Below are positions 1 through 64,000 of a stretch of 64,000 nucleotides of DNA, in pieces. Origin of the DNA: Eledone cirrhosa (Eukaryota); contig OZ024760.1 in the NCBI GenBank assembly GCA_964016885.1, positions 32,984,001-33,048,000 on the forward strand, written 5' to 3'. The position numbers were made by a program, and so were the translations under genes. The notes under the pieces were generated by a model. The model searched no databases, was not told the origin of the DNA, and was given only the letters and a program-made list of their open reading frames with translations. Position 1 is the first letter of the stretch; each line of letters starts with the position of its first letter.

Positions 1-3000
1 CTGGTCATCTCACCAACAGACTGATCATCAGACCAACAAACTGTTCATCTCACCAACAGACTGGTCATCTGACGAACAGACTGGTCATCTCACCAACAGA
101 CTGGTCATCTCACCAACAGACTGGTCATCTGATTAACAGACTGATCATATGACCAACAGACTGGTCATCTGACCCACAGACTGGTCATCTGACCAAAAGA
201 CTGGTCATCTGACGAACAGACTGGTCATCTCACCAACAGACTGGTCATCTCACCAACAGCCTGGTCATCTGACTCACAGACTGGCCTTCGGACCAACAGA
301 CTGGTTATTTGACCAACAGACTGTTCATTTCACCAACAGACTGGTCATCGGACCCACAGACTGGTCATCTCACCAACAGACTGGTCTTCTCACCAACAGA
401 CTAGTCATCTGACCAACAGACTGGTCATCTGACCAACAGACTGGTCATCTGACCAACAGACTGGTCATCTGACCAACAGACTGGACATCTGACCAACATA
501 CTGGTCATTTGACAAACAGACTGGTCATCTGACCAACAGAATGGTCATCTGACTAACAGACTGGAACAGACTGGTCATCTCACCCACTGACTGGTCATCT
601 CACCAACAGACTGGTCATCTCACCAACAGACTGGTCATCTGACCAACAGCCTGGTCTTCTCACCAACGGACTGGTCATCTGACCAACAGACTGGTCATCT
701 GACAAACAGTCTGTTCATCTGACCAACAGACTGGTCATCTGACCAACAGACTGGTAATCTGACCAACAGACTGGTCATCTCACCAACAGACTGATCATCA
801 TACCGACAAACTGTTCATCTCACCAACAGACTGGTCATCTGACCAACAGACTGGTCATCTGACCCACAGACTGGTCATCTGACCAACAGACTGGTCATCT
901 GACCAACAGACTGGTCATCTGACCAACAGACTGGTCATCTCACCAACAGCCTGGTCATCTGACTAACAGACTGGTCTTCTGACCAACAAACTGGTCATCT
1001 GACCAACAGACTGGTCATCTGACCAACAGACTGGTCATCTGACAAACAGACTGGTCATCTGACCAACAGACTGGTCTTCTGACCAACAGACTGGTCATCT
1101 GACCAAAAGACTGGTCTTCTGACCAACAGACTGGTCATCTAACCAACAGACTGGTCATCTGACCCACACACTGGTCATCTGACAAACAGACTGGTCATCT
1201 GACCAACAGACTGGTCATCTGACCAAAAAAATGGTCATCTGACTCACAGACTGGTCATCTCACCAACAGATTGGTTATCTGACCAACAGACTGGTCATCT
1301 GACCAACAGACTGGTCTTCTGACCAACAGACTGGTCTTCTGACTAACAGACTGGTCATCCGACCAACAGACTGGTCATCTCACCAACAGATTGGTCATCT
1401 GACCAACAGACTGGTCATCTGACCAATAGACTGGTCATCTGACCAACAGACTGGACATCTGACCCACAGACCGGTCATCTGACCAACAGACTGGTCATCT
1501 CACCAACAGACTGGTCATCTGACCAACAGACTTGTCATCTGACCAACAGATTGGTCATCTAACCAACAGACTGGTTATCGGACCAACAGACTGCTCATCT
1601 CACCCACAGACTGGTCATCTCACCAACAGCCTGGTCATCTGACTAACAGACTGGTCTTCTGACCAACAAACTGGTCATCTGACCAACAGACTGGTCATCT
1701 CACCAACAGACTGGTCATCTCACCAACAGATTCGTCATCTGACCAACAGACTGGTCATCTGACCAACAGACTGGTCATCTGACCAACAGACTGGTCATCT
1801 GACAAACAGACTGGTCATCTGACCAATAGACTGGTCATCTGACAAATAGACTGGTCATCTGACCAACAGATTGGTCTTCTGACCAACAGACTGGTCATCT
1901 CACCAACTGACTGGTCATCTCAGCAACAGATTCGTCATCTGACCAACAGACTGGTAATCTGACCAACAGTCTGGTCATCTGACCAACAGACTGGTCATCT
2001 GACAAACAGACTGGTCATCTGACCAACAGACTGGTCTTCTGACCAACAGACTGGTCATCTGACCAAAAGACTGGTCATCTGACAAACAGACTGGTCATCT
2101 AACCAACAGACTGGTCATCTGACCCACACACTGGTCATCTGACAAACAGACTGGTCATCTGACCAAAAAAATGTTCATCTGACGAACAGACTGGTCATCT
2201 CACCAACAGACTGGTCATCTGACCAACTGACTGTTCTTCTCACCAACAGACTGGTCATCTGACCCACACACTGGTCATCTGACAAACAGACTGGTCATCT
2301 GACCAACAGACTGGTCATCTGACCAACAGACTGGTCATCTGACACACAGACTGGTCATCTTACGAACTGACTGGTCATCTGACGAACAGACTGGTCATCT
2401 CACCCACAGCTGGTCATCTCACCAACAGACTGGTCATCTCACCAACAGACTGGTCATCTCACCAACAGACTGTTCATCTGACCAACAGACTGGTCTTCTG
2501 ACCAACAGACTGGACACCTGACCCACAGACTGGACATCTGAACCACAGTGTTCATCTCACCAACAGATTGGTCATCTGACCAACAGACTGATCATCAGAC
2601 CAACAAACTGTTCATCTCACCAACAGACTGGTCATCTGACCAACAGACTGGTCATCTGACCCACAGACTGGTCATCTGACCAACAGACTGGTCATCTGAC
2701 CAACAGACTGGTCATCTGACCAACAGACTGGTCATCTGACCCACATATTGGTCATCTGACCAACAGACTGGTCATCTGACAAACAGACTGGTCATCTGAC
2801 CAACAGACTGGTCATCTGACCAAAAAAATGGTCATCTGACGAACAGACTGGTCATCTCACAAACAGACTGGTCATCTGACCAATTGACTGTTCTTCTCAC
2901 CAACAGACTGGTCATCGGACCCACAGACTGGTCATCTGACCAACAGACTGGTCTTCTCACCAACACACTGGTCATCTGACCAACAGACTGGTCATCTGAC

Positions 3001-6000
3001 CAACAGACTGGTCATCTGACCAACATACTGGTCATCTCACCAACAGACTGGTCACCTGACCAACATACTGCTCATTTGACAAACAGACTGGTCATCTAAC
3101 CAACAGAATGGTCATCTGACTAACAGACTGGAACAGACTGGTCTTCTCACCCACTGACTGCTCATCTCACCAACAGACTGGTCATCTCACCAACAGACTG
3201 GTCATCTGATCAACAGACTGGTCATCTGACCAACAGACTGATCATCTGACGAACAGACTGGTCATCTCACCAACAGACTGGTCATCTGACCAACAGCCTG
3301 GTCTTCTCACCAACAGACTGGTCATCTGACCAACAGACTGGTCATCTGACAAACAGTCTGGTCATCTGACCAACAGACTGGTCATCTGACCAACAGACTG
3401 GTAATCTGACCAACAGACTGGTCATCTCACCAACAGACTGATCATCAGACCAACAAACTGTTCATCTCACCAACAGACTGGTCATCTGACCAACAGACTG
3501 GTCATCTGACCCACAGACTGGTCATCTGATCAACAGACTGGTCATCTCAACAACAGACTGGTCATCTCACCAACAGACTGGTCATCTGACTAACAGACTG
3601 GTCATCTGACCAACAGACTGGTCATCTCACCAACAGACTGGTCATCTCACCAACATACTGGTCATCTGACTAACAGACTGGTCTTCTGACCAACAGACTG
3701 GTCATCTGACCAACAGACTGGTCATCTGACCAACAGACTGGTCATCTCACCAACAGACTGGAAATCTGACCCACAGACTGGTCATCTCACCAACAGACTG
3801 GACATCTGACTCACAGACTGGTCATCTCACCAACAGATTGGTTATCTGACCAACAGACTGCTCATCTGACCAACAGAGTGGTCTTCTGACCAACAGACTG
3901 GTCTTCTGACCCACAGACTGGTCATCTGACCAACAGACTGGTCATCTGACCAACAAACTGGTTTTCTGACTAACAGACTGGTCATCTGACCAACAGACTG
4001 TTCATCTCACCAACAGATTGGTCATCTGACCAACAGACTGGTCATCTGACCAACAGACTGGTCATCTGACCAACAGACTGGACATCTGACCCACAGACCG
4101 GTCATCTGACCAACAGAATGGTCATCTCACCAACAGACTGGTCATCTGACCAACAGACTTGTCATCTGACCAACAGATTGGTCATCTAACCAACAGACTG
4201 GTTATCTGACCAACAGACTGCTCATCTCACCCACAGACTGGTCATCTCACCAACAGACTGGTCATCTGACCCACAGACTGGTCATCTGACAAACAGACTG
4301 GTCATCTGACAAACAGACTGGTCATCTGACCAACAGACTGGTCATCTGACCAAAAAAATGGTCATCTGACGAACAGACTGGTCATCTCACCAACAGACTG
4401 GTCATCTCACCAATTGACTGTTCTTCTCACCAACAGACTGGTCATCGGACCCACAGACTGGTCATCTGACCAACAGACTGGTCTTCTCACCAACACACTG
4501 GTCATCTGACCAACAGACTGGTCATCTGACAAACAGACTGGTCATCTGGCCAACAGACTGGTCATCTGACCAACAGACTGGTCATCTGACCAACATACTG
4601 CTCATTTGACAAACAGACTGGTCATCTAACCAACAGAATGGTCATCTGACTAACAGACTGGAACAGACTGGTCTTCTCACCCACTGACTGCTCATCTCAC
4701 CAACAGACTGGTCATCTCACCAACAGACTGGTCATCTGATCAACAGACTGGTCATCTGACCAACAGACTGATCATCTGACGAACAGACTTGTCATCTCAC
4801 CAACAGACTGGTCATCTGACCAACAGCCTGGTCTTCTCACCAACAGACTGGTCATCTGACCAACAGACTGGTCATCTGACAAACAGTCTGGTCATCTGAC
4901 CAACAGACTGGTCATCTGACCAACAGACTGGTAATCTGACCAACAGACTGGTCATCTCACCAACAGACTGATCATCAGACCAACAAACTGTTCATCTCAC
5001 CAACAGACTGGTCATCTGACCAACAGACTGGTCATCTGACCCACAGACTGGTCATCTGATCAACAGACTGGTCATCTGACGAACAGACTGGTCATCTCAA
5101 CAACAGACTGGTCATCTCACCAACAGACTGGTCATCTGACTAACAGACTGGTCATCTGACCAACAGACTGGTCATCTCACCAACAGACTGGTCATCTCAC
5201 CAACATACTGGTCATCTGACTAACAGACTGGTCTTCTGACCAACAGACTGGTCATCTGACCAACAGACTGGTCATCTCACCAACAGACTGGTCATCTCAC
5301 CAACATACTGGAAATCTGACCCACAGACTGGTCATCTCACCAACAGACTGGACATCTGACTCACAGACTGGTCATCTCACCAACAGATTGGTTATCTGAC
5401 CAACAGACTGGTCATCTGACCAACAGAGTGGTCTTCTGACCAACAGACTGGTCTTCTGACCCACAGACTGGTCATCTGACCAACAGACTGGTCATCTGAC
5501 CAACAAACTCGTCTTCTGACTAACAGACTGGTCATCTGACCAACAGACTGGTCATCTGATTAACAGACTGATCATATGACCAACAGACTGGTCATCTGAC
5601 CCACAGACTGGTGATCTGACCAAAAGACTGGTCATCTGACGAACAGACTGGTCATCTCACCAACAGACTGGTCATCTCACCAACAGCCTGGTCATCTGAC
5701 TCACAGACTGGCCTTCGGACCAACAGACTGGTTATTTGACCAACAGACTGTTCATTTCACCAACAGACTGGTCATCGGACCCACAGACTGGTCATCTCAC
5801 CAACAGACTGGTCTTCTCACCAACAGACTAGTCATCTGACCAACAGACTGGTCATCTGACCAACAGACTGGTCATCTGACCAACAGACTGGTCATCTGAC
5901 CAACAGACTGGACATCTGACCAACATACTGGTCATTTGACAAACAGACTGGTCATCTGACCAACAGAATGGTCATCTGACTAACAGACTGGAACAGACTG

Positions 6001-9000
6001 GTCATCTCACCCACTGACTGGTCATCTCACCAACAGACTGGTCATCTCACCAACAGACTGGTCATCTGACCAACAGCCTGGTCTTCTCACCAACGGACTG
6101 GTCATCTGACCAACAGACTGGTCATCTGACAAACAGTCTGTTCATCTGACCAACAGACTGGTCATCTGACCAACAGACTGGTAATCTGACCAACAGACTG
6201 GTCATCTCACCAACAGACTGATCATCATACCGACAAACTGTTCATCTCACCAACAGACTGGTCATCTGACCAACAGACTGGTCATCTGACCCACAGACTG
6301 GTCATCTGACCAACAGACTGGTCATCTGACCAACAGACTGGTCATCTGACCAACAGACTGGTCATCTCACCAACAGCCTGGTCATCTGACTAACAGACTG
6401 GTCTTCTGACCAACAAACTGGTCATCTGACCAACAGACTGGTCATCTGACCAACAGACTGGTCATCTGACAAACAGACTGGTCATCTGACCAACAGACTG
6501 GTCTTCTGACCAACAGACTGGTCATCTGACCAAAAGACTGGTCTTCTGACCAACAGACTGGTCATCTAACCAACAGACTGGTCATCTGACCCACACACTG
6601 GTCATCTGACAAACAGACTGGTCATCTGACCAACAGACTGGTCATCTGACCAAAAAAATGGTCATCTGACTCACAGACTGGTCATCTCACCAACAGATTG
6701 GTTATCTGACCAACAGACTGGTCATCTGACCAACAGACTGGTCTTCTGACCAACAGACTGGTCTTCTGACTAACAGACTGGTCATCCGACCAACAGACTG
6801 GTCATCTCACCAACAGATTGGTCATCTGACCAACAGACTGGTCATCTGACCAACAGACTGGTCATCTGACCAACAGACTGGACATCTGACCCACAGACCG
6901 GTCATCTGACCAACAGACTGGTCATCTCACCAACAGACTGGTCATCTGACCAACAGACTTGTCATCTGACCAACAGATTGGTCATCTAACCAACAGACTG
7001 GTTATCGGACCAACAGACTGCTCATCTCACCCACAGACTGGTCATCTCACCAACAGCCTGGTCATCTGACTAACAGACTGGTCTTCTGACCAACAAACTG
7101 GTCATCTGACCAACAGACTGGTCATCTCACCAACAGACTGGTCATCTCACCAACAGATTCGTCATCTGACCAACAGACTGGTCATCTGACCAACAGACTG
7201 GTCATCTGACCAACAGACTGGTCATCTGACAAACAGACTGGTCATCTGACCAATAGACTGGTCATCTGACAAATAGACTGGTCATCTGACCAACAGATTG
7301 GTCTTCTGACCAACAGACTGGTCATCTCACCAACTGACTGGTCATCTCAGCAACAGATTCGTCATCTGACCAACAGACTGGTAATCTGACCAACAGTCTG
7401 GTCATCTGACCAACAGACTGGTCATCTGACAAACAGACTGGTCATCTGACCAACAGACTGGTCTTCTGACCAACAGACTGGTCATCTGACCAAAAGACTG
7501 GTCATCTGACAAACAGACTGGTCATCTAACCAACAGACTGGTCATCTGACCCACACACTGGTCATCTGACAAACAGACTGGTCATCTGACCAAAAAAATG
7601 TTCATCTGACGAACAGACTGGTCATCTCACCAACAGACTGGTCATCTGACCAACTGACTGTTCTTCTCACCAACAGACTGGTCATCTGACCCACACACTG
7701 GTCATCTGACAAACAGACTGGTCATCTGACCAACAGACTGGTCATCTGACCAACAGACTGGTCATCTGACACACAGACTGGTCATCTTACGAACTGACTG
7801 GTCATCTGACGAACAGACTGGTCATCTCACCCACAGCTGGTCATCTCACCAACAGACTGGTCATCTCACCAACAGACTGGTCATCTCACCAACAGACTGT
7901 TCATCTGACCAACAGACTGGTCTTCTGACCAACAGACTGGACACCTGACCCACAGACTGGACATCTGAACCACAGTGTTCATCTCACCAACAGATTGGTC
8001 ATCTGACCAACAGACTGATCATCAGACCAACAAACTGTTCATCTCACCAACAGACTGGTCATCTGACCAACAGACTGGTCATCTGACCCACAGACTGGTC
8101 ATCTGACCAACAGACTGGTCATCTGACCAACAGACTGGTCATCTGACCAACAGACTGGTCATCTGACCCACATATTGGTCATCTGACCAACAGACTGGTC
8201 ATCTGACAAACAGACTGGTCATCTGACCAACAGACTGGTCATCTGACCAAAAAAATGGTCATCTGACGAACAGACTGGTCATCTCACAAACAGACTGGTC
8301 ATCTGACCAATTGACTGTTCTTCTCACCAACAGACTGGTCATCGGACCCACAGACTGGTCATCTGACCAACAGACTGGTCTTCTCACCAACACACTGGTC
8401 ATCTGACCAACAGACTGGTCATCTGACCAACAGACTGGTCATCTGACCAACATACTGGTCATCTCACCAACAGACTGGTCACCTGACCAACATACTGCTC
8501 ATTTGACAAACAGACTGGTCATCTAACCAACAGAATGGTCATCTGACTAACAGACTGGAACAGACTGGTCTTCTCACCCACTGACTGCTCATCTCACCAA
8601 CAGACTGGTCATCTCACCAACAGACTGGTCATCTGATCAACAGACTGGTCATCTGACCAACAGACTGATCATCTGACGAACAGACTGGTCATCTCACCAA
8701 CAGACTGGTCATCTGACCAACAGCCTGGTCTTCTCACCAACAGACTGGTCATCTGACCAACAGACTGGTCATCTGACAAACAGTCTGGTCATCTGACCAA
8801 CAGACTGGTCATCTGACCAACAGACTGGTAATCTGACCAACAGACTGGTCATCTCACCAACAGACTGATCATCAGACCAACAAACTGTTCATCTCACCAA
8901 CAGACTGGTCATCTGACCAACAGACTGGTCATCTGACCCACAGACTGGTCATCTGATCAACAGACTGGTCATCTCAACAACAGACTGGTCATCTCACCAA

Positions 9001-12000
9001 CAGACTGGTCATCTGACTAACAGACTGGTCATCTGACCAACAGACTGGTCATCTCACCAACAGACTGGTCATCTCACCAACATACTGGTCATCTGACTAA
9101 CAGACTGGTCTTCTGACCAACAGACTGGTCATCTGACCAACAGACTGGTCATCTGACCAACAGACTGGTCATCTCACCAACAGACTGGAAATCTGACCCA
9201 CAGACTGGTCATCTCACCAACAGACTGGACATCTGACTCACAGACTGGTCATCTCACCAACAGATTGGTTATCTGACCAACAGACTGCTCATCTGACCAA
9301 CAGAGTGGTCTTCTGACCAACAGACTGGTCTTCTGACCCACAGACTGGTCATCTGACCAACAGACTGGTCATCTGACCAACAAACTGGTTTTCTGACTAA
9401 CAGACTGGTCATCTGACCAACAGACTGTTCATCTCACCAACAGATTGGTCATCTGACCAACAGACTGGTCATCTGACCAACAGACTGGTCATCTGACCAA
9501 CAGACTGGACATCTGACCCACAGACCGGTCATCTGACCAACAGAATGGTCATCTCACCAACAGACTGGTCATCTGACCAACAGACTTGTCATCTGACCAA
9601 CAGATTGGTCATCTAACCAACAGACTGGTTATCTGACCAACAGACTGCTCATCTCACCCACAGACTGGTCATCTCACCAACAGACTGGTCATCTGACCCA
9701 CAGACTGGTCATCTGACAAACAGACTGGTCATCTGACAAACAGACTGGTCATCTGACCAACAGACTGGTCATCTGACCAAAAAAATGGTCATCTGACGAA
9801 CAGACTGGTCATCTCACCAACAGACTGGTCATCTCACCAATTGACTGTTCTTCTCACCAACAGACTGGTCATCGGACCCACAGACTGGTCATCTGACCAA
9901 CAGACTGGTCTTCTCACCAACACACTGGTCATCTGACCAACAGACTGGTCATCTGACAAACAGACTGGTCATCTGGCCAACAGACTGGTCATCTGACCAA
10001 CAGACTGGTCATCTGACCAACATACTGCTCATTTGACAAACAGACTGGTCATCTAACCAACAGAATGGTCATCTGACTAACAGACTGGAACAGACTGGTC
10101 TTCTCACCCACTGACTGCTCATCTCACCAACAGACTGGTCATCTCACCAACAGACTGGTCATCTGATCAACAGACTGGTCATCTGACCAACAGACTGATC
10201 ATCTGACGAACAGACTTGTCATCTCACCAACAGACTGGTCATCTGACCAACAGCCTGGTCTTCTCACCAACAGACTGGTCATCTGACCAACAGACTGGTC
10301 ATCTGACAAACAGTCTGGTCATCTGACCAACAGACTGGTCATCTGACCAACAGACTGGTAATCTGACCAACAGACTGGTCATCTCACCAACAGACTGATC
10401 ATCAGACCAACAAACTGTTCATCTCACCAACAGACTGGTCATCTGACCAACAGACTGGTCATCTGACCCACAGACTGGTCATCTGATCAACAGACTGGTC
10501 ATCTGACGAACAGACTGGTCATCTCAACAACAGACTGGTCATCTCACCAACAGACTGGTCATCTGACTAACAGACTGGTCATCTGACCAACAGACTGGTC
10601 ATCTCACCAACAGACTGGTCATCTCACCAACATACTGGTCATCTGACTAACAGACTGGTCTTCTGACCAACAGACTGGTCATCTGACCAACAGACTGGTC
10701 ATCTCACCAACAGACTGGTCATCTCACCAACATACTGGAAATCTGACCCACAGACTGGTCATCTCACCAACAGACTGGACATCTGACTCACAGACTGGTC
10801 ATCTCACCAACAGATTGGTTATCTGACCAACAGACTGGTCATCTGACCAACAGAGTGGTCTTCTGACCAACAGACTGGTCTTCTGACCCACAGACTGGTC
10901 ATCTGACCAACAGACTGGTCATCTGACCAACAAACTCGTCTTCTGACTAACAGACTGGTCATCTGACCAACAGACTGGTCATCTGATTAACAGACTGATC
11001 ATATGACCAACAGACTGGTCATCTGACCCACAGACTGGTGATCTGACCAAAAGACTGGTCATCTGACGAACAGACTGGTCATCTCACCAACAGACTGGTC
11101 ATCTCACCAACAGCCTGGTCATCTGACTCACAGACTGGCCTTCGGACCAACAGACTGGTTATTTGACCAACAGACTGTTCATTTCACCAACAGACTGGTC
11201 ATCGGACCCACAGACTGGTCATCTCACCAACAGACTGGTCTTCTCACCAACAGACTAGTCATCTGACCAACAGACTGGTCATCTGACCAACAGACTGGTC
11301 ATCTGACCAACAGACTGGTCATCTGACCAACAGACTGGACATCTGACCAACATACTGGTCATTTGACAAACAGACTGGTCATCTGACCAACAGAATGGTC
11401 ATCTGACTAACAGACTGGAACAGACTGGTCATCTCACCCACTGACTGGTCATCTCACCAACAGACTGGTCATCTCACCAACAGACTGGTCATCTGACCAA
11501 CAGCCTGGTCTTCTCACCAACGGACTGGTCATCTGACCAACAGACTGGTCATCTGACAAACAGTCTGTTCATCTGACCAACAGACTGGTCATCTGACCAA
11601 CAGACTGGTAATCTGACCAACAGACTGGTCATCTCACCAACAGACTGATCATCATACCGACAAACTGTTCATCTCACCAACAGACTGGTCATCTGACCAA
11701 CAGACTGGTCATCTGACCCACAGACTGGTCATCTGACCAACAGACTGGTCATCTGACCAACAGACTGGTCATCTGACCAACAGACTGGTCATCTCACCAA
11801 CAGCCTGGTCATCTGACTAACAGACTGGTCTTCTGACCAACAAACTGGTCATCTGACCAACAGACTGGTCATCTGACCAACAGACTGGTCATCTGACAAA
11901 CAGACTGGTCATCTGACCAACAGACTGGTCTTCTGACCAACAGACTGGTCATCTGACCAAAAGACTGGTCTTCTGACCAACAGACTGGTCATCTAACCAA

Positions 12001-15000
12001 CAGACTGGTCATCTGACCCACACACTGGTCATCTGACAAACAGACTGGTCATCTGACCAACAGACTGGTCATCTGACCAAAAAAATGGTCATCTGACTCA
12101 CAGACTGGTCATCTCACCAACAGATTGGTTATCTGACCAACAGACTGGTCATCTGACCAACAGACTGGTCTTCTGACCAACAGACTGGTCTTCTGACTAA
12201 CAGACTGGTCATCCGACCAACAGACTGGTCATCTCACCAACAGATTGGTCATCTGACCAACAGACTGGTCATCTGACCAACAGACTGGTCATCTGACCAA
12301 CAGACTGGACATCTGACCCACAGACCGGTCATCTGACCAACAGACTGGTCATCTCACCAACAGACTGGTCATCTGACCAACAGACTTGTCATCTGACCAA
12401 CAGATTGGTCATCTAACCAACAGACTGGTTATCGGACCAACAGACTGCTCATCTCACCCACAGACTGGTCATCTCACCAACAGCCTGGTCATCTGACTAA
12501 CAGACTGGTCTTCTGACCAACAAACTGGTCATCTGACCAACAGACTGGTCATCTCACCAACAGACTGGTCATCTCACCAACAGATTCGTCATCTGACCAA
12601 CAGACTGGTCATCTGACCAACAGACTGGTCATCTGACCAACAGACTGGTCATCTGACAAACAGACTGGTCATCTGACCAATAGACTGGTCATCTGACAAA
12701 TAGACTGGTCATCTGACCAACAGATTGGTCTTCTGACCAACAGACTGGTCATCTCACCAACTGACTGGTCATCTCAGCAACAGATTCGTCATCTGACCAA
12801 CAGACTGGTAATCTGACCAACAGTCTGGTCATCTGACCAACAGACTGGTCATCTGACAAACAGACTGGTCATCTGACCAACAGACTGGTCTTCTGACCAA
12901 CAGACTGGTCATCTGACCAAAAGACTGGTCATCTGACAAACAGACTGGTCATCTAACCAACAGACTGGTCATCTGACCCACACACTGGTCATCTGACAAA
13001 CAGACTGGTCATCTGACCAACAGACTGGTCATCTGACCAAAAAAATGGTCATCTGACGAACAGACTGGTCATCTCACCAACAGACTGGTCATCTGACCAA
13101 CTGACTGTTCTTCTCACCAACAGACTGGTCATCTGACCCACACACTGGTCATCTGACAAACAGACTGGTCATCTGACCAACAGACTGGTCATCTGACCAA
13201 CAGACTGGTCATCTGACACACAGACTGGTCATCTTACGAACTGACTGGTCATCTGACGAACAGACTGGTCATCTCACCCACAGCTGGTCATCTCACCAAC
13301 AGACTGGTCATCTCACCAACAGACTGGTCATCTCACCAACAGACTGTTCATCTGACCAACAGACTGGTCTTCTGACCAACAGACTGGACACCTGACCCAC
13401 AGACTGGACATCTGAACCACAGTGTTCATCTCACCAACAGATTGGTCATCTGACCAACAGACTGATCATCAGACCAACAAACTGTTCATCTCACCAACAG
13501 ACTGGTCATCTGACCAACAGACTGGTCATCTGACCCACAGACTGGTCATCTGACCAACAGACTGGTCATCTGACCAACAGACTGGTCATCTGACCAACAG
13601 ACTGGTCATCTGACCCACATATTGGTCATCTGACCAACAGACTGGTCATCTGACAAACAGACTGGTCATCTGACCAACAGACTGGTCATCTGACCAAAAA
13701 AATGGTCATCTGACGAACAGACTGGTCATCTCACAAACAGACTGGTCATCTGACCAATTGACTGTTCTTCTCACCAACAGACTGGTCATCGGACCCACAG
13801 ACTGGTCATCTGACCAACAGACTGGTCTTCTCACCAACACACTGGTCATCTGACCAACAGACTGGTCATCTGACCAACAGACTGGTCATCTGACCAACAT
13901 ACTGGTCATCTCACCAACAGACTGGTCACCTGACCAACATACTGCTCATTTGACAAACAGACTGGTCATCTAACCAACAGAATGGTCATCTGACTAACAG
14001 ACTGGAACAGACTGGTCTTCTCACCCACTGACTGCTCATCTCACCAACAGACTGGTCATCTCACCAACAGACTGGTCATCTGATCAACAGACTGGTCATC
14101 TGACCAACAGACTGATCATCTGACGAACAGACTGGTCATCTCACCAACAGACTGGTCATCTGACCAACAGCCTGGTCTTCTCACCAACAGACTGGTCATC
14201 TGACCAACAGACTGGTCATCTGACAAACAGTCTGGTCATCTGACCAACAGACTGGTCATCTGACCAACAGACTGGTAATCTGACCAACAGACTGGTCATC
14301 TCACCAACAGACTGATCATCAGACCAACAAACTGTTCATCTCACCAACAGACTGGTCATCTGACCAACAGACTGGTCATCTGACCCACAGACTGGTCATC
14401 TGATCAACAGACTGGTCATCTCAACAACAGACTGGTCATCTCACCAACAGACTGGTCATCTGACTAACAGACTGGTCATCTGACCAACAGACTGGTCATC
14501 TCACCAACAGACTGGTCATCTCACCAACATACTGGTCATCTGACTAACAGACTGGTCTTCTGACCAACAGACTGGTCATCTGACCAACAGACTGGTCATC
14601 TCACCAACAGACTGGAAATCTGACCCACAGACTGGTCATCTCACCAACAGACTGGACATCTGACTCACAGACTGGTCATCTCACCAACAGATTGGTTATC
14701 TGACCAACAGACTGCTCATCTGACCAACAGAGTGGTCTTCTGACCAACAGACTGGTCTTCTGACCCACAGACTGGTCATCTGACCAACAGACTGGTCATC
14801 TGACCAACAAACTGGTTTTCTGACTAACAGACTGGTCATCTGACCAACAGACTGTTCATCTCACCAACAGATTGGTCATCTGACCAACAGACTGGTCATC
14901 TGACCAACAGACTGGTCATCTGACCAACAGACTGGACATCTGACCCACAGACCGGTCATCTGACCAACAGAATGGTCATCTCACCAACAGACTGGTCATC

Positions 15001-18000
15001 TGACCAACAGACTTGTCATCTGACCAACAGATTGGTCATCTAACCAACAGACTGGTTATCTGACCAACAGACTGCTCATCTCACCCACAGACTGGTCATC
15101 TCACCAACAGACTGGTCATCTGACCCACAGACTGGTCATCTGACAAACAGACTGGTCATCTGACAAACAGACTGGTCATCTGACCAACAGACTGGTCATC
15201 TGACCAAAAAAATGGTCATCTGACGAACAGACTGGTCATCTCACCAACAGACTGGTCATCTCACCAATTGACTGTTCTTCTCACCAACAGACTGGTCATC
15301 GGACCCACAGACTGGTCATCTGACCAACAGACTGGTCTTCTCACCAACACACTGGTCATCTGACCAACAGACTGGTCATCTGACAAACAGACTGGTCATC
15401 TGGCCAACAGACTGGTCATCTGACCAACAGACTGGTCATCTGACCAACATACTGCTCATTTGACAAACAGACTGGTCATCTAACCAACAGAATGGTCATC
15501 TGACTAACAGACTGGAACAGACTGGTCTTCTCACCCACTGACTGCTCATCTCACCAACAGACTGGTCATCTCACCAACAGACTGGTCATCTGATCAACAG
15601 ACTGGTCATCTGACCAACAGACTGATCATCTGACGAACAGACTTGTCATCTCACCAACAGACTGGTCATCTGACCAACAGCCTGGTCTTCTCACCAACAG
15701 ACTGGTCATCTGACCAACAGACTGGTCATCTGACAAACAGTCTGGTCATCTGACCAACAGACTGGTCATCTGACCAACAGACTGGTAATCTGACCAACAG
15801 ACTGGTCATCTCACCAACAGACTGATCATCAGACCAACAAACTGTTCATCTCACCAACAGACTGGTCATCTGACCAACAGACTGGTCATCTGACCCACAG
15901 ACTGGTCATCTGATCAACAGACTGGTCATCTGACGAACAGACTGGTCATCTCAACAACAGACTGGTCATCTCACCAACAGACTGGTCATCTGACTAACAG
16001 ACTGGTCATCTGACCAACAGACTGGTCATCTCACCAACAGACTGGTCATCTCACCAACATACTGGTCATCTGACTAACAGACTGGTCTTCTGACCAACAG
16101 ACTGGTCATCTGACCAACAGACTGGTCATCTGACCAAAGACTGGTCATCTCACCAACATACTGGAAATCTGACCCACAGACTGGTCATCTCACCAACAGA
16201 CTGGACATCTGACTCACAGACTGGTCATCTCACCAACAGATTGGTTATCTGACCAACAGACTGGTCATCTGACCAACAGAGTGGTCTTCTGACCAACAGA
16301 CTGGTCTTCTGACCCACAGACTGGTCATCTGACCAACAGACTGGTCATCTGACCAACAAACTCGTCTTCTGACTAACAGACTGGTCATCTGACCAACAGA
16401 CTGGTCATCTCACCAACAGATTGGTCATCTGACCAACAGACTGGTCATCTGACCAACAGACTGGTCATCTGACCAACAGACTGGACATCTGACCCACAGA
16501 CCGGTCATCTGACCAACAGACTGCTCATCTCACCCACAGACTGGTCATCTCACCAACAGACTGGTCATCTCACCAACAGATTGGTCATCTGACCAACAGA
16601 CTGGTCATCTGACCAACAGACTGGTCATCTGACCAACAGACTGGACATCTGACCCACAGACCGGTCATCTGACCAACAGAATGGTAATCTCACCAACAGA
16701 CTGGTCATCTGACCAACAGACTTGTCATCTGACCAACAGATTGGTCATCTAACCAACAGACTGGTTATCTGACCAACAGACTGCTCATCTCACCCACAGA
16801 CTGGTCATCTCACCAACAGACTGGTTATCTGACCCACAGACTGGTCATCTGACAAACAGACTGGTCATCTCACCAACAGACTGGTCATCTGACAAACAGA
16901 CTGGTCATCTGACCAACAGACTGGTCATCTGACAAACAGACTGGTCATCTGACCAACAGACTGGTCATCTGACGAACAAACTGGTTATCTGACCAACAGA
17001 CTGGTCATCTGACCAACAGACTGGTCATCTGACCAACAGACTGGTCATCTCACCAACAGACTGGTCATCTGACCAACAGACTGGTCATCTTACAAACAGA
17101 CTGTTCATCTGACCAACAGACTGGTCATCTGACCAACAGACTGGTCATCTGACCAACAGACTGGTCATCTCACCAACAGACTGGTCATCTCACCAACAGA
17201 CTGGTCATCTCACCAATAGACTGGTCATCTGGTCAACAGACTGGTCATCTGACCAACAGACTGGTCATCTGACCAACAGACTGGTCATCTGACAAACAGA
17301 CTGGTCATCTGACCAACAGACTGTTCATCTGACCAACAGACTGGTGATCTCACCAACAGACTGGTCATCTGACCAACAGCCTGGTCTTTTCACCAACAGA
17401 CTGGTCATCTGACCAACAGACTAGTCATCTCACCAACAGACTGATCATCAGACCAACAAACTGTTCATCTCACCAACAGACTGGTCATCTGACCAACAGA
17501 CTGGTCATCTGACCAACAGACTGGACATCTGACCCACAGACTGGTCATCTGACCAACAGACTTGTCATCTCACCCACAGACTGGTCATTTCACCAACAGA
17601 CTGGTCATCTGACCAACAGCCTGGTCTTCTGACCAACAGACTGGTCAACTGACCAACAGACTGGTCATCTGACCAACAGACTGGTCATCTGACCAACAGA
17701 CTGGTCATCTGACCAACAGACTGGTCTTCTCACCAACAGACTGGTCATCTGACCAACAGACTGGTAATCTGACCATCAGACTGGTCATCTCACCAACAGA
17801 CTGATCATCAGACCAACAAACTGTTCATCTCACCAACAGACTGGTCATCTGACCAACAGACTGGTCATCTGACCCACAGACTGGTCATCTGACCAACAGA
17901 CTGGTCATCTGACCAAACAGACTGGTGATCTGACCAACAGACTGGTCATCTGACCAACAGACTGGTCATCTGACCCACATATTGGTCATCTGACCAACAG

Positions 18001-21000
18001 ACTGGTCATCTGACAAACAGTCTGGTCATCTGACCAACAGACTGGTCATCTGACCAACAGACTGGTAATCTGACCAACAGACTGGTCATCTCACCAACAG
18101 ACTGATCATCAGACCAACAAACTGTTCATCTCACCAACAGACTAGTCATCTGACCAACAGACTGGTCATCTGACCCACAGACTGGTCATCTGATCAACAG
18201 ACTGGTCATCTGACGAACAGACTGGTCATCTCAACAACAGACTGGTCATCTCACCAACAGACTGGTCATCTGACTAACAGACTGGTCATCTGACCAACAG
18301 ACTGGTCATCTCACCAACAGACTGGTCATCTCACCAACATACTGGTCATCTGACTAACAGACTGGTCTTCTGACCAACAGACTGGTCATCTGACCAACAG
18401 ACTGTTCATCTGACCAACAGACTGGTCATCTCACCAACAGACTGGAAATCTGACCCACAGACTGGTCATCTCACCAACAGACTGGACATCTGACTCACAG
18501 ACTGGTCATCTCACCAACAGATTGGTTATCTGACCAACAGACTGGTCATCTGACCAACAGAGTGGTCTTCTGACCAACAGACTGGTCTTCTGACCCACAG
18601 ACTGGTCATCTGACCAACAGACTGGTCATCTGACCAACAAACTGGTCTTCTGACTAACAGACTGGTCATCTGACCAACAGACTGTTCATCTCACCAACAG
18701 ATTGGTCATCTGACCAACAGACTGGTCATCTGACCAACAGACTGGTCATCTGACCAACAGACTGGACATCTGACCCACAGACCGGTCATCTGACCAACAG
18801 AATGGTCATCTCACCAACAGACTGGTCATCTGACCAACAGACTTGTCATCTGACCAACAGATTGGTCATCTAACCAACAGACTGGTTATCTGACCAACAG
18901 ACTGCTCATCTCACCCACAGACTGGTCATCTCACCAACAGACTGGTCATCTGACCCACAGACTGGTCATCTGACAAACAGACTGGTCATCTGACAAACAG
19001 ACTGGTCATCTGACCAACAGACTGGTCATCTGACCAAAAAAATGGTCATCTGACGAACAGACTGGTCATCTCACCAACAGACTGGTCATCTGACCAATTG
19101 ACTGTTCTTCTCACCAACAGACTGGTCATCGGACCCACAGACTGGTCATCTGACCAACAGACTGGTCTTCTCACCAACACACTGGTCATCTGACCAACAG
19201 ACTGGTCATCTGGCAAACAGACTGGTCATCTGGCCAACAGACTGGTCACCTGACCAACAGACTGGTCATCTGACCAACATACTGCTCATTTGACAAACAG
19301 ACTGGTCATCTAACCAACAGAATGGTCATCTGACTAACAGACTGGAACAGACTGGTCTTCTCACCCACTGACTGCTCATCTCACCAACAGACTGGTCATC
19401 TCACCAACAGACTGGTCATCTGATCAACAGACTGGTCATCTGACCAACAGACTGATCATCTGACGAACAGACTTGTCATCTCACCAACAGACTGGTCATC
19501 TGACCAACAGCCTGGTCTTCTCACCAACAGACTGGTCATCTGACCAACAGACTGGTCATCTGACAAACAGTCTGGTCATCTGACCAACAGACTGGTCATC
19601 TGACCAACAGACTGGTCATCTGACCAACAGACTGGTCATCTGACCAACAGACTGGTCATCTCACCAACAGCCTGGTCATCTGACTAACAGACTGGTCTTC
19701 TGACCAACAAACTGGTCATCTGACTAACAGACTGGTCATCTGACCAACAGACTGGTCATCTGACAAACAGACTGGTCATCTGACCAACAGACTGGTCTTC
19801 TGACCAACAGACTGGTCATCTGACCAAAAGACTGGTCTTCTGACCAACAGACTGGTCATCTAACCAACAGACTGGTCATCTGACCCACACACTGGTCATC
19901 TGACAAACAGACTGGTCATCTGACCAACAGACTGGTCATCTGACCAAAAAAATGGTCATCTGACTCACAGACTGGTCATCTCACCAACATATTGGTCATC
20001 TGACCAACAGACTGGTCATCTGACCAACAGACTGGTCTTCTGACCAACAGACTGGTCTTCTGACTAACAGACTGGTCATCCGACCAACAGACTGGTCATC
20101 TCACCAACAGATTGGTCATCTGACCAACAGACTGGTCATCTGACCAACAGACTGGTCATCTGACCAACAGACTGGACATCTGACCCACAGACCGGTCATC
20201 TGACCAACAGACTGGTCATCTCACCAACAGACTGGTCATCTGACCAACAGACTTGTCATCTGACCAACAGATTGGTCATCTAACCAACAGACTGGTTATC
20301 GGACCAACAGACTGCTCATCTCACCCACAGACTGGTCATCTCACCAACAGCCTGGTCATCTGACTAACAGACTGGTCTTCTGACCAACAAACTGGTCATC
20401 TGACCAACAGACTGGTCATCTCACCAACAGACTGGTCATCTCACCAACAGATTCGTCATCTGACCAACAGACTGGTCATCTGACCAACAGACTGGTCATC
20501 TGACCAACAGACTGGTCATCTGACAAACAGACTGGTCATCTGACCAATAGACTGGTCATCTGACAAATAGACTGGTCATCTGACCAACAGATTGGTCTTC
20601 TGACCAACAGACTGGTCATCTCACCAACAGACTGGTCATCTCAGCAACAGATTCGTCATCTGACCAACAGACTGGTAATCTGACCAACAGTCTGGTCATC
20701 TGACCAACAGACTGGTCATCTGACAAACAGACTGGTCATCTGACCAACAGACTGGTCTTCTGACCAACAGACTGGTCATCTGACCAAAAGACTGGTCATC
20801 TGACAAACAGACTGGTCATCTAACCAACAGACTGGTCATCTGACCCACACACTGGTCATCTGACAAACAGACTGGTCATCTGACCAACAGACTGGTCATC
20901 TGACCAAAAAAATGGTCATCTGACGAACAGACTGGTCATCTCACCAACAGACTGGTCATCTGACCAACTGACTGTTCTTCTCACCAACAGACTGGTCATT

Positions 21001-24000
21001 TGACCCACACACTGGTCATCTGACAAACAGACTGGTCATCTGACCAACAGACTGGTCATCTGACCAACAGACTGGTCATCTGACACACAGACTGGTCATC
21101 TTACGAACTGACTGGTCATCTGACGAACAGACTGGTCATCTCACCCACAGCTGGTCATCTCACCAACAGACTGGTCATCTCACCAACAGACTGGTCATCT
21201 CACCAACAGACTGGTCATCTGACCAACAGACTGGTCTTCTGACCAACAGACTGGTCATCTCACCAACAGACTGGTCATCTGACCAACAGACTGGTCATCT
21301 CACCAACAGACTGATCATCAGACCAACAAACTGTTCATCTCACCAACCGACTGGTCATCTGACAAACAGACTAGTCATCTGACCAACAGACTGGTCATCT
21401 CACCAACATACTGGTCATCTCACCAACAGACTGATCATCAGACCAACAAACTGGTCATCTCACCAACAGACTGGTCATCTGATTCACAGACTGGTCATCT
21501 GACCAACAGACTGGTCATCTGACCCACAGACTGGTCATCTGACCAACAGACTGGTCATCTGACGAACAGACTGGTCATCTCACCAACAGACTGGTCATCT
21601 CACCAACAGCCTGGTCATCTGACTCACAGACTGGCCTTCTGACCAACAGACTGGTTATTTGACCAACAGACTGTTCATTTCACCAACAGACTGGAAATCT
21701 GACCCACAGACTGGTCATCTCACCAACAGATTGGTAATCTGACCAACAGATTGGTCATCTCACCAACAGACTGGACATCTGACTCACAGACTGGTCATTT
21801 CACCAACAGATTGGTCATCTGACCAATAGTGTGGTCATCTGACCTACAGAGTGGTCTTCTGACCAACAGACTGGTCTTCTGACCAACAGACTGGTCATCT
21901 GACCAACAGACTGGTCTTCTGACCCACAGACTGGTCATCTGACCAACAGACTTGTCATCTGACCAACAGACTGGTCTTCTGACTAATAGACTGGTCATCT
22001 GACCAACAGACTGGTCATCTCACCAACAGACTGGTCATCTGACCAACAGACTGGACATCTGAACAACAGACTGGTCATCTGACCCACAGACTGGTCATCT
22101 GACCAACAGATTGGTCATCTGACCAACAGATTGGTTATCTGTCCAACAGATTGCACATCTCACCAACAGACTGGTCATCTGGCCAACAGACATGTCATCT
22201 GACCCACAGACTGATCACCTGAGCAAGAGACTGGTCATCTGACCAACAGACTGGTCATCTGACCAACAGACTGATCATCTGACCAACAGACTGGTCTTCT
22301 GACCAACAGACTGGTCATCTGACCAACAGACTGGTCTTCTGACCAACAGACTGGTCATCCGTCCAACAGACTGGTCATCTCACCAACAGACTGGACATCT
22401 GACCCACAGACTGGTCATCTCACCAACAGATTGGTCATCTGACCAACAGACTGGTCATCTGACCAAGAGACTGGTCCTCTCACCAACAGACTGGTCTTCT
22501 GTCAAACGGACTGGTCATCAGACCCACAGACTGGTCCTCTCACCAACAGACTGGTCATCTTACCAATAGACTGGTAATCTGACCAACAGATTGGGCTTCT
22601 GACCAACAGACTGGTCATCTCACCAACAGACTGGTCATCTCACCAACAGATTCGTCATCTGACCAACAGACTGGTCATCTGACCAACAGACAGGTCATCT
22701 GACCACCAGACTGGTCATCTGACCAACAGACTGGTCATCTGACCAACTGACTGGTCATCTGACAAACAGACTGGTCATCTGACCAATAGATTGGTCATCT
22801 GACCAACAGAATGGTCATCTCACCCACAGACTGGTCATCTCACCAACAGACTTGTCATCTCACCAATAGACTGGTCATCTGACCAACAGATTGGACATCT
22901 GACCAACAGACTGGTCATCTGACAAACAGACTGGTCATCTGACCAACAGACTGGTCTTCTGACCAACAGACTGGTCATCTGACCAACAGACTGGTCATCT
23001 GAAAAACAGACTGTCATCTGACGAACAGACTGGTCACCTCACCCACAGACTGGACACCTGACCCACAGACTGGACATCTGAACCACAGAGTGTTCATCTC
23101 ACCAACAGATTGGTCATCTGACCAACAGACTGGTCATCTGACCAACATATTGGTCATCTCACCAAAAGACTGGTCTTCTGACAAACAGACTGGTCATCTG
23201 ACCCACAGACTGTTCATCTCAGCAACAGACTGGTCTTCTGACCAACAGCCAGGTCATCTCACCAACAGACTGGTCATCTCACCAACAGACTGGACACATG
23301 ACCCATAGTCTGGTCATCTGACCAACAGACTGGTCATCTGACCAACAGATTGGTCATCTCACCAACAGGCTGATCATCCGACCAGCAGACTGGTCATCTG
23401 ACCAACAGACTGGTCATCTGACCAACAGACTGGTAATCTGACCAACAGACTGGTCATCTGACCAACAGACTGGTCATCTGACCAACATACTGGTCATCTG
23501 ACCCACAGATTGGTCATCTGACCAACAGACTGGTCATCTGACAAACAGACTGGTCATCTGACAAACAGACTGGTCATCTGACCAACAGACTGGTCATCTG
23601 ACGAAAAAAATGGTCATCCGACGAACAGACTGGTCATCTCACCAACAGACTGGTCATCTGACCAACTGACTGTTCTTCTCACCAACAGACTGGTCATCGG
23701 ACCCACAGACTGGTCATCAGACCAACAGACTGGTCTTCTCACCAACAGACTGGTCATCTGACCAACAGACTGGTCATCTGACAAACAGACTGGTCATCTG
23801 ACCAACAGACTGGTCATCTGACCAACAGAATGGTCATCTGACTAACAGACTGGAACAGACTGGTCATCTCACCCACTGACTGGTCATCTCACCAACAGAC
23901 TGGTCATCTCACCAACAGACTGGTCATTTGATCAACAGACTTGTCATCTGACCAACAGACTGGTCATCTGACAAACAGACTGGTCATCTGACCAACAAAC

Positions 24001-27000
24001 TGGTCATCTGACGAACAGACTGGTCATCTCACCAACAGACTGGTCATCTGACCAACAGCCTGGTCCTCCCACCAACAGACTGGTCATCTGACCAACAGAC
24101 TGGTCATCTGACAAACAGTCTGGTCATCTGACCAACAGACTGGTCTTCTGACCAACAGACTGGTCATCTGACCAAAAGACTGGTCATCTGACAAACAGAC
24201 TGGTCATCTAACCAACAGACTGGTCATCTGACCCACACACTGGTCATCTGACAAACAGACTGGTCATCTGACCAACAGACTGGTCATCTGACCAAAAAAA
24301 TGGTCATCTGACGAACAGACTGGTCATCTCACCAACAGACTGGTCATCTGACCAACTGACTGTTCTTCTCACCAACAGACTGGTCATCTGACCCACACAC
24401 TGGTCATCTGACAAACAGACTGGTCATCTGACCAACAGACTGGTCATCTGACCAACAGACTGGTCATCTGACACACAGACTGGTCATCTTACGAACTGAC
24501 TGGTCATCTGACGAACAGACTGGTCATCTCACCCACAGCTGGTCATCTCACCAACAGACTGGTCATCTCACCAACAGACTGGTCATCTCACCAACAGACT
24601 GGTCATCTGACCAACAGACTGGTCTTCTGACCAACAGACTGGTCATCTCACCAACAGACTGGTCATCTGACCAACAGACTGGTCATCTCACCAACAGACT
24701 GATCATCAGACCAACAAACTGTTCATCTCACCAACCGACTGGTCATCTGACAAACAGACTAGTCATCTGACCAACAGACTGGTCATCTCACCAACATACT
24801 GGTCATCTCACCAACAGACTGATCATCAGACCAACAAACTGGTCATCTCACCAACAGACTGGTCATCTGATTAACAGACTGGTCATCTGACCAACAGACT
24901 GGTCATCTGACCCACAGACTGGTCATCTGACCAACAGACTGGTCATCTGACGAACAGACTGGTCATCTCACCAACAGACTGGTCATATCACCAACAGCCT
25001 GGTCATCTGACTCACAGACTGGCCTTCTGACCAACAGACTGGTTATTTGACCAACAGACTGTTCATTTCACCAACAGACTGGAAATCTGACCCACAGACT
25101 GGTCATCTCACCAACAGATTGGTAATCTGACCAACAGATTGGTCATCTCACCAACAGACTGGACATCTGACTCACAGACTGGTCATTTCACCAACAGATT
25201 GGTCATCTGACCAATAGTGTGGTCATCTGACCTACAGAGTGGTCTTCTGACCAACAGACTGGTCTTCTGACCAACAGACTGGTCATCTGACCAACAGACT
25301 GGTCTTCTGACCCACAGACTGGTCATCTGACCAACAGACTTGTCATCTGACCAACAAACTGGTCTTCTGACTAATAGACTGGTCATCTGACCAACAGACT
25401 GGTCATCTCACCAACAGACTGGTCATCTGACCAACAGACTGGACATCTGAACCACAGACTGGTCATCTGACCCACAGACTGGTCATCTGACCAACAGATT
25501 GGTCATCTGACCAACAGATTGGTTATCTGTCCAACAGATTGCACATCTCACCAACAGACTGGTCATCTGGCCAACAGACATGTCATCTGACCCACAGACT
25601 GATCACCTGAGCAAGAGACTGGTCATCTGACCAACAGACTGGTCATCTGACCAACAGACTGATCATCTGACCAACAGACTGGTCTTCTGACCAACAGACT
25701 GGTCATCTGACCAACAGACTGGTCTTCTGACCAACAGACTGGTCATCCGTCCAACAGACTGGTCATCTCACCAACAGACTGGACATCTGACCCACAGACT
25801 GGTCATCTCACCAACAGATTGGTCATCTGACCAACAGACTGGTCATCTGACCAAGAGACTGGTCCTCTCACCAACAGACTGGTCTTCTGTCAAACGGACT
25901 GGTCATCAGACCCACAGACTGGTCCTCTCACCAACAGACTGGTCATCTTACCAATAGACTGGTAATCTGACCAACAGATTGGGCTTCTGACCAACAGACT
26001 GGTCATCTCACCAACAGACTGGTCATCTCACCAACAGATTCGTCATCTGACCAACAGACTGGTCATCTGACCAACAGACAGGTCATCTGACCACCAGACT
26101 GGTCATCTGACCAACAGACTGGTCATCTGACCAACTGACTGGTCATCTGACAAACAGACTGGTCATCTGACCAATAGATTGGTCATCTGACCAACAGAAT
26201 GGTCATCTCACCCACAGACTGGTCATCTCACCAACAGACTTGTCATCTCACCAATAGACTGGTCATCTGACCAACAGATTGGACATCTGACCAACAGACT
26301 GGTCATCTGACAAACAGACTGGTCATCTGACCAACAGACTGGTCTTCTGACCAACAGACTGGTCATCTGACCAACAGACTGGTCATCTGAAAAACAGACT
26401 GTCATCTGACGAACAGACTGGTCACCTCACCCACAGACTGGACACCTGACCCACAGACTGGACATCTGAACCACAGAGTGTTCATCTCACCAACAGATTG
26501 GTCATCTGACCAACAGACTGGTCATCTGACCAACATATTGGTCATCTCACCAAAAGACTGGTCTTCTGACAAACAGACTGGTCATCTGACCCACAGACTG
26601 TTCATCTCAGCAACAGACTGGTCTTCTGACCAACAGCCAGGTCATCTCACCAACAGACTGGTCATCTCACCAACAGACTGGACACATGACCCATAGTCTG
26701 GTCATCTGACCAACAGACTGGTCATCTGACCAACAGATTGGTCATCTCACCAACAGGCTGATCATCCGACCAGCAGACTGGTCATCTGACCAACAGACTG
26801 GTCATCTGACCAACAGACTGGTAATCTGACCAACAGACTGGTCATCTGACCAACAGACTGGTCATCTGACCAACATACTGGTCATCTGACCCACAGATTG
26901 GTCATCTGACCAACAGACTGGTCATCTGACAAACAGACTGGTCATCTGACAAACAGACTGGTCATCTGACCAACAGACTGGTCATCTGACGAAAAAAATG

Positions 27001-30000
27001 GTCATCCGACGAACAGACTGGTCATCTCACCAACAGACTGGTCATCTGACCAACTGACTGTTCTTCTCACCAACAGACTGGTCATCGGACCCACAGACTG
27101 GTCATCAGACCAACAGACTGGTCTTCTCACCAACAGACTGGTCATCTGACCAACAGACTGGTCATCTGACAAACAGACTGGTCATCTGACCAACAGACTG
27201 GTCATCTGACCAACAGAATGGTCATCTGACTAACAGACTGGAACAGACTGGTCATCTCACCCACTGACTGGTCATCTCACCAACAGACTGGTCATCTCAC
27301 CAACAGACTGGTCATTTGATCAACAGACTTGTCATCTGACCAACAGACTGGTCATCTGACAAACAGACTGGTCATCTGACCAACAAACTGGTCATCTGAC
27401 GAACAGACTGGTCATCTCACCAACAGACTGGTCATCTGACCAACAGCCTGGTCCTCCCACCAACAGACTGGTCATCTGACCAACAGACTGGTCATCTGAC
27501 AAACAGTCTGGTCATCTCACCCACAGACTGGTCATCTGACAAACAGACTGGTCATCTGACGAACAGACTGGTCATCTCACCAACAGACTGGTCATCTCAC
27601 CAACAGGCTGGTCATCGCACTAACAGACTAGTCTTCTGACCAACAGACTGGTCATCTGACCAACAGACTGGTCATCTGACCAACAGACTGGTCATCTGAC
27701 CAACAGACTGGTCATCTCACCAACAGCCTGGTCATCTTACTAACAGACTGGTTTTCTGACCAACAGACTGGTCATCTGACCAACAGTCTGGTCAACTGAC
27801 CAACAGACTGGTCATCTGACCAACAGACTGGTCATCTAACCAACAGACTGGTCATCTCAGCAACAGACTGGTCATCTGACTAACAGACTGGTCTTCTGAC
27901 CAACAGACTGGTCATCTGACCAACAGACTGGTCATCTCACCAACAGACTGGAAATCTGACCCACAGACTGGTCATCTGACCAACAGACTGGTCAACTGAC
28001 AAACAGACTGGTCATCTGACCAACAGACTGGTCATCTGACGAACTGTCTGGTCATCTGACGAACAGACTGGTCATCTCACCCACAGCTGGTCATCTCACC
28101 AACAGACTGGTCATCTCACCAACAGACTGGTCATCTCACCAACAGACTGTTCATCTGACCAACAGACTGGTCTTCTGACCAACAGACTGGACACCTGACC
28201 CACAGACTGGACATCTGAACCACAGTGTTCATCTCACCAACAGATTGGTCATCTGACCAACAGACTGATCATCAGACCAACAAACTGTTCATCTCACCAA
28301 CAGACTGGTCATCTGACCAACAGACTGGTCATCTGACCCACAGACTGGTCATCTGACCAACAGACTGGTCATCTAACCAACAGACTGGTCATCTGACCAA
28401 CAGACTGGTCATCTGACCCACATATTGGTCATCTGACCAACAGACTGGTCATCTGACAAACAGACTGGTCATCTGACCAACAGACTGGTCATCTGACCAA
28501 AAAAATGGTCATCTGACGAACAGACTGGTCATCTCACAAACAGACTGGTCATCTGACCAATTGACTGTTCTTCTCACCAACAGACTGGTCATCGGACCCA
28601 CAGACTGGTCATCTGACCAACAGACTGGTCTTCTCACCAACACACTGGTCATCTGACCAACAGACTGGTCATCTGACCAACAGACTGGTCATCTGACCAA
28701 CATACTGGTCATCTCACCAACAGACTGGTCATCTGACCAACATACTGCTCATTTGACAAACAGACTGGTCATCTAACCAACAGAATGGTCATCTGACTAA
28801 CAGACTGGAACAGACTGGTCTTCTCACCCACTGACTGCTCATCTCACCAACAGACTGGTCATCTCACCAACAGACTGGTCATCTGATCAACAGACTGGTC
28901 ATCTGACCAACAGACTGATCATCTGACGAACAGACTGGTCATCTCACCAACAGACTGGTCATCTGACCAACAGCCTGGTCTTCTCACCAACAGACTGGTC
29001 ATCTGACCAACAGACTGGTCATCTGACAAACAGTCTGGTCATCTGACCAACAGACTGGTCATCTGACCAACAGACTGGTAATCTGACCAACAGACTGGTC
29101 ATCTCACCAACAGACTGATCATCAGACCAACAAACTGTTCATCTCACCAACAGACTGGTCATCTGACCAACAGACTGGTCATCTGACCCACAGACTGGTC
29201 ATCTGATCAACAGACTGGTCATCTCAACAACAGACTGGTCATCTCACCAACAGACTGGTCATCTGACTAACAGACTGGTCATCTGACCAACAGACTGGTC
29301 ATCTCACCAACAGACTGGTCATCTCACCAACATACTGGTCATCTGACTAACAGACTGGTCTTCTGACCAACAGACTGGTCATCTGACCAACAGACTGGTC
29401 ATCTGACCAACAGACTGGTCATCTCACCAACAGACTGGAAATCTGACCCACAGACTGGTCATCTCACCAACAGACTGGACATCTGACTCACAGACTGGTC
29501 ATCTCACCAACAGATTGGTTATCTGACCAACAGACTGGTCATCTGACCAACAGAGTGGTCTTCTGACGAACAGACTGGTCTTCTGACCCACAGACTGGTC
29601 ATCTGACCAACAGACTGGTCATCTGACCAACAAACTGGTTTTCTGACTAACAGACTGGTCATCTGACCAACAGACTGGTCATCTCACCAACAGATTGGTC
29701 ATCTGACCAACAGACTGGTCATCTGACCAACAGACTGGTCATCTGACCAACAGACTGGACATCTGACCCACAGACCGGTCATCTGACCAACAGAATGGTC
29801 ATCTCACCAACAGACTGGTCATCTGACCAACAGAGTTGTCATCTGACCAACAGATTGGTCATCTAACCAACAGACTGGTTATCTGACCAACAGACTGCTC
29901 ATCTCACCCACAGACTGGTCATCTCACCAACAGACTGGTCATCTGACCCACAGACTGGTCATCTGACAAACAGACTGGTCATCTGACAAACAGACTGGTC

Positions 30001-33000
30001 ATCTGACCAACAGACTGGTCATCTGACCAAAAAAATGGTCATCTGACGAACAGATTGGTCATCTCACCAACAGACTGGTCATCTGACCAATTGACTGTTC
30101 TTCTCACCAACAGACTGGTCATCGGACCCACAGACTGGTCATCTGACCAACAGACTGGTCTTCTCACCAACACACTGGTCATCTGACCAACAGACTGGTC
30201 ATCTGACAAACAGACTGGTCATCTGGCCAACAGACTGGTCATCTGACCAACAGACTGGTCATCTGACCAACATACTGCTCATTTGACAAACAGACTGGTC
30301 ATCTAACCAACAGAATGGTCATCTGACTAACAGACTGGAACAGACTGGTCTTCTCACCCACTGACTGCTCATCTCACCAACAGACTGGTCATCTCACCAA
30401 CAGACTGGTCATCTGATCAACAGACTGGTCATCTGACCAACAGACTGATCATCTGACGAACAGACTTGTCATCTCACCAACAGACTGGTCATCTGACCAA
30501 CAGCCTGGTCTTCTCACCAACAGACTGGTCATCTGACCAACAGACTGGTCATCTGACAAACAGTCTGGTCATCTGACCAACAGACTGGTCATCTGACCAA
30601 CAGACTGGTAATCTGACCAACAGACTGGTCATCTCACCAACAGACTGATCATCAGACCAACAAACTGTTCATCTCACCAACAGACTGGTCATCTGACCAA
30701 CAGACTGGTCATCTGACCCACAGACTGGTCATCTGATCAACAGACTGGTCATCTGATCAACAGACTGGTCATCTCAACAACAGACTGGTCATCTCACCAA
30801 CAGACTGGTCATCTGACTAACAGACTGGTCATCTGACCAACAGACTGGTCATCTCACCAACAGACTGGTCATCTCACCAACATACTGGTCATCTGACTAA
30901 CAGACTGGTCTTCTGACCAACAGACTGGTCATCTGACCAACAGACTGGTCATCTGACCAACAGACTGGTCATCTCACCAACAGACTGGAAATCTGACCCA
31001 CAGACTGGTCATCTCACCAACAGACTGGACATCTGACTCACAGACTGGTCATCTCACCAACAGATTGGTTATCTGACCAACAGACTGGTCATCTGACCAA
31101 CAGAGTGGTCTTCTGACCAACAGACTGGTCTTCTGACCCACAGACCGGTCATCTGACCAACAGACTGGTCATCTGACCAACAAACTGGTCTTCTGACTAA
31201 CAGACTGGTCATCTGACCAACAGACTGGTCATCTCACCAACAGATTGGTTATCTGACCAACAGACTGGTCATCTGACCAACAGAGTGGTCTTCTGACCAA
31301 CAGACTGGTCTTCTGACCCACAGACTGGTCATCTGACCAACAGACTGGTCATCTGACCAACAAACTCGTCTTCTGACTAACAGACTGGTCATCTGACCAA
31401 CAGAGTGGTCATCTCACCAACAGATTGGTCATCTGACCAACAGACTGGTCATCTGACCAACAGACTGGTCATCTGACCAACAGACTGGACATCTGACCCA
31501 CAGACCGGTCATCTGACCAACAGAATGGTCATCTCACCAACAGACTGGTCATCTGACCAACAGACTTGTCATCTGACCAACAGATTGGTCATCTAACCAA
31601 CAGACTGGTTATCTGACCAACAGACTGCTCATCTCACCCACAGACTGGTCATCTCACCAACAGACTGGTCATCTCACCAACAGATTGGTCATCTGACCAA
31701 CAGACTGGTCATCTGACCAACAGACTGGTCATCTGACCAACAGACTGGAAATCTGACCCACAGACCGGTCATCTGACCAACAGAATGGTAATCTCACCAA
31801 CAGACTGGTCATCTGACCAACAGACTTGTCATCTGACCAACAGATTGGTCATCTAACCAACAGACTGGTTATCTGACCAACAGACTGCTCATCTCACCCA
31901 CAGACTGGTCATCTCACCAACAGACTGGTTATCTGACCCACAGACTGGTCATCTGACAAACAGACTGGTCATCTCACCAACAGACTGGTCATCTGACAAA
32001 CAGACTGGTCATCTGACCAACAGACTGGTCATCTGACAAACAGACTGGTCATCTGACCAACAGACTGGTCATCTGACGAACAAACTGGTTATCTGACCAA
32101 CAGACTGGTCATCTGACCAACAGACTGGTCATCTGACCAACAGACTGGTCATCTCACCAACAGACTGGTCATCTGACCAACAGACTGGTCATCTTACAAA
32201 CAGACTGTTCATCTGACCAACAGACTGGTCATCTGACCAACAGACTGGTCATCTGACCAACAGACTGGTCATCTCACCAACAGACTGGTCATCTCACCAA
32301 CAGACTGGTCATCTGGTCAACAGACTGGTCATCTGACCAACAGACTGGTCATCTGACCAACAGACTGGTCATCTGACAAACAGACTGGTCATCTGACCAA
32401 CAGACTGTTCATCTGACCAACAGACTGGTGATCTCACCAACAGACTGGTCATCTGACCAACAGCCTGGTCTTTTCACCAACAGACTGGTCATCTGACCAA
32501 CAGACTAGTCATCTCACCAACAGACTGATCATCAGACCAACAAACTGTTCATCTCACCAACAGACTGGTCATCTGACCAACAGACTGGTCATCTGACCAA
32601 CAGACTGGACATCTGACCCACAGACTGGTCATCTGACCAACAGACTTGTCATCTCACCCACAGACTGGTCATTTCACCAACAGACTGGTCATCTGACCAA
32701 CAGCCTGGTCTTCTGACCAACAGACTGGTCAACTGACCAACAGACTGGTCATCTGACCAACAGACTGGTCATCTGACCAACAGACTGGTCATCTGACCAA
32801 CAGACTGGTCTTCTCACCAACAGACTGGTCATCTGACCAACAGACTGGTAATCTGACCATCAGACTGGTCATCTCACCAACAGACTGATCATCAGACCAA
32901 CAAACTGTTCATCTCACCAACAGACTGGTCATCTGACCAACAGACTGGTCATCTGACCCACAGACTGGTCATCTGACCAACAGACTGGTCATCTGACCAA

Positions 33001-36000
33001 CAGACTGGTCATCTGACCAACAGACTGGTCATCTGACCAACAGACTGGTCATCTGACCCACATATTGGTCATCTGACCAACAGACTGGTCATCTGACAAA
33101 CAGACTGGTCATCTGACCAACAGACTGGTCATCTGACCAAAAAATGGTCATCTGACGAACAGACTGGTCATCTCACCAACAGACTGGTCATCTGACCAAT
33201 TGACTGTTCTTCTCACCAACAGACTGGTCATCGGACCCACAGACTGGTCATCTGACCAACAGACTGGTCTTCTCACCAACACACTGGTCATCTGACCAAC
33301 AGACTGGTCATCTGACCAACAGACTGGTCATCTGACCAACAGACTGGTCATCTGACCAACAGACTGGTCATCTGACCAACATACTGCTCATTTGACAAAC
33401 AGACTGGTCATCTAACCAACAGAATGGTCATCTGACTAACAGACTGGAACAGACTGGTCTTCTCACCCACTGACTGCTCATCTCACCAACAGACTGGTCA
33501 TCTCACCAACAGACTGGTCATCTGATCAACAGACTGGTCATCTGACCAACAGACTGGTCATCTGACCAACAGCCTGGTCTTCTCACCAACAGACTGGTCA
33601 TCTGACCAACAGACTGGTCATCTGACAAACAGTCTGGTCATCTGACCAACAGACTGGTCATCTGACCAACAGACTGGTAATCTGACCAACAGACTGGTCA
33701 TCTCACCAACAGACTGATCATCAGACCAACAAACTGTTCATCTCACCAACAGACTAGTCATCTGACCAACAGACTGGTCATCTGACCCACAGACTGGTCA
33801 TCTGATCAACAGACTGGTCATCTGACGAACAGACTGGTCATCTCAACAACAGACTGGTCATCTCACCAACAGACTGGTCATCTGACTAACAGACTGGTCA
33901 TCTGACCAACAGACTGGTCATCTCACCAACAGACTGGTCATCTCACCAACATACTGGTCATCTGACTAACAGACTGGTCTTCTGACCAACAGACTGGTCA
34001 TCTGACCAACAGACTGGTCATCTGACCAACAGACTGGTCATCTCACCAACAGACTGGAAATCTGACCCACAGACTGGTCATCTCACCAACAGACTGGACA
34101 TCTGACTCACAGACTGGTCATCTCACCAACAGATTGGTTATCTGACCAACAGACTGGTCATCTGACCAACAGAGTGGTCTTCTGACCAACAGACTGGTCT
34201 TCTGACCCACAGACTGGTCATCTGACCAACAGACTGGTCATCTGACCAACAAACTGGTCTTCTGACTAACAGACTGGTCATCTGACCAACAGACTGTTCA
34301 TCTCACCAACAGATTGGTCATCTGACCAACAGACTGGTCATCTGACCAACAGACTGGTCATCTGACCAACAGACTGGACATCTGACCCACAGACCGGTCA
34401 TCTGACCAACAGAATGGTCATCTCACCAACAGACTGGTCATCTGACCAACAGACTTGTCATCTGACCAACAGATTGGTCATCTAACCAACAGACTGGTTA
34501 TCTGACCAACAGACTGCTCATCTCACCCACAGACTGGTCATCTCACCAACAGACTGGTCATCTGACCCACAGACTGGTCATCTGACAAACAGACTGGTCA
34601 TCTGACAAACAGACTGGTCATCTGACCAACAGACTGGTCATCTGACCAAAAAAATGGTCATCTGACGAACAGACTGGTCATCTCACCAACAGACTGGTCA
34701 TCTGACCAATTGACTGTTCTTCTCACCAACAGACTGGTCATCGGACCCACAGACTGGTCATCTGACCAACAGACTGGTCTTCTCACCAACACACTGGTCA
34801 TCTGACCAACAGACTGGTCATCTGACAAACAGACTGGTCATCTGGCCAACAGACTGGTCATCTGACCAACAGACTGGTCATCTGACCAACATACTGCTCA
34901 TTTGACAAACAGACTGGTCATCTAACCAACAGAATGGTCATCTGACTAACAGACTGGAACAGACTGGTCTTCTCACCCACTGACTGCTCATCTCACCAAC
35001 AGACTGGTCATCTCACCAACAGACTGGTCATCTGATCAACAGACTGGTCATCTGACCAACAGACTGATCATCTGACGAACAGACTTGTCATCTCACCAAC
35101 AGACTGGTCATCTGACCAACAGCCTGGTCTTCTCACCAACAGACTGGTCATCTGACCAACAGACTGGTCATCTGACAAACAGTCTGGTCATCTGACCAAC
35201 AGACTGGTCATCTGACCAACAGACTGGTAATCTGACCAACAGATTGGTCATCTCACCAACAGACTGATCATCAGACCAACAAACTGTTCATCTCACCAAC
35301 AGACTGGTCATCTGACCAACAGACTGGTCATCTGACCCACAGACTGGTCATCTGATCAACAGACTGGTCATCTGACGAACAGACTGGTCATCTCAACAAC
35401 AGACTGGTCATCTCACCAACAGACTGGTCATCTGACCAACAGACTGGTCATCTGACCAACAGCCTGGTCTTCTCACCAACAGACTGGTCATCTGACCAAC
35501 AGACTGGTCATCTGACAAACAGTCTGGTCATCTGACCAACAGACTGGTCATCTGACCAACAGACTGGTAATCTGACCAACAGACTGGTCATCTCACCAAC
35601 AGACTGATCATCAGACCAACAAACTGTTCATCTCACCAACAGACTAGTCATCTGACCAACAGACTGGTCATCTGACCCACAGACTGGTCATCTGATCAAC
35701 AGACTGGTCATCTGACGAACAGACTGGTCATCTCAACAACAGACTGGTCATCTCACCAACAGACTGGTCATCTGACTAACAGACTGGTCATCTGACCAAC
35801 AGACTGGTCATCTCACCAACAGACTGGTCATCTCACCAACATACTGGTCATCTGACTAACAGACTGGTCTTCTGACCAACAGACTGGTCATCTGACCAAC
35901 AGACTGGTCATCTGACCAACAGACTGGTCATCTCACCAACAGACTGGAAATCTGACCCACAGACTGGTCATCTCACCAACAGACTGGACATCTGACTCAC

Positions 36001-38999
36001 AGACTGGTCATCTCACCAACAGATTGGTTATCTGACCAACAGACTGGTCATCTGACCAACAGAGTGGTCTTCTGACCAACAGACTGGTCTTCTGACCCAC
36101 AGACTGGTCATCTGACCAACAGACTGGTCATCTGACCAACAAACTGGTCTTCTGACTAACAGACTGGTCATCTGACCAACAGACTGTTCATCTCACCAAC
36201 AGATTGGTCATCTGACCAACAGACTGGTCATCTGACCAACAGACTGGTCATCTGACCAACAGACTGGACATCTGACCCACAGACCGGTCATCTGACCAAC
36301 AGAATGGTCATCTCACCAACAGACTGGTCATCTGACCAACAGACTTGTCATCTGACCAACAGATTGGTCATCTAACCAACAGACTGGTTATCTGACCAAC
36401 AGACTGCTCATCTCACCCACAGACTGGTCATCTCACCAACAGACTGGTCATCTGACCCACAGACTGGTCATCTGACAAACAGACTGGTCATCTGACAAAC
36501 AGACTGGTCATCTGACCAACAGACTGGTCATCTGACCAAAAAAATGGTCATCTGACGAACAGACTGGTCATCTCACCAACAGACTGGTCATCTGACCAAT
36601 TGACTGTTCTTCTCACCAACAGACTGGTCATCGGACCCACAGACTGGTCATCTGACCAACAGACTGGTCTTCTCACCAACACACTGGTCATCTGACCAAC
36701 AGACTGGTCATCTGACAAACAGACTGGTCATCTGGCCAACAGACTGGTCATCTGACCAACAGACTGGTCATCTGACCAACATACTGCTCATTTGACAAAC
36801 AGACTGGTCATCTAACCAACAGAATGGTCATCTGACTAACAGACTGGAACAGACTGGTCTTCTCACCCACTGACTGCTCATCTCACCAACAGACTGGTCA
36901 TCTCACCAACAGACTGGTCATCTGATCAACAGACTGGTCATCTGACCAACAGACTGATCATCTGACGAACAGACTTGTCATCTCACCAACAGACTGGTCA
37001 TCTGACCAACAGCCTGGTCTTCTCACCAACAGACTGGTCATCTGACCAACAGACTGGTCATCTGACAAACAGTCTGGTCATCTGACCAACAGACTGGTCA
37101 TCTGACCAACAGACTGGTAATCTGACCAACAGATTGGTCATCTCACCAACAGACTGATCATCAGACCAACAAACTGTTCATCTCACCAACAGACTGGTCA
37201 TCTGACCAACAGACTGGTCATCTGACCCACAGACTGGTCATCTGATCAACAGACTGGTCATCTGACGAACAGACTGGTCATCTCAACAACAGACTGGTCA
37301 TCTCACCAACAGACTGGTCATCTGACTAACAGACTGGTCATCTGACCAACAGACTGGTCATCTTACCAACAGACTGGTCATCTCACCAACATACTGGTCA
37401 TCTGACTAACAGACTGGTCTTCTGACCAACAGACTGGTCATCTGACCAACAGACTGGTCATCTGACCAACAGACTGGTCATCTCACCAACAGACTGGAAA
37501 TCTGACCCACAGACTGGTCATCTCACCAACAGACTGGACATCTGACTCACAGACTGGTCATCTCACCAACAGATTGGTTATCTGACCAACAGACTGGTCA
37601 TCTGACCAACAGAGTGGTCTTCTGACCAACAGACTGGTCTTTTGACCCACAGACTGGTCATCTGACCAACAGACTGGTCATCTGACCAACAAACTGGTCT
37701 TCTGACTAACAGACTGGTCATCTGACCAACAGACTGGTCATCTCACCAACAGATTGGTCATCTGACCAACAGACTGGTCATCTGACCAACAGACTGGACA
37801 TCTGACCCACAGACCGGTCATCTGACCAACAGAATGGTCATCTCACCAACAGACTGGTCATCTGACCAACAGACTTGTCATCTGACCAACAGATTGGTCA
37901 TCTAACCAACAGACTGGTTATCTGACCAACAGACTGCTCATCTCACCCACAGACTGGTCATCTCACCAACAGACTGGTCATCTGACCCACAGACTGGTCA
38001 TCTGACAAACAGACTGGTCATCTCACCAACAGACTGGTCATCTGACAAACAGACTGGTCATCTGACCAACAGACTGGTCATCTGACAAACAGACTGGTCA
38101 TCTGACCAACAGACTGGTCATCTGACGAACAAACTGGTTATCTGACCAACAGACTGGTCATCTGACCAACAGACTGGTCATCTGACCAACAGACTGGTCA
38201 TCTCACCAACAGACTGGTCATCTGACCAACAGACTGGTCATCTTACAAACAGACTGTTCATCTGACCAACAGACTGGTCATCTGACCAACAGACTGGTCA
38301 TCTGACCAACAGACTGGTCATCTCACCAACAGACTGGTCATCTCACCAACAGACTGGTCATCTCACCAATAGACTGGTCATCTGGTCAACAGACTGGTCA
38401 TCTGACCAACAGACTGGTCATCTGACCAACAGACTGGTCATCTGACAAACAGACTGGTCATCTGACCAACAGACTGTTCATCTGACCAACAGACTGGTGA
38501 TCTCACCAACAGACTGGTCATCTGACCAACAGCCTGGTCTTTTCACCAACAGACTGGTCATCTGACCAACAGACTAGTCATCTCACCAACAGACTGATCA
38601 TCAGACCAACAAACTGTTCATCTCACCAACAGACTGGTCATATGACCAAAAGACTGGTCATCTGACCCACAAACTTATCATCTGACAAACAGACTGGTCA
38701 TCTGACCAACAGACTGGTCATCTGACCAACAGACTGGTCATCTGACCAACAGACTGGACATCTGACCCACAGACTGGTCATCTGACCAACAGACTTGTCA
38801 TCTCACCCACAGACTGGTCATTTCACCAACAGACTGGTCATCTGACCAACAGCCTGGTCTTCTGACCAACAGACTGGTCAACTGACCAACAGACTGGTCA
38901 TCTGACCAACAGACTGGTCATCTGACCAACAGACTGGTCATCTGACCAACAGACTGGTCTTCTCACCAACAGACTGGTCATCTGACCAACAGACTGGTC
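1..38999. repeat. Tandem satellite array, 20-bp monomer CTGGTCATCTGACCAACAGA (about 1950 copies), with higher-order repeats; continues past the left edge
   Basis: Uninterrupted 20-bp periodicity. Common G/C variant (TCTGACC/TCTCACC) and recurrent 10-bp half-unit CTGGAACAGA. Marker GATTAACAGACTGATCATAT at 131, 5558 and 10985. Ends abruptly at ...CTGGTC|GAAAC(CT)n(TA)n. Confidence 0.99.
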
Positions 39000-39003
39000 G
39001 AAA

Positions 39004-39017
39004 CTCTCTCTCTCTCT

Positions 39018-39070
<53 letters not shown>

Positions 39071-39088
39071 AATATATATATATATACA
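39004..39088. repeat. (CT)n/(TA)n microsatellite at the satellite border
   Basis: Direct reading. Confidence 0.95.
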
Positions 39089-39091
39089 AAT

Positions 39092-39812
39092 ATATTACAC
39101 AAATAGAAGTGTGTTACACAGTGAAATGTGTGTAAAGAATTATTACAAGTGATTTTTACCGTTACTGTATAGAAAACAATATCTACAGGTTTAGCAATTA
39201 AATAGAAAAAATCCTAAGTCTGAGTCAAATCTCTGAAGTAGATTTTAACTTACTAACCTTATAACTATAAGTTTGCTGATACGAATTAAGTTCGTTTCGC
39301 CATAGAAATGTGCAGTTTAACAGCCGCAGGTTCATCAGTCAGCAAATGCGGATTCTGTTTACTACACATCTTGCCTAGATAGAGAGAAAGCTAATATACA
39401 CGCTGCCCAGGGTAGGGCGAAATCACGTGTTATTTGCATCAAATAACGGTTCTCATGGATTGGGGAAAATGCTAGAGAGTGCAGCCCAACCATTCGAATT
39501 TGTTTTCTGTGGTGAAACGAACTTAATTCGTATCAGCAAACTTATAGTTATAAGGTTAGTAATTTAAAATCTACTTCAGAGATTTGACTCTGACTTAGGT
39601 TTTTTCTATTTAATTGCTAAACCTGTAGATATTGTTTTCTATACAGTAACGGTAAAAATCACTTGTAATAATTCTTTACACACATTTCACTGTGTAACAC
39701 ACTTCTAGTTGTGTAATATCTGAGATCAGAAGAAAATTCTCTATTCTTCTTTGAGGTAATATTATTATTATTACTGTGAAATGCGGAATGCTCTTAATTC
39801 CGATCCTAGTGT
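39092..39812. mobile_element. Non-coding inverted-repeat cassette with a hammerhead (Penelope pLTR-like remnant)
   Basis: Arms 39092-39308 and 39504-39719 (about 215 bp) are reverse complements. About 195-bp spacer, about 90-bp unique tail on the right, (TA)n on both sides. Confidence 0.75.
39272..39346 (-). ncRNA. Type I hammerhead ribozyme, canonical core
   Basis: Minus strand: TTTGCTGA CTGATGA acctgcggctgttaaactgcacatttctatggc GAAAC GAACTTAATTC GTA TCAGCAAA. Stem I is 8 bp, stem III is ACGAA/TTCGT, cleavage triplet GUA. Confidence 0.88.
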
Positions 39813-39860
39813 GTATATATATATATATATAAAAGAATAGAGGTGTAACACACAAGTTAT

Positions 39861-40130
39861 TATATATTGGTAAACGGAATAAAAAATGCTGACAAATTGT
39901 TCACAGTTGAAAAATGGTTTAATTAGGAATAAAAGAGTATTAGTGATTGTATGGGTTAGTATTCAGTTGTGGTTTTAAGTTTTTAAGTTTTTACCGGTAA
40001 AAACTTAAAAACTTAAAACCACAACTGAATACTAACCCATACAATCACTAATACTCTTTTATTCCTAATTAAACCATTTTTCAACTGTGAACAATTTGTC
40101 AGCATTTTCTATTCCGTTTACCAATATATA
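39861..40130. repeat. Near-perfect spacerless palindrome (about 135-bp arms)
   Basis: Centre ACC|GGT at 39995/39996. One mismatch seen between arms. Bounded by (TA)n. Confidence 0.95.
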
Positions 40131-40364
40131 TATATATATATATGAGATATATATATCTATATGAGATAACAAGTTATTGTTATAGGTTGTGAGTACTCTG
40201 CGTCGTGGATAGTTTTAACGTACGGCTTTGTTTAACTCAACAAGATGTTTCCATAGTTAGACAGCGAGTTTGCGGTAATTCCTACGTAGGTTATACTTGG
40301 AGTAATAATAGTGAAAGAATGAAGAGTAACATGGTTGGCTGTACAATAACGGGCTTTATTTCAG

Positions 40365-40475
40365 GTATTAACAATTGTTTCATTGATCAGGTGAGTCTAG
40401 AGGCCGCTAATCGCTCGAAGTTGCGTCACTCGATCTCCAATACATTATTTACCTCCGGTCAAATCCTCAGAATAC
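40365..40475 (-). ncRNA. Type I hammerhead ribozyme with about 80-nt stem II, in a 330-bp cassette between (TA)n tracts
   Basis: Minus strand: GTATT CTGAGGA tttgaccgg...cctgatcaat GAAAC AATT GTT AATAC, followed by AATAAA. Palindromic stem III (ACAATTGT). Confidence 0.82.
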
Positions 40476-40546
40476 AAAAATAATTCATACAAGGCAAGAT
40501 ATATATAGAGAAATAGCGTATAATCTCTCTCCCTCCATCACTCTCA

Positions 40547-40658
<112 letters not shown>

Positions 40659-40729
40659 AACCAGAGGACCATGTTTTAAACCTGGTGATACAACATGAAA
40701 ACAAGGATGGACATAATGGTTTCTGGTTG

Positions 40730-40870
40730 AGACAAGGCCAGCAATTTGAAGGGGGGGGGGGGCAGATATGTTGATTAAATCGACCCCAGTATTTTACTGG
40801 TTCTTTCATTGACACAAGGAAGGACGAAAGGCAAAGCTGGCTTCTTCCAGCTCATTAAGATTTGATCTCA
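40730..40870. mobile_element. Degenerate SINE-like repeat fragment
   Basis: ACAAGGCCAGCAAT...CCCAGT...ACTGGT...GAAAGGCAAAG is shared with 46984-47084 and 47748-47808. Confidence 0.55.
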
Positions 40871-40896
40871 AATTGTAACACATCAGAATAAATATC

Positions 40897-41113
40897 ATTT
40901 AAACCGGCCATGTCCGGCCAGAATACTTCTCACCTCTTTCTGTTCAAACCAGCTGTACTGGGCTGCTCATACTTATGTTAAGGTATTGTTCTCAAAATAA
41001 ATAATATCAAAATCTCATATATTCGATATTATGTGGGATAATTATGTGAAATAAAGTGTTTACTGTGAAAATACAATAGTAAATATAGAGTAATATAAAT
41101 GCTAAAGAGTTAA
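40897..41113. mobile_element. MITE-like repeat fragment with a piggyBac-like end
   Basis: Similar to 44840-45267 (TGTTAAGGTA.TGTTCTCAAAATAAATAAT...TTCGATATTATGTG). Ends CTAAAG(A/G)GTTAA, resembling a CCC-type TIR plus TTAA. Confidence 0.5.
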
Positions 41114-41189
41114 ATCCTTCATTTGGTGTTTTAATGGTTCCACCAATTCAACAAAAAATAAGAAGTTTTGTTTTTGTAATTTAAAACAC

Positions 41190-41245
41190 ATTTTTATTAA
41201 TGTTTATTCATTTATTTATTCATTTGTGTTTTGTTTTGTTTATTT
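41190..41245 (-). promoter_or_regulatory. Cluster of AATAAA polyadenylation signals downstream of the stop codon of the minus-strand gene
   Basis: Several TTTATT motifs on the + strand 45-100 bp after the stop at 41287. Confidence 0.55.
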
Positions 41246-41286
41246 ATAGTCTTTCTTGGTTGTCTCCCCTTGATCCACTCTCTAAA

Positions 41287-44133
41287 TTAACGGGATTCTG
41301 CATGTTTGGAGCAGAGTAAAACAGTTGATGCATCGGAAGATGACTCACTTCCAGAATATGAACAGGTTGACTTCTCATCACCATAGCAATCACCTGTGAA
41401 GGTGGAATAAGTTGGGGCTGCCTTGCTGGAGCAACCACCACCACATGAACAGGTATAACTGGTTGGGGCTGCCTTGCTGTAGCAATTACCACCACATGAA
41501 CAGGTATAACTGGTTGGGGCTGCCTTGCTGGAGCAATTGCCACCACATGAACAGGTATAACTGGTTGGGGCTGCCTTGCTGGAGCAATTGGCAGTACAGA
41601 AGTGCATGTCGCTATATGATGTCTCACTAGAGCAATGACCAGTACAGGAATATATATAGTTTCTGCCTCTTTCGTCAGTGTGGCTGTGAACTGTTGAACT
41701 GTCATCAGAATAGACTGAACACGAATGTGTATATGGACAACTATACTGAGATGCAGAAGAGGAATAGGATTCTTCATTACTATAGGGACATGAAGAATAT
41801 AATGAACTATAAGTTTTGAAAGAGGGACCTTCGCTGCTTTCCTCTTGGACACCCTTTTTACCACCCCTTTTACCACCCTTTTTACCACCCGTTTTACCAT
41901 CCGTTTTACCATCCTTTTTACCATCCTTTTTACCGCCCTTTTTACCATCCTTTTTACCATCCTTTTTACCATCCTTTTTACCAGTCTTTCTGTCACCAGT
42001 TTTGCCCTCTTTCTTACCCCTTCTTTTGCCCTCTCTTTTACCCTCTCTTTTGCCCCCTCTTTTTCTTTCCCTTCTTCTTTCCCTTTTACCCTCTCTTCTG
42101 ACGCCATCTCCGACGTCCTCATCAGAGTACTCCGAAGAGTCCTCTGAAGAGTAGTCTTCGGAGTCCCTTTCATCGCCCTTTTTGCCACTCCTTTTCGCGC
42201 CCCTTTTTCTGCCATCCTTTCTCATGCCATCCTCTATGGTGTCATCAATGCTGTAGTCTAAGCTGTCATCTCTGCTGCCTGCTTTGCCGTACCTTCTCTT
42301 CTCCCATCTGCCTTTCTCTTTATCGTGCCATCTGCCTTTCTCTTTATCGTACAATATGCCTTTCTCTTCATCGTGCCATCTGCCTTTCTCTTTATCATAC
42401 CATATGCCTTTCTGTTTATCGTACCATATGCCTTTCTCTTCATTGTACCATCTGCCTTTCTCTTCATCGTACCATCTGCTTTTCTCTTTATCGTACCATC
42501 TGTCTTTCTCTTTATCGTACCATATGCCTTTCTCTTCATCGTGCCATCTGCCTTTCTCTTTATCGTACAATATGCCTTTCTCTTCATCGTGCCATCTGCC
42601 TTTCTCTTTATCATACCATATGCCTTTCTGTTTATCGTACCATATGCCTTTCTCTTCATTGTACCATCTGCCTTTCTCTTCATCGTACCATCTGCTTTTC
42701 TCTTTATCGTACCATCTGTCTTTCTCTTTATCGTACCATATGCCTTTCTCTTCATCGTGCCATCTGCCTTTCTCTTTATCGTACAATATGCCTTTCTCTT
42801 CATCGTGCCATCTGCCTTTCTCTTTATCATACCATATGCCTTTCTGTTTATCGTACCATATGCCTTTCTCTTCATTGTACCATCTGCCTTTCTCTTCATC
42901 GTACCATCTGCTTTTCTCTTTATCGTACCATCTGTCTTTCTCTTTATCGTACCATATGCCTTTCTCTTCATCGTGCCATCTGCCTTTCTCTTCATCGTGC
43001 CATCTGCCTTTCTCTTTATCGTACAATATGCCTTTCTCTTCATCGTGCCATCTGCCTTTCTCTTTATCATACCATATGCCTTTCTCTTTATCGTACCATA
43101 TGCCTTTCTCTTCATTGTACCATCTTCCTTTCTCTTCATCGTACCATCTGCTTTTCTCTTTATCGTACCATCTGCCTTTCTCTTTATCGTACCGTATGTC
43201 TTCCTCTTTTTCGTACCATTTGCCTTCGTCTTCATCATACCATCTGCCTTCCTCCTCTTTATCGTACCATCTGCCTTCGTCTTTATCGTACCATATGCCT
43301 TTCTCTTTATTGTACACTCTGTCTCTCTTTTTACCGTACCATCTGCCTTCCTCTTTATCGTACCATCTGCCTTCGTCTTCGCTGTCCTCCAGGCTTTCGT
43401 TATAGTTTCTGACACCCTTTTTGTATATACTTTTGCCATTCCTTCTGCTCACCATTTCACCATCCACGTCATCAATATAATATTTTTTGCGTCGGAGTCT
43501 TCTTTTCTTGCGCTCCCTTGAGGAAAGATCTTTATCATCGAGCATCTTTGAAGAATCTTCTTCTGAGGTACCAGTACCAGTGCCAGTCTCTTCTTCTGAA
43601 TAGTAATCAGAGTAATCATCGTCACTTGTTAGATATAGGGTCGAAGCAGAGCTTCCGGCATCACCCTTCATTTTTGCTCGTAGTCTCTTGTATCTGGACC
43701 TTTTCTTCTTCTCTTTCCCTGAAGTATCATCACGGGCGTCTTCAGCTTGTTGTTTCCTCTTTCTCCTAGATCTTCTATCCATTACCCTTCTCCTTCTCTC
43801 TTCTTTCTCTTTCAATTCTTTCTCCTTCTCTTTTTTAGCTGCTTTTGCAGCTTTATCTTCCTGTCTTCTCATCATCTTCTCAAACTGGTCAGTTCCCTCA
43901 TCATCACGCTTGCCAGGCATCTCGTCATATGTTATTCTTGGTTTGAAAAGCAGTGGCTGAATTTTCCTAATCCCAAAAGGTGTACATTTTGTATACTCCA
44001 TGTAAAGATTGTACATCTTTTTCTCATTGTTTTTATCTATGTTACCTTGGTAATACTTTCTCCAGTGATCATAAGCCGCGTAGTCAAATGTTTCCTGTAG
44101 CCGGGTTAAATATTTTATACGGAATCGACGAAA
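41287..44133 (-). CDS. Large terminal coding exon (about 948 codons) of an unknown repeat-rich protein: K/R/E-rich helix, S/D/E tracts, about 45 WYD[KE]EKG[RI] repeats, GKKD repeats, Cys-rich SSKAAPTSYTCSCGGNC repeats
   Basis: 909-aa ORF whose frame stays open for 39 more codons (FRRFRIKYLTRLQETFDYAAYDHWRKYYQG...) up to a strong acceptor (polypyrimidine ...TTTTATCTTTGACAG, AG at 44135-44134, phase 0). Non-repetitive flanks are also open. Confidence 0.85.
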   Translation of the reverse strand, partial: FRRFRIKYLTRLQETFDYAAYDHWRKYYQGNIDKNNEKKMYNLYMEYTKCTPFGIRKIQPLLFKPRITYDEMPGKRDDEGTDQFEKMMRRQEDKAAKAAKKEKEKELKEKEERRRRVMDRRSRRKRKQQAEDARDDTSGKEKKKRSRYKRLRAKMKGDAGSSASTLYLTSDDDYSDYYSEEETGTGTGTSEEDSSKMLDDKDLSSRERKKRRLRRKKYYIDDVDGEMVSRRNGKSIYKKGVRNYNESLEDSEDEGRWYDKEEGRWYGKKRDRVYNKEKGIWYDKDEGRWYDKEEEGRWYDEDEGKWYEKEEDIRYDKEKGRWYDKEKSRWYDEEKGRWYNEEKGIWYDKEKGIWYDKEKGRWHDEEKGILYDKEKGRWHDEEKGRWHDEEKGIWYDKEKDRWYDKEKSRWYDEEKGRWYNEEKGIWYDKQKGIWYDKEKGRWHDEEKGILYDKEKGRWHDEEKGIWYDKEKDRWYDKEKSRWYDEEKGRWYNEEKGIWYDKQKGIWYDKEKGRWHDEEKGILYDKEKGRWHDEEKGIWYDKEKDRWYDKEKSRWYDEEKGRWYNEEKGIWYDKQKGIWYDKEKGRWHDEEKGILYDKEKGRWHDKEKGRWEKRRYGKAGSRDDSLDYSIDDTIEDGMRKDGRKRGAKRSGKKGDERDSEDYSSEDSSEYSDEDVGDGVRREGKRERRRERKRGGKREGKREGKRRGKKEGKTGDRKTGKKDGKKDGKKDGKKGGKKDGKKDGKTDGKTGGKKGGKRGGKKGVQEESSEGPSFKTYSSLYSSCPYSNEESYSSSASQYSCPYTHSCSVYSDDSSTVHSHTDERGRNYIYSCTGHCSSETSYSDMHFCTANCSSKAAPTSYTCSCGGNCSSKAAPTSYTCSCGGNCYSKAAPTSYTCSCGGGCSSKAAPTYSTFTGDCYGDEKSTCSYSGSESSSDASTVLLCSKHAESR
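42290..43375 (-). repeat. Coding 24-bp minisatellite with a 216-bp (9-unit) higher-order repeat
   Basis: Marker TCTGTTTATC at 42411, 42627 and 42843. Confidence 0.95.
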
Positions 44134-44308
44134 CTGTCAAAGATAAAAAAAGAGAGAAGATTGTTTGATTTATTAGATTAAAAGACAAAAGTTATTGTGG
44201 AAGCATAGAAATCTGTTATTTAGGCTCTTAACTCCAAATTGTTCTTGGTTCAAATGATATTGTGTCCATTAAGCTGTACCCCTGACCAAGGCATTTAACA
44301 TTCAGTTA

Positions 44309-44602
44309 TGAAGGCTTTGTGGTTAAGGTATTTGGCTTGCAATCGTAAGGTCGTGAGTTCAATTCCTAGTGGAGTGTTGTGTCCTTCAGCAAGACACTTT
44401 ATTTCACGTTACTCCAGTGAGTTGTACCTGTAGTTCAAAATGCCAGCCTTGTCACGTTCGGTGCCACACTGAATCTCCCTGAGAACTACGTAAATGGTAC
44501 ACGTGAATGTGGAACGCTCAGCCACTTGCACGTTAATTTCACGAGCAGGCAGTTCCGTTGATCGGATCAACTGGAACACTCATCATTATAACCGGTGGAG
44601 TG
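44309..44602 (+). mobile_element. tRNA-derived SINE (degenerate)
   Basis: GTGGTTAAG (A-box-like) and GAGTTCAATTCC (B-box-like), then the TGTGTCCTT.AGCAAGACACTTTATTTCAC core shared with other SINEs in the window. Confidence 0.75.
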
Positions 44603-44839
44603 TCACTTGATCTATATAAATATTTCACAATTAAATAATGTAAAAAAAAAGTGAGAAGAAAGGGACAGACCCCTGCATAGGCAGTGTATCTCAGCTGTAG
44701 TCCCCGCGGACAAGATGCATTGCCAGGGAGAATGGTCAGCAACATGTGTTACATCAGCCAAGCTACATCACATGGCTCTTTCATTTGATGGGAAGATCTC
44801 CTCCCAATTTTGAAGGTATCATTTCAGAGACACACAGCG

Positions 44840-45267
44840 TTTTAACTGCCCAAATTCTTACACATCTTTCTGTTCAACTGGCTGTAACCAGCCACTCATA
44901 CTGATGTTAAGGTACTGTTCTCAAAATAAATAATACCAGATTCTCATAGATTCGATATTATGTGAGATAAAGCCTTTACTGCAAAAATACAATGGTATAT
45001 ATAAAGGATCGATTGACTTTCGTCAAATCGGACCGAGGAAACAATGTTTCCATTGGTCTTTCCAGTTGCTAGTACTATCTATCGGTCGCAACTCCAGGTA
45101 GAAGGAGCAACGTGAAATAAAGCGTCTTGCTCAAGGACATAACGCATCGCCCGGTCCAGGAATCGAACTCACGACCTCAAGATTGTGAATCCAATTCTCT
45201 AACCACTCAACCACACGCCTTCACAGTATATATAAAGTATAAAGTAATGTAAAAACTAAAGGGTTAA
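44840..45267. mobile_element. Second MITE-like copy, interrupted by a SINE
   Basis: Similar to 40897-41113; ends AAAGGGTTAA. Confidence 0.5.
45007..45225 (-). mobile_element. tRNA-derived SINE with a 12-bp target-site duplication
   Basis: Closely matches the reverse complement of 55086-55308. GTATATATAAAG is duplicated at 44995-45006 and 45226-45237. Confidence 0.88.
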
Positions 45268-45560
45268 TGTCAACCAGCCCCTAAAAAGGAACGGTTGATC
45301 AAGTTACAGATTTGAACATAGAAATTAAAGGACTTAACTAAATACTACACTAAAAGATTTACCTTTTCATGATAATTTTCATCCCTGTTAATATTCGCAA
45401 TTTCACCGGGTTTTCCATATAAATCTTCATCAGGGACCAACCATGGTATTCTTTTATCTAAGACAAACACAGCAAACAATAGATATATATTATATATATG
45501 TGTGTGCGTATATATACATATATATATAAATAGACATACACCAAATTTAAACGTATATAT

Positions 45561-45651
<91 letters not shown>

Positions 45652-45653
<2 letters not shown>

Positions 45654-45928
45654 CTGGGTTCAAGGGCCCTCAACTCTTCAACAAGCTGCCGAGGCATCTG
45701 AGAGATCTGCATGGTGTTGATGTGGATGTCTTCAAGAAACATCTCGACACCTTGCTATCCAGGATCCCGGATGAACCCACAGCAAGGCACGAAGGAAACC
45801 TAAGGGCAGCAGCAACGAACTCCCTCTTGCACCAGTGGCCAACCAATACAGGTTGCACATGAAATGTGGAGCAACAAGGGCGGTGCCCCAGCATGGCCTC
45901 AGACGGATAGTTGGAATTGGTAAAAGAT
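45652..45928 (+). mobile_element. 3' end of a CR1-group LINE (ORF2 C-terminus plus short 3' UTR) inserted in (TA)n
   Basis: Translates GFKGPQLFNKLPRHLRDLHGVDVDVFKKHLDTLLSRIPDEP...RAAATNSLLHQ, resembling CR1-type ORF2 C-termini. Confidence 0.75.
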
Positions 45929-46129
45929 ATATACATATATATATATATATAATAATAATATTAATTATAGTTATGTAAATACTATATACAACTATAAACA
46001 GGAAAGGTCAGTAATTTATTACTACCTTATTATCAGTAAGAAAAATAGCTCAATGTAAATACATCAGATGTTTTACAGAGCAGGAATATAAATTACACAA
46101 TAATCAAATCTATGTTCAAACCATTTTAT

Positions 46130-46176
46130 TGCTGACAATCGTTTCTTCCTAACTATCGTTTGGAATCATCGGAACA
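46130..46176 (-). ncRNA. Minimal hammerhead-like motif (U4C core variant), inverted-arm copy
   Basis: Minus strand: TGTT CCGATGA TTCC..GGAA GAAAC GATT GTC AGCA, followed by AATAAA. Confidence 0.65.
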
Positions 46177-47278
46177 CTAGCAACGTTTGGACATATAATT
46201 AACCTCCTATTTAACTGAACAATCATATAGATACATGGATATTAATGTTGTCAACAACAGTTTCATATTTACAACGTGGAATGGATGCAACATAGATTTC
46301 AAGAGAATTGTACAATAATTAAAATTAAAAATTAAAAATTAAAAAGGCACAGAGTGGAATGCATGCAACAGAGATTAGTATAACAATTAAAGAGGCATTA
46401 AGGTAGAAAGTTACTTGTAAAACGAGGACACTAGCAGTACATATGCAAGTGTATAGAGAGTGCAAATGCAATAGGCATATACAAGAAGGAAACAAGCAAT
46501 GGTACTAGGCATATATAATTTCTGCGAGACAAAGGTATCACATAAAACAACATATGTTTACAAGCAGGCAAACCTGTTTTTGTATTAAAATTATGGGTTT
46601 ATGGTGGATGTAGTGTGACGGTTTCTGTAATGTTCAAATGTGTATGTGCTGAGAGTATCAATGTTATTGCTATCTTTTCCATCACATTGGCTATGTTTTA
46701 TTTTAGTGAATGTTTTTAATCAGTCACAGCCATGTATTGTACACCGGTCCTATTATATTGCTACCCGGGGTTCGTGTTGTTGTGGAGCGATTCTTCTAAC
46801 GGTTTAATTTCCGGAAGTGAGTTTGATCTATATTAAGGGGAGCTAATACGAAAGGGGAGGTAACTAGCGATTACGTTGTAAATGAAATTAGAAAAATGTA
46901 AAGTTGTTTACAGCTCCAATTAGTTAAATTCTTTGTGTTGATATACATTATATTGTGTTATAAGTGAATCCCTTTTATATAATTGTTTCTACTTTAGGCA
47001 CAAGGCCAACAATTACCCAGTGCATTACTGGTACTTCATTTTATCGACCCCGTAAGGATGAAAGGCAAAGTCAACCTCGGCAGGATATTTGTTTATATTT
47101 AATCCTATTTGTTTATATTTAATTTTAAATACAATCTATTTTCCTATAAAACATTAAAGGTCTCATTATATTGTTATCTATTCATTACTTAATAAAGTAT
47201 AAGTAAGCTATAGAAAAAATGTATAGTTTTTTACAGGTCTAATTAGTTAAATCTCTTGTGCTATTAATATACATTATA

Positions 47279-47617
47279 TCATCATCATCATCATTTTACG
47301 TCCGCTTTTCCCTGCTTGCAAGGGTGGGACGGGAACTGATTCTAGCTTGATTTCTACAGCTGGATGCCCTTCCTAACACCAACCTCATTTACAGTGAATG
47401 CTGGGTGCTTTTTTTGCCGTGGCGCCTACACGTCCACTTTACAGTGGAATGATAGGGACCCCAGTCCTATCATCTCATTTCTACAGCTGAGTAAACTGGA
47501 GCAATGTGAAATAAAGTGTCTTGCTCAAGGAAACAACACATCACCCGGTCTGAGAATTGAACTCACAACCTTTCGATTGCAAGGCCAGTGCTCTAACCAC
47601 TAAGCCATGTGCCTCCA
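47279..47617 (-). mobile_element. tRNA-derived SINE with an RTE-like 3' tail ending in (ATG)n, inserted in the Penelope inverted arm
   Basis: tRNA-like head at about 47545-47617 on the minus strand. Segment 47279-47445 matches the RTE 3' UTR at 52960-53185. Confidence 0.8.
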
Positions 47618-48369
47618 TGTATTATGTTATAATTGAATCCCATATTTATAATGCTATTAATTTATATATTTAATTATAAATATAATTTATTTTCCTATAT
47701 TACATTAAGTGTCTCAACATATTATTATTTATCCATTACTGAATATAATTGTTTCTACTTTATAGCACAAGGCCAGCAATCACCCAGTGCATTACTGGTA
47801 CTTTATTTACTGAATATAATATAAGCAAGCTATAGTGGTTATATTAAATGGTGTTAGCTTTATGTTTATTCCTAATAGTTATTGTATAGTATAAAGTTTG
47901 AGATAAAAAGGAGTTAGGTAGAGTGATGAGCTGATCATAGAGTGTGATGCTGAGGGGGTACTTACATGCTGATAAGACCTAGAGGTGACGTGTTAATGGT
48001 GGTGAGAAATTCAGATCTGACATTGTTATATATTAGCAGCTAGATTTAAAGCTATGGAAAGATTGTCGGTGGTAGTGCTGGCACATGGAAAAAACCTCTG
48101 ATTTTCTATTTAGGAGGTCTAGCTTAGAATAGATTATTGTTCGGGTCTCTAGAAGACAGAGGTTACATAATTTATTTGGTGGTTTATACGATGCGGCCCT
48201 ATCTACTATCTCACATTGAAGTGTATACGGTCTATTCCTAGTTTTCAGAGAGTGTATGTAGCTAGATAAAGAAGTGGAGTTGGCTAGATTGCGATTTTTG
48301 AAAGAGTGGAGATGCGAGTTATATCTCGTCTTGAAGCAGTTCTCTAAGGTGATACCTAAGTTGAAGATA

Positions 48370-49655
48370 AAAACACTAAAAACGTTAACTTCCTTGATGT
48401 TACCCTTTACCTGGACTCTAAAATATATACACCCTTTCATAAACCAAACGAAAAACTACTTTATGTAGACACCAACTCTAACGACTCTAAATCTATATTA
48501 AACTCAATTACTAAAGGAATATCAAATAGAATCTCTAATCTATCATATAACGAAACCATATTTAACAATAATTCCCAATACTATAATTAGGCCTTAGCTA
48601 AATCAGGACATACAAATGAGATTAAATTCCTACCTATAAAATCACATAGTTACAACATTATTTCTCACAATATGGCCATGGTGAAATATAATAAAATTAC
48701 TAGTCACTCTCACTCTAATACAAATGGTAATATCAAACTTAACTCGCACCAGAATAAACACCACAATAATAATATATACAATACCTCAAATAACATTACA
48801 AAAAAACAACAATAGAAAAAAAACTAATACATTCTTCAACCCCCCTTTTAATCTAAACGTCTCTACCAACTTACCGAAGGCTTTCTTCTCAATCCTGGAA
48901 AAAAACTTCCCAGCCGGCCACAAATACCATAATCTTATCAATAAAAATACCATTAAAATCTCTTACTCTACCACACCTAACATAGCATACCATATAGCTA
49001 GTAGTAATAAAAGGAACATTAATAATTATTTTCAACAAATTAAAACACAGCAGGGGGTAAACTTACAGGGCAACATAGTACCAGAGATTTCTAGTAGCAA
49101 TAACAATAATGATAATAACACTAATGAAATTAATAACAATGGGAACGACAACGATCATTACCCTAATGCTTTCCCTAACAACCAGGCATCTACACAACAT
49201 AGTAACCAGCAAGCAAACAATCAGAATAACTGTAACTGTATAACAAAAAGAACTTGCCCCTTAGGTAAAAATTGCTTAATCAAAGACATCATTTACTCAT
49301 GCACGGTCAACACAAACAACTCTTCTAAAATATATATCGGTTCAACTTCGAACTGCTTCAAGACAAGATATAACTCGCATCTCCACTCTTTCAAAAATCG
49401 CAATCTAGCCCACTTCTTTATCTAGCTACATATACTCTCTGAAAACTAGGAATAGACCGTATACACTTCAATGGGAGATAGTAGATAGGGCCGCATCGTA
49501 TAAACCACAAAATAAATTATGTAACCTCTGTCTTCTAGAGACCCGAACAATAATCTATTCTAATCTAGACCTCCTAAATAGAAAATCAGAGTTTTTTTCC
49601 ATGTGCCAGCACTACCACCGACACTCTTTCCATAGCTTTAAACATAGCTGCTAAT
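48370..49655 (+). pseudogene. Disrupted Penelope RT-thumb/GIY-YIG coding remnant
   Basis: In-frame stop near 48588 and frameshifts, including a 4-bp deletion near 49410 relative to the inverted copy. Homologous to the ORF at 57282. Confidence 0.88.
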
Positions 49656-50966
49656 ATATAACGATGTCAGATCTGAATTTCTCACTACCATTAACGCTTC
49701 ACCTCTAGGTCTTATCAGCATGTAAGTACCCCCTCAGCATCACACTCTATCATCAGCTCATCACTCTACCTAACTCCTTTTTATCTCAAACTTTATACTA
49801 TACAATAACTATTAGGAATAAACATAAAGCTAACACCATTTAATATAACCACTTATATCATATTTAGTGATGGATAAATAATAATATGATGAGACACTTA
49901 ATGTAGTATAGGAAAATAAATTATATTTATAATTAAATATATAAATTAATAGCATTATATATATGGGATTCACTTATAACATAATATAATGTATATTAAT
50001 AGCACAAGAGATTTAACTAATTGGACCTGTAAACAACTATACATTTTTTCTATAGCTTACTTATACTTTATTAAGTAATGAATAGATAACAATATAATGA
50101 GACCTTTAATGTTTTAGAGGAAAATAGATTATATTTAAAATTAAATATAAACAAATAGCATTATATAAAAGGGATTCACTTATAACACAATATAATGTAT
50201 ATCAACACAAAGAATTTAACTAATTGGAGCTGTAAACAACTTTACATTTTTCTAATTTCATTTACAACGTAATCGCTAGTTACCTCCCCTTTCGTATTAG
50301 CTCCCCTTAATATAGATCAAACTCACTTCCGGAAATTAAACCGTTAGAAGAATCGCTCCACAACAACACGAACCCCGGGTAGCAATATAATAGGACCGGT
50401 GTACAATACATGGCTGTGACTGATTAAAAACATTCACTAAAATAAAACATAGCCAATGTGATGGAAAAGATAGCAATAACATTGATACTCTCAGCACATA
50501 CACATTTGAACATTACAGAAACCGTCACACTACATCCACCATAAACCCATAATTTTAATACAAAAACAGGTTTGCCTGCTTGTAAACATATGTTGTTTTA
50601 TGTGATACCTTTGTCTCGCAGAAATTATATATGCCTAGTACCATTGCTTGTTTCCTTCCTGTATATGCCTATTGCATTTGCACTCTCTATACACTTGCAT
50701 ATGTACTGCTAGTGTCCTCGTTTTACAAGTAACTTTCTACCTTAATGCCTCTTTAATTGTTATACTAATCTCTGTTGCATGCATTCCACTCTGTGCCTTT
50801 TTAATTTTTAATTTTTAATTTTAATTATTGTACAATTCTCTTGAAATCTATGTTGCATCCATTCCACGTTGTAAATATGAAACTGTTGTTGACAACATTA
50901 ATATCCATGTATCTATATGATTGTTCAGTTAAATAGGAGGTTAATTATATGTCCAAACGTTGCTAG

Positions 50967-51013
50967 TGTTCCGATGATTCCAAACGATAGTTAGGAAGAA
51001 ACGATTGTCAGCA
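50967..51013 (+). ncRNA. Minimal hammerhead-like motif (U4C core variant) near the 3' end of Penelope 1
   Basis: TGTT CCGATGA TTCCaaacgatagttaGGAA GAAAC GATT GTC AGCA, about 45 nt from the element end. Confidence 0.65.
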
Positions 51014-51101
51014 ATAAAATGGTTTGAACATAGATTTGATTATTGTGTAATTTATATATGTATATATATTTATAAAGGTATATATAAAGGCATATATTGA
51101 G

Positions 51102-51251
<150 letters not shown>

Positions 51252-51327
51252 CGAAGGAATTGTGGTAAGGAACCAGATGGACCATAACGCACCAAAGTAT
51301 TCAATACTTAGGGTAGTAGAGTGAGTA

Positions 51328-51439
51328 ATAGGAACAAGTATGACCCTGACGGCAGAGCTCAAGCTGCTTCGACGGCTATTTCTGGAAATAGCCGTCGAAT
51401 CGGCTTGTGCTCTGCTGTCGGGGTCATACTTGTTCCTAT
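51328..51439. repeat. 55-bp-arm hairpin, relatively GC-rich, with a 2-nt loop
   Basis: ATAGGAACAAGTATGACCC...GGCTATTTC TG GAAATAGCC...GGGTCATACTTGTTCCTAT; 5 mismatches. Confidence 0.92.
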
Positions 51440-51460
51440 ATATATATATATATGTATATA

Positions 51461-52623
<1,163 letters not shown>

Positions 52624-52647
52624 GTATGTATATATGCATATATATAT

Positions 52648-52700
52648 ATCATCTTCACCGTTTTACGTCCGTTCTTCCATGCTAGCATGGGTTAGACGGG
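52648..52700 (-). mobile_element. Extreme 3'-end fragment of an RTE LINE
   Basis: Matches 52969-53019 (CACCGTTTTACGTCCGTTCTTCCA.GCTAGCATGG.TTAGACGGG). Confidence 0.8.
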
Positions 52701-52959
52701 ATATATGTATATGTATATATATATATGTATGTATATATGTATATATATATGTATGTATATATGTATATACATTATAAACTATAATGACAGGAGGCCGAAC
52801 AGGTTGAATACCCTTAATAATTTATTCCTGCAAATACTAAGCACATTTCAGTGGCCAGGCTGCATTAGAATAACGTTGAGTGCTTTCCTCATATTACATC
52901 ATGATTAACGTTGCAGAATGTCTAATTCTACCCAATGGTGAACATATATATATATATAT

Positions 52960-54712
52960 CATCATCATCATCATCACCGTTTTACGTCCGTTCTTCCACG
53001 CTAGCATGGATTAGACGGGTTGTCCTGTTGTGGGCAGTGTCTGGTCGGCTGACCATGTCTTGCTCATACGGGAACTGATTCTGTCTTGATTTCTACAGCT
53101 GGATGCCCTTTCTAACACCAACCTCATTTACAGTGAGTGCTGGGTGCTTTTTTTTGCATGGCGCCTACACGTCCACTTTACAGTGTGGCCTGAGTACTTT
53201 TTTGCCGTGGCACCTCCACGACCACTTTGCAGTGGGAGGGTATGAGGGCATATTATCTATATGCTTCAGATTCGGCTTGTACCCATGGGGGTGGGGATCT
53301 TCTGTATCACTGCTTGACACCAGAGGTCACGGTCGTGTGTCATCACCTTTGAGAGGTGTAATTGGGTAAGGTCGGCTTTTATCACCTCATCCCAGGTCTT
53401 CTTTGGTCTCCCCACTCCGCGGTTTCCATCGACTTCTAGTGCTCTGTACCTTTTTATGCAGCTGTCATCCTTCATACGCATCACATGTCCATACCAACGC
53501 AACCGCCTCTCCTGCACACAACGTTTGATTCCTCTTATGCTCAGTCTCTCTCTCAATTCATTTATGCTTTGCCGTTCGCGTATATTACTATAACACATCC
53601 ATCGGAGCATGCAGGCTTCGTTTCTTTCTAATCGACGTAAGTCTTCCACAGACAGCGCCCAGGTCTCACTACCATGTAACATTGCTGTTCGTATACACGC
53701 ATCATACAGTCTGCCTTTCATTTTAAGGGAAAAGCCTTTTGCAGCTAGCAGTGGCAGTAGCTCCCTGAACTTCTTCCATCCCGTTCTTACCCTAGTTATT
53801 GTACTTTCCGAACACCCACCTCCGCTGTTAATTCGGTTACCTAGCTAGCAGAAGCTGTTTACTGTTTCTACAGAGCCCTCCCACTTGTTTCCTGTGGCTG
53901 TTTGCTGCTTGCTGTCCCAGCGCAGCTGCTACATGTGAAGCCTACATTCTTAGTTAAGCTTCCTGAGATCTCGCTACATCTCTTGTGTACCCATTGTTTG
54001 CATTTGGGGCAGAGGATGGAGTTCCTACATACTGAACAAGGCCATTTCCCTGAGGGAATCTGGGTTCTGTTTTCTCGTCTACTTACAAGAACCTTAGTCA
54101 TTGTCAGGTTGACTTTGAGACCCTTTCTTTCTAGTCCCTGCTTCTATGTTTGGAATTTCTTCTCTAGTTCCACCATGGATTCAGCTATAAGTGCGAGATC
54201 ATCTGCATACAGGAGTTCCCATGGGCATCCGGTCTTAAACTGCACCGTTGTTGCCTGCAGGACTATAATGAACAGGAGAAGGCTAAGAACAGAGCCCTGG
54301 TGGACACCGACCTGCATGCTAAATTCCTCGCTATAGTCATTGCTAATCCTAACTTTGCTGACTGCTCCTCTATACATGGCTTGTACAGCTTTCACAAGCC
54401 ATTCATATACTCCTAGTTTTCTAAGAGCCCACCAGATTATAGCACGGGGGACTCTGTCGAAGGCTTTTTCTAGATCGACGAATGCCAGGTAGAGCGGCTT
54501 ACTTTTAGCTAGGTACTTTTCCTGTAACTGTCTCACAAGGAAGAGGGCATCAGTGGTGCCTCTTCCTGGCACAAACCCAAATTGCATCTCATCTAGTTTC
54601 ACCCGGTCCCTAATCAAATGTGCTATAACTCTTTCCGTTACTTTCATGACCTGGTCCATCAGCTTTATACCTCTATAGTTTCCCCTATCTAGTGCATCAC
54701 CTTTACCTTTGT
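52960..54712 (-). mobile_element. 5'-truncated, disrupted RTE-clade LINE
   Basis: [57 protein letters not shown]-like insert (KWPCSVC...C..CKQWVHKRCS), RRLRWYGHV, GRPKKTW. Contains stops and frameshifts; (ATG)n tail. Confidence 0.95.
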
Positions 54713-54839
54713 ATTTATATATATGTATATATATGTATATATATATGTATATATATATAAACGGAAAAAAATGAAACGAAATTTCATTTCTCACTCTTAT
54801 ATACATACTTATATATATATATATATATATAATATATAT

Positions 54840-54872
<33 letters not shown>

Positions 54873-54928
54873 TATATATGTATATATGTATATATATATA
54901 TACATATATATATATGTATATATATATG

Positions 54929-54960
<32 letters not shown>

Positions 54961-55040
54961 TATATATATATATATATATGTATGTATATATATATATATG
55001 TATGTATGTATATGTATATGTATGGATATATATCTTTGTG

Positions 55041-55085
<45 letters not shown>

Positions 55086-55090
<5 letters not shown>

Positions 55091-55303
55091 GGCGTGTGGC
55101 GGAGTGGTTAGACAATTGGATTCGCAATCGTAAGGTTGTGAGTTCGATTCCTGGACCAGGCGATGCGTTATGCCCTTGAGTAAGACACTTTATTTCACGT
55201 TGCTCCTTCTACCTGGAGTTGCGACCGATAGATAGTATTAGCAATTGGAAAGACCAACGGAAACATTGTTCCCTCGGTCCGATTTGACGAAAGTCGATCG
55301 TTC

Positions 55304-55308
<5 letters not shown>
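55086..55308 (+). mobile_element. tRNA-derived SINE inserted in (TA)n
   Basis: A-box TGGCGGAGTGG, B-box GTTCGATTCC; same family as 45007-45225. Confidence 0.9.
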
Positions 55309-55334
<26 letters not shown>

Positions 55335-55827
55335 GAAGTATTTCTGTCGGAAAGGTACAGGAAAAAAGAGTGCTCTATGTAAGCTACGGAGCTTATTAGT
55401 TATGTAATAAACAACATAAGATAATTATTTCATTTACCAATGGTTTCTTGACGACAGATGTTGTGTCTGTCTTCAGTGGTCAGAATGAATTAAAAACATG
55501 GTGTTTTTATTAAATATGGATTTGAAAACAAAATTTAGGAAATATGAAAGTGAGGCTGAAAAAACGGGCAAAAAGGAAATAGGGGCAAAAATATATAAAT
55601 AAATATCCAGAACATAAATATTCACACAGAACATAAATATACACACACTATTATGTATAAGCGCATGGTTGAGTGTGTGTATATTTATGTTCTGGATATT
55701 TATTTATATATTTTTTCCCCTATTTCCTTTTTGCCCGTTTATTCAGCCTCACTTTCATATTTCCTAAATTTTGTTTTCAAATCCATATTTAATAAAATGA
55801 AATAATTATCTTATGTTGTTTATTACA

Positions 55828-55833
<6 letters not shown>
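55335..55833. mobile_element. Non-coding fold-back cassette with a hammerhead-like motif in the left arm only
   Basis: 55505-55650 and 55673-55797 are inverted; 55397-55434 and 55796-55833 are inverted; about 60-bp tail on the left; (TA)n flanks. Confidence 0.75.
55430..55488 (-). ncRNA. Hammerhead-like motif with a G8C core mutation
   Basis: Minus strand: TCATT CTGACCA ctgaaGACAGA..TCTGTCgtcaa GAAAC CATTG GTA AATGA. Confidence 0.72.
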
Positions 55834-55901
<68 letters not shown>

Positions 55902-55914
55902 TATATACATATAT

Positions 55915-56005
<91 letters not shown>

Positions 56006-57003
56006 GTAGGAGGTGAGTTTTATTGTAGTACAATAAAGCAATGCAGATATCGGATAAGAAGCACTCTACAGTTTGTAGGACTGGAGTATACATAATATAT
56101 AAGATCAAAAGATATAAATAGACGTACAGATTTGTTTTCTATCTGCTTGCATAAATTCCATAAGACTTTTCACAAAGTATACAGCTAATATTCAATTCTT
56201 TATCAATTTAGAATCTTTTCTCAAAGGCACATATACATACACTTCTTTTAAAATATACCCATCTTCCTACCTTACTTCAAAGGGTATTATACACTCTATA
56301 ATACTTGTTTACTCATTACCCTCACTCTATCTTCACCTTGTAAAATCCTTCGTAACATATACATTTGTTTTGACGCCAGAGTATTCATCCTTAATTTATT
56401 ATTTTTTCTCCCCATCATCTAACTCATTCTTAATACATATTAACTCTTTCTTCGCACATATTATCAATTCCTTCAATATACAAACCTTAACTTCACATTA
56501 TTTTTCTCAAATCCTTCAATACACAAACCTTAATAATTTTTTCTCTTCGTTAATTTTCAAATTTCCATAATACTTGTAAACATACACACAATTTTTTGAC
56601 GTTAGAATATTCGTCCGCAATCCATTATTCTTTTTTCTCTCTATCATCAAACTTTTTAATCTCAATATATATTAACTCCCTCTCCTTCTTCGTACATATT
56701 TTTCCCTTCGTTAATGTTCAAATTCTTTTAATTTATACATTATCTTCCAACGGTTTTCAACCTCTCTATGTAAAACAATATATCTTTTCTCAGTTATAAA
56801 AACTATCTCTTTCTCTCTATCACCCATCTCTCCCTCTCCACCTTCACTCTCATCTCCTCCCCTTTTTTTCATCCTTTCCACCCCCCTCTCGAAATAAAAT
56901 ATTTTTCCCAATATCACACATCAATCTAAAATTACTTTTCATATGTTGATTTAAAACTGCACTATCCACAAGTGTTTTTTAGCCTTCATATCATGTCCTC
57001 CTG

Positions 57004-57073
57004 TCTTATCTGATGAAAACACAAATATTATTATTGCATGATGATGTTTGTTTTTGAAATGCGCATAATAAAA
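57004..57073 (+). ncRNA. Type I minimal hammerhead in the 5' pLTR
   Basis: TCTTAT CTGATGA [long AU-rich stem II] GAAAT GCGC ATA ATAAAA; palindromic ATGCGCAT stem III. Confidence 0.88.
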
Positions 57074-57281
57074 TACATGGAACTCCTTTAACCATCTTTT
57101 GATCTTATATATTATGTATACTCCAGTCCTACAAACTGTAGAATGCTTCTTATCCGATATCTGCATTGCTTTATTGTACTACAATAAAACTCACCTCCTA
57201 CATTAACTTGCTCCTTAACGATTGAGCGCTTACTCTCATATTGGATACCTTCTGATGGTCTTTTACCTCTTCTTCTACAAC

Positions 57282-59668
57282 ATGGATTATTACAACATAA
57301 CCAATTCAACTAAAGACATTCCTATACCTGGTAAATCTGAATTCACCAAACTTCTAATTGAAAAAACTGACTCCTTCGTAAGAAGACTTAGATGGATAGC
57401 CTATTTCTATGACCAGCGCCTAAAAGGGAACTTCTATACCAAAGAACATAACTTCCTCGATCATCTATTTAATTCTAGAAGAAATCCTCCTTCCAACAAA
57501 AATCTAGTGCAATTCGAGGAAGAGTTAACTAAAATAATAAAAAATCTTAAATTCAAGAGATACCCTTACAAAGGACAAGAGCACCTTGTAAATCTCAAGA
57601 ACACAATTTCTAACCTAAATTCCTCAAAAAATGTTTTAGTCCACTCTGACAAAACCAATAACTTATATGGTATTTCCAAGGATAATTATAACAACCTTAT
57701 TCTAAAGGAACTTAGGAAAAAGTATCGTAAAACCAACCATGAAAATTTAGAATACATAAACCTTGAAGCCTCTGAGATTATGTCAAAACTTGGCATTGAA
57801 AAAAAGACCGAACCATTCCTCCCAAGAACTCCGAGGATAAATCTCAAGGATCACAAAAACAATTTTCGCACTGAACTACCTGTTAGATTAATCGCCCCCT
57901 CTAAATCTGATCTGGGGGTTGTTAGTAAAGCCATCTTGGATAGAATTATCCCACAGGTTAGTTCTAATTGCTCTTCTTTGAACCTAAATTTATGGTTTGG
58001 TACTTCTGAAGTGATTGGCTGGTTCAACAAATATAAAAACAATAATAAAAACAAACTAAAATTTATTCAATTTGATATTGCCAGCTACTATTCCTCCATT
58101 TCGCCTTCACTTCTCAATAATGCTCTATCTTTCGCACTTAAATATTCTGACATCACCACAGATGAACTTCACATCACCCTCACCGCACGTAAAACCATCC
58201 TAGAGTTCAACAACGAATATTGGACCAGAGCCGATACCTCTAACAACTTCGACATCACAATGGGAGCATTCGATTCATCCCAATTGACTGATTTAATTGG
58301 TATCTTTATTTTGAACTCTTTGAGTCGGAAAATTCCTCAACTTCGCGGTGGAATTTATCGTGACGATGGACTCTTTACTATCTTAAATTGCAATATAGTT
58401 AACCTTAATATTATTAAGAACAATATACGTAATTTCTTTAACCAACATAAGCTAAAAATTGAATTTGATAACAGTATCAAACTAGCTAATTTCTTGGATG
58501 TATCTCTTAATCTTGACACTGGCCTATATTACCCTTACCATAAAAACAATGAGAACCCAAATTATGTTAACTTTAAATCTAACCATCCTACCAATATCAA
58601 GAATGCTATAGTTAGTAATATTGGAAAAAGAATATCTAACATATCTTCTAATAAAAACATCTTTGATGCTAACGCCAATAATAACGCACTTTCTAAAGCC
58701 GGCTATCCTGATAAAATCAAATATAGTAAAGAAACAAATTCTAGAAAAACTTACAGTAGAATAATTAATCATGATCATTCCAATAACTTTAATAAAAGAT
58801 CTAGATACAAAAACATAATCTGGTATAATGCTCCTTTCTCCATCTCTATTAATAACAATATTCCTAAATTATTCTTTAGTGCCTTAAATAAATGCTTCCC
58901 TCCCTCACATATCTATAGTAAAATATTTAACAAACACACCATAAAATTTTCTTATTCTACATCCTCCAATATTTCCAACATTATCTCTAAACACAACAAT
59001 AAAATACTAAATACTAAATCTCTTCCTTCCAACACTGAATTTCATAATAACAGTAATAGTACTCCCGACGTCATTGTAAACCCTAGGCTAATTTCTGTAA
59101 ACCCAAATACAACGTCAAACACAACTTCGTTAAATGTTCATAATCCAACTCTAAATCAAGAAACTATTATTCCTATCGCAAACAACTTCTCCAATCCAAT
59201 TCCTTCTATAGATAACACTAGGTCACTCATTAATAATCTCTCTAATTGCAACTGCCCTATTAAAAATAAATGTCCTCTCAACAAACATTGTCTTGATAAA
59301 AACTTAATTTATGAATGTAAAGTTATAACTAGCACCGATTCCTTCACCTATTTTGGCTCCACTTCCACCTCTTTTAAAGCTCGTCTCTATAATCATCATT
59401 CATCTTTTAAATACAAACTTAAAAGAACCAACACGGCTCTCTCAGAACTCATATGGTCCTTGAAAGACAAAAACATTAAATATACCATCTTTTGGAAGAA
59501 GGTTTCTTCTGCTACTTGAACAGCTCTCTATCTAAAATCTGTAATCTCTGCCTAAATGAAAAATTTACCATTATCTCTAATCTAGATTCTATAATAAATA
59601 GACGTACAGATTTGTTTTCTATCTGCTTGCATAAATTCCATAAGACTTTTCACAAAGTATACAGCTAA
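57282..59668 (+). CDS. Penelope-like RT plus GIY-YIG endonuclease protein (possibly Naiad-type), with one frameshift near 59517
   Basis: ATG at 57282 (MDYYNITNSTKDIPIP). RT motifs QFDIASYYSSI, ITMG and IYRDDGL; CNC..CPL..CL; LIY...YFGST. The C-terminus [23 protein letters not shown] continues in a shifted frame to TAA at 59668. Confidence 0.9.
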
Positions 59669-60484
59669 TATTCAATTCTTTATCAATTTAGAATCTTTTC
59701 TCAAAGGCACATATACATACACTTCTTTTAAAATATACCCATCTTCCTACCTTACTTCAAAGGGTATTATACACTCTATAATACTTGTTTACTCATTACC
59801 CTCACTCTATCTTCACCTTGTAAAATCCTTCGTAACATATACATTTGTTTTGACGCCAGAGTATTCATCCTTAATTTATTATTTTTTCTCCCCATCATCT
59901 AACTCATTCTTAATACATATTAACTCTTTCTTCGCACATATTATCAATTCCTTCAATATACAAACCTTAACTTCACATTATTTTTCTCAAATTCTTCAAT
60001 ACACAAACCTTAATAATTTTTTCTCTTCGTTAATTTTCAAATTTCCATAATACTTGTAAACATACACACACTTTTTTGACGTTAGAATATTCGTCCGCAA
60101 TCCATTATTCTTTTTTCTCTCTATCATCAAACTTTTTAATCTCAATACATATTAACTCCCTCTCCTTCTTCGTACATATTTTTCCCTTCGTTAATTTTCA
60201 AATTCTTTTAATTTATACATTATCTTCCAACGGTTTTCTACCTCTCTATGTAAAACAATATATCTTTTCTCAGTTATAAAAACTATCTCTTTCTCTCTAT
60301 CACCCATCTCTCCCTCTCCACCTTCACTCTCATCTCCTCCCCTTTTTTCATCCTTTCCACCCCCCCCTCTCTAAATAAAATATTTTTCCCAATATCACAC
60401 ATCAATCTAAAATTACTTTTCATATGTTGATTTAAAACTGCACTATCCACAAGTGTTTTTTAGCCTTCATATCATGTCCTCCTG

Positions 60485-60552
60485 TTTTATCTGATGAAAA
60501 CAAATATTATTATTGCATGATGATGTTTGTTTTTGAAATGTGCATAATAAAA
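60485..60552 (+). ncRNA. Type I minimal hammerhead in the 3' pLTR
   Basis: TTTTAT CTGATGA ... GAAAT GTGC ATA ATAAAA. Confidence 0.85.
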
Positions 60553-60584
60553 TACATGGAACTCCTTTAACCATCTTTTGATCT

Positions 60585-60623
<39 letters not shown>

Positions 60624-61122
60624 TGTAATAAACAACATAAGATAATTATTTCATTATATATATATATATAGACTGGTTATCTACGCACGTGGTTGACACA
60701 TTTCAGCTCGCTACTATATTGTTATATAATGGATGATCGCATTTAAAGTCCGTTAAAGGTTCTTGGCACTACCATTGTTACCATCGCTTTCCTCTAGCCA
60801 TGGGGCTTGGAGACATGAACCGAATGCTACCATTCTATTTTATATCAATGTAAACTGTTATTTCTAATAGCCATCTTTTCACCCCTTGATAATTTGTGTG
60901 TGAGACACGTTGGCTGAGTGCTTCTGACAGGAACTAAAAGATTGATACTGTTTAGCTGCCCGTCCCCACGTAAAATTTGTAAATCAGTGGCTAGTTGAGA
61001 GATAGAGTTCGATCGGTTGCCAGTTGCTAATCGCTTTACCGTGTCGGTTGTCACAAACAGTCATGACCGGCATGGGCCGGTGTTTGGATTCTGTCGATCG
61101 ATTGGTTATTGATTAGGCGATA

Positions 61123-61232
61123 CCCGCTGATGAAGCCGCATAAGCCGATTGTGCATTGTTGCATAATATATGCAGACAGATGGTGCAGTGCACCTTACTG
61201 CTGCATTAGTGCGGCAGAAACTCGAGTCCGGG
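61123..61232 (+). ncRNA. Type I hammerhead with a branched, about 83-nt stem II, in a non-coding cassette (about 60670-61380) between (TA)n tracts
   Basis: CCCG CTGATGA aGCCGCA...TGCGGCa GAAAC TCGA GTC CGGG. Confidence 0.92.
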
Positions 61233-61499
61233 AACCTTATAGGCACCTGTTTAACGTGTGTTGTGTTGAGGCAAATAACTATGTGTATACTCTGGTAATG
61301 TATCTTACATTGCCCATTGAGTGCGCTGAGATACAACCGGTACTGGCATTGATAAATATGCTGGGTCCGTCAACCCTTATTATATATATATTTCTTTAGA
61401 ACTGCTGGACTAACAACCTAGCAGCTCCATCAAGCACTGATGGTGATTATCGCTAAATATTGATATTGATTTGGTTATCAATATTAATATTATTGGGCA

Positions 61500-61622
61500 C
61501 CCACTGAAGAATTATAAGTGCCCACTTGAATAAGTATCTGTTGATCTTATACAAGCTTCTACATAAATTGGTATAATTTCATCCAACTTGTAGAAATCTT
61601 ATAGTGAAACGAGTCGTCTGGG
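61500..61622 (+). ncRNA. Type I hammerhead with about 95-nt stem II (copy 1)
   Basis: CCCA CTGAAGA ATTATAAG...CTTATAGT GAAAC GAGTC GTC TGGG. Confidence 0.9.
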
Positions 61623-62194
61623 AAGAGATATATTTGATATATCTCATATGAAATGATACAGCCAATTTTCCACAAAATACAATTAGTTAGCACCCCGAAC
61701 GTTTAATTAGGAATATACTCAGGTATTTCCTAATGTTTGTTGAGTGAGTTAGAATTTGGCCGGAGTATCGCTATTAGCTTTCTCCGATTATGTATTTATA
61801 TATTTACTCTTAGAACAACAGATATGAATTTTCCCGATATAAGGTATGACTCTCTTTGTTTATTTTTTATATGAATACTGATTGTTTGTTCTTGTATCTC
61901 ATTCTGTTATTTTGCCCGAGAAAATATCTATGTATGTCATCAAGCGATGCGCACATATGGTTTTCTTTTCATATCCAATTGAGGTCTAGCACGTGGCTTG
62001 AATTCTTTTCAGAATTCATTGACCTGCGCATGTATTGTTTTTTGGCGGTAGTCTCCTTTCTCCTATTTTCGAGACAGTGTGAGATTTTCTTTAGAACTGC
62101 TGGACTAACAACCTAGCATCTCCCTCAAGCACTGATGGTGATTATCGCTAAATATTGATGTTGATTTGGTTATCAATATTAATATTATTGGGCA

Positions 62195-62317
62195 CCCACT
62201 GAAGAATTATAAGAGCCCACTTGAATAAGTATCTGTTGATCTTATACAAGCTTCTACATAAATTGGTATAATTTCACCCAACTTGTAGAAATCTTATAAT
62301 GAAACGAGTCGTCTGGG
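62195..62317 (+). ncRNA. Type I hammerhead with about 95-nt stem II (copy 2)
   Basis: CCCA CTGAAGA ATTATAAG...CTTATAAT GAAAC GAGTC GTC TGGG. Confidence 0.9.
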
Positions 62318-62509
62318 AAGAGATATATTTGATATATCTCATATGAAATGATACAGCCAATTTTCCACACAATACAATTAGTTAGCACCCCGAACGTTTA
62401 ATTAGGAATATACTCAGGTATTTCCTAATGTTTGTTGAGTGAGTTGGAATTTGGCTGGAGTATCGCTATTAGCTTTCTCCGATTATGTATTTATATATAT
62501 ATATATTCA

Positions 62510-62565
<56 letters not shown>

Positions 62566-63007
62566 GATATATAGTTGATATAGTTGTTATATAGTAAGGT
62601 GCATTATTGGTTGTGTAAATTCGTCCAATAACTTTATGTTAGCAATATTAAGTTCTCCACGCTTTTGTATATCTCCAATTCCATTCAAGGGAACAGCTAG
62701 ATGATGTAAAACGGAGTATAGTATCAAAATATGTATATACTTTTCTTTGACCTCGAGCCGGTGTATGTCGGTGTGGAATGTGTGTGTACCCACTCACATT
62801 AACTGTGACTGACTGTATCCCTACAGATTTGATTGATGTCCAGCGTCTTTTGCAGCGATAGAAATCTGAAAACTTTTATGACTTCAACTGAAGTTAATAG
62901 CAGTCGCCGTGTCTCTGACTGGTGTGTCTCCATATGAGGGAATGAATTCTGTGAGAGAACATCGTTATTTTTCTCCCTCATATCAAGAATTTGAAGACAA
63001 TTCATTT

Positions 63008-63081
63008 TCACCTGCTGAGATCAGTGATAATCGATCATGGCTTCACAATCGATCTATCTCTTATTGAAAAATGTGTCGTGA
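63008..63081 (+). ncRNA. Degenerate hammerhead-like motif
   Basis: TCAC CTGCTGA [imperfect long stem] GAAAA ATGT GTC GTGA, followed by ATTAAA; two changes from the consensus (core A6C and loss of a stem III pair). Confidence 0.5.
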
Positions 63082-63122
63082 TTAAATGATTGGAATTTTA
63101 CCTTGTCTTCGGATTTTCATTT

Positions 63123-63269
<147 letters not shown>

Positions 63270-63294
63270 ATACATGTATGTACATATATGCATA

Positions 63295-63333
<39 letters not shown>

Positions 63334-63455
63334 CTGCCCTCCTTGTCTCCCCCATTCACCATATTATATATATTCTAATATAACTTACCGACATGTCGCT
63401 TGAGGTTCCACTTGTAACAGTTTTGTTTATTACGTCTCTAAATAGTAAATATATG

Positions 63456-63646
<191 letters not shown>

Positions 63647-63769
63647 GTATGTATATGCATATATATGTGTATATATATATATATATTATATATATATGTG
63701 TGTGTGTGTGTGTATGTGTGTGTATATATATTTATGTATATATATATGTGTGTGAGTGTGTGTGTGAGT

Positions 63770-63824
<55 letters not shown>

Positions 63825-63949
63825 TAATAATAAATTTCAAGACTAAAATCCAAAGAGGGCTCGATAAGGATAAATATATATCAAATATATAAGAACCGTA
63901 GAGCAAATATTTATTAAAATAACAGATTAAAGTTTAAGCAAAGAATCGC

Positions 63950-64000
63950 TGCTTTCACCCTTAACGGGATCTTCTGAAGATCCCGTTAAGGGTGAAAGCA
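63950..64000 (+). repeat. Perfect palindrome centred inside a hammerhead-like core, cut off by the window edge
   Basis: TGCTTTCACCCTTAACGGGATCTTC T GAAGATCCCGTTAAGGGTGAAAGCA; the + strand reads CTGAAGA tCCCgttaaGGGt GAAA. Confidence 0.8.

Follow-up and report, generated by a model that had tools for sequence, protein, structure and literature searches.

A non-coding insertion with two hammerhead motifs lies in the 64,000-nt stretch of Eledone cirrhosa DNA analysed here (contig OZ024760.1, positions 32,984,001–33,048,000; hereafter the window, from whose first letter positions are counted), and it raises the question of what kind of element this is, how its RNA would be processed and which protein would copy it into the genome. 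In the accessible text of the papers cited here and below, to which all our comparisons refer, retrozymes form RNA circles, which Penelope-like elements (PLEs) are proposed to mobilise (PMC7229834, PMC7761336), what the PLE hammerhead does is called unclear (PMC8557442), an antisense template has been proposed for PLEs (PMC3846280), and non-LTR retrozymes and non-autonomous PLEs have been proposed to be one thing (10.64898/2026.07.22.740005). We suggest, with a probability of about 0.55, that the element is a dispersed non-autonomous PLE, or non-LTR retrozyme, whose RNA is cut by its hammerheads to a 695-nt monomer, probably circularised, and reverse-transcribed by a borrowed PLE protein. An earlier, sequence-only reading had called it a candidate retrozyme, which holds insofar as the element is a multicopy non-coding hammerhead tandem, but non-autonomous PLE with a PLE-type hammerhead is the better description.

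Structure of the insertion

The insertion is 1,111 nt long and consists of one complete 695-nt unit (61391–62085, u1–u695) followed by u1–u416 again (62086–62501), with TA tracts on both sides; all features of the element given here lie on the + strand. As the sequence-only reading had described, the two copies, 1.6 units in all, align at period 695: 61391–61803 recurs at 62086–62498 with 97.8% identity over 413 nt, and when the TA run is counted the overlap becomes 416 nt at 97.6%. On the left the insertion begins at a 5′ truncation point, next to a (TA)n target remnant (61380–61390), and the partial second unit stops at the fixed 3′ end of the family and runs into the right (TA)n target tract (62502–62562). 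No target-site duplication beyond the TA repeats was discernible on inspection of both flanks. At the fixed 3′ end lie a hairpin and a TA-like tail (62456–62501, with an internal twin at 61761–61806), which, by comparison with PMC11167929, may be the internal start site of reverse transcription.

The absence of a recognisable ORF was borne out, as the longest Met ORF in the element has 81 codons and tblastn of 77 PLE proteins against it gave no match below E 0.09. In particular, no ORF with RT and GIY-YIG lies between the repeats, where the non-coding 282-nt spacer (61804–62085) matches none of the 77 PLE proteins; this spacer is ∼70% alike in a sister family, with many 1-nt indels. It contains a splice-donor-like AG|GTATGA (61842–61849, junction at 61844), which is kept in the element's family (family A) and in the sister family (family B). 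Introns at the 5′ side occur in PLEs, and among the top indel sites of family copies we found no recurrent precise deletions that would indicate spliced copies.

We also considered the 413-bp repeats as LTRs and rejected this, since their right end is the fixed 3′ end of the family and their left end is an arbitrary truncation point. Because the 3′ end is fixed and 5′ ends vary, the repeats are the overlap within a 5′-truncated insertion of 1.6 units. The element resembles plant LTR retrozymes only superficially, in its ∼400-bp direct repeats and a monomer within 600–1000 nt; type III hammerheads, fixed LTR ends and a 4-bp target duplication are reported there (PMC4918200; PMC7229834, PMC7761336), whereas family A has none of these, with a type I hammerhead, a variable left end and flanks of TA only.

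Form and conservation of the hammerhead

Each copy reads CCCA-CUGAAGA-AUUAUAAG...CUUAUA(G/A)U-GAAA-CGAGUCGUC/UGGG, and GUC ends at 61618 and 62313, exactly the two sites, 695 nt apart, at which cleavage had been predicted. The motif is a type I hammerhead with helix I CCCA/UGGG, a helix II of 8–9 bp closed by a 77–79-nt insert and helix III ACG(A)/(U)CGU. In hammerhead 1 (61500–61622, predicted cut after 61618) helix I is formed by 61500–61503 and 61619–61622, the core CUGAAGA lies at 61504–61510, helix II is formed by 61511–61518 and 61598–61605, GAAA follows at 61606–61609 and helix III takes up 61609–61617; the helix II insert (61519–61597, 79 nt) is predicted to fold into two hairpins, which show compensatory changes in the sister family. 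Hammerhead 2 (62195–62317, predicted cut after 62313) is nearer its active fold. The earlier description of both hammerheads as intact is correct for the core, which is present in both copies, but copy 1 carries a private T at 61519, where the family has A in 128 of 141 copies; this T strengthens a rival hairpin, and, compared with the best fold, the hammerhead fold is predicted to be less stable by 6.1 kcal/mol in copy 1 vs 1.5 kcal/mol in copy 2. A second CUGAUGG at 61437 was rejected as a core, the matching helices being absent.

A descriptor comprising the core, helix II of ≥8, helix III of ≥3 and helix I of ≥4 bp was satisfied by 0 of 20,000 random 695-mers with the same dinucleotide make-up, and Rfam at gathering threshold reported no family match within the 64-kb window. 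The hammerhead is atypical in its two-hairpin helix II insert, the lack of G10.1–C11.1 and its short palindromic helix III, and family A thus displays a form that Rfam overlooks. The G10.1–C11.1 pair is also missing from the hammerheads of resident Hydra PLEs. N7 in the hammerhead core is a free position, and it is where shared core variants are found among 141 full copies (A in 125, T in 15); in the same copies helix II alternates between U-G and U-A, and position 10.1 is A or U. Loop III has two regular lengths in 170 of 176 unit junctions, 9 nt in 109 and 13 nt, with a palindromic GACGUC, in 61.

The predicted cut-to-cut monomer (61619–62313, 695 nt) folds better than shuffled sequences, with z of −4.3 as a line and −4.2 as a circle; the circular fold of the family B monomer gave −4.9, each circle being compared with 25 shuffles. 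Pairing was further analysed in 21 chosen copies from families A and B, where it holds in 93.7% of cells vs 34–46% when the strands are slid, and 8 of the 37 named pairs are altered on both strands (one pair in helix I, one in helix II and 6 in the insert hairpins). Most of these double changes reflect the single split between A and B and 89 of 500 shuffles equalled their count; thus the hammerhead appears to be under selection, on co-variation support that is good but not many-fold.

Family copies in the genome

A first look at the 3.0-Gb genome gave 3,480 candidates for the unit, of which the best 40 were scored. Exact genome-wide matches of three short motifs numbered 237, 362 and 650 (the last for one 21-mer) and those of reversed controls 0, so that the copy number is at least several hundred; the element is one among hundreds to thousands of dispersed non-coding copies. 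A local duplication, which had been named as an alternative, does not account for it, since the spacer by itself gave 1,527 first-look candidates and all of the best 40, which were scored, matched at 92–100%.

Insertion ends were read in two overlapping samples, the first 100 listed places, in genome order, of a motif at u255–273 (sample 1, 94 insertions) and, for a motif at u376–396, all 87 places listed on contig C1 (sample 2, 79 insertions). The 3′ end falls within u403–422 in 88/94 and 76/79 insertions, respectively, and runs into (TA)n; it is 188 nt beyond the predicted cut, and 5′ truncation is variable. Hence, of the expectation that other copies would share the spacer and have permuted ends, the spacer is found and free permutation is not, the 3′ end being fixed. 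From the pooled 150 insertions 11 were removed (4 non-collinear, 6 whose 3′ end lay elsewhere and one segmental duplicate); of the remaining 139, 97 extend past the first cut site, 31 are longer than one unit and 9 include two cut sites, and 138 are no longer than the insertion at our locus. The longest insertion among the places listed has 2.8 units (L207). Copies that reach 5′ of u1 always enter spacer and the previous unit, never an ORF, in the copies examined, which speaks against the other alternative named earlier, a piece of a coding PLE.

Sister family B (3,085 candidates; 30 loci read, L346–L375, e.g. L369:910–1632) has a 723-nt unit, 70% alike, with the same fixed 3′ end and without ORF. 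In its hammerhead the triplet is GUU, helix II has U-U at its base, and helix III is a perfect palindrome. Contigs assembled from reads (three runs, one sample) contained many family copies; neither molecule ends nor an informative joint were found in them. Occasional copies carry inverted 5′ pieces (L018, L170). A jump from u229 to u632, at or near the predicted cut, was seen at L169, and at L361 (∼1808–1822) a family A copy whose start lies near the cut directly adjoins a family B copy at the latter's 3′ end, possibly after a template switch.

Three footprints in the ends and sequences of copies

The first footprint is an accumulation of 5′ ends at the predicted cut. The interval u226–250 holds the 5′ end in 32 of 141 passes, where other 25-nt intervals have a median of 0.057 and TA-rich control intervals 17 of 197 (P = 5e-4). 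Starts exactly at u229 were observed in 4 of 139 insertions, with 0.3 expected, and a strict pattern applied genome-wide found 5 copies starting there. In sample 2 the flanking 30-nt bins hold 1/70 and 1/48 ends; therefore the accumulation does not come from a general excess of short copies. Most of these ends are found at a TA run with potential for microhomology, 5–17 nt inward of the cut. Since the stretch is TA-rich and also supplies the 3′ strand of helix I, part of the accumulation can be put down to microhomology or a structural stall; u366–390 on the second pass is equally high (7/28). That copying stops at the cut of the sense strand speaks for a sense template in family A. Independent copies at L098, L180 and L198 start 6–7 nt upstream of the cut, inside the long-allele loop III.

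The second footprint is concordance between copies within an insertion. For 50 adjacent-copy pairs, which include score-ranked loci, 19 of 535 comparisons at family-polymorphic sites were discordant, where 156 are expected for random monomers, and the background difference rate was 459/9,810 (4.7%). Concordance holds on both sides of the cut (6/190 and 13/345 discordant) over 16 allele sets. Unit-to-unit differences are symmetric (241 vs 255), and recurrent differences have shared orientation in 105 cases and opposite in 100, so that no inherited unit-to-unit difference is seen. Three loci (L030, L088, L132) look like mixtures of two monomers. Such concordance would also be expected from young homogeneous tandem sources.

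The third footprint is increased termination on the second pass: u255–374 terminates 7/76 first passes vs 14/28 second passes (P = 2e-5; post hoc). Per 100 nt, termination is 0.21 in one half of the first turn and 0.25 in the other, against 0.50 over the 160 nt past one unit (P = 0.004); the rate rises from 0.22 to 0.50 after one unit length. The best change point is 710 nt, with 300–350 nt within 2 log-likelihood units, and more frequent late termination could come from finite linear sources as well. PLE reverse transcriptases are not known to have RNase H.

Resident PLEs as the likely source of the mobilising protein

A PLE lies 800 bp upstream of the insertion (56114–60599, + strand, with an inverted piece at 56002–56113). 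It has 1,009-bp pseudo-LTRs, 98.6% alike, and its own hammerheads at ∼57010 and ∼60491, and its frame ends at 766 codons, where relatives have 821. A Pfam search of this ORF gave no match; its RWI, DKT and CxCx5C motifs and its TA target, with an end in (TA)n, fit the Hydra clade, for which RWK, DKT, CxCX5C and a TA target are given (PMC8557442). Candidates for its family number 26,597, and 821-codon frames are frequent in the 150 that were scored; other Hydra-like families, with 714 and 719 codons, also occur. Hydra-clade PLEs here are abundant, young and TA-targeting. The (TA)n target is common to the 3′ ends of family A and this neighbour, and the mobilising protein is likely to come from a Hydra-clade PLE. 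Compared at the DNA level with the window's PLE and with 70 loci of Hydra families (60 + 10), the unit showed no likeness to any of them, and the adjacency thus only reflects the same target.

Either a template switch or a nested insertion may account for the direct joint at position 1776 of L164 (oriented), where u238–349 meets the 3′ portion of an ORF from the 714-codon Hydra family. Broken frame pieces at L372:2566–3316 resemble, by eye, a PLE of another clade.

Proposed mechanism and competing explanations

The copy ends give indirect support to cleavage and re-reading of one monomer. In our proposed mechanism, a two-hammerhead source locus, such as 61391–62501, would be transcribed on the + strand, and cleavage by the hammerheads would follow u228 and, helix III being short and palindromic, would probably take place in a dimer or with the aid of a protein. 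A protein from a PLE, in all likelihood a Hydra-clade one, would nick (TA)n and start cDNA internally, 188 nt past the cut. On unligated RNA the reverse transcriptase would run off at the cut, in about one quarter of passes; on circular RNA it would cross the junction, go round and slow on meeting its own cDNA after one turn. The cDNA end would then be joined to the target through TA microhomology, and the insertion at our locus would be a 1.6-turn product. That the copies are in this way a fossil record of PLE RT starting internally on a hammerhead-made circle, running off cut RNA and stalling after a full turn is a tentative reading, to which we give somewhat less than even odds.

The same copies could also descend from uncut or partly cut linear tandem transcripts of loci with 1.3–3 units, the hammerhead being a rare cutter or a passenger and tandems being regenerated occasionally. 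As 138 of the 139 insertions do not exceed 1,111 nt, a locus like 61391–62501 could template them, a finite source length would likewise raise late termination, and unprocessed RNA was the main Anolis Poseidon substrate in vitro (PMC11167929); we nevertheless hold such transcripts to be an unlikely template, because units are homogenised across the 16 allele sets, sibling insertions have no common oriented unit differences, no array longer than that at L207 is found among the places listed that could serve as a long master, and 5′ ends pile up at the cut. If cleavage does occur, a circle may be dispensable where the RT, having reached the 5′ end of a cleaved linear monomer, jumps precisely to that molecule's 3′ end, the two ends being held together by helix I or a protein. 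Run-off at the cut, allele concordance and the slower second pass are explained equally well by this jump, and jumps at or near the cut are seen at L169 and L361; almost all junctions are exact, however, and untemplated jumps would be expected to leave scars, which makes it a rather doubtful explanation.

It is very improbable that a coding PLE, represented by truncated copies, supplies the unit as its pseudo-LTR, or that the unit spread as DNA in the manner of a satellite or helitron. PLE pseudo-LTRs do bear such hammerheads (PMC4209133), the window's Hydra PLE has pseudo-LTRs of 1 kb and the genome searches scored only the best 40 candidates; against this, extension 5′ of u1 leads, in the copies examined, to spacer and the next unit and never to an ORF, in family B as well, and the combination of a constant 3′ end and variable 5′ truncation is as expected for reverse transcription and not for spread as DNA.

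Comparison with known systems

Under our preferred reading the element would work like a non-LTR retrozyme. With non-LTR retrozymes the locus shares, at the sequence level, a type I hammerhead in each unit, head-to-tail order, two hammerheads, and a non-coding, multicopy and dispersed character; with non-autonomous PLEs it shares, structurally, the partial tandem, the fixed 3′ end, 5′ truncation and a microsatellite target like that of resident PLEs. Metazoan non-LTR retrozymes (PMC7229834; 10.64898/2026.07.22.740005) are, like family A, non-coding AT-rich tandems with a type I hammerhead per unit, a well-folded monomer and co-occurrence with PLEs, and they are described as lacking LTR, PBS and PPT, family A likewise lacking LTRs. 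The 695-nt monomer is longer than the 170–400 nt of tested invertebrate and axolotl circles (PMC7229834) and falls within the 51–972 bp range of the preprint. In contrast to these retrozymes, which form arrays, family A occurs mostly as dispersed insertions of less than one to 1.6 units with a fixed 3′ end, has a PLE-type hammerhead with a large helix II insert, and its circle is a putative one.

Hydra-clade PLEs (PMC8557442) and Anolis Poseidon (PMC11167929) share with family A the partial tandem, 5′ truncation, the (TA)n target, a hammerhead upstream of the internal RT start, which for family A is predicted, and occasional inverted 5′ pieces. Unlike Hydra PLEs, family A has no ORF, and it has no sequence in common with the Hydra ends examined. 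In Anolis Poseidon, RT initiation is internal, downstream of a hammerhead that is dispensable in vitro, and RNA ends did not map to the cut (PMC11167929), where family A has its accumulation of 5′ ends. The minimal hammerheads of PLEs (PMC4209133) have, as in family A, a helix I of 4 bp, a helix II of 8–9 bp and a small palindromic helix III, and family A differs from them in lacking G10.1–C11.1, in the 79-nt two-hairpin insert closing helix II and in its 9- and 13-nt loop III alleles. With their short helix I, long helix II and palindromic helix III, PLE hammerheads are thought to act as dimers (PMC4209133); 8 of 9 Xenopus dimers failed to cleave (10.64898/2026.07.22.740005).

No prior report of such footprints was found in freely accessible papers and the main text of preprints. 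The retrozyme class is known already; what sets the element apart is the form of the hammerhead and the three footprints, though supplements of the cited papers may list similar hammerheads. For the central step of this class, the family supplies hundreds of natural end products in which three footprints can be measured, and they give exact predictions for an existing in vitro PLE assay: a start at u416, a stop at u229 and a slowdown after 695 nt. If the proposed mechanism is true, the function of the PLE hammerhead would be to make a circle that regenerates the pseudo-LTR tandem, the template would be the sense strand, and the hammerhead would contain a conserved two-hairpin domain in helix II.

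Other repeats in the window and at related loci

The window also contains a satellite with a 20-bp unit in ∼1,959 copies (1–38999) and an 898-bp inverted repeat, 99.9% alike (46086–46983 and 50160–51057), with nested inverted pieces between its arms. A short repeat at 63822–64000, ending in a perfect inverted repeat (∼63950–64000), recurs beside TA tracts in many loci. The flanks of many loci (e.g. L099, L100, L070, L342) carry at least five further unrelated hammerhead-like motifs within other TA-associated repeats.
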